NCBI GenBank assembly: GCA_040357565.1
Contig: JBDODJ010000048.1
Strand: one strand, 5' to 3'
From: Cercozoa sp. M6MM
Lineage: Eukaryota > Protista > Endomyxa: Ascetosporea
Length of the DNA stretch: 64,000 bases
Part shown: positions 1-64,000 of the stretch, in pieces
Numbering within the stretch: position 1 is the first letter of the stretch
How the letters are laid out: every line of letters starts with the position of its first letter
Program-made: the position numbers and the translations under genes
Notes under the pieces: generated by a model
The model's database searches: none
Told to the model about the DNA's origin: nothing
The model's input: the letters and a program-made list of their open reading frames with translations, nothing else

Positions 1-12
1 CTTGATGTGCAG

Positions 13-1510
13 GGGAAGAGGGAGGAAAATTTGCTGCCAAGGACGGCGACTACGCTGCAGTATCTTCTTCTGTGCACCCGTGTGTTTCTTTTGTGTATCG
101 CGTTTGGTTAACATTGCTTAGGCTGAAAGAATGTTCAGTAAGGCTATTGAAACACACAAGCTGCGAAACCGATTGCAGGTAATTCCGTCCCTTTTTCTCG
201 CGGTTTTGTGCATTATTTCTGTCGTTCTGTAGTCTGCTGCCAAGTTAGAAATGGCGCTTGGTATGTTGTGACAGGAGGCGTGTGTCGTGGTTGTTAGTTC
301 ATCGTCTGATGTATGTATGGGGTACAGGTGAATTGCTTCGCGACAACGACCACCCGGAAGCTGTACGTCGCACTTCACCTGTCATCGTAGCTGCGTTCTC
401 ACGTTTTTGTCCCTAGGCCATCGCGGCGTTCCAACGATGTGCGGACCTTGCCGAAATGGTAGCCTGCTTGTTCACTCCGTTGAAAGATGTGCACTCTTGT
501 TTGTTTTTTTTTTGCAGGAGGACAAAACCGTGCAACAGCACAAGGCGATGCTGGTAATACATGTGCTTGTTTTTGGTCGCTTCTTGTAATCTGCTCTCGG
601 TGTTTCCTTGAACAGGCCATTGCACATTTGTCGGCCCAAGTGGGCGATTATTCAACTGCTGTGCAGCAGTTCGATGCCGTACATTCTCTGTATCTTGGCG
701 GCTGTTCTGGTATTTTGTCTATCGATTTTAGGTGGCACGCGCCTCTCTGGACAACCGTCTGGCTGCGCACTCGTGCACCGAATACTTTTTCAAGGCACTT
801 TTACTTTTGCTCGCACGTGTATGTTTACACGCATCTCAGGTTTTCATGCGTATCGTAGGCAATGTGCTGCCGTCTGTGCCAGGACGAAACATGTTCTGAC
901 ATTGACTCCCTCACTGAGAGGTACGTGTATTTAGCGGCCTATCGACAAAAGATGGCAAGTATCGCAGCTTGGAGAGGTATGCGGACATGTATCCGCCATT
1001 CGAGAACACGCGCGAGCACCGTCTGTTGTCGCAGTTGCTGAGTGTCTACGTCAAGCAGGATCTCGATGCCTGGTATCTGCCCGCTCTTAAACCGCCGTAG
1101 CTTGTGTAAGGCGTGCTTGTAGGGCAACGGCCTGCTACGAGTTCGAGCAGATTGTGCCACTCCGCGGTATCTATGACATGTGTATGTATGTGTTTCATGT
1201 ACATTTGCGTCCACGGCCTGTTTTCGTAGATTTCGAGGGTGTACTGCTTCTGAAAGCAAAGAAGCAACTCGGCTCGATAGACCCGATCGCTGCCATGGTA
1301 TGTTGTTGCTCTTCATTCTATGAAGTTGTGCTATGAGTGCATATGTAGGAGGCGCAAGCCAACGAAGACGTCATCGATGCCGCCGCCCATGCTGGCGTAT
1401 GTTTGTCTCACTGCACCTTGCGAGGCGGCTATCACATGAAATGTGCTTGCCCGCAGGTTGAGCTCGAGGAGGGTATCGGCGATGAGTTCCCTGAGGTCGA
1501 TCTGCGTTAG
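13..1510 (+). CDS. NAPA: alpha-SNAP (Sec17/NAPA family), 5'-truncated by window edge, multi-exon
   Basis: Spliced exons read AIAAFQRCADLAEM..AIAHLSAQVGDYSTAVQQFDA VARASLDNRLAAHSCTEYFFK AMCCRLC..LERYADMYPPFENTREHRLL..FEGVLLLKAKKQL..EVDLR* (TAG 1508-1510), matching SNAP motifs YFFKA..C, Y....P.F...RE and the acidic DLR C-terminus. Confidence 0.88.
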
Positions 1511-2041
1511 TCGCAATTCAGTTACCCTTGCGCGTTCGCGCGATGGCGATAAGCCGATAACTGAAGTACAGCGCGTCGAGTCGGACGACCAGACTTGAGC
1601 TCCGAAGTCCAAACTAGCTCGCCTGAGTTGAGCGTACTGTGACTCATTATCGTACGGTACCGTTCGGAAGGTAAAAATCTAAGTTCGGCACTTAAGTCTG
1701 GGCGAGCCAGGAGCTGCTTTGAGCACATACGATACTCTCCAGGCATAGAACATTACTGGAATAACCTGAACAAATTTGCGAGACGTTGCTGAGCTTGCTC
1801 TTGTGCGCTACATACTCAAGTTTCGCGGTGTTCTAAAATAATTTGGACCGCACAGACTTTCGTTGGCAACTTCACCTCAGGCTGGCCCGAGCTCAGCTGT
1901 TAACCGAACTGCGGACAGCGAAGGCGGATCGAAATCATCCGATTCGGAATACAAATCGGACTTTTACCAGAGTCCGGAGTTGTGCAGCCAGTTGCACTTA
2001 GTACTTTCGAGAGCGCTGGGTGTTTGAACTGGATTCCCACG

Positions 2042-5000
2042 ATGAACTGGCTCGTTTTTGCGCTGCTCTTGCGTGCTGCTCGTGGAGCGATGATGTCGAC
2101 TGATTTCTCTGCCGTTGTCAAGTAAGTTTAGGTTTTCAGTTAAATGAACTAGTTTTAGAGTACATTACAGTAAACTCTCGTTTGTTCTTAGTGCACCGGA
2201 CAATGGCCGCGCACCGCAAGTTGTTGTATTCTCTACCAAGATCACGCGTGAGGTACGTCACACGGAGTAATACGGAGGCCGTGAATACCACCTTAATGAC
2301 TGTGCAGTCAACCCCTCCTCCAATCACGACCACTGCGTCCACAACAACGATGAGTACAACAACTGCTTCTGCAACAACCCCATTCCCTCCTACAACAACA
2401 CCAATGCCCACGACGACACCCACACCTGACCCGATGACGCGTATGGTGGAACTGAGACTCGTTCGTGGCACAAACTGCGCACAGAACCAATTCAAAAGCG
2501 TGTCGGCGTCGGTAAGTATGCAGTAGCAATGGTAAAATTAATTGATGCTGAGAGGCAGTTTAATTCGTTTTAGGTGTCAAACATGATGTTCTTCTCCTCA
2601 AAAGGCAGCTCTGTTGCTTGGGCACACATGTTTCAGGTAAGTTTGTCTTTGTCCGTTAAAGAAAGCTAAGTTTCACTGGGGTACGCATACAATTTTAAAT
2701 GATGCCCAGACCCCAGAGGCGACACTGATCACAATTTGCGTGCTAGTTGACATGCTTGTGGCAGGAATGACGTCGTTTACGACCCCGCCTCTTTTGGTAC
2801 AAGTTCTGGGCCAAGTACGGATTCGTAGAGAAACTCTCGCCTGTGGATTACACGTGATCGGTTTCGTCGTAGAAAGTGTCGCAATTGTTGACGCCTGAGG
2901 TGTCACCGACCAAAGTGACCTTCAATCTGACAGTGGAGAACTTCGCTTCTTCCATGGCCATACGACAAGACATTGGCAACCTGCGGTTGTAAGTAACACT
3001 AAAATTATCTTTGACTTGCATACATAGTGCACCTGGGTGTGTTCAAAGGTGGGCACACTGTTCCATCCCACCGCTTATTGCAAGCGAAACAATCCACATG
3101 GCGGCTTTGTCGATGTGCCTTCCACAAAACCCATCGAGCACTGATCTCAAAGTGTTCCGCGACCCTCCCATTCGTAACATTCTGCAAGTAAAACCTACGA
3201 CACCAAAAATGAAAAAGGCACTCGTTTTCTCGATACGGATTGGGCTTCGTTTCTGTTTGCAGAGGCAGTCGCAGCGAGGTTGTGTGCCTTTGACAGTATG
3301 ACTGGCATGTGCCGCACGGGTACTGTCTCCTCCGTGTCACTCGGAAGTGCGCGTCTGCCACGCCGCGCGTCATACGACATTGTCTCTTTTTGATACAAAT
3401 ACTCGCAGAAGCTGCTTATACAGGTGGTTTTTGCAGTTGTTTGCGACGGGGAATGCGCGATACATCAAAGCTGAGACTTTGCGAAAGTCGCTAGAAAAAC
3501 AGGCGTTCCCACTGAGTACAGTTTCGCACTTTAGCTCTTAGGTTGCTACGGAACGGGAAGCCAACTGACATACGATTTTGTGATGCGATGTGTCAACGTA
3601 GGCAATCAAAACCGACGCCTTCCGATGCTGTCTGCTCTCTCGGTGAGTGATGCAACGACCCTGCAAATCAAGTAAGTCACACCAGCAACTAAGAACAGCT
3701 TGTGAGTCGTGGTGCTCAACCTTAATTGTAAGATAGGAGACTGGCGCGTGCGAATCCTCCTTTCACCGAGTCGACGCTCATGCTCGCACCGAGCGACATT
3801 GACAGTCTCCGCGCCGGAAACGGAACGCTAGACGTCGTGTTTCGGCTGTCAACTCCACTCCCTCCTCAGGTAGGGAGTTCACATTTTATACTCGGAACTC
3901 ATGTCTGTAATCTCACAGAGCGTGCTCTTGGTGGCACTGGACATATCGATCTGGCGCGTCAACAACGACATGTCGCTGCAGACCATCATGAGCAACATGA
4001 GTTGGACACTCACTGCAGATCCACCAGGCATGCTCAGTAGTGCCATCATGCCACGCTTTTGGGTACGTAGAACACTTCACAGAGGCTTGTAAACGCTGAA
4101 AGACTGGGTAAAATAGGACACAAGGCTGCTCGACATGTCATCTGCAGCGGCACTGTTTCCGCGCTTTATTGACCGTGCTTTGTCTGTTGAACTTCTTTTG
4201 AGACTCAGTGCAACGTTGCATCTGTTCAGAGGGCACCCGACCCGTGCCGACTGACAAACCGTTTGAACAGCTTCGGTGTATGACACAGCTTACATCTCTC
4301 GCCAACTGCACAGCACGCGTGTTATCCCGTCTTTCAATCAGCAGTGAGGCGTCCTCTGACGCCCGGACTGTCGTCAGGAGGAACACAAGACCGTGGCTAC
4401 TTCTTCCGCTTCGAGGTAGAGAGAAATCATGACGGACTTTGTGGATTGACCTAGTATACGTTATCGTGATGACAGGGCACAACGCTGCCGCCCACCGGAG
4501 TTGCATTACGACTTCGACTGGTACTGTGCTGGGTCTGTACTACACCACATTTAACACAACTCGCCGCAGTATAACGTCGCCCTTCGAAACGCAATGACGA
4601 TGCCATCAGACCTCATCAATCGACCGCGTCATCTAGTCGCTTTGCGCACTCTCACACCAGAGGTAAGATTTACCGTACGTTCAAGAGGCAATCAATAACT
4701 TACAAATGTAAATTGACTCCGTTCGTTGCAGACAAACGCACTGGGCAACGGAAACGCCGTCGTATTGGACGCGGGCATTGCGCAGACTGCTGTGGTATCA
4801 ATAGTTTTCTTTAACCACAACAGATTTCAAATGGCGCACAACAGTTTTGTCCCTTCGTTGAATAAATTTAGGTGAGAAAAATCGTGTCATGCGATGTTTT
4901 CGTCGATGGTGGGGGTCGCACTATCGTCAGTGGTCCTGGCTGTACCCTGAATGAACATGTGAGTCTTTTACGAGAGCAACATAATATTGCTGCTGCATAT

Positions 5001-8000
5001 GCAGTGAGTGCATCGGCGTTGGCGCGAAGAGTGCGCATCAGAATGCCCGTAAGGCATCATCCAGAAGTGTATCAATCTGTTAATTATAGTTAGTGTTGTC
5101 AGGTGACGCAATCGAGTGCACAAAGACTACAGATTTCGCTAATGGCATCCACTGTACTGAGTTCTTTTGAAATTGGACTACGCGTGTGCGTGGTGCGCGT
5201 ATTCGTGTTCACACAGGGAGCACCAACGCTATCGTTCTCGCGCGGAGTGGTGCTCATGCCAAGTGGAACCAGTGGTTGCTCTTCGCGCTCCATCAGCGGC
5301 GCCTCGGTACCTTGTGTGTATCGGCGTGTGCTTCGAGCACGAATGTAAATGTAAATCTAGTTGACCAACGGTGGAACGACGCTGATTTGGACCACGAGCA
5401 GTCTGACAGTTGGGATGTCGGTGGAAGTGTGCGTGGAGATTCTACCAACCCCTGGCACATCGGGTGAGACGAATTTCAACGTACGCACCACCTTGCGATC
5501 AGGTGAGGCGCTCGACGAGGTACTTTGCAAGTCTCCAACTTTATAGCAGCATGCAAACAAGCGTCCCTTGTGCAGTGTATCCGACCCCGAGCAATATCTA
5601 CCGTGCGCGCGATTTCTTTCGTACCTTCGCTCTTTTCTACAGTTTGGTTTAAGAAAAAGAGATATACGCTGTACTGGCAGGTACGGCCAGTGGACCCGCC
5701 CTTTTTATCTCAACTGTCGACAACAGACACACGTGTGGCCACAGAGGTATTCTTCGTGTAGAAGATAGATGTCTGTTAGCAGCGCGTTGAGTATATCAGT
5801 ATAGACACTACGAGTTCGATTTCGATTGGGTGCGGGTGCACGGCGCGAGTTATCAGCAGGCGCACGTGCCACACTCGTGTCCGACCGAGCAGGATTGAGT
5901 GGCAGTCGAGTTATCATAGCACAACCAAGTGTACCTGTGAATTTCCTGCTACTTATTTAATTGCACGACATTGTGTTTCGCAGGTGATCACGGTGTCTTC
6001 AAGCACGACGGATTCGACCGTGTTTAGTGCCGAATTTGTTCTGCGCAACAACAGCAATCCTGTGCTGCAATGGTATCTCACTTGCGTGCGTGCAGGTGCC
6101 AGGTCTACACGAGCGGATGTGATTTTGTTTTGTGTGCAGTGTTCAACCGCAGTGTAGCCGGTCGACACCGACACTAACCTTCATGCTGCTGCGTAAATTC
6201 ACAGTGATCCTTTTTTGTAAGTCCCAACGTAATCAATCCATCATGGTAGTGACACGTGCGGATACGGGTGCTTCGGTGAGTGAGGGCGTTCTCACGCTAC
6301 CCGTGAACCCAGTGTATTGAAATTATCTACTACTGTCTCATACTTCACAGTGTTGTAGTACGTGTTATGATTGTACAGCAACACCCGACCAAGTGTCAGC
6401 CTCGTGCCGGCCTCTGTCACTGTAATTTAGGACCACTCACTTATTGTCAGTATCGGTAGTATAGTGTTACGTGTCTAGCTGGGTGCCAACACATTGACGG
6501 TGTCAGTGGAAACCTCACCTGCAGCAGGTATAGGACGAATTTGTACCACGCGTATGCTCGTGTAGCCTCTTGTTTCTGACAGGTCTGCCACCCGACACAC
6601 AATCGAGCATTCGGCAACTCTTCTGGCAGGTGATTCCCACTGTAATCGACGGTCAACCTCGAAACCAGAACGTGCGACCGTTCTTTGTCGATGCACGAAA
6701 CGACCTTGGTGTACAAACTATATAACCTCTGGCCAATCACGCACACCCTTCTTATCGACGCGGATGAGACCTAATCGTAGGTACCTCACGTCGACCCCAT
6801 CGCTGGCGTGTCGCCGCTCTTTGGCTTCGCTCCACTGACATCTACTACGGCCAACCGTACTTTCGAAAACTGCTCCCCCCTGTGGAGCCTGTAGTGTCTA
6901 CTGTTCGTGTCTACGAGACGTATTTTTGCACAGCCATCGGTGCTGTTCTTCGTCGTGCTGCAAGCGACGAGGACGCAGGTTGGTGTCCCCTTGAAAGTAG
7001 CAATCGCTCCACATTTGTTCAAGCAACATTTTTGCGTAGGCCGAATTCGCATGTCACGTGCTAGCCCTCACGAAGGTACATTGCTCCGTGTCAGCGAAAC
7101 ACATTGCTAAATTTCTCCATACACAGGCTTGTTTGACATCCTGCTGCCCGAAACAACTCCGCGCGTCTTTACTTTTGAAATTCAAAACCTGTACTTAACT
7201 TCAACACAACTACAGAAAACATGACTTTTGTAAATTGATCTCGGCCCCCAGGCGTCCAAGTTCGCGTTTCGTTGTTGCACTCGTCGTGCTCGACGGTCAG
7301 ACGGTGAGGGACCAATTTGTACATGTATGTGGACACGATGGCCCAGCGTTGCGTACAGGCACCACGGACTAGTGAGGTCTCGAGTGCCGTCCTTTCGACT
7401 CTTGCGATCGATGTGCGTCCACCGCAAGTGACTCTGCTGCTGCAGTCAGGCAATTTGATCCAACAAAAAGGGAGGGCGCTGACTGACGCACCGGCACGAG
7501 TAATTTACTTTTTCGTAATGATAATAATAAAGGGTACACGGGCCCTTTTGCGTGTTTAGACCAACAGTTCCGTGCGTGTCCACGTGACGACCGATGAGCC
7601 TGCGGATTTGTTCTACATCGCTACTGACTTTGATGCACTTGTCGAGGTACTCTGTTTGTAGCGCTGAAAGTGCGTGCATGCATCCTTGCAGGTGGACATC
7701 GGCACCATCCTGCAAGTGTCGGCACCAACCCAAAATGCGTCGACAGGGCCGAATACGGCGCTGTTTCAGTGTGCGCAGTTGCCTCAGAACCGGAGTACCA
7801 ACGCGACCAACGCCACGTCGAATGCCACGACGAGTCTCTTTTCCGTCAATTCGACGTTGCCCGATGGTAAGTGGCTTGACAAGTCACCAAGCTGCACAGT
7901 GGTGCACGTTTGTATAGGCATCGTGGCAGCTGGAGTGATGCAGAACCTACTGCCAGGGGTCGATAATATTGTACGATATTTTCAGATGAACTAAAGTGAG

Positions 8001-10356
8001 GATATGCAACATAAAGTGATGTAAATAGATCAACGTACCACTGCAAGCTTCACCACTGCGCGATGCAGAACTCTTCTTTGTCGCACGTGATTGTCAACAG
8101 AATTTGCGCAGCAACATGGACAGGTAGACTCTCCTGAACCAGTCCGACACAGTAAACACTAACCGATGTGCACGTGCGCAGTGGTCCTTTTTACATCCCT
8201 CGAGCGAGAGACATGGCGTCTCCCATGATCCTGCAGACACGTGCACAGATCATTGACGGCGAAGGATTCGTCACCCTCTTCATGGACGAGTGCGTTGCAT
8301 TCATTCGATAGAAGCTAGGACACTTAAAGTGAGTACTCACACAGGGAAAGCGAGGTTTGGTGGTTACTCGTTTGGGGAGATCGTAACACTGCCGCACGAT
8401 ACGTGCGTCCTGGTAGCGCGCTAATCTTTGATTTGTACTCTTACGGATATGAACATGCTTTTACAAAAAACACATTGTTTTGTGCTTTTTGTACGATGTA
8501 GGCGGCAGATTCGCCGACAGAAACGCACTGCTGCGTGACACAGTGGAAGTGCTTCTGGCCAGACAAACAGGCGGAAGCGACAACGGGATGCCGTCGGATG
8601 CGCGTAACGCTGCCGACGACACTGAGGTACAACGGAACCGTGAATGACTCGCACATTTTGCGATAATCTCAAATCTGACAGAACGACGAAGACGTGCTTC
8701 AATTCGGTTCCTTCTTCGCTGCACGCCAACTCTTGAGTAATAGAATTTTACGCTTGTTTTGTCACATGATAGATAACCTTCCGTAGGCACGGGCAGTCGC
8801 ATCGTGGTGTCCCAACTACGTCCTCGAACAACTTACACTCTCCTTGTGTATGCGGAAGACAACGTCTTACCGCGCAATGTCTATACGCTCAGGGAGATTG
8901 AGAGACGTTCAGTTGAAGTACAGGGGACTTTGCTCACATGATTTCCGGCACTATTTCTCTCCCATGAATAGGTTGGCGGCGGGGAACCTAAGCTGCGCCC
9001 CTCCTCGGTTCTGCGACTGAAAGGCAATTCTAAGGTAACTTATCACTGTTGCGCCGTTGACCATAGCTCAGAGGTGTACTCGCAATACTGCAACAAACAG
9101 AACCAAGACTGGAGTGCCACTAAAACTGTGAAGTTGGATCCTCCCCTCCCTTTCGGAGGTGCATACGTTCGTCTATCACTCGACAGCCAGTGTGCTGCTT
9201 TCGTTCAACGTCACCCACCTGCCAGGGTAAGTAATTGAATATGTAAAACAAATGCTCCCCCGGTAGGCGTTGTCACCCTCTTCTACGTTACAGGTCAATG
9301 CGGATGGCACCGAGGCAACATTGACAGGTCTGGATCAGTTGGATGCGGTCGAGCATTTTGTGTGTTTGGCACTGTCGCCCGATGGGCCCTACGTCCGACA
9401 AACCAGTGCACACTTCCGCATACATCGGTACGCATCCTACTCGGAGAGAAAATTGATTTTCTGTTGATGTGTTGAATAACACATACAGATGGTACCACCC
9501 GTACGATCTGTCGTGGGTGGCCATTCTATGCCTCGTGCTGCTGTACTTGCTCCTGTTGCTCTTCTTTTTGCGACAACGAGAACGTATTCAAGCCGAGCTG
9601 TATGCCGGCACTTTTGCTGTGGCCTACCTCCGACGTACTTTTCTTCTTACCGTGCCCAGCATCTGCACTGAATGGTTCACATGCGGCAGGTTTTGGTCGC
9701 TCAGCGGCTCTCGCAAAAGCAGCTGCGTTTGTCCAACGTCTGCGACGGCCATTAGAATCTTCTCAAGCTCATGATCTCGCCTATGCCTTGGTATATGCTC
9801 TCTTTTAACCCCTGACTGATTTAATGATAAGGTGCCTTTGACCACCTGCAATTAAAACAGGAGGCGCGTCTGGCAGCTGAAATGGACAAAATCGCCTTTA
9901 CACTGACCGATGAACAATTTGCGAGAGTGATCCAGCTGTTGGAAACCGACCAGGACCTCGTATTTCGGTTTTGTCCCACCAGTACTCTTACCGTACGGCT
10001 TTGATGACTGTTTTGCAGATACGACGCACGAACGGCGAGCCGGACCCAGACTTTGACATTGCGCGCACACCGTGGTACATCGCTTGCTTTGCAGGTTTCA
10101 TGGCTTGGTGTCACACTCTCTGCCGACGTCGTCGTACTCCTGAAAGCGACACTGGCAACAGGCAGCTGCCAACTCCAGCGCCAGTAGAATCTCTACCTGT
10201 AAAAAAAAACTCTGTACACGCGATGAATGAAGCATTACGTACGTTGTTCTGTAGCCCGATCAGCGCAGAAAACGTCTGAAAAAGGCACTTAAGAATGCCG
10301 TAAAGCAACAACACAAAAAGCGCTTGAAGAAGCAAAACAAAGCGAAAACTGAATGA
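2042..10356 (+). CDS. Very large type-I membrane/surface protein: signal peptide, Thr/Pro mucin-like stretch, repeated beta-rich (Ig/FN3-like) modules, one TM helix, cytoplasmic tail; multi-exon
   Basis: ATG 2042 MNWLVFALLLRAARGA; STPPPITTTASTTT.. (2308-2435); TM LSWVAILCLVLLYLLLLLFFL (about 9508-9570); last exon PDQRRKRLKKALKNAVKQQHKKRLKKQNKAKTE* (TGA 10354-10356). Not every middle exon was phased, so this could be more than one gene. Confidence 0.6.
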
Positions 10357-10609
10357 ATTCTGTCCTCGCCTCGCTCGCTCCGGGCAGCGCAACGACCCCG
10401 CCGCTAGCGTAGCGTAATATAGAGTTGATTAGCATTGTACAGTAATCCCTCGATGGATGGTACTCAGCTCGGCACTGCATACGGTAGCACCGTACCTACC
10501 GACGTCGATAGCGTGCGGCATCGTATGATCGGACCATGGGATATTATAATATATCTTCGGTTAGTAATCACTTCATAGACAGCCAACGGTTCCGCTGACT
10601 TCCGTTTGC

Positions 10610-11646
10610 TTACTCGCTGTCCTCGTCGCTCTCGGCAGGCGGCAGCACACGCAGCTTGACGCTCTCGTCGACATCGGCACCAAGGAAGGAATCGCACATC
10701 AAGTAGACCTGTGGCATAAGAAAATGTTCCGCGTACTGATCAGGAAGGACAGGGATGTGTGAGAAAATGCCGTTACCTTAAGGTTGTACTTGCCCTCCTG
10801 CTCAGGTGCTTCGAACGGCACCTTGACGCGCATCGGGTTTGAACGGAAAGCGACCTTCTTGACGGCAAGCAGCGCGTTGCTGTACAACAACGGATACATG
10901 GTGCAAGATGACTGACAGACGCACGGCCACAGAACAGATATAGAAACGAGTACGTCTTGGTGTCGCCAACCACAACGTACCAACCTAAACACATACACGC
11001 ACACACATACCACATACATACATACACACACGACATGTACAACGTAGAAAAGAGATGGCTTAAAGTACTCTCGCGGTGCTCTCGCGGGAAGCGCGGTGCG
11101 TGCACCACAGGCGGCTGCATTGGACGCGGACCCTCTGCACACGCAGATACACAAAATGTGAGGTCGTTTGAGACAACACTAAATGCTGGCGAATACACAA
11201 CATGCTACCACGCTCTTCGCCCTCATCCTCGTCCTCTTCCTCCTCATCATCACGCGACAGGATGCACTGCAGCACGCAGTCCTCACCTGCAACACAGCAT
11301 GCCATCACAGGAACTTTCTGGTTCGATACTTCAATGCAGTGCATGTACCAGCAGGCACTTCGTCATCGGCAAGTCGGCATTGGAGTTCCACCTGTGTTCA
11401 CAAAACAGGTTATGACAGGGGTAAATGACACGAAGACAACGAAGGAGGATTACGTTCGGGAACGAGTTACAGACTTCGGCCACCTGCTCGATCTGCTGCT
11501 CGGACAAACTGCAGCACACAGAACCACACATACACCGACACAAAAATACAATGGACATTCAACATGGGCAAGGTACTCGGAGAGCACTTGGTCGCGCTCG
11601 TCGTCCTTTTCCTGTAAACGTCATCAGTACAAACATCGTGTGCGTG

Positions 11647-11691
<45 letters not shown>

Positions 11692-14600
11692 GTGTGTACC
11701 AGCAGGTCGAAGACGCCCTTGATACCGAGCTTGGTGGCACGAGCAGCACTGTGACACACAGGGAGTCAAGAGAGTCAAGTCATGATGCTAACGAAGCCAT
11801 CGCCTACCGCTCCTTGTCGAAGTACGGCAGCTGCAGGAGCGGCGAGTCCGTGTCCCACTGGCCCTGCGGTCAAGCAATGACACACACGCACATCAAACAG
11901 CAAGGTAGCGGTGACGACAATAGGTAGGTGTGACACAGGAGAAAGAGTACCTGGATGAGCATCTGCATCATCTCAATTGTTGCCAGCGCCGGAGTCAACC
12001 AGCCTACATGACATGCATACATAAGTGCACCAATGTACACACTGGTACGAAGGAAGAGGTTACCGTTCGACGACAGGACGTTCACCATAGCATCCAACAA
12101 GAGCACCGCACGTTCAACGATGTCCTCTCTGTACGAACAAAACATATTACGCATACATGCATGCAAGCAAGGGTCTGAAAGGGGCTACCGCTGACGCGAG
12201 GCGGCGCGACGCAGGCCGATACGCGACATGTGCGACTGCAGCAGCACGTTCACCTGCAGCGGCACCAGGTCGGCCTGCTCCTTCTCCTTGGCGTCGAGAC
12301 CAGCGACTCGGTGCGGCTGTACACACACACATACACACACAATGACCCAGCGCAGGGGGGCGGGGGGGGGGTGACACGGCAGAGAGAACAACACAGTCAG
12401 CAGAGAGCACAACACAGTCAGCAGAGAGCACAACGCACCAGGTGCTTGGCCAGCTTGCGCAGGGCGATACGCAGCTGCTTGGCCGGATCCTCCTCGTCGT
12501 CGGCCTTGTCGCCCAACAACTTGGCGCGGTCGCTGTCACCCTGCACTCGACACATACAGAGTGCGTGACACAACACAAGACAGAAAGGCACACCACAGAA
12601 GAAACAGGGACAGAGACAGGAACAAGGACAAGGACAGGGACAGGGACACACCGTGTCGAGAAGCGACTCAAAGTCGGCGGCGCAGGACAGCACCTGCAGG
12701 ATGCCGCGCAGCTTCTGCGTCGGCTGCAGCAGCTCGTCAAAGGCTTCGATGGTCTCGTACGACACACCAAAGTTGTTCGAGATACGGCCTATTGAGGCGA
12801 CACTCACATCATGCCCAAACACTCCGTCCGTCCATCCGAGAACACAGTGGGGGTGTACCGAGGTTGAGCGGCTCAATGCGTTCCTCGGCCTCTTCATCCT
12901 CCTGCAGACGAAAGTCATGTCAATCCAAGTCAGCAGTGTGACACAAAAACAGAATGCGCACCATGGCATCCTCGTCGGCACGGATGTCGATGCACTTGGC
13001 CTCCTGCAGTTCCTCGAGTGTCTGCTGCACCAGTTCCGACAGGTGCATCGACACAACCTCTACGCAAAAGCCAGACTCAGCCGATACTTTTGGACCAGTG
13101 TGTCCACATACAGATACAGACACAGACACAAGTGTACCCGGCTGTCGGCCAGCGAGGTGGTAGTAGTTCGGGTTGCGCGGCAGACGCGTGAACAAGAATG
13201 ACCAGGTCTACCGTACCCTCTCCCCGTAACACACACACACACACACACACCCACCCACCCACACCCACCCACACGCACAGTCAGCACAACAAGAAGCGAA
13301 AGCTACCAACAGGTTGACGGCATCCTGCATGCTCTCCAAAGTGCCGGCACACACCTCAGACAGGAAGTAGTCGTGCAGCGCCTGCGGCAGCGAGCTCTCC
13401 ACCGGCACAACCTGCTCTCACAGAGTGCCTACAGCAGTCGCTCAGATCTGTAACACGCATGGTACCGGCTTCTGCATGAACTGCGCCAGCAACTCACGCA
13501 GCGACGGCGAGCACAGCACCTGCGCTCCCATAACACCCACACACATACACCGACAAGTCACATATGCACACATACACCGACAAGTCACATGTGAGTTGTA
13601 CCGAGGCCGCCGACTGGGCACGACCCTACACGCTCACACGTACACACAGATACCACAAGGTGGACAGCACAGGAAAACGATGTACCAGCATGCGGGCGAC
13701 GTGCGCCAGCGCGAGTCGCAGCGAGGCACCACCGTCACTCAGCACCACCACAGCCTGAGCCACCAAACAGCGCACACTCAGGAGTCGGATAGGAGACGAG
13801 GCAGGCTCGTACCTGGTCAGCACGCAGGTCGTACGGCAGCTCGTGCGAGGCGTCGAATTCGACGGCGAGCACGCGCACGCGGCGACGGAAGAACAGGGCC
13901 ACCAGGCGGTCCTTGTCTGTGCAAGACATCCCGTAGACCCAGTGTCACCCTCCCGCAATGACACACACACGCGCACGCGCGTGCGGAAGGGAGGGCCTAC
14001 CAAGCTGCACCATGTCGTGCGTCCAGCACGCGGCACCACAACGAGCGTACTAAAACAGTATCAGGCGATCAAGGAAGGGACAAACAGCGTCAACACAGAC
14101 GCACATCTTGCATAGTGCAGGTACCTGCAGGGACAGGTCGTCACTCTCGTTGTACAGGGCCTGGAGCGACGGGTCCTTCTCGATCTCCTCGTCCGACGCA
14201 CCGCCGAATCGCTACATTCCGCCATCGCCATAATTTATCACGCGTACCTTTCTACTTCTCTTCAAGGTGGCAAGAGTACCTGCGGGTCGTCGTCGCGAAT
14301 GGCGCGAGCCACGAACTGCTTGGCCACGCGGCGTGCCATGGCACCTGTTCCACGACACATATAGCCATAGATACAAGGGAACATTGTGTCGCTGAGGGTG
14401 ACATAGGCGAACGCACCAGTCGGCACGAACACCAGCAGCGTCGGCGCCGGCTTCTTGCCGTCACTCTCCGGAACCTGTACCAGCACAGAAACAAGCTCAC
14501 ATACATATACAACAGCTTCCGTGTCCAGAGGAAACACACCAGCTCATCGGCCTGTCGCAGCAGGGTGGCCACCATGGCACCACGACGCGCCTGTCCAACA

Positions 14601-17600
14601 TAGCTCGTTACGTACATGCACGCGCACACATTGATATCTATGTAGAGCAGGGTATACGCGAGTGCTCATCTGCTCAAAGCCGGCGTTGAGGGCCAGACGC
14701 AGCGGGATCGGCCGCGTCGACGGCGCGAACACAAACGTGCCCGTGCGAGGGTCGGCACCCAGCCATGTGCCTGAGCGATACTCACCGATTCATGACACCC
14801 ACCCCACAGACAGACAGTCAGACAGGCAGGGAAATAGAGTACCCAGGTCATGTGCATTGGAGACACAGGCGGCAAGACCAACGAGTCGCATGTGCTCGTT
14901 CTCCGCACTCTGCAGACCTCGTGAAAACAATGGTACTTCCCCAACGATAAAAGAAAGACGGTACCTCGGCAATGTAGCGCATGCGCGACACGGCCACCTC
15001 CATTGGCGGACCGTCCTTGCCACCGAGGAGTTCCAAGTCGTCCAGCAGCAGCAAGTGCTGTCACACACACACACACAGTCAGAGATCTCAGTGTGTTTTT
15101 GATTCGAACACACCGCGCGCTGCAGTCTCTCGGCCGACCGGCGGTGCCAGTTGCGCGACAGCAGTTCAAAGTCTACACACAGATACCACACGCGTAAGTG
15201 TGAGTCTAAACCGACCCCGATCTGTTTCGAAGTTAAACTGACCAGCAGCGGCGGCAACAATGATACGGCACGCGTTGAGTGTGCGCACGTCTTCCGCGCG
15301 GTCGGCGCCACTGTACAAACGCGCGGACGTACATGCATGGACAAAAAAATAGCAGAGAAAAGCTTACGCCAACAGGCCAACCGAGATGCCCAGTGTCTGC
15401 TGGAACTTGAGCTTCCAATCCACGAAGCGCATCTGCGCCAAGTCACGACGAGATGTCAGGTAGACCACGAAGGCGCCGTCCTCATCCTCATCTGTACACA
15501 GAGTGGCATCCGTAAAAACGTACAACAAGGTAACCAAGCACAGACACATGCAGTGTACCGTCAGAGTGACCAGTGCCGAAACGCTCCAGCGCACGGAAGA
15601 TGGCCAACTCGGCCAGCAACGTCTTGCCTAAAGACAACAAGTCAAAAAAACCAAGAAACACAGGGACATAGATGACGATACCCGAGTTGTTAGGCGCCGC
15701 AATCAGCACGTTCTCGTCCGTGTGGCACAGAGCCTTGCGGCACTACACACACACAGACATATGAAAGGCCCAAACAGCACACTGGCACATCCATCCGTGC
15801 TTGGACAAGAGGACCTGTGTTTGCAGGGCGTTCAGTCGGCGCACGCCGCACTGCGCGTAGCGAGTCTGCAGCTCGGCCGGCATTACCTGTAGCACACATA
15901 GACATAGACACATAGACACACAGACACACACACGCACACATCGAACGTGTTTTCCCCAACACACACAAAGGTGACCACGTAGACGGTACCTGCTCGGCGC
16001 TGGGGCCAGAGAGCGACACCGGGCGAATGTCGACCAGCTGCGTCGGGGCCGGGTCCTTGTCCGGCTACAAACCAGCACCGACACATTACATAGGCACACA
16101 TTGCATAGAAACAGACGTACCAGCAGCATGTGACGGAAGCTGACAGCAACGACGGTTTCAACACCGAGCCATCGATCCGAACGCAGTCGCACAAAGTACT
16201 GCGGCGGCATCGGCGACTACACACAGACACGATAGACATTAACGCTTTCCGGATGAACACACATGGGATAGGGTACCACGATGGGCACGCAGAACACAAT
16301 GTCGTCGCGTGTCGGTCGGCGCTGCGACAGCAGGCAAGTCTGGCGGTACAGCAGCGTCGCGCCATCACCGTCCTACCGAATGTCCAAGTGTGCACATATA
16401 CACAGCTATACCAGACAAGAGGATGGAGTTACCTCGACCCACAAGTGGAAGGACTCGACGCAGTTCTTGCCGTGCACAGCCGGGTGCCACTGGAAGTCGG
16501 CCTGCCCAAAGTGATTGTCACACATGTGTCCACTCTTAGTATACTTGGAAACACACCTGCAGAGTCACGTGGACGCGCAGCAGCGATCGCGTGATCGGTT
16601 CGACCTTGGCATCGACACGCACGTTAGGCACGAGGTGCACGGCACGGTGGATGTCCTTGGCCAGTCTATAGACGCATACACACGCGTACAAGTGTACACC
16701 ATCCAAAGATATCTTTACGGAAGCAAAGAACCTGGGGAATTGCAGCAACTCGCCGAGTGCAGCCGGCGTGAGCTCCAGCAAACGCTGCACAGAGACACGG
16801 CGTTGGACTGCAACCCAATTCACACGCACACTGAACAAAAGCAGAGCGTACACGCCAGTCAAAGTCGAGTTTCTCGAGTCGTCGCACCACATCATCCGGC
16901 TGCACACGTCGTGAAACATAGCATATGAATGAACAATCCAGAGGTCGACACACAAGACGGAACGTACAAGCAGGTTGGGCGCATCGACATCATCAGCCAC
17001 GGCAGCCGCGCGGATGGAGCGCAGCACCTGACGCAGCGGCGACTCGCAAGCCCACTGACGGTGCTCGACACTCAGCGCAGCGTCCAGTGCGACTACACAC
17101 GTGTGTTATGTACAGTGTCATACATGCGAGGAAGACACACACAAGGCGAAAGGGAGTACCACGCGCGGCCTGCGCCCAGCGACGCTCGAGCGCGACGGCG
17201 AGCATGGCACGCATCAGTCGGGCCGCACTCTGTGTCGATGACAACATAAGATACAGAGAAGAGACGAACACAAGGGAGGGACAAACGCACCTGCGTGACG
17301 TACGTCATGTCCGACGACAGGGCGTAGTTGTCGAGTCGCAGACGAGCCACGTACGACTGCAGCAGCACGTTCACCTTGGCCTGCGCAAGTGCCAACATAC
17401 ACACACACACACACACACACGCACACACACACACACACACACAAATTGACATGACGGAATGGGGATAGGCTACCTGCGCCGACTGGGCATCGCGCAGCAG
17501 TGGGATCGGCACCTTGTCGGCCAGCTGCGCCAGCTCGAGACGCTCCTCCTCGCGCACACTCATGTGACGGAACTCCTCGGCCAGCGTGAACACGTCCCAC

Positions 17601-18891
17601 ATCTCCAAGTCGTGCATGTGCGGCTTCAGGTGCTCGCGGAACGTCTTCAGCGTGCCGTAGGTCAGGTAGAAGTTGGCAGCCACACTGCAGACACAGACAT
17701 ACAATGTGGTGGCAGTGCAGTGTGTTCACAATGGTCACACGTACCGACCAAGCGACGTCGGCACCAGGCGGCGCGTCTGCTTGTCGTAGCGAATCAGACC
17801 GGCGCGGTGCAGTTCCTGCCATATAGTAAGCATCATGTACACTTACACTAGCCCACGCGAATGAGAGGTCGCAGCTACCACAGCAGCAGTGTGGACGAGA
17901 TCGGCGCGGAACGACTTGAGCTCGGCGTCCTCGGCATCAGCAACGCCTGTGCATATGCACCCCAGTATGCACTCCAGTGAGCCAAACAAAAGAAAAGCTA
18001 CCGTAGAGCGACGGGTTCTGCAGCATGCGCACGAACAGGTACGTGTACGACAGCCAGTTGACGGCCTATCAGACACAACACACACACACAATTGGAGGTA
18101 CAGACGACAAGTGGGGGTAAGACAAAATACCTCGTCGACGTTGCGCACGAAACCGGCCACGATCTCGGCGTTGAGGAGGTCGCAGAGACGCGAGACGAGT
18201 TGCGACTCTGCACGTGTACCCAGTCAGATGGTATGGAACCAGTGACAAGCAATGGTACCAACAGGCAGCTGTTCGTTGATGAGCGACATGTAGTAGCGCA
18301 GTTCACTGTACAAAAACACACACATATAAGCACACTTAGTCATCCACAAGCATGTCCAGGCAGGAGAGGCAGCAAGCTACCGATGCGTGGTGATGATGGT
18401 GCCGTCACCCTGCTGATCGAGGCCGGGACGACCTGCACGGAATGGCACACCCCAAGTTAATTAGCACAACATAAGGGCGACACAGCACAGCCATGGTGTA
18501 CCAGCACGACCGAGCATCTGCAGCACGTCGAGCATGGAGAGCTCGACCCAGTCGCCCTTCTCCGGGTTGTAGACCTTGGTGCCCTTGATGATGACAGCGT
18601 GCGCCGGCAGGTTGACACCCCATGCCAGCGTGGCCGTCGACACCAGCACCTGTACAGGCACACGTGAGTAGGTACAGATGTCACTAGGTTCGGAAGGCAC
18701 AATTAAGGGGGCACACCTTGGCATGACGGTACAGGAAGAGATCTTCCACGAGACCACGGTCGTCCTTGGTCATACCGGCGTGGTGGATGGCGACACCGCT
18801 GGAGAGGATCTCCTTCAAGTGCTTGCTGTGGCACTCCTCCACTGTCTCGCGAAGGATCTCGCTCTAACAACACACACATACACTCACTCAA

Positions 18892-18950
<59 letters not shown>

Positions 18951-21900
18951 ACACACACACACCCCCCAATCGGGGGGGGGGGGGTACAGTGTCACTGTCG
19001 GGCGGCACGAGACGGGTATAGGTGCCGTCCTCACGCGCGCGTTCAACGATCATCTTGGCCACGTTGAACGTGTCCTATGCACGAGCGTACACGTACCACA
19101 CACCACAAGGAACAAAGAGAAAGCGGAGGCAGGCACCTTGCGCGAGTGCACGAACACGAGCACCTGCTGACCGTTCTCGGCGTTCTGCTTGACCAGGTCG
19201 TAGCAGCTGCACAGATATGCAAATAGGCATGCCCAACAGATTGCTTCGGCAAGGCGAAAGGTACACGTCGTTCATCATCTGGAACTGCTTGTAGGGTCGC
19301 TTGAGCGTCACACCCTACCATACAGACACATAAGACAGCAAACAGGCAGGTGTGAGCCACATGAATGCAGTTACCACAAAACGCTGCGTGAGCGGCACGG
19401 GACGGTACTCACTGCCAAAGTGGTGCAGGCCCGTGTCCAAGTCCACCTGCACGAACCGAATATCGACGGCCACAACAGCTGTGCCAAGAAAGGGGAGCGT
19501 ACACGGAGGAAGACAGCGACGTCGCGGTAGTTCGGCAGCGTGGCCGACAGACCGACGATACGGGTCAAGTCGCCTGTTCGTACAGCACACACACATACAG
19601 GCAGACATATAGGTGGTGGTAGAATGTGACCGAATTACCAGTGTCCTCGGAGTGACGCAGCGAGCGCGCAACGATGGCCTCCAGCACGGGACCACGCTCG
19701 TCGTGCAGCAGGTGGATCTCATCGATGATCAGCAGTGTCACACGCGACAGCAGCGTGCTGCGTGCACCTGCACACACGAACACAATACACAAACACATGC
19801 ACACCCTTAACCCTCTGCGCAACATCGAAAAGACACGCGTACCGAGACCGTCCTTGCGAGTGACGACGTCGAACTTTTCCGGAGTCGTCACGATCACGCT
19901 CGACTCGTCGATCTGTTGTCTGTTGACGAGAAACAGTAGCGGGGAAACGAGTGGACAAACAGCATAACAAGGGGTACCTGGTGAGTTGCTGGTCACCCGA
20001 CAACTCGCGCACCTTCATGCCGTAGCACGCCAGTCGCTCGCGGAACTTGAGCGTGATCTCACGCACCAGCGACTGCACACAGCGCGGACATCATCCTCAA
20101 ATACAGAGCAACGCAGGAAGGAAACAGCAAGGATACCTTCATGGGTGCCACGTAGACTACCTTGAAAGCTTGCAAGAAGTCGTCCTGTTACACATAACAA
20201 CAATATCAGCACACCAGGCCCAGGCAAGGTGAGTGTTTCGGTTAGAGTACGCGGTTGCGATGGCGGCCGACCTCGCGCAGCATCGAGAGTAGGGCGACGT
20301 TCGTCTTACCGGCACCTGCACCACAGGGAATTTACAAACCACCTCTGTTCATACTGCAGTGGAGATACCGGTGGGAGCACACACGAGCATATTCTCGGCC
20401 GAGTTGAGAGCCGTGCCGAACACCTGTCACAAAAACAAAAGATACACCACCATCAGACAACAAACACACTCGGAAAGGAGATGCACCTGACTCTGCATGG
20501 CGTTCAGAGCAGCCGAGTCGCCGAACTTCTCCGTCAGGTCTGAGAAGGCTGGTTGCGCCTGTCCAGGGTGGTAGGGGGGGGTAAAAGTGAAAGGAAATTA
20601 ATAAGGAGCACCGCGACGTACCCACTTCGGCAGCGACGAGATCTTGACAAGCTCCGACGCGTCGACGCGCTTGGTCTGCGAGCGCGGTACCTGGTACTCG
20701 ATCCAGCCCTTGTGCGGCAGCTTGACCGTGCCCTCGGGCAGCGTGAAGTCGCCGGCATTGGTCTGCGTGTGGCCGCCCTCGCCAAACTTGAGTGCCTCCA
20801 GGTTGAGCATCTGCACCCCGCGTGCCATCCAGATTACAGCGGAGAGTTTCGACAAGGACACCAGGAACGTACCTGAGCAGGCCGCGTCTTCATCCACTCG
20901 GGGCCCTCCGTGGTGACCTCCTGTGCCACGGCCACGTCCTCGCTCTCCTCCAGCGTGGTCTCGCGCTGCTGCACGCGCTCCTGCAGCTGCTTGGCGTCCT
21001 TGCTGAGCTTGTCCTCCATGGCACCGACGGCGGTGCTGCCCATGCTGGCAGTGCGCAGTGTGGCCAGCAACTTGGCCAGCGTTGGGTCGTTCATCATCTG
21101 ACCCTACGTGGATGGACATGAGATAGAACAGACCAACAGACAACAGACAGAACAGTAACAGACAGAACAGTAATGCTGTACCTCAAGCAAAGCACGCTGC
21201 TCGCGGTCACCCTCGGCACGCGCCAGTTTCATCGCCCACAGCACCTGAATGCATATTTGCATATTGAATGAAAAGGCACACGATTGGAAGAAGAAAGTGC
21301 GCTCTACCTCGCGGGCGTTGTCAACCAGCACCTGGAGGAACTCGGCCTCGCCTGCAGCAGGTCACATGATCACAAAATCTCACACAGTACAGCAAAAAAA
21401 CAGTCGAAAGCAAGGCTACCAGACGGCAACAAGGCGAACAGCTCGTTCTCGAGGCCGCGCTCATCGTCGAGGTTCTCCTCAATGATCGTGAACGCCTCGT
21501 CGGCCAGTTTCTGTGCCTCGGCCGGGTCCTGCAAACAGTACAAACATCGGAAAACAAAAAAGGCATTGCGACAAATCGCTGGAAAATCGGGCAAAAAGGT
21601 GATGGCCCTCGGATTAGCATGATCGCTTATATCAGCACGGTTTGGTTGATAACACCTCAGAAACACAGGTGTCGAATGTTGTCGTCATAGAGTCAACCCA
21701 AAAATGGGAACACAATTTTTATCTCGTGAAATCTCATCATCCAAATTCATACACGTCATGGGTCAAACAAAATTTTGAAAACCCAAACCAAGCAATAACT
21801 GGCTGTCAGGCAAGAGAGCGAAAAATGACACAACACAGGGCAAATCCTCAGGGAAACCGAGTTTGAGCAAGAACTCGAAAAAGAAAGGAAACATACGTCG

Positions 21901-23276
21901 ATTTCGCAGTAGTGGGTAATCTGTCGCTGGAGCCAGTGCGCGCCAACCTCGCGAACGTCAAAGTGACCGCTGCCGGTCGTTGGACTGGCCAGAGCATCCT
22001 TGGAAGCCTGCGGAAAGATACAGTAAAACAGTCTGTCTCAGGCAAAGGTGGCAATAGACGCACCTGGATCAGCATCTGTCGACGTTCCGTCTCATCTACG
22101 TTCAACATACGTAAGAATCAAAGACCAAATGTACAAAAACAGGGGGAGGGTACCGACTTCAAGCTCTTCCTCCTCACCGACGTGCTCATCATCAGACATG
22201 GCCTGCAAATACATACGTACATGTTAACGCGACAGGGGCAAGCGCACTCATCACGGGGGGGGGGGGGGACCTTATCCTGCAGGATGAATTCGTGGCCGTC
22301 ACGCAGTGTGCGAAGTCGCTCGTCACCCTCAGTAACGTCCTGCAGATGGTACACAAGATACACAGATTCTGGCGCCGACATGGGGACAAAAAAAAAGTCT
22401 CCACAATACCTCTTGGTCGTCAAGCTGGAGCGGAATGATCTTTTCGCCCATTTCTTCCTTCATCTCACCCTCTGCACACACACACACATGCGGTACATTA
22501 ACAGCAACACTGCTTGCACTCAACACCAAAAGCGTACCAGTGATTTGTGCGGCCGTGGTGGCGGCCGACTGGAAATCCCGAATCTTGCGCAGCATGTTCT
22601 GCAGACGCGAGTACTCGTCGCTACAGTCGATACACACACACGAACTTTCGAAAACGCAAGGACACACTAGGCGAGAGGTACCTCTGCAGCTTGCTGCGCT
22701 TGCCAAACAAAAGCTCGTCCACAAGATTCTTCTTGTCGGCAGGCGAGAACCCTACCATGTCAACAAGAATATCAATCGAAAGACAAACAGGTACAACGAC
22801 GAGCAAAGTGTACCAGACTCCTCGTCCTTCATGATGTGCAGAACTTCGTCAGCAGCCGAGGCGAGGTCATCGTGCGACTACAGAGACGCACAGATACATC
22901 AGAAACATCAAGTATTCAGGTACAGGCACAACAGCGTACCGTAAGCTTTGTGTGCTGTGACAGGAAACTGAGCAGCAAACCCCAGGCTTGTCTTGCCTCC
23001 TACGTACACAAACACAGCGTAACGCCACGTATTACACAACAGTGCCTATGAACAAGTAAACCTCATTGGTTGGCACATAGTAGTCCTGGAACTCTGCCGA
23101 AGCCACTGATACGACACCTCGCACCGCCGCCTACGCGCACAAGGACACAACTCAAGTTTATCAAGATTAGACAAGTGACAAAGCGAACCTGTTGTGAAGC
23201 ACGTGAAGCAGCAGCCGCGGCCTGCTCGCGCGCATCGTCACCACGCTCCTTGCGGTCGCGCTTCATCTGCGAGACA

Positions 23277-23322
<46 letters not shown>

Positions 23323-23422
23323 NNNNNNNNNNNNNNNNNNNNNNNNNNNNNNNNNNNNNNNNNNNNNNNNNNNNNNNNNNNNNNNNNNNNNNNNNNNNNN
23401 NNNNNNNNNNNNNNNNNNNNNN

Positions 23423-23466
<44 letters not shown>

Positions 23467-23843
23467 CTTCTGAGAAAGGTGTGTATTATACCTTGGCCAC
23501 GAGGTCGGAAGGTTGCGTAAAGGCGGCACGCGAACCCATCGACTACATGGAGACTCATAACGACACAGACATACAGCCACTAAAAAAGGAAAAGGTTACC
23601 TTGCGCAGGTCGTTTACACTGCGATGAGACAGTGTCTCGGCCACGCCGGTGGGCACATCGGTAAGCCGACGGCCCGTGTAGCGCTGCAACACAAGGTTTG
23701 CATTGGCCGAGTAACTGAATTGATTCTTCTCGACTACAAATTACACGATAAATCAAACAAAAACAAAACCCTGGAAAAAAACTATAGGCCTGGGATGTGC
23801 GCCACACAGCGAGCAGAGAGAACTCACGAAGTTTTTCAGCCAT
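10610..23843 (-). CDS. SNRNP200: U5 snRNP 200 kDa RNA helicase Brr2, about 85 GT-AG introns
   Basis: N-terminus [22 protein letters not shown]; PWI-like [10 protein letters not shown]; cassette 1 [63 protein letters not shown]; degenerate cassette 2 (APNNSGKT, LDDLELL); C-terminal Sec63 region [16 protein letters not shown] (stop 10610-10612). Confidence 0.96.
11638..11697. repeat. (TG)n microsatellite in Brr2 intron
   Basis: Directly visible. Confidence 0.95.
18892..18985. repeat. (CA)n microsatellite followed by C6 and G13 runs, Brr2 intron
   Basis: Directly visible. Confidence 0.95.
21601..21696 (-). ncRNA. Candidate intronic box C/D snoRNA with antisense to U6 snRNA
   Basis: In the 368-nt Brr2 intron 21529-21896: box C-like ATGACGA (21688-21682), internal CTGA (21660-21657, 21635-21632), D-like CCGA (21612-21609), imperfect terminal stem GTTGACTC/GGGCCATC, and CATGCTAATC (21621-21612) complementary to conserved U6 GAUUAGCAUG. 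Confidence 0.5.
23281..23463. repeat. (TG)n microsatellite spanning a 100-N assembly gap
   Basis: Directly visible. Confidence 0.95.
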
Positions 23844-24184
23844 CTGACACGAGTGGCGTTAACGAGTCAACACACTTGGCACTCTTGGGGTCGACGGAAG
23901 CAACCAAGAAATTGATTCTTCTTCTGTGACCGTCTTAGAGTCTCCGCGTGAACGATATCGTGTCAGCACCCCGCACAGCGCAATGTTGACCCTGTGAAGA
24001 AGTGGCCTGGTGTATTAAATGGCTACAATGATGTACAAATTTTGGACAACAACAGTCGTTTTTTGGACGGCGTTTTTAAATAATTACAAGCACGCACCAG
24101 CGCGCCACCGACGAGTTCAAGCTGGTGCTTTGATTGCGACTCGACAGTCAGCAGCACTGCAGCTTGCAACCAGCTCAAACAAAA

Positions 24185-25435
24185 ATGTTGTGGCTGTTTG
24201 CACTTTTTGTGGTATCTTCACTGACGTTTCATCCCATTTGGCGTGTTAATTGTATTTTTGACGTGGTCTCTCTGTTATCAGGCATGCGTCGTGGCCTTGC
24301 CTCCTTCCGATCACGACCTCACCTTCCAGGTAAGCCTGTTCTGTGTGGTGTCAAGCGAATTCATGTTTTCATTCTCGTTAGGTGGAGCCGCGCATGGAGG
24401 AGTGTTTCTACCAGGAGTTGCAGATTTCGCAAGAGTTCCCCTTCCAGTTCGAGGTACCTACACGAGTGTCTGAATGTGTTTCCCTTACCTGTGAACACTG
24501 TGCTTTCTGGCTCCAGGTGATTCGAGGAGGCCTGCAGGACATTGAGCTGCGTGTGGTGGACCCGACCGGTGTCGTGCTGATGCAAAAGATGGCATTCTTT
24601 AACAACCCCGACGATGTAGTTTTCCTTCTAGTATCCGAAGTTGTGAGTAGTTCGTTCTTGTATGTTTCTTTCGTAGAGAATCAACGAGCAGACGGGCCGC
24701 ATTTCGTTCAGTGCCCGTACTCCGGGCGTGCATGCCATGTACCTTGCTTGTTGCTGTTGCATCTGCCCGTTGTGTTACCTGCAGCTTTTGTGCAGCTGCT
24801 TCAACAACAAGATGAGTCGCTGGACGGCCAAGGTCATTGGTTTCCACCAGGTACAGCTGACTCTCGGTATCTTATTGTTCGCCCTGTACCCTACTCCCTT
24901 GTGGACAGTTGGGCGCCAAGCAGCAGCGACGTGAGGAACTGGCCAAGCTTGAGCACCTTGTACTCTGAGTTGCAACCCGCATTCTTTCCTGCTGCACCAA
25001 AGTTGACGGTATCACAGGGACCTGTGGTGGACTCGGTCATCAAGATCTCCGACAAGCTCGACGAGATCGAGCACGTACACTCACCTTAGGCATTAGGTAT
25101 CGATGGATGTGCTGTGTGTGTAGGCTCAAAAGAGCATGCGCAACCGCGAGCACGTGCACCGTGTACGCTGTCTTTTATAGTAAATCACGTGCGCTATGCG
25201 AGTTGAGTTGCTTTCTGCTGTGTGCAGGACACGCAGGAGAGCACCAACTGGCGCGTCCAGTGGCTCTCGGTGCTCGAAATGATCGTGCTTGTCGGCCTCA
25301 ACCTCATGCAGATTTACTGGGTACTTGGAGTAGCCTTGTGTCAGCACCTTAATGTGGGCTATGCGAGGTCATGTGGACTGTCTTTTGTAGATCCGCAAGT
25401 GGTTCAGCGGCCAGGGCCAGCGTCGACGCGTCTGA
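24185..25435 (+). CDS. p24/emp24 (TMED) GOLD-domain cargo receptor, multi-exon
   Basis: Signal MLWLFALFV; LTFQVEPRMEECFYQ, FEVIRGGLQDI, ICFNNKMSRWTAKVIGF, MRNREHVHRDTQESTNWRVQWLSVLE, QIYWIRKWFSGQGQRRRV*. Confidence 0.92.
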
Positions 25436-25668
25436 GCACAAGCAAACAACTAAGTAGGCGGCACTGATTTTCGGTTTTGCTTAGCAATGACAATGATACA
25501 ACGCGGCCATTCTTTATCGGCGCTGTACGTTAGAAGCTGATTCAGTTAATGTTTTATTTAATGAATCCTTTTTAATGAAAAACCGGCACTCCGCGAGCAC
25601 AATAATTGACCGCCCGTGGTGTTGTTGGGCGAGTTCTGTCTGTGCCTGTTATCCCAGAAGACGCTGCC

Positions 25669-27757
25669 ATGGGTCGTGGTACGTTTTTATGGATTATGTG
25701 ATCGTCCTGACAAGGGATTTCCGCGCAGGGCCAAAATCGTCGCGCCAGCGACTGAAGACGAAACATGTAGTGGCGAAAAAGGCCAAGGAGCACAAGCGAA
25801 AAGTCAACAAGGTGTGTGTGTGTGTTTTTTTATTCGTAGTGTTGTGTTAAACGTTCTGTGTCGCTCAGGCGATGCGAGTGGCCAAAGCAGCTGACCCGGA
25901 GGCATTCAAGGTGGCTCGCCGGCGAAAGATGCGACAGGCCGCCCACATTCCCAACAGCTTTCCCGGCAAAGCACAGATGCTTAAGGCAATGAAGAGCCTG
26001 CAGCAAGGACAGCTGACTGAGGTGTCGTTCGTTTGTCTGTGTCGGAGTCTGATGCGTGACCTGACTCGACTTGACCCGGCCCATGTTTGTTCAACCCAAC
26101 AGGAAGAAAAGCGCCTCGAAGAGCGCCGAAGACGACGCGAGCAAGCCAAGCAGTTGCGCCTTTTGGACTCAGAGCAGGCCGAGCGCGAGTATCTTGACCG
26201 ACGCGCGATGGAAGTCGATCCGACTGCTACTGCCGTATACCCCCCCCCCCCCACCCCCGTACTACCCGGCCCACTACCTCGATCCTGTCGACTGTGTAGG
26301 ACGATGATGTTTCGGGCAAGGAGTTGCAGCAAATTTCGTCGCCGCACATCTTTCGACAGTACCGAGAGGAGTTGAACAACGTCATCAAGCTGTCCGACGT
26401 TGTGGTTGTTGTGCTGGATGCGCGTGATCCTGAGGGTACCCTCCCCCATGTTTCTTGTACCCCCTTATTTCTTCCACTTTACACAGGCACGCGGTGCCGT
26501 GAGGTAGAGACGCGAATTCACTCGCAGTTTAGCGAGCGCACGGGTCGCGAGAAGCGACTCGTTTTTGTGCTGAACAAAGGTACACAGTCTACTGGTCCCC
26601 CCCCCCCCCCGTACGATATGTTTTCCCGCAGTCGACCTGGTGCCTCCTGATGTCGTGGAACGATGGGTGACCTATCTGCAGCGAGTGGTACCTAGTTTTT
26701 CTGCTGATCAAACACCCAACAAACTAGAATACATGGGTATAAGTAGGCTCCGGTGATTGCTTTCAAGAGCAACACGCAGAAACAAAAGAGCGGCAAGGCG
26801 AGCATGGGTCATCGTGCCACGCTGACGGCGCAACTCGATGCTGCCGGTCTGACCAAGGTACCCAAGTTACCGTGTGTTGCACGCTTCTCCTCATATGCCG
26901 TTACTCCTGTACCCCGATGCAGGGTGCCGTGGGCACAGCGCAGTTGCTGGAGCTGCTCAAGAAGTACAGTTTGCGCGGACAGGACATCAAAACCGCCATC
27001 ACGGTTGGACTCGTCGGCTATCCGAACGTGGGCAAGTCTTCCGTCATCAACTCGCTCAAACGATGTCGTGCTGGTATGCTCTGCTTTTCTCTGTCTTCTC
27101 CCATAAGTGTACTCTCTCCTCCACACAGTGGGCACCTCATCAACGCCGGGCTTCACCAAAACGGTGCAGGAGGTGCATCTGGACAAGCAGCTGAAACTGC
27201 TGGACTCTCCCGGTGTGATTTTCTCCAACGGCGAGCAGAACGATCCCGATCTCGTGCTGCGTAACTGCGTGCGACCCGAGGACCTCAGAGACTCTGAGAG
27301 GGCAGGTACATTGTTTTTCATTTCAATAACGTATTTGGATGTTTCGTATTCGCATTCCCCTGCAGCTGAAGCCGTGATGCGTAAGTGCCCAATCCAAGCG
27401 CTGATGCAGGTGTACGAGATTCCGCAGTTCACGACGGCCAAGGAGTTCCTGTACCTCGTGGCAATGAAGCGCGGCAAGCTCAAGAGTACTTTTTGACCTC
27501 GTTTTTGTCATCGCTTTCCTCACATTACTATTGTGTGTGCAGAGGGCAATGTGGCTGACATGGATGCTGGTGCACGCATCATTCTGCAGGACTGGAATTG
27601 CGGTCGCATTCCGTACTACACGCAGCCGCCTGTGGTGCACGACGAGGCCGCCAGCAGCGCCGTTGTGCACCAGCTGGGCGCGCGTTTCAGCACCTCCTCG
27701 ATGAAGTCGTCCAGTGACATTGCCGAACAGCGCACCAGTGCCATGCAAGAGGATTAA
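25669..27757 (+). CDS. GNL3: Nucleolar circularly permuted GTPase, GNL3/nucleostemin/Nug1 family
   Basis: Basic N-terminus, [89 protein letters not shown]. Confidence 0.93.
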
Positions 27758-28093
27758 TGTATGTATGTAACGTATCTGCATGTGTTTGTATATGCATGGA
27801 TACTATGCATGCGCATATATACAATAAATTACGCTATCCGGCTACAGTGAGCTCCCCAATAAATGGTAAACTAATATTTTTTAATCCCGTAAAGCACGGA
27901 GCACTAGAGACCTCAAAAACACATATTTTGATATGTGAACTTTGGGCCGAAATATCATTTCCCATTTAGTGAACTGAATGGCATCCCTCCGATCGCATCG
28001 GCGGACTGGCGCGTGGGAGAAACTATGTATAGTACTGACTGTGTACAAAACTAGACGCTTGCGTTGCGTATACGATACGTTCGAATGGTTCGG

Positions 28094-29864
28094 TTATTGT
28101 AAAAATGCAGTCACTCGACAACACAACTCAATAAATGAACTCGCGTCGGCGTCCGAATCGAATTCGAAGTTACAAAAATACGGGTACTCAGTCACCACTG
28201 GTTGCATCGGCCACGTCTGCGGGGGCACTCGACTCCAGTTCAAATTGAGCAGTCTCTGGTTCTTCTTGTGCTTGCTGCAGGTTGACGACAGCCGGTTCGT
28301 TTTCTTGTTCGATGAGTTTTGCCTGTCTCGCTTGTCTCTGGAGTGCAGATTGCTTAAGCGGATGACCGCGCGCACGGTACCGCATTCCAATGAGTTGGTG
28401 CATCCAGCGGCGCACGTTGTCGTCGTTAACAGCAGGCTCGATTTGCAACACATCCTGCATAATTGAGATGTCAAGCGCAAACTGGATACAAAGCTGTCTA
28501 CCTCCATGCTGACAGGAAGCTGGATCTCCCAGTTGTCCCACCTAAACAACTTTCAATACAGAGGAGATTATGTATTCAAAAAAACAGGAAATTACAAGTG
28601 CTCGAATTTTTCGCGAAAAAGTTTCCACTCGCGTCCGCTTTCTGCAGCAACAAATGAAACAACGAGAACAACCTGGAGACTAGGAACTAATACCCGGGAC
28701 TGTGGCGGCAAGAGACAGTTGCTCTTCCGACAGACGTCGCGCGTACAGGGCCAGGAACACTGTGTGCACAGAACTCACGTGCTTATTTAGACATAAGAGA
28801 GGAACGAGTACAGTCTCGCGACACAACGGCATCGATGGCTGCGTACACCAGCTATACCAAGCACCCAAGTCTCTTCTACACAACCCAGATCTCTGATGAC
28901 AATACTTGATCCTGATCGAGTGGGTACTTGCGCCAGTTGGTGCGTGCAATCTTCATATTTTCCGCCTGTGAGCACTAGTTTTTTCAACAAAGTTGCATAG
29001 ACAGAACTGCTTTCCTACCTCACTCCAGTCCTTGAGCCCGAGCACTACTTGTGCCAGTTGCTTCAGACCACACCCTGTAAGGGGCCTGCAAAGTGTATTT
29101 TCATACGAAAGAAGCCACAGAGCCTATAGTTGAAAGTACGGAACGCAAGAACGCATGAGCGCATTGCGAGTGTCGATGCAGCCATCGCCTGACAGTGGGA
29201 CATGTGTTGAACATGAGACAGTGATGCTGCACACGTATCGACAAGGATACCAATGTCAATGCCGAATTTGTCTTTCACTACATTCACTTCCGCGGCAAAA
29301 ATGTTGCTTCCCACTTTTAGAACATCAGGCGATGTCAACACATGCTGAAACAGCTCTGGTAATTCTGTCCATTCCTGAGATTCGTAGGTGCAGATATCAG
29401 CACGCCGACAAGAAAGAGCATTTTTGTAAGCGTGAGTGCACCTTCACGTGCGCAACGAGGACGTGCATTTGAGTGGCCAGTTGCAGTACACACAGCTGCC
29501 GCGGCTACCCCAACAGGAGACAATAATACGCAACACAAGCCAGAGTTGTAGAGCAAAAGATACTCGCCCTTTCACAACGACGAACTCGGCGTCAAAGCCG
29601 AGAATATCGACTTTAGATTCCCCCTACATGCACATGCACTGAGTCGCATTTGTAGATCCACGCAACAAGGGTATCGATACGTCCTCGTGGACAAAGTCCC
29701 GAATGAAGGCTTCGGCCTCATCAGGCTCGTTAGTAACGAACGTTTCTAAAGGGTCAGAGCGACCACATGCAGCCGCAATCTCCTTGCCCTGCACCAAACC
29801 GAAAATCACATCTTCACCAAAACACTTCGAGTAACTTGAGTGTTACGAGGTTATCGTAATCCAT
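28094..29864 (-). CDS. DEDDy 3'-5' exonuclease (WRN/EXD-like) with coiled-coil C-terminal extension, multi-exon
   Basis: ExoI ILGFDAEF, ExoII-like LTSPDVLKVGSNIFAAEV, ExoIII LVYAAIDA; start and 3' end approximate. Confidence 0.7.
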
Positions 29865-30124
29865 TTTGGATTTTTCCGCGCTGTTCAAGTCCTTTTAAGC
29901 GCTGCTATGCCTGCTAAAGTAAAATTGTTTGAGCTGACGGATAGTCAGTTTTAGATTTAATTCGTTCGCGGGTATTTGTGAGCACGCCAAATTAACAGGT
30001 CACCACAACTGACTACTACTTGTACTGTGACGCATGCGTCGTTCATAAGTTCGTCGTTGGCGTCGATTGATATCCTGCCAAGGGTTACAGGAAAAGAAGT
30101 ATAATTTACCCTGATAAAGTTGAT

Positions 30125-31114
30125 TCACCGACAGCAGTGTACCTGTTGAATCACGGATGGAAGATCATCTGTTCTTTCACACTGCACCTTTGTTACAGTC
30201 GAATAAAAGTCCCACACTCGTGCGTGATTTTGTGAGTCAGTTTCAACTCTCTGCGCACACAGCCCGCTGCTCGTAAACATGGTACCGAGGAAAAAGTTGC
30301 TAGGTACCGTATCAAGCGCGCTGGTGGAATGCTTCAAAGCCCGGAATGGGCTTTGCCATGGTTGCTTACATTGGTACGGTTCGTTTTCAAACAAGTCGAA
30401 AGAGTGGCGCGGTAGCTTTCTCCAAGAGGTTCGTTCGCCGAATTCGTTGATCGGTATGGTTGTGTTGAGCGCCGTCTTGCCACGGGTGCGCTCTGCATCT
30501 CTTAGCTGGCGCTGCTTCAAGGCCGAGTCCAACCAAGGTTTCGTAAGGATTAGCTCTCGTACGTGCCGTAAATCGCTACAGGATTTGCATCGCTCTGACA
30601 ACTTTGCCTGAGGAGGAGGGACCGAGCAGCGCTTCGACTGCCCGCAGGATGGTGCGCTGTCTCGAAGTTTGAAGGTTTCTGCTCTGCGTTGCGTGCGTTT
30701 GTGACTAGTGTGATTGAACGGTGGGCAAACGCTGAGTCTCTTTGTGCGAGAACGGCTCTCCGTTGGTGCAGTGCGTGCACGGGCAGCTCTGCGAGTTGAA
30801 GTCTTGCTGTGCTTGGAAGTGCGCTGCGACCTCGACCCTTCGCTTGCCAATGAGCGGCTTTGAGGAAAGTTGCTGTGTAAGCTTCTTGCAGATGGCGCCT
30901 TCACAAACTGCGTCGAGGTTGGGAGCTGTTCGACGGCTTGTGATTCAGTAGTTTCGTGTGTGATACTCCAAGGGGAGTTTGGCCGTTCATGCGCCTTTGG
31001 CAAAAGAGTTTGAAGTTGTTTCAGCTTTCGATCGACCTTGTTCGCCTCTAGCTCTAAACTCTCTGGTGTCTGTTCTCCTAGCGACATCGCACAGCTTCGC
31101 ACCTTCTCCTTCAC
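30125..31114 (-). CDS. Hypothetical basic Ser/Arg-rich protein (long exon; further exons likely on both sides)
   Basis: 329-codon open frame, the longest in the window; no recognisable motif. Confidence 0.55.
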   Translation of the reverse strand: MKEKVRSCAMSLGEQTPESLELEANKVDRKLKQLQTLLPKAHERPNSPWSITHETTESQAVEQLPTSTQFVKAPSARSLHSNFPQSRSLASEGSRSQRTSKHSKTSTRRAARARTAPTESRSRTKRLSVCPPFNHTSHKRTQRRAETFKLRDSAPSCGQSKRCSVPPPQAKLSERCKSCSDLRHVRELILTKPWLDSALKQRQLRDAERTRGKTALNTTIPINEFGERTSWRKLPRHSFDLFENEPYQCKQPWQSPFRALKHSTSALDTVPSNFFLGTMFTSSGLCAQRVETDSQNHARVWDFYSTVTKVQCERTDDLPSVIQQVHCCR

Positions 31115-31404
31115 ACTCAGTGGGTCTGGGTGCTCAAACTCACAATCTCTTCACCTCCACAGGGTGGGCGAAACGCATGCTTCGAATTTAAAACGACAAG
31201 TTTAAGCATCGTTTTGGACTAAACGCTTCCAAATTGATCCATTGATTGTCATGGAGTGGCATTAAGTGCCGAACTATCCGGCGTGCTTGTAGGAAACAGA
31301 GATGTTTGTCATTTTTTTCAGTTGCACAAAGTTGTCCACAGGCAGTTTGTGACAGTTCACTGATTTCGAGGGTTGCTAGTGCTCCAGTAGTGCACGGAAA
31401 GCAC

Positions 31405-32062
31405 ATGCAAGATATAGGGCATTTTATAGAGTACTTGAAACTTTTAACTCGTATTCACAGCCCTCGTATATCATTTGCTCGGCGTGCAAAGGACACGTTC
31501 AAGACAAAAGTGTCATGACACGTTTCAAACCGAATACTGTCTCGAAAAGTGTCTGCAGTGCGTGCTACAAGATCGACGTAAGTTCAGTTCGTCTTCTCGT
31601 ACTGTCTGTATCAGTTGTCCGACGTTTCTTTTAATTGTTTCTTTTTAATTGTCTTACAATATTACCGTTGGACAGAGCTGACGCGGTTTTCCTGTATCCA
31701 CACGGAGTCGGCAAGTAGCACTTCGACGCGAGTTACCTGCGAGCACGTGACGGGTTCTTCGACGATCTCCGCGAGCACAGTGATCCTGTTGGGCGCTATC
31801 TGTCTGGTGGTTTTGTGCGTGTTCTTGAAAGTGCACAACGACCGAAAGCGACGACGCAAGAACCAAGCGTTACTGGAAGAACAGGGTATTGTAAATTACT
31901 CGATTTGCGCACCAGGAACTGGATTTACTATGTGGATTGTTTAGAAAACGAGCGTGTGCGTGCTCAAATACTTAACGCTAACTCATGGGATCCTTATCCT
32001 GCTCCCTAGGACTTTCGCCGGTAGTCGATAGTTTTTTAAAGACGGAGTACCAGAGAGTGTAA
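31405..32062 (+). CDS. Small type-I membrane protein with Cys-rich ectodomain and terminal YxxPhi motif
   Basis: Exons QKCHDTFQTEYCLEKCLQCVLQ..TM VILLGAICLVVLCVFL, KVHNDRKRRRK, last exon GLSPVVDSFLKTEYQRV* (TAA 32060-32062); start uncertain. Confidence 0.5.
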
Positions 32063-32299
32063 GTGTCGCAATATCACTAGCAACGGATCCAATGCATCAG
32101 CTACAGTACAGTTTAGCAGTCCCGACGCGATCGCACACGTGGTCGCGGCATCGCTTCACGCCAATACTATCTATATTGAACGATAGTCTGGTTGTCGCCC
32201 GTAAAGTTGCTGTCTGGAAGCACTGGGAGGACCTGATACAAAGGAATAGCGCTGTGACCTGCTCAATGCTCATTCACTACTATCGATAATCAAGTTTAT

Positions 32300-33110
32300 T
32301 TACAAGAATCTCGACGTCTGGTGGCACGGTGACGTTGGTATCGACGGGTTCTGCGAGCATGTTTGTCGGCATTTCAGGCGACATTGCAGACGTCGACGCA
32401 CTGCGACGTGTTCAAGAATATGGAGATGCACACGAACTGAAGGGAAAACTGACAGTGGCCGCGTCGTCCAGAAGCGGTAGGTGAGTGAAAGATTGTAGTT
32501 GCTCTTGTTGGTGAAACGGAAGGGCTCGCCATCTGGCACACGCTTCACAAGCACTTGTGTGACCTGCGTCGAATACATAATGCCGATGATACTGATAGTC
32601 ACACAGACCAGTGCAGTGTGTTTACGTTTATGTCGCGCAAGACCACAGCGTGATTGATCATGAGTTCGACACCTATAGTGGTGGTGCTAACAGAGCGCTC
32701 ATGTTCACCAGCAATACGGGACCGCAGCTTTAAACTTACCATCGAAACGGGTGTTGTTACTACTCGGCATGGTAACTAACAGGTCACTGCGCGATACCCT
32801 TTGTACCTATACCACCCCAAGAACCTGAAGGTAATTGAAAGCACCTAAGAAGTATACGGGAAGGGGGTACAAGAGGAGGGCTGTGCGGTGCCGCTGGTTT
32901 GTTGACCTGCCGATCAAAGTTCACGTCGAGTCCAAAGCCAGCCAGACCGTGCTGACCATACAGTGTCTTGAGTTTAGTTGATGCAACAGGAAGGGACACC
33001 AGGTGGTACCACGAACAAAGCAATGGCTGCGCCCTGCGCAATGTTGCTGCTGATGCGACGAAACCTCGTGAGTGGCTGTTCCATCAATACACTATCGTAG
33101 ATAATTATAG

Positions 33111-33184
<74 letters not shown>

Positions 33185-33293
33185 ACACACACANNNNNNN
33201 NNNNNNNNNNNNNNNNNNNNNNNNNNNNNNNNNNNNNNNNNNNNNNNNNNNNNNNNNNNNNNNNNNNNNNNNNNNNNNNNNNNNNNNNNNNNN

Positions 33294-33342
<49 letters not shown>

Positions 33343-34816
33343 GCAGTACCCACAGCAACAGTCCGAACTGCGAATGGTGAATGCGGAGTGCGAAACTGCC
33401 TTTAGGCAGCAGCAAGAGACCACTGCAACACAGCAATAGCACTGTTGTTAAGCGAGACATTAGCACGGGAACGAGTACATCACGAGAGGCGTCACAACGA
33501 CGAGAAAGAAAATGCCGAACCTATTCATACAGTGTTGTTGTTTGTCTATCAAAGAAAGTAAAGTATGAGATTAAAAGGGAAAGGCACATGCGCCAGAAGA
33601 GTTTTTGTCGCAGCAGCAGGCGCACATTAATCAAAATTAGCACCGCGGCAAACATCGACACCAACGCAAACACGAGCAGTTTCTGTCGAGTACAAGACGT
33701 ATATTTAGTATCTAGAACTAGTATTTATTTGTGATTTGATACGGCTGGTGTCTCATCGCCTGTGATGATGGAAGCGAGGTCACTGGGTGACAGTATCTGC
33801 ACATATGCGAGTCGACAATATACCTTCCAAAGATAGCAATCAACAGAGAGTGTTACAATAGAAGGCAGCAGTGTTTCCAGCCACTTCTTGTAGGTCACGA
33901 CCCTACCAAACAATTTATTATACGAGGTTCGATGTAGCCAAAGAAACACAGTACATGAAGAACGGCAGTGTCCAACAAAGCAAGGTCGCGACTGGACGGT
34001 CCGGACCGAACATGGAGTGTCGCGACGCCCAGTGAAACATCACACTGCACACAGGGTAAACTGTACCTATGTCAAACACATCCACACACAACTGTCGTTA
34101 CTGAAATAAAACACACATACCTCCCACCCAGGGCAACGATAGTCAGGTTCAGCAGTGAGTTGACCACCTTGTCCTCGAGATTGCGCCACTGCGACTCGTC
34201 TACAAAGGCGACCGAGAGGAAGCCTGATAGAAGTACAATAAATTACATACTAAGTATATGTCTGTCTCCTATGCGTGTTTTACCAACAAGCATAGTGTGT
34301 GCCAGCACTTGCCAAGACGGCGCCTTCAACAGTACTGGCAATACTGCGGCCATGACGGCACCCAACCACACTGCAAGGATCAGCCCAAGAATAAACAAAG
34401 GGAGACAAAAACAGGACACAAAAGCAATACCGAGGTCGCGCTGATCACCGCAGTTCTTCGAGTCGATCGGCTTCAGATCAAAGGCCACGGGCGACCTACA
34501 AGCAACGATGTGAGGCATACTTGCAATTACAACATCATAAGCCGAGCTTGCCAGGTGAAAGAAGAGTGGTGTAGTTGCTCGGGACTCCGGGATAATGGGT
34601 GTGCTACTGCTGAGAGGTGGTGTCAGAAGAAAGAAGAAACTAGGAGGGTAACTGTACACGAGTCATTGACGAGACTGCGATTGGAACGCATCTTGGAACT
34701 GACTGGACCGCTGAAGTACTCGCGCCCGGTGCCGAACTTTATCGCCACACATCCGCCTGTGTGTATGTGTGTGTGTGTATGTGTGTGTATGTGTGTGCGT
34801 GTGTGTGTATATGTGT

Positions 34817-34850
<34 letters not shown>

Positions 34851-36061
34851 NNNNNNNNNNNNNNNNNNNNNNNNNNNNNNNNNNNNNNNNNNNNNNNNNN
34901 NNNNNNNNNNNNNNNNNNNNNNNNNNNNNNNNNNNNNNNNNNNNNNNNNNCCGAATATTATTTTCCTCATCGCTCATTGCTTCAAGGCCCATCGACGCAG
35001 GTTTCTCCTCTGTCTCGCTTTCGTCGTCTTTGCTGCCAAACAAGCTGGAAAAACCAAAGTCATTACGCTGTACGTCATCACGCCGTACAAAAAATAAAAA
35101 AATAAAAACGCAAGTTCCATGGTACGCGTCGAATAAGTCGTCGCCACTGTCGGCGGCGTCGGCTTTGTCGATGCTTTTGCTGACGTTGGTGGTGCCGTCG
35201 TTGCTTTGCTTGCTGCTGCTGTTGTTGTTACTATCGGTACTGTCGTTGTTGTCGCCGTTATTGTTGGTGTTGTTGTAGCTGTTGTTGGTGATACTGCTGT
35301 TCTCGTTGTTGGTGGTGTTGTTGAGGCTGTTGGTATCCTCGTCAAGACAGGTGTCCAGTGTGCCGCCTTCCATCGCATCGGACGCTGCGGCACCGTTCGA
35401 TGCGTCGAATTTCGCGTTCGTGAATCGAATCTGCACGACCTGCGTGAGGCCTAAAGCAAAAGCACACCAGGTCTAAAGCACAAAAGTGTGTATGCATTCG
35501 ACCCTACCTTGGTACTCGAAGCGAAACTCCGGTTGCAGGTGCAGCGACGGCTAAACAAAAAAGGTGAAGCAAAACCCGGATAGTTCAACACTCGAAGCAC
35601 ACCGAAAACGTGTGCGACTGTCCTCTCTTCAGCGACACTGTTGCTTCGCTTCGATTCAACTCGAACAGGTACACGTTGTTGCGTCTGGGAAAACCTCAAT
35701 TCAAGTTGAAAGCAACCAAATTAAAAAAAACGGCTGTACGACAAGCACTCGACTGTGAGAGCGTTATTTGCGTCAGCACTCACATGCACGTGCTTACGCG
35801 ACACATTCTGTCTTGAAAGAATCCATCGATAATGGCAAACGTGCCCTCAAACAGACACAACTGTACGTGATTGGACTGCGAGAGTTGAACGTCGGCCATG
35901 CGACCCAATGTCAGCGACGCGCCCTTGTCCACCACCACCTGTGATTTTCATTCATAATTGACCTTTCGTTCATACCATCTAATCGAAAAACACACCTGAC
36001 GGAGGATTCGCACGGGCCGCGCTGTCGACGGTTCAAACAGCGTCAGGATCCACCGGCGCAT
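32300..36061 (-). CDS. Hypothetical multi-exon membrane protein with FHA-like N-terminus, Asn/Ser-rich linker and several TM helices
   Basis: VVDKGASLTLGRMADVQLSQSNHVQLCLFEGTFAIID (FHA-like); poly-N/S at 35210-35335; hydrophobic LGLILAVWLGAVMAAVLPVLL and KLLVFALVSMFAAVLILINV; spans two N gaps; start approximate. Confidence 0.5.
33114..33338. repeat. (CA)n microsatellite spanning a 100-N gap
   Basis: Directly visible. Confidence 0.95.
34758..34950. repeat. (TG)n microsatellite abutting a 100-N gap
   Basis: Directly visible. Confidence 0.9.
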
Positions 36062-36289
36062 CAGACCCCGCCAAAACAAACAGCCGTCAAAAAAAGCTTA
36101 TATAGATGCGGATTATAATCTAAACTCGTTCGTGTAGGCGAATGGAACTCTGGGAGCTGAATCACACGACCAACTGCTGAGGTGGGGGATTTTGTTAAGG
36201 TTGCGCGAAAATCGTAGCACACTGTGCAAACGCAGCAACAGTGAATTTGAATCAACGTCACGTGTGTAACACACTGCTGAGGCACCAAC

Positions 36290-39200
36290 ATGGGCTCTTT
36301 CAAGGTGCATAAGATTATGAAATTACTTGTGCGACGTTTTTCTCGTACTTCCGAAACCAACCGAGACCGATTGATGTTGTAGCAACCACTGATGGTGGTG
36401 CCGGGCACGGCGCAAGCCGGCCGACATGGTCCGATTCGACGCCACGTGCAGTCGCAGCAGAAGCTGGTGGACTCGGAAGACCCGGAGTACCGTGTAATTT
36501 GGGCCTTTCATTGTTTTCTATTGTTGGCGTTAATCTAAGTATTGACGCAGGAGTATCAAACGATCTACCACGCGTTCGAGTCAACTGGTGCGTTTCTCGA
36601 TTCTACAAAGCACTGGTTTAAAACAAAATTAACTGTGTTTGCAGTTCGCAAGTTCACCAACCGGCCGTGTCTGGGAACGCAGGACGAGAACGGTAGTGCA
36701 TCTTGTGTTTGTTTGAAGATGGGAGTTTGCTCAAGGTAGTGTGATGATCTAGGCGAGTACAAATTCCTCCGATACAGCGACGTCGCACGTCAAGTACTCT
36801 CTGTTTCTTCTTTGTTCCTCCCTTTGATCCTTCCTATGTTGTGCTAGGCCTCGAGTTTTGGCAGTGCCTTGTGTCATCTCGGCTTGGATCGCCAGGTATG
36901 ACCAAGTGAAGAAATACTTGAGCACAACGGAAAAGTGATCACTGGATGTGTGTCACAGGACAGGGTCGGTATCTACTGCGTCAACCGTGCCGAGTTTGTG
37001 ATTGCGGAAATGGTAGCCTTAGACTGACCTGCTCGACCCTCGAACCTTTGACCCTTTGAATTCTTGACCCTTGAACCGTTGGCCCTTTCTTTGACTCTTT
37101 GACCTTCCGCTACAGGGAATGTACGCCTTCGATCTGGCGAGTGTGCCACTGTATGACACGCTTGGCAAGGACGCCGCCAGCTACATCATCGGACAGGCGG
37201 TATAGCACAAACAACACTCAAACAACAATGAATGAAACAATGTGCAGAAACTCGAGATCGTCGTGGCGAGCGCTGACAAACTCGAGACACTTGCGGCCTT
37301 GCTTACGGGGGTACCCTCCACCTCATTAATATTAGTGAGTCTCTTTTAACAGTTAAGGATGTGCAGGGACAGACGCAGTTGAAGAAGATCATTGTGCTGC
37401 CTCTGCAGAGCGTAGCTTTCGCTCTTTCTTGTGTCTGTCTGACCAGTTACTTGGCTGAACCTTGGTAGTGGGAGAAAGTCGACTCGGAAAAGACGCAGCA
37501 GTGGCATGCGGTACCTCCTCTACCCCTCTGTTTAAACTAGTGACACTTGCACCCCTCCCCTTGCAGGCAGTGATGCAGCACCGCAGCCTGTTCGACGAGA
37601 ACCTGGCCGTGCACTGGCATGACTTCCTCAAGGTCGGCAGCCGACACCGTATGGCGCACCGTCCGCCCACTGGTAGGACAAACCGACTCTCAGTGACCAC
37701 CCTGTCTGAGTGACCAGTCAGTCAGTCAGCCAGTCAGTGACCACTCAAGTCAAACATGTGTGACAGGCAAGAGTGTGTGTACCGTGTGCTACACTAGTGG
37801 CACCACTGGCACTCCCAAGGTACCACCTACCACCCTGTATGTGTGTACACTTGATGGAGTGTCTCGTGAATGCGGATAGGGTGCCATGCTGACGCACCGC
37901 GGTGTCATGAGTGCCGCCTTGGCCACTCGGTACTCTCTTAGCTCAGCTTCCCCTGTCTCTTGCCCTTTACACCCTGACTGTTTCCCTTTGTGCCGTGACT
38001 CTTCCCTTTTACACTGACTGCTAACACAGAGTGGCGGCTAAGGTGACAAGCGACGATGTCTACATGTCGTACCTGCCGTAAAATGCTCTCTTCTTCTCAT
38101 CGCTTCCTTAACCAGAAGCTCCAGTTAAAAACCCTGGTTGTTTCTCAGACTGGCGCACGTGTTCGAACGCGTCATCGTTACGGCCGGTCTGGTGCACGGT
38201 GCATGTGCCGGTTTCTTCCGCGGGGATGTTGCGCTGCTCATGGACGACCTGGCGCGCTTGCGACCCACGCTGGTGCGTTTCTCGCCGCCGATTGCAGCTG
38301 CAGCGTTTCTCGTCGTTCTTATCGATATTCTTTTATGACAACAGTTCGTTGGCGTACCGCGTCTTTACAACAAGGTATACGACAAAGTGATGGCGCAGAT
38401 GCAGTCGTCCAACTGGGCTGTTCGCACACTCTTCGAACGTGCCTATGCGACCAAGGTGAACTTTAAACACTTTTTTGTTTCGAGATCAAACTTGTTTGCA
38501 AGTTAGTTCTAACTGTTTGTCTCGAGCAGCTCTATTATTTGCGTTCGTCAGGAGCACTGTCGCATGCTCTGTGGGATCGCGTGGTTTTCTCCAAGGTATT
38601 TTGTATCGATCAACCTCCGCGCAAATGTGTTTGACTCATTTTGACTTTAAATAACTTTTGCACAGATTGCAGCCAAGTTGGGCGGTCGTGTGCGTCTGCT
38701 TTTGACGGTTAGTTTGGTTGAATGAACGTGTGAAAACGACCCATTGGTGTTTTGTGTTGAATTGTAGGGTGCTGCACCGATCGCTTCGCATGTCCAAGTT
38801 CGTTTTTTTTTTTTGAAAGTTGTTTATGTTGCGTTGCAGAGCTGAGTTGTTCCTTGAAAACAGGAGTTCCTGCGCATCGCTTTCTCTGCCCCTCTGATTG
38901 AGGTACTTATCTGTTGTTAGATCATGAAAAAGGTAGTTTTTGCATTCTTTAATTGTTCTGTCAACTGTATCAGGGCTACGGTCAGACCGAGAGTCACGCG
39001 CTCATCAGTGCCACGCCTATTGATGAGCCCAATGCATGTGGACACATTGGTAACATTCTCTGCTAGTCTTTTTGTTTGGTTGTGAGGTGTGTGTGTGTGT
39101 GTGTTTTTTTAATGCAGGCGTTCCCTTCTGTTCGACCGAGGTACCAACGAAAGCTTGTTGGACTGACCCAGTTTGAGATCGAGTGTGCTGTAGGTGGCAC

Positions 39201-40414
39201 TGTTTGATGTGCCGGAAATGAACTACACTCAAAACGACACCGTGGATGGCGTTCATATTGAACGCGGTACTTTTGACTGTTCAGTTTTTTGTCTTTGCAA
39301 ACATGCGTGTTGCAGGCGAGATTTGCTTCCGAGGACCGACTGCTTTCGCTGGTATTTTTATGTGTCTAACTGTACCCATTGTTGCTGCTCATTGCTGTGC
39401 ATGTGTTTCTGTGTAGGCTACCTGGATATGCCGGAAAAGACGGCCGACACCATTGACGAAGACGGGTAGTCTGTCTGTCTGTGCATGGCAAATGTGTAAT
39501 CCAATGTGTGGTAAAAACAGTTGGGTGCACACGGGTGATATTGGCATGTGGGACCCGGTACTCTCGCTGCTCGCAGAAGACGAGGGCAAGCTGAGGGGAA
39601 CACTTTGTTGTGCCTGTGCAGAAGAAAGGCGGTGCACTTCGCATCATCGATCGCAAGAAGAACATCTTCAAGCTGGCTCAGGGCGAATACGTGGCACCTG
39701 AGAAGATTGAAAACGCGTACCTGCGCTCGCCCTTTATTGCGCAGGCGTTTGTGCACGGCGACAGCTTGCATCACCGTATCTTTGATACAGGGATATACTG
39801 ATCTGTATAAAAGGGATGTATAAAAAGGGATGTATAAAAAGGCATGTATAGAACTGGTCGCCGTGGTGGTGCCGGACGAGGAGCTGCTGCCGCAGTGGTG
39901 CCGCGACAACGGCGTTAGTGGCGACGATACGGCTGTGCTTGTGCAGCATGCCAAGTACAGCATTCACTTACCTTTGTGTATCTTTGCTTTGTGTATCGTA
40001 CCTGCCCTGCAGGGTCAAGCAACTGATCGAGCAAGAGATGCGAGCGGCCGCCAAGGAAGCTGGTACAATCTGTACATGCCTGCGAACCCACCTTGCTGTA
40101 TCCACACACACTTATGCGATAGGTCTGCACGGATTCGAGCAAGCCAAGGCGGTGCACTTGTGTCCATTCCCGTTCGATCATCCGGAACACAATGGCGCCT
40201 TGTTGACGCCGACCTTCAAGTGCGGATCCTTCTCTCCCTCATCGTTGCCTGGTTACACAGGCGAACTGGCTTGAATGTAGGTTGAAGCGCGCACAGGCGA
40301 AGGAGTATTTCGCGTCGCAGATCGAGGCTATGTATGCTCCCTGTGTCTTGTCCGCGTCCGCAGTTCGATTTGGATTTGGATAGGTACGCCTCCCTGGAAC
40401 GTGCGGCCCTTTAA
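36290..40414 (+). CDS. Long-chain acyl-CoA synthetase (ACSL/LACS), many short exons
   Basis: [84 protein letters not shown]. Confidence 0.96.
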
Positions 40415-40700
40415 CCGACAGTGCGGTTCGGTTTTCGCCCTTCCTTCACCGAGCAGAGGTCGCCATGCAACCCAAATAATGTCTCGTTCAGTTAGCGTAT
40501 TACTTTACCAGCCTCGCATCAAACATGGTAGCTCTGGAACGACAGTGCAGAGCTGAGAGCGCTGACAGAATACTGTATTTTTCGATTAACGGGCTCGCCG
40601 AGCCGGGCAGTTTTTGTGAGCTACAGTGTAAAAAGCCTCACTGAGTGGAGCAGTGGCGTGTAGCAGTTTGGGATTGTCTTGACACCGTTGGAAACGAAGC

Positions 40701-41804
40701 ATGGGCTTTCTTTTTTCCAAGCCAAAAAAGCAGAAGAGGGAGACGCCGGCAATGTCCGAGCAAGTAACTTGTCAGTGCTTATGTATTAATCCTTTTGTGG
40801 CGTAAGGTAAATTTCCCCTTTACTTGCAAAGGACCGAGCAGTGCTGGATTTGAAACGGCAACGAGATCGACTCAAGAAGTATGAGACAAAGGTCAGGCCA
40901 ACCGAATCGACCATGGAGGTGGGGATGTGTTGTGTGTGTCGTGTGCGTAGATTGACCAAGTCGCAGTGCGCGAAAAGGAGATGGCGAAACTACTGCTTTC
41001 ACAGGGTCGCAAAGATCGTGCTCTGCTGTGTCTCAAGTATCTCTCCTTTACTCAGTCATGCTTGACTTGGGACTTGACCTTTGTGGATTTAAACAGGAAG
41101 AAAAAGTACCAGGAGCAGCTTCTAGAGCGAACTCGAGGGTATACCATGCTGATGCTCACTTGGCTGTGTGTGTGTTTATTTTGCACGATGTGTTCCTGTA
41201 GTCAACTACTGAATGTCGAGCAACTAGTCAATTCGATCGAGTTTGCCTCCATGCAAAAGTACGCTGACTTTGTTCGGATGTTGCTCAATTCCGGTCGTGA
41301 ATCAACGTGTTTGTCGTGCGCACAGCGAGGTGTTCCAAGCACTCAAGGACGGCAACACGTGCTTGGAGGCACTCAACGCCGAGGTCGACGTTGAGGAGGT
41401 CTGCTGTTTCTGGTTCTGTTTCTGCCTTTGTGTGTTGTTATCCTGACTGGGACAACAGGTCGAACAACTGATGGAGGACACGGCCGACGCAATTGCGTAC
41501 ACCAACGAAGTGAGTGAGGCACTCGGACAGAAACTCTCCGAGGAAGACGAGGACGAAGTCAACGCTATGTTTGCTGCGCTCGAGGATGAGGTGCGTCTTA
41601 CTGTCATTCCATATGTGTCTGGGACATGTTGTCTGTCTTGTGCACGTTCAGATTGCGCTCGAGGACGAGCAAGCTCTGCCGGAAGCGCCAGTCACCAATG
41701 TGACCACACAGCCTATGACCACAGAACAAGTGACTCCAGTCGAGGGGGAGGTGGAAGTCAAGCAGCAGGAGGAAGAAGAAAAACCGGCGCTTGTTCTCGC
41801 ATGA
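40701..41804 (+). CDS. CHMP6: ESCRT-III subunit Vps20/CHMP6
   Basis: Myristoylation-type MGFLFSK; DRAVLDLKRQRDRLKKY, LKRKKYQEQLL, LVNSIEFA, VFQALKDGN, EVEQLMEDTADAIAY, LPEAP. Confidence 0.93.
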
Positions 41805-42291
41805 TCGGGACTCGTGTTACCGCGATCATAGACTCGACTAGCACCGTGGGGTCAGCGAGTGGTGTTTTGATTCTAGTTTCTGTAAGCCAAGCCTACGCTA
41901 CGGCCTGCAACTATAAACAGAACTGATCTTGAAAGATCAATTTCAACTGAAGCAAACGAAAAATCAATAGGCTAGTCTAGTGAGTAGATAGACTGTCTGC
42001 GGGCTGCACGCAACGTTACAATTCAAGAGGAGCATGTCGCAGTGTCTAATACGCCGCTCGGGCCCAAGGGCACCATTTGCACTTTTTGCCACTTTTTGCA
42101 CAATCGGGTCGATTCGCTCTGACGGGCGTTGGAACCATCCTGTGTTTTGGCGCCAATAACTTGCAGCCGTTATAAACTGCTCCTACCAGGAGATCGTTCG
42201 TGCAGGTCGTAAGTACGCTCGGACGCGTGCAAGAGACTTCCTTAACTTGCAAGGATCGGTGCGACGGAACAGGTTGTGTTGACGGAGAATC

Positions 42292-45200
42292 ATGGCGTTG
42301 AAACTCCTTGCCGCACTCGCGCTCGGCTTTTTCCCTGTCGTTCTTGGAAGTGAGGAACTGGGCTTCACAAATGGTACGCAGCTGACATGAGCTTTCCCCT
42401 AAACAACTTGAGAAAGGATACCCTGCTCTCGTGTTTTTGGCTTGCAGTGGAAATCATTCAAACGAGTGACTACGGACGCGTGCTCGTGTGGAATACCGTG
42501 CCTCCAGGAAACACCAACGAAATGTACCTCTTGAATTCCAACGGCAGGACCGATTTTGCGAACTGCCGCGAGGCACCGCCATCGGATCTGATTCCAGCCG
42601 ATATCGACTGCGCAGTCGTGCTGTTTGAGGACGGTAGTTTTTTGTTGTCTTTTGTCTTTTGCACACAACACCGCTCCAACTTTATTGTTTTTCTTAGACC
42701 AAACGTCGCCGTGGGACAACAGTATTTATGACTTGGCCACGTACACATTGGGTAGACTCAACTTGCTAACCGACCCTTCAACTCAATATACAGAATTAAC
42801 ACACTCGCTTTTTATGAACAGGACGAAACAACAAAGATCCCTACGAATTCGACTACCAAGCCATCTCCCTTTACGAGTGTATCTTCTAGCTTTGTTTTGT
42901 GTGAATTCACTGCCTCCTTTGAGTCAACGAAAATACGGTTTGTTTTTAGCGCCTGAGTTCTCGTTCGGTCCTGCAGTCTATGGCAGCAATCTCACCGTCA
43001 TGCTGGACGATGACAGCACGGGTCGCCACTTCCTGTCGTTTCGCTACCGCGTACGTTCACTCAACAAAAAAAGTGATAACTTAGTGCACTAGTCGGGTTT
43101 CATTTTGAAACACAGGCCAAGGTGGTCGAGTCGCGACTGATCGACGGCGACTGGGTCGACTCGGAGTGGACGACCAGCACTTCCAGTCTGGTACATGACA
43201 CACGCGATTGATTCATACATTGTGTGCTTGTGTTGATGTCGTTCCTTGTGTTTTTGGCAAACAGATCACACCAAGAGAGTGCCAGGAGAAACGCAATCTC
43301 GGCGTGCACTTGCGCGACTTTGAGTTTCCGTTAGATGCGTATCCGATGAAAGTGACGGTCACGATAACGGTGATTGATGAGGCGACGTCTGCTGCCTTCA
43401 ATACGACACAGGAGGTCCAAGTGCGCAACACTCCGGGTTCGTTTTCGCTGCTGCAGTCTGGGTATGTGCCGGTGAATGAAGAGAGCGGTTACGTTGAACT
43501 CGCCTGGTCACTGCACGATAACCTGGTACCCTAGTATTGTGGCGAAAACAAAATACAATCTGTAGTCTTGCAACGACTGTGTGTTGTAGACTGGAGAGAA
43601 CGCCACGTCCTACGTTTTGAAGTACACGCGAATGGCTGACCTGGGCGACAGTTCCACCGAGAGCGGTGTCTTTGCTTTGCCTTCCGGGTCGATCACTCTC
43701 GTCGAGGATGACTACCAAGGACAGACTGTGCCAATGAATAAGTTCCAGGGAACGTTGAGTCTGACACACGGCTACACGTACATTTTTTTCTGCACACAAA
43801 TGTATCCAAAGTAATCACATGCACTGTGTGTGCTTTGCAGTTTTGACGTGCGTATCGTTGCTTTCAATGACTACGGCAGCACTTCGACCGAATCGGCCCT
43901 GATCGCGGTGGGCACTAAACCGTCGCCCGTCCAGGTAGTCAAAATTACGTCCTGACTTGTTTTGCTGGATTCTTGGGTGTGTAACTTAGGACCACAAATA
44001 TGTTGTCATCGACACCGGCGATGCCGACAATGCATTGGTATCCTTTCTTTTCAGTGTCGCTGCTGAAATAACTAACTTTGACATCGCCGTAGGTGGAAAC
44101 GACCTGGTTGGCCCCTTGTTACTCGGGAACTGTTGATCGACCTGTTTTCTACCGAGTGTATCCTCTCTGTCTTGAGTTGCTGATTGTTGTGAATGTGATT
44201 GGTTTATTCTCCTCTCGCAGTTTGCAAGACGGTGTAGTTGTGAAGCAGCAAAACGAAACATCGGCCAGTCTCTGGGTGCCTCACAATTCGACGTTCTTGC
44301 TCAGCGTTCGTGCCGTCAATTTCATCGGATTCTATGACGAATCTTCTTTTTCGGTATCAGGAAATTGTTCGTTTTAGTTTCCGACCTGTTGTTCCGTTTG
44401 TTTGATTGTGTTTCTTGGTGACTAAATGACGCAGGTGGACACGGCTGATGTAGATGTTCGCATCCAACTGAGCACATCAGTTATCACATACATCAATGCT
44501 TCAGCGCCGAATACTCTCACGATGAAGTTTGAGCCCATTGAATATGCCGAAAAGTGCTCCTTGCTTTCATTGTCTTTGATTGCTCTGTGAGTGAGTATTC
44601 TCGCCTGAGTGTGCAGGTACGTCGCTCGAGTGCGTCCGGTGGGTGTTGAGGCCTGGCGCTCACAGTTTGTCTCCCCGACGGAAGGCGATGACATTGCTGC
44701 CGAATTCTCCGACTTGGCTCCCGGAAAGTACCAGGTGCAGGTTGCTGGTACACTCTCTCATTTTTAGTTCCGTCATGATCACTGGGTCGCTTGTTTTACA
44801 ATAAACCCGACTGCAGGAGTGCGACTCGGTCAAATTGGCGACTTCTCCGCCGACGTGTTCCAGAACGTGCATGCGGTGCCACTGAGCGTCGAAGGACTCG
44901 AGTCACAGATCGACTCTGAACTGAACTTTGTAACCTCATTTACTATGATCAAACTGAACTTGTATTTTGCTTGTGAAAGGTGAATTTACTCAATCACGTT
45001 TGGTTTATTTGTGCTTCCAGTTGTTCATTTTCTGGGACGGATGCGAGGGCGACGCCGAAGCGGCTGAAGTGCAGTGGCGCGATACGACTCTTGACCTGCC
45101 TGCTCAAACTGTATCATTTTCCCTTTTTGGTTTCCCTTTTGACTCACTGGCGTTTTCTTGGGTCAGTTGACCACTCGAGAGAGCTTTGTCCGCGTACCGG

Positions 45201-45892
45201 GAGCTTATGATGCCGAGCATGAATACGCCGTGCGTGTGCGGTAAATTTGTTTTTGTATCTGGGTGAAATTGATCGGTGGCAGTGTTACCTGAGTATAAAT
45301 GTAGGTGCTTGAACCCGGTCGGGCTCAGTGCTTGGACAGAATGGGGCTTTGTCACCAAGGAAACACTCGATCCGGACGATGTGCGAGTCATCAAACCCGA
45401 AAATCAGGTCGAAACACCGGCGAAGCCGTCGAACGACAACTTCCTTCTTGTCACGGTACTGACAGCTTTCAGTTTTTTTTTCGTTTCAAAATTGATACCT
45501 TTTTTGCAAACAATGCATGCAGCTTCTCGTCGTTCTGTCCTTGCTGTGCTGTGTTGGACCAGTGATGTACTTCACACGCCGATACTTCAAGTACTGCTGC
45601 GTTACTTCTGCTGGTTTGACTTCACAATTTCTGCTATGTGTTCAGGATGAAACGCAATGAGAAGGCTGATATGGAGTTGGTAGTTTTTGCTTAGACCTGC
45701 TTGGGGTTGTCCCTGATTTATAGAGGGCATTTTTTGTGCATTCAGAACGACTGGGAACTCGAGAACGAAGCTATCGTGTTCGAAGAGACCGAGATGGAGG
45801 CTGAGATCCAACTCGAGGAAGCAACTGACGCAAATCACGCCATCGAGGTTCGCGAGTACGCGGACGAGGAGTCACCTGGTGACTCGCACTGA
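42292..45892 (+). CDS. Type-I membrane protein with fibronectin type III-like repeats and acidic cytoplasmic tail
   Basis: Signal MALKLLAALALGFFPVVLG; FN3-like strands VRIVAFNDYG, LSVRAVNFIG, SDLAPGKYQVQV, EYAVRVRCLNPVGLSAW; TM LLVVLSLLCCVGPVMYF; tail ends ESPGDSH*. Confidence 0.72.
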
Positions 45893-46308
45893 GCTTAAGC
45901 CAGCTCCCACTCAACCATGCTACATTCGAGTCAACCAGTCTCGTCGTAGCAAGGACGGCGCGGACGAAGCATATATACCATAAATTTACCGTCCGCCGAG
46001 CCCGGTTTCTTTGGGACCTTTACCATACAGTAGTCATTGATTGCTAAGTCCGGCTGTCAGAAAACGAGCTGCTGTCCCTAAATTTAGTCATCCATCTCCT
46101 GCTCTTGCATTATCAATAATTGTTTCCCAGCGAACCAACGCAAGACCACCACCTGCATTTTTGACCAACTTGATCTGCGATTGGTAACAGTGAACAACTC
46201 AGTCTCGCTGCAAAGCGCATCAAACAGCATTGTTCACTGGTTTGGAGTTGGCGTCGTTCTTTTCGACCAGCACGTCTTGGAGTTGCATGTCATTTCGCAG
46301 GAAGGAAC

Positions 46309-49245
46309 ATGGGAACCTGCGAAAAGAAGTACGTGTACACAATCGACGATGTTGAGAACATTCAAATCGTTGGAGACAACAACAGCATTGATCACGGAAT
46401 CAGCGAAATTGACAGTTTCAGCGAAAATCAAAGCGCAATCAGCGGCGAAAGCGACACCGAAGTGCGTTTGCTCGCAACTGACGGCCGCGACCGCACTGTG
46501 CACATCGGAAGTGACGATGATACAAGTCTGGTCTGCAAGAAGATAATTCTTGGCCGGCCACTCGAAAGTGATACCAACAGCGAAGCTGAGTTGGAGGCAG
46601 TGAGTCTCAAAATTCACGATGCCATTGAGTTGTCTGGATTTGGTTTCTTTCAGGTAGACTGTAAATTTAAAACAAGTCGTTCATGCGAAGTATTACAAAG
46701 ATAGTCTGATGTAATGAACAGTTGAAGATCCTGGCGCTAACTGGCATGTGTTGGGCGTGTGACGCGATGGAAGTTCTGTTGTTGGGTACTGTACTGTATC
46801 ATTGTATCTGCTTGATTGGCGTAAAAACAAACCTTGACACTTGTGTTGTTCAAACAGGCTACATAGCTACTCCTGTGCAGCGACATTTCGGCGTCTCGGC
46901 TGCGAAAACTGCTCTTCTAGGGAGTGGTAACTTTACTGAACTTCAGCTTTTGTCCATTAACTGAAATACCAATGATCCCTTAAGATTTACAACCCTGCCC
47001 ACCCGTTCTTCCTTTACCCCTGGGCAGTCACGTTCCTTGCAATGATGATTGGAGCTTTCATTTTCGGGTTTGGTACTGCATGTTGTTGGACTGAACTAGT
47101 ACCAGTGCATCCAGAGGTTAAAAAAAACTCTGCTCCCGGCTCTGGTAGTGGCCGACGCTCGTGGTCGACGTTTCGCTTTTCTGCTGTCGGTCGCACTCAC
47201 TGCAGTTTGTGTTAGTTTCTCTGTTGCAACATTTACTGAGAGGGAAAAAAAGAAAGAGCAATGTGCAGGGACTCGTCGCTGCGGCTGCAACTTCGTTTGT
47301 GCAGCTGCTGCTTTGTCGAGCAGGCGTTGGGGTTGGAGTAGGAGGAACCCACCGTACAATTTTTTCTGTACCTTTTCCAAGAATAAAGGGAAAAACTGGC
47401 TTGTGTTGCAGTGGCAGCTACCATCTTGGCCGAAGTGACGCCTTCTCGACACAGGCAGGCTAGTTTATACTTCTTCCTTGGTCAAGTGGATAATTTGACC
47501 TGACTCCCTGGATGTTCAAAGAGCGCTGTGCACGGTGATGCTGGCGCTGTTTTGGGCCCTCGGCGCCGTGTTTGAAAGTGGACTGTCGGTGCTCACTTTG
47601 GGGTAAATAAACTTACACTCGCTGTGTCCTCTTCTTTTCTTATGTGTGAGTTGATTGTTACATGCAGGAAACACGACAAATGGCGCTTGTTTCTCGCACT
47701 CTCAGCCTGTAGAAATCGCTTTTCGTTGTTTCATGCAACAGCTAGATTTGTAGTTAAGCTTGACGTCCGTCAGGTCCCTCTTTCCTGTTGTTGTTGGTCT
47801 CGATGTTCCAACTGCCGGAGTCGCCTCGATACCTTCTCAAACACAGGGTGAATTTACAACTAAAACAATGGCATTCTTTAATGGTAGTAATTGTCTACAT
47901 TTCGCGAAGAAAAACGAAGAAGACAGAAGGCCAGAGAACCTCATCCATCAGATCGCGAAATGCAACAACACGACTGACATGCTGCCTCACGAGTTCTCTC
48001 TTGTAAAGTTACACCTACAGTTTCCTAAACTTATTGTGATACTATAATTTAGTTTCTGAAAGGTTTACTTAGGCTGAAAGTGAGACACGCAAACTGACAC
48101 TACGAGTTGTCACCAACATGTCAGCCTTCGCACGCTTCTTCCTGCTGGGTATTCCATGCTTTGTCCAGGCCGGGATCGGTAGTCTTTGACTCTGCTTGAC
48201 CGTGTTTTCAGCTCTCATGATGTTGTGGAGCGCATCTGCCTTGTTCTACTACGGCAGCGTGTTTATCAGTTCGGTCTATCCGGAGGTAAGATTCAATCTG
48301 AAAAGACTCGATGTGCTTTGAGAGAAGCTGCTGCTTTCAGAGCGCGTTGGCGGAGTTTGCCGCACTAATGCTGGCCGCACTGTTGCTGCGTGGTGTCAAA
48401 ATGAGTCGGTGTCGCACAATGTTCTTCGTCGCTTTCGTTGGGTGCGTGCTCGCTTTTGCGACTGCATCGGAGACCAAGCTTGGGCATGGCGACAGCTACA
48501 GTGACACAGGGTACAAACCGATACCACTTGTAAGGGTCTTGCAGGAAAGAGAAGTATCTACTAACGAGATAGACTACGCGTGTGCTTGTTTCTCCTTCGA
48601 ACACTGGCCGCCTGTGTCTTTCAGTACAGTTCAAAAACCTTCTCACTTTGTGGTGTTCTTTTTGTAAAAGCGTGTTGTGAACGAAAAGAGTTCCGTTCAT
48701 TTACACTCCCGAGATCTGCCCGACTGAGTGGCGAGCAGCCTTCTTAGGTCGCCTTCCTGTTTATCAGCAACTACTCTTCGTGTGTTATCTGATGAAACAC
48801 ATGGGCAGGTACAATGTCGTCAGTCGCACGACTAGGTGCTATGGCGGCACCTTTGCTCGTGGCAACTGACGTGGTAAGCTTTCAGTACGAAACTCATCAG
48901 ATTTAAATTTTCTGCCCTGAACTCTCGTCGACTTGCAGAAGACAGCCTGCATGTGCTTGGGTGCATCAGCTCTGGTGATCACGCTGTGCTCTCGAATTAT
49001 GATGTCACATGACACCCATCACAATGACCAACTGCACGAGGGTACTGCCTGTACATGTGCTTTGATGTGCTGTACTTGTATAAAGGCAACCTTTAGGCTC
49101 GCAATGTATATTCCTCGCCACGTCGGATCCGGATGGTGACCGTGACGATGAGCTTGAGAATGCCAGTATGTCGATCGAGGAACAGGCGGTTAGTAGTGAG
49201 CAAGTCGAAATGCACTTGCTGCGCACGCCTACGTCACCCTATTGA
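46309..49245 (+). CDS. MFS transporter, SV2/SVOP-like
   Basis: DAIELSGFGFFQ, GMCWACDAMEVLLL, ADARGRR, AEVTPSRHR, LFWALG, LPESPRYL, YTPEICPTEWR. Confidence 0.9.
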
Positions 49246-49677
49246 CTAAAACCGGACGAGAACTGAACGAATCATGACTGCCTGATTCATTCAATAAAAC
49301 AATTTCTGATCTCGACGGGGCCGGACTGCCGCCGACGAACGACAGTTAAATACTGTAGAATTCGAAATCTAAGTACAGCACTGTATGGATCCGGATGCGC
49401 TGCGCTGTATCTTGATTGCAGCTACGAGGCCACTATAAATTTACATGCATAAGCGATGTGCACTGCACTAGTACAGTAATTTACGTTCCAAGGGTGTATT
49501 ATTACAGTAATTTACGTTCCATGGGTATGCTTTACGGTAAACAACTAACTGTAAACGACGTACCTGCTTGCCTACGTTAGTCGAGCACTTTTTTCGTTTA
49601 TCTGCCAGTGTCTGTTACTGTAAAATCGGTCAACAAGCGACTGTCAGTAGGCGCACGGCGGCAAGATCAGACCTTAC

Positions 49678-50482
49678 TCAGCTCTGGGGTGCCGGTGCAG
49701 GTTTGTCGGACCAGACCGCCCACTGTGCAGAGCACACGCAAATTGATTATTGAAAGACAATGTCTGCTTCGCCAGTGCTCAGCCAGGCCAATACCTCGTT
49801 GCCACTCGGATCGGCAAAGTGGAAGCGTCGTCCGCCAGGAAACTCAAAGATCGGCTTCAAAATCCTGAACTTGAGGGATCAGCACTTCAACAACATACAA
49901 CGAGCAAAAGAAACGAGAAAGCAACTCACTCACTGTTGCCAAAAGCCGTCACCTTTCCGAGTGTCTCCTCCAGGTTCGCGCTGTAAATTATCTGCAAATA
50001 CACACACACAAATAGTAAAAACTCGTGTACCTCTCCACAGTAGTACCAGTGTGACATAAAAACCAAAGCACTACCGGCAGAACAGCCCCCGCAGAGACGC
50101 GACTGCTGTTGTCCTCGGCCGACTGGAAGAAGCCTCCGTCAATACCACCTTCAGTACGCGAGAAAGCCGCGTATCCCTAGAAATTCAACACAGGTACTGT
50201 ACTTGCAAAGCGGCCTCTCTATCCTTCTCCAAACCAATCGTTTACCTCACCAAAATCAGTAAATTTCCACCCTGTCACAGAGCCCGGTCGGGGTAATGGC
50301 AAACAACTTTATACTAATGCAGAAATACTGTACCAAAAACGCCTGCAAAGAAGGCTTTCGTATCGGCAAGGCGGCGACACGGAACCTCGAGATAGTCGAC
50401 GCCGCCGCTCACCTAACACACCCGACTTGCAGTTGCACGAACGATCGCCAAGGAAATACAAACTCACGTGACCAGCCGCCAT
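49678..50482 (-). CDS. VOC (glyoxalase/bleomycin-resistance) superfamily protein, bacterial type, 7 exons; absent from ORF track
   Basis: Spliced: MAAGH VSGGVDYLEVPCRRLADTKAFFAGVFG WKFTDFGE GYAAFSRTEGGIDGGFFQS..GAVLP IIYSANLEETLGKVTAFGNSE ILKPIFEFPGGRRFHFADPSGNE WAVWSDKPAPAPQS*; all introns GT-AG and in phase. Confidence 0.88.
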
Positions 50483-50804
50483 TTTTACACCGTCTTTTTG
50501 TGTTCCAGACTCAGACTCAGTACTTTACGGGACACTTTGCACTGCACGACACTGCAAATGAGCACGGCAATACCCCATCTGCAAAATACTGTACTGTGCA
50601 ACAGATTCTACGTAAAATAAGAAAACGCAGGTGCGTGTCAATACCGTTTTCAGCTCACTGGCCGCAGCAAAACTTGCATTAACTTGCAATAATCTCCAAA
50701 AAAAACTGTTTTTGGGACTGTAAATAAATACATCATTCAAGAAAAGCTGCAAACTGCACTGTACTGTACCGTAGCTCTTTGCACGATCACATTTGCAGCA
50801 TAAG

Positions 50805-52273
50805 ATGAGCCTGCCGCCCAAGAACCCGTACGCCGAGGTAGAGTGTTTTGCTAGTTTTGTTTCCGATGAGTCATGATGTGTTTTTGCAGCGTTTCGCTGT
50901 TTTTATCATTTTGTGCTGACTTGTGTTTGTTGTGCAGGAGCTGATTGCTACTGCTCGCGCTATTGCTGCGCCGGGCAAGGGCATTCTTGCTGCTGATGAG
51001 TCGACCGGCACGATCGGCAAGCGCCTAGCCGCCATCTCGCTCGAGAACAACGAGACGAACCGTCGCGCCTACCGCGAGCTGCTCTTCCGTACGGAAGGCT
51101 TTGGCCAGTACTGCTCGGGCGTGATCCTGTTCGACGAAACGCTGCGTCAGAAGGCCGAGGACGGCACGCCGCTGGTCGAGCTGATCAAGGCGGCCGGCGC
51201 CATCCCGGGCATCAAGGTCGACCGCGGCACCCGTGCGCTTCCGTACGCTCCGGGTAACTCTGCTTTCGCTCTGTGTGCACTGATGTACTCTTATGATCCC
51301 TGTGGTGTTGTTGTTGCAGGTGAGACCTACACGCAGGGCATTGACGATCTGGACAAGCGCACGGCCGAGTACTACCAGCTGGGTGCTCGCTTCGCCAAGT
51401 GGCGCGCTGTGCTTAAGATCCAGGTAGCTTCTCTTCTGATTGTCGCCCTTCCCATTTGCCTTTTCCCTTAGCCTATCCTTCTCTATCCTTCTCGCTTATC
51501 CTTTCCTTTGCCCTCATCTTATCCGTTACTCAATTTTAATGATTTAACCTGTGTGGCGGTGTTTTTAGGACGGCCGTATCTCGACGCACGCCATCCAGGA
51601 GAACGCGTGGCTGCTGGCTCGCTACGCGTCGATCTGCCAGATGAACGGTCTGGTGCCGATCGTCGAGCCCGAGATCCTCATGGACGGCACGCACTCGCGC
51701 GACGTGTGCGAGTACTGGACGGCCAAGGTGGTGTCGGCGTGCTACAAGGCGCTCAGCGACCAGGACGTGCTGCTCGAGGGCACGCTGCTGAAGCCGAACA
51801 TGGTGCTGCCCGGCAAGGAGAACACTGAGCCCAAGACCTTTGCCGAAAACGCTGCCGCCACGGTGCGCGCGCTGCGTCGCTCGGTGCCGGCTGCCGTGCC
51901 GGGCATCACCTTCCTCTCCGGCGGTCAGACCGAGGAGGTAGCACCTGTCCTTCTTACCCGGCTCCCTATGCCCTGATATTTCCGTGCACTCTGTTGAACA
52001 CAGGAGGCCACGCGCAACCTCAACGCCATGAACGCCGCCTCGGATGAGGAGGTCGGCACGCGTCCGTGGTCGCTCACGTTCAGCTTCGGCCGCGCGCTGC
52101 AGCAGTCGTGCATCCTCACCTGGAAGGGCCTGCCCGAGAACGTCGCCGCCGCGCAGGAGCAGCTGCTCATCCGCATGAAGGCTAACTCGCAGGCGCAGCT
52201 TGGCCAGTACCAGGGCGATGCCAAGAGCGCCGGCGGTGACGCCGACCTCTACGAGAAGGGTTACACCTACTAA
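50805..52273 (+). CDS. FBA: Fructose-bisphosphate aldolase class I
   Basis: [68 protein letters not shown]-terminal KGYTY*. Confidence 0.98.
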
Positions 52274-52498
52274 GCCTCACCGACTGCAGAAATTTGGGTG
52301 GCCGAGTCGCGTGAGAATTTACGTTAGTATGTTTACGTGAACTAAAACCGACGGAACGGAACGAAAGGCGGGTAATCTAACGACGCCACGATCGGAATTG
52401 AATGATTGATAGAAAAAATGGGACGAGGGTACTGCAAAACCTAAATCCGATCGGATCAGCTCAAAAGTCGAGTACATCCGACCGCAGCGACAGAACGC

Positions 52499-54096
52499 TC
52501 AAATGTCGTCAAGATCGTCAGCAAGCAGATCCGCGTCCAAGTCATCATCCAAAAACAACTGCGCGCAAGCAAAAATACAAAAAAAAACAGCTGGTGGCAC
52601 AAGCAAAAAAACTGAAGGCCTACCGATTCATCGATCTGTTCGGCCACTTGCTCTGCACAATAACAACAAGACTCAGCGAGTGCGAAAACAGTACAATGCA
52701 GAAGCAGGAATGTACCGACAGGTCCACTTGAAACAGGAGCTTCGAGAGTGGCAGGCTCCTCGGTTTCCTCCGACTCGCGCACCTCGTAGGTCTCGTCATC
52801 GGCTTCCTCGTCGTCAGCAAAGATGCCTGCACAGGTGCTCATGCATGTGGATGCAAAGAGAAACATAAGAACAGGCATACCACGCTTGATGGCATACAAC
52901 TCGCGGCCCGTGAGAGCGCCCTTGTGACCTCGGCCGCCCTTCTTCTTGCCGCCCTTGGCCATCTTGTAGCGCGCATTCTCCTCGATCTGCTTTTGCTTCT
53001 CGGCGTTCTTTTTCCGCTTCCACTCCATGAAGACCTCGTGCGTCAGCGGAGCTGTGCACACAGGTACAGAGTGTGCAAGCATCACACAAGAGAGAGAAAG
53101 GATGCGAGCGTACTCAGCTTGCGGCCGTCCATGAGGAGAGAGCGCTGAGCGTCAAGTTTCTGCTCGAACAGCGGGTCGCGCTTGTACCTGCCAAAAATAA
53201 ACACTGGTATCAAAATAAGGGATAGCGAAAGACACATGAGGTATGAAGTACACGTCAGCAAGTTCCTCTTCGGTGGGACCGTCGTTCTTCTCTGTTGCAA
53301 CGAACAAGCAAGGGAGCGTACATCGTGTTATCAGTCAAGCCAAAGCAAAAAAAAAAAGAAAACGGTACTCTTGCCCTTCTTGCCCTTCTTCTTCTTCTTC
53401 TTGCCACCCAAGGCAGGGTTCGCGAGCGCCTCCTCCAGTCGCTTCTTCTCCTCGGCCTCCTTTTTGGCCTTCTTGTCGGCAATGGCCTGCACACACCGCG
53501 TCAGACAAGTGTGCTTTCCCATCAGCAAGAGCAACGAAACACAGAGACGCACCTTCATCATGGCAGTCGCCTCGGCCTGTGCTTGTCTTTGCAACTCTAC
53601 TCACACAAGGCATGCAATTCTCGTGAATTTATATATCTAATATATATATATATATATATCTATATATATGTTGTTATGTGGGTGACAAAACAAACCCTTC
53701 TTGCGAGCCTTGGCCTCGGCCTTCTTGCGGTCAGCCTCGACTTGACCTGCGGAAACATGAACCAACACCAAAAGTAACTGCGCACAAAACCAGCACACAG
53801 GATAAGTGAGAAACGTACGCTTGTCGGTGAGGCCCTTCTTCATGACGGCAATGTGCTTCTGCGCCTTGGCGCCCTTCTTGTTCTTCATGCCGAACGTCTT
53901 GTCCACGATCGCCTTCTGCTCACAAAGAATACTCAAAAGTGCCGATTCACTCCAGAAGCTTCAAAAAAAGGGCAAGCACCTCCTTCTTCTTGCGATCCTT
54001 CGTCGACGTGGGCTTCTGCAACAACAAATCAAAATAATACAAGCTTGCCAGGACTGCTAGGGCAGGTATAATCACCTTCTTGGGCTTCGGCGGCAT
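52499..54096 (-). CDS. ZC3H15/Tma46 (DFRP1)-like protein lacking CCCH fingers
   Basis: MPPKPKK, IVDKTFGMKNKKGAKAQKHI; DFRP-like TPLTHEVFMEWKRKK, LTGRELY, FADDEEADD; acidic end IDESLFLDDDLD. Confidence 0.8.
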
Positions 54097-54410
54097 TTTG
54101 AGTCTTGCTGCAGGCAATGGTTTGGCAAAGGATTATTTTTCCGCCAATACAAATCTTAGGGAATTTGTACGCTCGCTGCGTCACAAAAAAACTCAAGTAA
54201 TAAGCCGTCGTTCTAAGGGACGCGCTGACCTAAAATGTTGCACTAACACGTGCCTGAACAGAGTCCTGAGCTTAAGCAGGCCTTGCAGCGACTTTTCTTC
54301 ATTTTTCATGTTCGTTTAAGGGGGCTGTCAATCTTGGGCGGAGCGAAGAACTGGAGACGCCAGTTGACCAGCGTGTGCGTGAAGCTGTGAACTATCTGCA
54401 ATTAGTTACC

Positions 54411-56854
54411 ATGATGCGTCAGGTGGCCCGTCGTCTTGCATCGCGCAGCTTGTCTGTGCGTTCGATGCGCTTCTTCAGCGCCGACGCCGAGCTGCGCCCG
54501 GCGCTCACGCACTTCTCCGAGGTAGGCGCGCTCACCTTGCGACGAAGCACTTGATGCTTTGTGGCACTTGACATCTCGCTGTGCAGCTGTGCATTTGCTT
54601 TGCGTTTTGCTTTGCTTTTTGAAATCGAGTTGCTTTGCTTCGAAGATAAACTTGCTTTGCTTAACTTTGCTTTGAAATAAAAGTTGCTTTGCTCTGACAT
54701 GAGTTGCTTTGCTTTGAAATAAAGTTGCTTTGCTAAATTAAAGTTCACTGCAACGAAGGTTTGCTGAATACTATTTTGTGTGAGCATAAGTGAGTGACAG
54801 ACAGTGCGAGTGTGTAGGAGGAGGACGTGATTCGTGAGGCGGCCGCTGCTTTCTCGGAGGAGATCATTCGTAGCCTGTGCCTTAGAGGCAGTTGTGTCCC
54901 AGTGTGTAGGCAGTGACAGTGCATGCAGTGACAGTGCCTCTCGTGTGCAGGTCCCGATGTGGTCCAGATGGACGAGGAGAGCGCCATGACGCCGGCGGTG
55001 TTGCAGGCACTGTACGACAATGGCTTCATGGGCATCGAGATTCCCGAGGAGTACGGCGGCGCCGGCATGAGCTTCACGCAGTCGCTCGTTATCATCGAGG
55101 AGATCTCCAAGGTCGACCCGGCCGTGGCCGTGCTGGTCGACATCCAGAACACGCTGGTCAACGCGCTGCTCATGCGCTTCGGTACTTTAGGCCCCCTGCC
55201 GCCTGTCCCTTTGCCCTACCCCCCCCCCTTACCCTTTACCCTAACCCTTTACCCTACCCCCTGTACCCTAACCCTTTACCCTTTACCCTGACCCTTTACC
55301 CTTTACCCTACCCCTTTACCCTACCCCCACCCCACCGGCAGGCACGGACGCGCAGAAGGAAAACTTCCTGCCGAAACTGGCCGCCGAATTCGCCGGTTCC
55401 TTCTGTCTCACCGAGGTGACACTCGCAGCCTTAATGTGCATCCTTAATTAGGGTGTGGCTATCTATGACCCCCCTTAAATAGGCTACGTCGGGATCGGAC
55501 GCTTTCGCCATGAAGACGCGTGCTGTCAAGGAGGGCGATGAGTAGTTTTACCCCCCTTCCCTTACCCCTCTACCCCTTTCTTACCCCCCCTCCATAGCTG
55601 GATCCTCAACGGCGGCAAGATGTGGATCTCCAACTCCTCGGAGGTACCGCTGTTTACCCCCCCCTCTAGTCCCCTTACCCCTACCTTTGCACAGGCCGGT
55701 CTCTTCATCGTGTTCGCTCAAACCGACCCGTCCAAGGGTCACAAGGTACACTGTATCCGAGGGGGCTAAGAGGGGGTGGGGGTAAACCTGAGGGTGTGCA
55801 GGGCATCACGGCCTTCCTGGTGGAGCGCGAGAACCCGGGTCTCACGATCGCCAAGAAGGAGGACAAGATGGGCATTCGCGCCTCGTCCACTCGTGAAATT
55901 GTGGTACGTTTGGACCGTCCATATGGAGCGTACAAATGTACAGGTGACACATGTGTACAGTTCGAGGACTGCCGAGTGACGCCGGACATGGTGCTCGGCG
56001 AGGTCGGCCAGGGCGGCAAGCTCGCCATCTCGCTGCTCAACGAGGGTCGCATCGGCATCGCCGCGCAGATGGTCGGCCTGGCGCAGGGCGCCTTCAATGC
56101 TGGTACCCCCATACCTCCTTACTCCTTACTCCTTACCTCCTTACCCCCTAACTCCTTACCTCTACCTCTACCCCTACCCCCCCAGCCATGCCGTACGTGC
56201 ACGAGCGCAAGCAGTTCGGTCAGCCGGTCGCTGACTTCCAGGGTACTTTTCCCCCCCCCCCCCCCCCCGCCTGCTTGCTTTACCCCTCCCCCATGTTGCA
56301 GGCATGCAGTTCCAGTTTGCCGAGGTGGCCACGCAGATCGAAGCTGCGCGACTGCTGGTGGGCTCTATGTTGGTTTACCCCTCCCCCTATCCCCTTACCC
56401 CCCTTACCCCCCTTAGGTGTACAACGCGGCGCGTCTGAAGGAGGCCGGCAAGCCGTGCATCAAGGAGGCCGCCATGGCCAAGCTGTATGCCTCGCGTGTT
56501 GCTGAGAAGGCCGCCTCTATGGTACCTGCTTACTCCTGTATCTTCTTCTTTACACCTTTACCCCCTCCCCCTCCTCCCCCAGGGCATTGAGTGGATGGGC
56601 GGTGTCGGCTTCACGCGCGAGTTCCCGAACGAGAAGTACCCCTCAGTTTACCCCCCTCCCCCCTATTATTCTACCTTGTCGACTTTGCTAGGTTCTACCG
56701 TGATGCCAAGATTGGTGCCATCTACGAGGTAGTCTTTCTGCATAGCTTGATATCCTTCTTGACTCAGTGTGTACATGTGTGTTGCTGTTGGCAGGGCACG
56801 TCCAACATGATGCTGCAGACCATCGCCAAGCAGATCGCTAAGGAGTACAAGTAG
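54411..56854 (+). CDS. ACADSB: Mitochondrial short/branched-chain acyl-CoA dehydrogenase
   Basis: Presequence MMRQVARRLASRSLSVRSMRFFS; GFMGIEIPEEYGG, VDIQNTLVN, GSFCLTE, GSDAFAMKT, KKEDKMGIRASST, LNEGRIGIAAQMVGLAQG, RDAKIGAIYEGTSN. Confidence 0.96.
54595..54735. repeat. Degenerate TTGCTTTGCT minisatellite in ACADSB intron 1
   Basis: Repeated GTTGCTTTGCT(TTGAAATAAA) units. Confidence 0.85.
55190..55335. repeat. C-rich (CCCTTTA/CCCTA)n intronic repeat
   Basis: ccctttaccctaaccctttaccctacccc... Confidence 0.9.
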
Positions 56855-57512
56855 ACGCACAGGCAAAGGAGCCACCTACAGTGTTGAACCAACTGAACTG
56901 TGTCGAGTGCAGGTATGCCTGGCAATCTGCCCATGCCAACGCCGACATGCGCGCGTCCGGTCGGTCAACCGCCGAGTGCACTTGATTTAAGCTTGGTTCG
57001 GTTTCTTTCCTTCTGCTTGGTTTCGTTTTGATAGGTATAGATACGTTCCAAGTCAGCCCAGTTCAGTTCAGTTCGTGGTTACTGTTAACGTAAGCGACTT
57101 CGACGGCGTGCAGTACAAATCTAGGCACTAACGTATTCCTGTATCGATAGTCAGTTTCGTTTGCGCTGACGTTTACCGTACGTCACGTACCGTAGGCACG
57201 GTATGGTACGTTGAGTTATTTATCGCAGGACACGTACAGTACAGTCCGTGCCAGAGCATCGCCCGTTTCGTCAGCGCAGCTCGCGTCGCCTGGCCTGGCC
57301 CGTGTCACTTAGAGTCGACATGATCTAGTAGAGGCACGTAGCACACTCCAGGAAACACTTTCGTTGCGTGCAAGTTGCCTTTCGAGTCCTTCTCGTACAG
57401 GTAAATGTGGCCTTCTCCTGGGATGCCCGAGCCTCTACAATGTATTCGGTTGTATTAGAAGAGACAGAAGACTGATACAAGCACGAGTGACAGCTGCGGA
57501 GAGTGACTGTTT

Positions 57513-58437
57513 TTACGTAGCACGTGGTGTCAGCAGTACTCCGCCGGGCTTGAGAAGTTTGACGACATTGGCAAGTTGGTGCGGTTCCAACAGTGCCCCA
57601 ATGTGGATAAAGTCCATCGACTCGGCTTCAAACGTGTCGTAGTCACGTCGTTCGACACTCCAGCGCAGCGATGGACTTCGACTCGCTTCGTGCTGACTGT
57701 AGAATCGGTGGAGATTCGCGCGGGCCAGATTCACGAGGTCGTCATTCACCTCGGTTCCAATTATCTCTCGGCGTCGCTCTCGTCCAAACAGAGCTGGGGA
57801 GGAGGAGGGAGTAACTCCGGAAAAAGGCAGGACTACGATAAAAATCGATCTCATGACACCTGTTGTTGCGACGTCGAACATGGCAATGAGCACCCCGGTG
57901 CCAGTCCCGATGTCCAAACTGCTCAGTAGGAATACTGTATGTATATATATAAATAATATACATAAATTTATATATATGTTTACTGTTACCTTGGAAGGTA
58001 CTTAAACAGAAACATACCACCGAATCTGGTCAGTTGAATTCGCTTCGATGGTGTTCTGAAGCCCGTACTCAAAGACCGCGAACGCGTGCAGGTACGGGGC
58101 CGACATAACTATTTCTCCTCCGGCATTCCAGCCGAGCGGCAACGGCGACAAGCTGTGACTGTGCTCCTTACTCTTGTAGCCATCTGGAGCAAACTCTGCT
58201 CGATCAACGTAGAGCAACGACCGTTCGGTTGCACTCCACGCTTGCAGGGCCTTCTGATGCAGTTCAGACTGCACACTCAACTGTCTCGACACTCCTGGAA
58301 TTGACTGAGAGGGTGGTAGTAAGGATCGAAACTGAGAAGAGTCAACAAAGCGCAAATAGGCCAACCTTGAGGTATCTCATGACTTGTGTCACAAAAAGAC
58401 GCAACTCCGTTGAAACAGCACTCATTTCTGCTTGCAT
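57513..58437 (-). CDS. Protein-L-isoaspartate O-methyltransferase (PCMT)-like SAM-dependent methyltransferase
   Basis: VDRAEFAP..PLPLGW..MSAPYLHA, LDIGTGTG, IIGTE..LVNLARANL, FIHIGA, LLKPGGVLL. Confidence 0.8.
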
Positions 58438-58640
58438 TGTATCACACAAATAATGCTGGGTCAAAGCAAAGGTAGTGGATATGACGTACCCTTAGAAAGC
58501 TCTAATCTGCAACTTTGGAAACCTTTGGGTTATAAACCGGCCTGAGAGCTTTGGTTTGGAATATTAAACCCAAACTGACTATGACTCAGAGAAACTAAAG
58601 CGTGTAACTTAGCTTGGTTCAAAACTCGTATGGATCTGTG

Positions 58641-58676
58641 TCAGTGCTAGAGCCGTCAGTGCTAGAGCCGTCAGTG
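58641..58676. repeat. 15-bp tandem repeat TCAGTGCTAGAGCCG x2.4
   Basis: Directly visible. Confidence 0.85.
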
Positions 58677-58759
58677 TCCTCACTCGAGTGCTCAATTTCG
58701 CTCTCACTGTCACTAAGCTCAGTTCAGTTGGTGAAAAGTCACCCAATCAATGTGTGGCA

Positions 58760-59530
58760 GTGATTTACCTCCCACCATCAGACCCATCATCTTCGCTGTC
58801 TTCGCACGAGACGGTTCGACCCGTCAGCACAGCGCGCAGGCGCTTAATTGCACGCTTTTTCAACTGGATCATCTGTTCCCCAAAGCAGTAGTCGGACAAG
58901 TCATGATCAGGAATGAAACTGAAATGTATTGTACCGCCATGTCATACTCCTGCATACGAATGACGTTTCCGTGCTCGTCGGAGATGGCACGCTTGTTCTC
59001 GTACAAGGCTTGTTGCATGTCGGCTTCGTCTTCGCGCGTCTTGGCCAGCTGCAGCTGCTGTAGCACTTCCTGCCGCGTGTTGCCTTCCACAATGCGACAC
59101 TCGCCAGTCAGTTCGCCATCCTCATTTAAATTCGGCAGCGACACGCACACCTTTTGCGACGCCAAAAACGCGTCAAAGTTGCGCCGACGCAGCGCTATCA
59201 AACGCTGGCGCACATCCTGCAAGAGCAGCACCAGGTTCATCTTCAGCTTACGATCCTATAGACTGACGGACGGTTTGTTTAAATTTACCTGCAAGCGACC
59301 GTTGATTTCGTCACTCTCATTTCGCATCTCGCGCACGAAACGTTGCCACGACAGCATCTTTAGTTCAGCCACTTGCACAGAATAATAGTAAGTGTGATAG
59401 GCGTGCTCTGAAACCGATACTTCTTACTAGCAATTGCGAACTGCGGCTGAAAAACCCTGAGTGTTTCTCGCGCACTTTCAATTCGAAGTCGCTCGTTTTT
59501 TGTCGCGTACATTAGAAGACATACCCTCGT
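58760..59530 (-). CDS. Coiled-coil exons of a hypothetical protein (possibly the 3' end of the upstream minus-strand gene)
   Basis: Open exons ELKMLSWQRFVREMRNESDEINGRLQ / DRKLKMNLVLLLQDVRQRLIALRRR.. with GT-AG borders; 5' connection not resolved. Confidence 0.45.
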
Positions 59531-59731
59531 AGAAAAGGTCGTCGAAAGTTTGAAGGTTTTTGAAGTCAATTAAATCAGCACCGAGCAAAACAAATCCTAC
59601 CTCTTGATAACGGTACTGGTTCAATTAGATCGTTCGCGCTGACGAGTAGTCAGATGAGAGACTTGACTAACTGAGAAACGCTATGCCGTAACAAATGGAT
59701 CAACGTCGAAACGAAAGGAACTAAGACCCGA

Positions 59732-62700
59732 CTAAATGGGTTGCATCTCACTGGCGCCGACTGTGGCAGCGGCAGGCTCGCCATCGGCAGAAGACTCACG
59801 CGCAGCGTCGTTGGTACTGCACGTGTCATCCACAGCGACGGCATCGTTTTGACCCTGTAAGTTAGCATTTTCGCTGCTGTCGGCAAAGGCAAACCCTTCG
59901 GCTTCGTCCTCTGCTTCGTCCTCGAGCTGCCAGTCCCAGTTCCAGTCGTCGTCGTCGTCGTCGTCTCTCCGGCGAAGCGTGTGCTCTTCGATGGCGAGCT
60001 CATCGGATTCGAGACTGTCGATCGCATCGGCATGCAGCATGTCGCTCCACCAGTCGCCCGCTGCAGAGACTTTCGCATCCCACACCATACAATCCCAAAG
60101 GCAAAAAGCAGAGCTACGGTAGGGCAGCGCCTGTCGTTTCAGTTCGCCCAAGGACTCGTGTGTCACACGCCCCGACTGTTGCGCGAAACAACAACGTGCA
60201 TACTGTAAGTTTGCACCATATCTGGACGACTCAAGTTATTGTACCACAAGACCCGGCAACGCGTCGTACACCCTACGAGAAACAGAATTCAAAACAAGCT
60301 CCCAATGACACGAAACTCACGGTCGACAAGCAGCGAGATCGTCGAGTTCTTGCTGTGGCATGTCTGTGCGATTTGTTGTGTAGAATATCATTGCACAAAA
60401 GAGACAACACGGAAACTGACCAGTGATAATGCGGTGCGCTGTTTCAAGTGTTTCCTCCACATCGACATCTGTACACACAAACATGTAAGATCGAAAGAAA
60501 AAACAACACACTGCAAACATCGTACTGGCCGAGGATCGGAAAGGATCGTGACGTGCGAGCCATCCTTCCAGTGCAGAAGCACGCAGCAACAGCATCATTT
60601 CCTGCATGGAGTTTTAATCAAGATAGAAACATCCTGCACAGTTTGACGAGAAAGTGTACGCGCTGGTCGAGTGCGAAATCGTTCATGCCGAGGTGAACTG
60701 ATATCTCCTGCACGAGACGCAGTGCGCGTCCTCTGAAACCACCAAATCACGCCATCAACAGACAAATTCTAACTCAAGTGCAACTACCGAGTCAGCAGTT
60801 GGCGCGCCTTGCGCATCACTTCTCCGCGACCTTCGTCCGTCTGTTCAAAATTGCTTCAAGCAGAAGCACACTCCAAAATGAGAGAAATCCTACGATAAGG
60901 TGCGAGTTGCGTGAACGCGTCAAGTGCGTGTCGAAACTAGGCGCTTGTGCGAATGGTGACTAGATCCACACACTATCATCTATGAAAGAAAAACCTTAAA
61001 AAAGACATACGAGAGCGAAAACGGCGTCGTGATGCGGCATTTGCGGCAACAATGGTGCATCATGCGCCAACAACTCTCTCTACAACAGACAGCAAAAAAG
61101 AAAAGCTTCGACAAAACCAGAAACTAACTCAAGCAAAACCAAAGCTACAGGCACGGTATCGCACAAAAACAAGGGTGCATGACGTGCACGCAGTCCGAGC
61201 AGCGATGACACATCAGGCACGCGCGCATGAGTGTGTTCATCCAACGTGGCGCGTCGTTCCTAAACTCATGCAAATGTATTAACTTCTAATTTGATTGCAT
61301 AACTTCCGCGCGGATGTACTTGAATGTGTCGCTTGGAGATCATCGGTGCCATCTGGCCGTATTTCTGTACCGAAGCAGCATTAAATCTACCAAAAAAACG
61401 ATAAGCATAAACTACGATGACTGCGTCGATGTTGGGCAGCAGCTCATGCAACTCGAGCGGCAGTTGGCCCAAACGCAGCAACAGACGATTCCTCTGTTTT
61501 TGACTTGAATAAAAAGATGGTTTGGTCGTTAGAATCCTCAAGTACCATGTTCACAAAATCCAGCGTGGTTAGGACAGCCAAAGCGTCGCGTGAGACCTGC
61601 GACTTGGCATGCGCTTTGCTCAGCGCACTATTTTCAACGATTGGAATTATTTAATTTTTGGTTGTTTTCAACTTTGTAACAGGGTACCGGAACTGCGCCA
61701 GAAGCGGAACTTCCTCCGCCGTTTCACTTTCTAAAAGCGACGTAAACTCCGAGTCGTCCGCGAAGGCAGAAACCGTTGTGACGTGAGTGCTCTCATTCTG
61801 TGCTCAGAAGAATTACCGCTGCTGAGTGCAGTCGGAAACTACACGTACCCAGTTGCTTTTGAAACGCCGAATAATCGCACGCAACGATTCCTGCACAGTA
61901 CCAAGTTGCCTTTACCATTTCAATGAGAAAAACCAAAACACAATACCAGTGAATCCGCCAGATCGCCGTGATCGCGGTGATGCGAGCGCAGCACAGACGT
62001 CTGGATGGGCGACATGTCCGTCTGTACCAATAGAAGCATGGACCACACCGCAAAACCAACAAGGCAACCTACCGGTGCAAAAACGCGGACATGAGATTGC
62101 GACGTGATCTGCGCAATGTTTGCTCATCAGTCCCACAAGTTACAGGCACAGACAAGACTGGTACAGGGGCAAGCAGGTCGATGGCAGGCACACCCGTATC
62201 CAGCAGGCGCATATCTGGCAACTGCCAAAAACATTTTTCGTATATTTCGTCCAGGCAAAGCAACAAAATAAAGACGCACGTTTTTCGAACTCGACGAAAC
62301 GATCATCGGAATTTTCGAATTCATTTTGTTGCGCGGTGACGTGGGTGCATTTTCTTCATTTTCCTTTTGTTCTTCCTGTTGTTTTTCCTGTTGTTAAAGC
62401 GGTAAGCCATGCGGGTGTATGCCAAAGTGCAAACCGTGTACCCCAGGGCGAAAGACGGAGCGAATGGCGGCAAAAATGTCTTCACTTTTGTTGCTCTTTT
62501 CGTTGGGCGAGAAATCGCGCACCTTGGTTCGCACGCGGACCTGATACAATCAACTCTAGAAATTACATCAGAATGAAACAACGCCAAAATGCCAACACAC
62601 CGTTTGGCCAGGTTGTAGCAACGAGCATGCGCCCGAGAGTGGCAGACACTTGAAGAAGACCTACACACCCGGATCGAGGGGAGCCAGTGTTGTGGATACA

Positions 62701-63800
62701 CAGCGGGTTCAGTACAGTGTTGTTTGATTCGGGCACTCCAAACACCGAGGATTCGATCACCTGACACAACATTCATTCTCAGCACTGAATGTTTATCCCA
62801 TACAATTCAACGATACAGTATGTGCCTCCATCTGCACAATGGGTTCTTGGTCCTCCTCGTCCCTGCAGTCAGCACACGGAATGAGCACCTCAGCAAAACA
62901 ACAGAACTCACAAGTTACGCATTTTCGGGATCGAAAAGTCGCTCAAAAACATCGACAGCGCCGGCCAGAGGCACGGGTTTCTCGGTGGGTGGCACCTGTC
63001 GGAGCGAAGGTTCATCTTCAGAGTTTACACCGCACAGCCCATGCATCACTACCTCGATGGTGACCAAAGCATCGTTGGCATCGTCTTGGCGCTGAACGTG
63101 AACGACACGGCCCGTCACAGTCTGAGAAAGCCGCATTAACGAAATCAAGAACAATCAGAGCGGAAAACAAAAAAAGACCTGCGCTGCGTTCGAACTGCGC
63201 AAACGGCGCCCGCAGCGTACAACCTGACGCAACATCGTAGTAAGCCACGGCTGCGCGGTGCAGGACAACTTGACTCGTTCGGGCTCGATCAAAGAAAAGC
63301 AGGGTGGCTACAAAACAAATTTCACCCTTGTGTGCATTAAGCTTGCTGAGCGTCTGCAGGCAGCTGAACTTGATAGTTAAAGATACTTGAGCGTATCAGA
63401 GGCGAGCTTGGTCGTTGAGGATTCCAGAGGTTTGCTGAGCAATGAGAGTTGTTTGGTTTGGGGGTGTTTGGGGGTGTTTGGGGGTNNNNNNNNNNNNNNN
63501 NNNNNNNNNNNNNNNNNNNNNNNNNNNNNNNNNNNNNNNNNNNNNNNNNNNNNNNNNNNNNNNNNNNNNNNNNNNNNNNNNNNNNGTGTTTGGGGGTGTT
63601 TGGGGGTGTTTGGGGGTGTTTGGAGTGTCATACTGTTGCTCCTGGTGCAGGTAGAGACGGAAAATGGTGCTGTCGCAGCACCAGATCGCGCCGCGCACAA
63701 GTTCGCGCGATTTCTATGCCGATCAGCCGCAGCAGCGCGTGCTGGTAGGGTCGTGTCTATGGTATGTGTATATGTGTGGTTGTAGACTTGGGTGTGTGTG
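59732..63800 (-). CDS. Unidentified multi-exon gene(s), probably continuing beyond window end
   Basis: Series of protein-like minus-strand exons with GT-AG borders (VTGRVVHVQRQDD.., ENESTHVTTVSAFADD.., YAYRFFGRFNAA.., acidic DDDDDDDWNWDWQLEDE); family not recognised. Confidence 0.45.
63456..63622. repeat. (TTTGGGGGTG)n G-rich tandem repeat spanning a 100-N gap
   Basis: Directly visible on both sides of the gap. Confidence 0.92.
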
Positions 63801-63889
63801 TGCAGGAGAGTGCCAACATGGGCGCGCTGGTGCAGATTCTGCGTCAGTTGCGCGACGTTGCTGGTGCAGGTAATATTAGTAAGGAAGGC

Positions 63890-64000
63890 TGTATGTATGT
63901 ATGTATGTATGTATGTATGTATGTATGTATGTATGTATGTATGTATGTATGTCTGTATGTATGTATGTATGTATGTATGTATGTATGTATGTATGTATGT
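63890..64000. repeat. (GTAT)n microsatellite
   Basis: Directly visible. Confidence 0.95.

What the first reader, a model, noticed from the sequence alone, without database searches (positions are those of the whole stretch)
21601..21696. U6-antisense box C/D-like RNA nested in the gene for the U4/U6 unwindase Brr2
Seen: among about 85 mostly 45-125 nt Brr2 introns, 21529-21896 is 368 nt, contains no microsatellite, and needs no extra exon (flanks join as [24 protein letters not shown]). Its sense strand has ATGACGA ... CATGCTAATC-CGA-GGGCCAT, with a k-turn-compatible terminal stem. Known: U6 contains the conserved AGAAGAUUAGCAUGGCCCC. CATGCTAATC is a perfect 10-nt antisense to GAUUAGCAUG (the catalytic AGC triad and U4/U6 stem I region), and the adjacent GGGCCAT is antisense to AUGGCCC. 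U6 is 2'-O-methylated at A53/G54 (human numbering), and mgU6-53-type guides use this antisense. The D+5 rule from CCGA points to G54. Inference: a U6-modifying guide co-expressed from the Brr2 pre-mRNA, or a U6-pairing U4 mimic that makes splicing of this intron Brr2-sensitive (autoregulation).
Basis: partly seen in the sequence, partly recalled or inferred. Interest (0 to 1): 0.8.

Follow-up and report, generated by a model that had tools for sequence, protein, structure and literature searches.

The report
Methylation-guide RNA inside amoeba Brr2 intron
The one oversized intron in a marine amoeba's gene for the splicing helicase Brr2 likely encodes an ordinary small nucleolar guide RNA, predicted to mark one G in a sequence that U6 and 18S rRNA share (and perhaps a large-subunit rRNA site); it is unlikely to be a U4 mimic that regulates its own gene.

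Summary
Observation confirmed. The Brr2 gene of Cercozoa sp. M6MM (Lemnamoeba sinaloensis, Rhizaria) has 86 introns, median 65 nt; 21896-21529 is the longest (368 nt). Its sense strand holds a 93-nt four-box C/D layout: C ATGACGA, D' CTGA, degenerate C' GTGCTGA, D CCGA, a 5-of-6-pair terminal stem, ending 73 nt before the 3' splice site. (1) The D guide pairs equally (10 bp, one G-U) with an 18S rRNA segment identical to U6's AUUAGCAUGG, the known dual target of snR53/SnoR53Y/NcCD11. (2) The D' guide pairs 12 bp with a conserved LSU segment. C box plus both guides arose in 3 of 3000 shuffles and 1 of 672 window tiles (this one); the tests were set after seeing the data. A 10-nt U6 antisense alone is commonplace (10 in the window). 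D+5 points to G54 of U6 or the matching 18S G, one nucleotide from the known family's A. U4 features (stem II, Sm site) are absent. No Rfam hit, RNA data, relative, or own U6/rRNA was available. Verdict: probable new intronic C/D snoRNA; U6 is one of two equal targets; U4-mimic autoregulation unsupported.

The parts
10609..23843 (-). Host gene: Brr2/SNRNP200 helicase, 86 introns
   Evidence: Exon matches human Brr2 at E 3.9e-18; P0001 mapped fully onto the window; the record is named Cercozoa sp. M6MM
21529..21896 (-). Host intron, 368 nt, longest of 86 (median 65)
21602..21694 (-). Predicted mature box C/D snoRNA, about 93 nt; its 3' end lies 73 nt before the 3' splice site; composition differs from the flanks (T 0.26 vs 0.44-0.45; A 0.28 vs 0.12-0.15)
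21690..21694 (-). 5' arm of terminal stem (GACTC)
   Evidence: 5 of first 6 pairs in k-turn register with the arm after CCGA
21682..21688 (-). Box C, ATGACGA (one change from RUGAUGA; with CCGA it gives a C.C pair where the consensus has U.U)
21662..21673 (-). D' guide, 12 bp to a conserved LSU segment (G-U at the D+5 position in both reference LSUs); also pairs with 21657-21651 as a hairpin
21657..21660 (-). Box D', CTGA
21632..21638 (-). Degenerate box C', GTGCTGA (change at a sheared G.A position); 21640-21631 also pairs 10 bp (2 G-U) with the same U6/18S segment
21613..21622 (-). D guide TCATGCTAAT, 10 bp (1 G-U) to AUUAGCAUGG of both U6 (50-59) and 18S; D+5 = G (U6 G54; G795 in the 18S of L052)
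21609..21612 (-). Box D, CCGA
21602..21608 (-). 3' arm of terminal stem (GGGCCAT); also a 7-bp complement of U6 56-62
21734..21740 (-). Upstream perfect box C, ATGATGA: possible 5' end of a longer or alternative form; role unresolved

Best explanation
The long Brr2 intron likely encodes a 93-nt box C/D snoRNA, predicted to be released after splicing and to direct 2'-O-methylation of the G in AUUAGCAUGG, a sequence that U6 snRNA and 18S rRNA share. Shown: the outlier intron, the boxes, the stem, the complementarities and the position near the 3' splice site. Inferred from the C/D pathway: Snu13 binds the k-turn formed by ATGACGA and CCGA, Nop56/58 and fibrillarin load, exonucleases trim the debranched intron to the boxes, and the D guide pairs with U6 50-59 and/or the 18S segment so that fibrillarin methylates the fifth nucleotide (U6 G54, 18S G next to the snR53 adenosine). 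The D' guide would act on, or merely dock to, the LSU segment between two known methylation clusters; this arm is the weaker prediction. Hosting in Brr2 would give co-expression with a spliceosomal gene, not feedback control.
For: Longest of 86 introns, 5.7 times the median. Four boxes in canonical order and spacing, with the best in-register terminal stem for the ATGACGA/CCGA pair. Of 14 D-like boxes in the intron the two best conserved-target duplexes (12 and 10 bp) sit before exactly the D' and D of this layout; the rest reach 9 or less. C box plus two guides: 3 of 3000 dinucleotide shuffles and 1 of 672 tiles of the window, that tile being this locus. Of 73 RTGANGA sites in the window only the 2 in this intron have a downstream D-like box with a conserved guide of 11 bp or more. 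The 3' end is 73 nt from the 3' splice site; about 70 nt is reported optimal for mammalian C/D snoRNAs (PMC8178906, passage). Precedent for the dual target: Arabidopsis SnoR53Y is assigned to 18S A801 and U6 A48 (PMC8053127 Tables 1 and 3); Neurospora CD11 to 18S-Am793 and U6-Am47 by one D' guide (PMC2780460 Table 1). G54 is a methylated site of human U6 (PMC5855946). Most Arabidopsis guides form 10-14 bp.
Against: All chance tests were designed after seeing the sequence. No Rfam family at gathering score; only weak C/D hits, E 0.21-10, none of them snR53 or a U6 guide. Both C and D deviate from consensus, and C' has a change at a sheared G.A position. A 10-bp guide to some conserved target before some D-like box is chance-level (1741 of 3000 shuffles), 12 bp occurs in 145 of 3000. 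The LSU duplex has G-U at the target position in both references, the site is not in the Arabidopsis Nm table, only 2 of 3 long-LSU loci show it, and that guide is predicted to fold back on itself. The reference rRNAs and U6 are from other eukaryotes, not the amoeba. No expression or conservation data. About 200 nt of the intron 5' of the element stay unexplained.
Confidence: 0.68

Rival explanations
1. No functional RNA: a long, partly decayed intron whose boxes and short complementarities coincide by chance.
For: Each feature alone is weak: 10-nt U6 antisense in 405 of 20000 shuffles and 10 times in the window; a coding stretch near 52548 also passes the four-box test; no Rfam hit; the whole intron folds no better than shuffles, z -0.21.
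Against: Joint pattern in 3 of 3000 shuffles and unique among 672 tiles; it falls in the one outlier intron, at the usual distance from the 3' splice site, with a compositional shift; the guide is the antisense of a known snoRNA target.
Confidence: 0.16
2. A C/D snoRNA with other ends: it starts at the perfect C box 21740 and ends either at CTGA 21660 (84 nt, LSU guide as D guide, TTGA/ATGACGA as D'/C') or at CCGA 21612 (132 nt); in the 84-nt form the U6/18S antisense would be incidental.
For: Perfect C and D boxes and a four-box order found in 10 of 20000 shuffles; the 12-bp LSU duplex lies before CTGA 21660; A-content already rises at 21745-21695; TTTGG/CCAAA could form an external stem.
Against: No in-register terminal stem for C 21740 with any D; the 84-nt form ends 128 nt from the 3' splice site; its D' guide reaches only 9 bp; it leaves the guide, D box and stem at 21622-21602 unexplained.
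Confidence: 0.12
3. A U4 mimic in the pre-mRNA that pairs with U6 and makes removal of this intron depend on Brr2 unwinding (autoregulation).
For: The antisense covers U4/U6 stem I and the AGC triad; extra U6-complementary helices in the 93 nt exceed shuffles (P 0.014 by number, 0.0045 by energy) more than for 18S (0.19, 0.036).
Against: No stem II complement upstream (-11.7 kcal/mol against a shuffle mean of -15.5; 290 of 300 shuffles as good or better) and no Sm-like site downstream; no U4 hit; an ordinary intron of the gene has a 13-nt U6 antisense; the 3' splice site scores above the median and the 5' site in the lower quartile but within range; no cryptic exon above chance, P 0.59.
Confidence: 0.04

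Closest known systems
snR53 / SnoR53Y / Neurospora CD11 (dual 18S and U6 guide)
   Same: Antisense to the AUUAGCAUGG segment shared by 18S and U6; intronic and double-guide in Neurospora (CD11, 79 nt, second guide to 26S).
   Different: CD11 carries this guide at D' and marks the A; here it is at D and D+5 falls on the next G; the second guide has another LSU site; no Rfam match. That Am793/A801 is the A of UUAGC is inferred from numbering (A794 in L052) and from the shared U6 target.
Vertebrate mgU6-53 (SNORD8/9)
   Same: Intronic C/D RNA with antisense to the U6 AGC-triad region; listed for Am53 (PMC7960923).
   Different: Predicted site is G54, for which that review's table lists no guide. 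That SNORD8/9 carry the guide right after box C, before D', is recalled, not checked. LARP7-binding motif not tested.
SNORD58 / SnoR10 and snR68 / SnoR68Y (LSU guides near the D' target)
   Same: The D' guide covers the LSU segment that holds Arabidopsis U2651/G2652 and lies next to A2641 (numbering anchored by spacing).
   Different: D+5 falls between those sites, on a G not listed as methylated in Arabidopsis; family names SNORD58 and snR68 are recalled.
U4 snRNA
   Same: Contains the stem I complement of U6.
   Different: No stem II complement, no 5' stem-loop between the two helices, no Sm site, no Rfam match.

Membership tests
Box C/D snoRNA (class) | Box C (RUGAUGA) and box D (CUGA) able to form a k-turn with both sheared G.A pairs | tested here: met
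   ATGACGA/CCGA keep both GA dinucleotides and the G-C pair; U.U becomes C.C, one change in each box
Box C/D snoRNA (class) | Terminal stem closing C/D | tested here: met
   5 of first 6 pairs in register, two of them G-U
Box C/D snoRNA (class) | Internal C'/D' boxes | tested here: inconclusive
   D' CTGA perfect; C' GTGCTGA changed at a sheared-pair position
Box C/D snoRNA (class) | Guide of 9-10 bp or more directly before D or D' | tested here: met
   10 bp to U6 and 18S, 12 bp to LSU, against other eukaryotes' RNAs
Box C/D snoRNA (class) | Accumulates as a discrete RNA bound by Snu13, Nop56/58 and fibrillarin; target is methylated | not testable with these tools
   No RNA holder listed
Box C/D snoRNA (class) | Boxes and guides conserved in relatives | tested here: inconclusive
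   No relative's DNA reached
snR53/SnoR53Y/NcCD11 | Antisense to the segment shared by 18S and U6 | tested here: met
snR53/SnoR53Y/NcCD11 | Guide at D', target adenosine | tested here: not met
   Guide at D, D+5 on the following G (CD11 layout)
snR53/SnoR53Y/NcCD11 | Match to the family's Rfam model | tested here: not met
   No such hit at E up to 10
mgU6-53 (SNORD8/9) | Directs Am53 of U6 | tested here: not met
   D+5 gives G54 (numbering)
mgU6-53 (SNORD8/9) | LARP7-binding motif of U6-specific guides | not tested
   The review describing it was not held
U4 snRNA | Stem I complement to U6 | tested here: met
U4 snRNA | Stem II complement 5' of stem I, and Sm site 3' of it | tested here: not met

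The most novel reading that the evidence does not exclude
A three-target guide hosted by the U4/U6 unwindase gene: a dedicated guide for U6 Gm54, the catalytic-triad G for which the review read here lists no guide in humans, which uses GGGCCAT and a second antisense copy to prise open the U6 internal stem-loop, and also marks 18S and LSU rRNA. It would tie modification of Brr2's own substrate to Brr2 transcription.
Probability: 0.25. Interest if true: 0.55.

Novelty: new member of a known kind. Interest (0 to 1): 0.32.

Why it matters
If real, it is a snoRNA from a rhizarian lineage whose two genome papers gave no hits for 'snoRNA' or 'snRNA' in their main text. It would extend the shared 18S/U6 antisense known from fungi and plants to SAR, in a shifted register (G instead of A), and offer a concrete candidate guide for U6 Gm54. 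It also shows a practical screen: in this genome, with introns near 65-80 nt, length outliers can be searched for snoRNAs. It does not open a new mechanism of splicing control.

Tried and rejected
Rfam: none at gathering over the window; weak C/D hits only. No whole genome is held, so the amoeba's own U6 and rRNA were not read; whether its LSU has A or G at the D' target, and whether its 18S keeps AUUAGCAUGG, stays open. Sequencing runs: 1 DNA holder, no RNA holder listed; one X1 contig spans the element with no differences, and X2 and X3 do not cover it. An exact 22-nt search of metagenome contigs found nothing. Viral contigs held neither the U6 nor the 18S motif; six contaminated prokaryote genomes gave only prokaryote-length SSU hits or none. 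The 12 distinct U6 copies used were found by a motif that includes GAUUAGCAUG, so they are no independent proof of its conservation. Structured-RNA ideas (pre-miRNA hairpin, H/ACA, U4): no window of the element folds better than shuffles (z -2.0 to +1.8); only the first 60 nt of the intron reach -3.2. Transposon or repeat origin: only short degenerate repeats. Poison exon using AG 21803: best internal splice-site pair no better than shuffles, P 0.59. TTCACGA after the upstream C box matches U6 in 3 of 12 copies, 7 nt, chance-level. Earlier findings: three look-ups returned nothing. First homolog search with one exon found nothing because Brr2 exceeds its length range. Papers seen as passages only: PMC5855946, PMC11069148, PMC13746701, PMC7960923, PMC10484740, PMC3116282, PMC5389607, PMC8522698, PMC10557570, PMC8178906. 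Passages plus named sections: PMC2780460 (section 3 part 1), PMC6461891 (section 19), PMC8053127 (sections 12, 13, 16). The PMC8053127 supplement was cut when stored, so SnoR53Y's sequence and register were not seen; the supplements of PMC13746701 were listed, not read, and those of PMC11069148 were not opened: either could hold ncRNA annotation.

Full report
Setting. The window is eukaryotic and intron-dense. An exon at 17683-17474 matches human Brr2, and a 2297-aa protein identical to it exists in the protein library; its record is named Cercozoa sp. M6MM. Two papers place M6MM in Apofilosa (Rhizaria) and name it Lemnamoeba sinaloensis, with about 13 introns per gene averaging 82 bp (PMC11069148, PMC13746701, passages). 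Threading that protein onto the - strand gave 86 introns, median 65 nt; 21896-21529 is the longest at 368 nt and needs no extra exon.

Observation. Against U6 copies recovered from contaminated genome records, CATGCTAATC pairs with U6 49-58 and GGGCCAT with 56-62. Alone this is unremarkable: ten perfect matches of 10 nt or more to the 56-nt U6 core lie on the two strands of the window, the longest (13 nt) in an ordinary Brr2 intron. In 20000 dinucleotide shuffles of the intron a 10-mer occurred 405 times, an antisense of 9 or more directly before a D-like box 143 times, and that plus a C-like box upstream 7 times.

Anatomy. The intron has three C-like heptamers (21740 perfect, 21688, 21638) and 14 D-like tetramers. 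The pair ATGACGA/CCGA has the best terminal stem in k-turn register (5 of 6) and changes the consensus U.U pair to C.C, one change in each box at the same pair. Compensated box changes are reported in nucleomorph snoRNAs, where a C-U pair at this position is said to lower L7 binding (PMC6461891 section 19); that favours ATGACGA over ATGATGA as the partner of CCGA. Between them lie a 21-nt spacer, CTGA (D'), 18 nt, GTGCTGA (degenerate C') and a 19-nt spacer: a standard four-box layout of 93 nt. It ends 73 nt before the 3' splice site, close to the 70 nt reported as optimal in mammals, and is poorer in T and richer in A than its flanks. It does not fold better than shuffles, as expected for a C/D RNA but also for nothing.

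Targets. I fetched eukaryotic rDNA loci from metagenomes (112 of 116 used; three confirmed by Rfam; taxa not determined, none known to be rhizarian). The D guide pairs 10 bp (one G-U) with an 18S segment identical to U6's AUUAGCAUGG, exact in 13 of 16 loci that cover it; energies are -12.9 (U6) and -11.3 kcal/mol (18S). The D' guide pairs 12 bp with a conserved LSU segment in 2 of 3 long loci (-20.4 kcal/mol), with G-U at the fifth position. These are the two best of 14 D-like boxes. Singly they are weak (10 bp in 1741, 12 bp in 145 of 3000 shuffles); with a C box and proper spacing they occur in 3 of 3000 shuffles and in 1 of 672 tiles of the window, this one. Only the 2 C-like boxes of this intron, out of 73 in the window, have such a guide of 11 bp or more downstream. 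These tests were framed after seeing the data, so the true odds are less extreme.

U6 or 18S. The shared antisense is a known device: SnoR53Y is assigned to both 18S A801 and U6 A48, sites found by RiboMeth-seq, and Neurospora CD11 to 18S-Am793 and U6-Am47. Here D+5 lands one nucleotide further, on U6 G54 or the matching 18S G. Gm54 is a known human U6 site with no guide listed in the review read; Arabidopsis lists neither G. Extra helices lean to U6: two further U6-complementary helices in the 93 nt (P 0.014 by number, 0.0045 by energy; 1 of 432 rRNA tiles as strong) against one for 18S. Overlapping accessory pairing has precedent, though mainly between D' and C' (PMC3116282), and GGGCCAT is already accounted for as the stem arm. 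So U6 is a plausible target, probably one of two; I put roughly 45% on both, 30% on U6 alone and 25% on 18S alone, given a real RNA (judgement, not computed).

Mechanism. Shown: sequence features and complementarities. Inferred from the established pathway: release from the spliced intron, k-turn assembly, fibrillarin-catalysed methylation at D+5. The D' arm is doubtful: G-U at the target in the references, an unlisted site, a degenerate C' and a competing hairpin.

Rivals. Chance remains possible (about 0.16), since no expression or conservation data could be had. A form starting at the perfect C box 21740 (about 0.12) would explain part of the unexplained 200-nt 5' flank but lacks a stem. 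The U4 mimic fails on stem II and the Sm site, and no cryptic exon exceeds chance. A search for intronic snoRNA, host gene, SNRNP200, Brr2 and autoregulation listed no paper on a snoRNA in a Brr2 intron among the 15 shown of 33 (listing only).

Verdict. Probably a new intronic box C/D snoRNA that works like snR53/SnoR53Y and mgU6-53 but fails membership in either by guide position and register. Interest 0.32.

Noticed in passing
window 17262-17250 (- strand, Brr2 intron 17290-17230): Perfect 13-nt antisense to the U6 ACAGAGA box region in an ordinary 61-nt intron; no C/D boxes; treated as a chance pyrimidine-tract match.
   Followed up: partly
window 21896-21837 (- strand): The first 60 nt of the long intron form a hairpin next to the 5' splice site (z -3.2 in one of many windows); this 5' splice site scores in the lower quartile of the gene's introns.
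   Followed up: partly
window 21745-21640 (- strand): A long G-U-rich stem can pair the upstream C box region with the D'-C' spacer, an alternative fold that would mask both; not significant against shuffles.
   Followed up: partly
window 21630-21624 (- strand): AAGCGAT just 5' of the D guide is antisense to the recalled 5' end of U2 snRNA (7 nt); not checked against any U2 sequence.
   Followed up: no
window 44401-44453 (+ strand): Weak Rfam hit to archaeal C/D RNA sR4 (E 1.1) with D'/C'/D-like boxes; no conserved guide found by the scan.
   Followed up: partly
L001-L015: Thirteen prokaryote genome records (MAGs) carry eukaryotic U6 genes, three with flanking tRNAs: eukaryotic contamination in those assemblies.
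   Followed up: no
window 10609-23843 (- strand): Brr2 has 86 introns with a weak 5' consensus (GTAC in 40 of 86) and median exon 69 nt; the C-terminal helicase cassette looks degenerate by eye.
   Followed up: no
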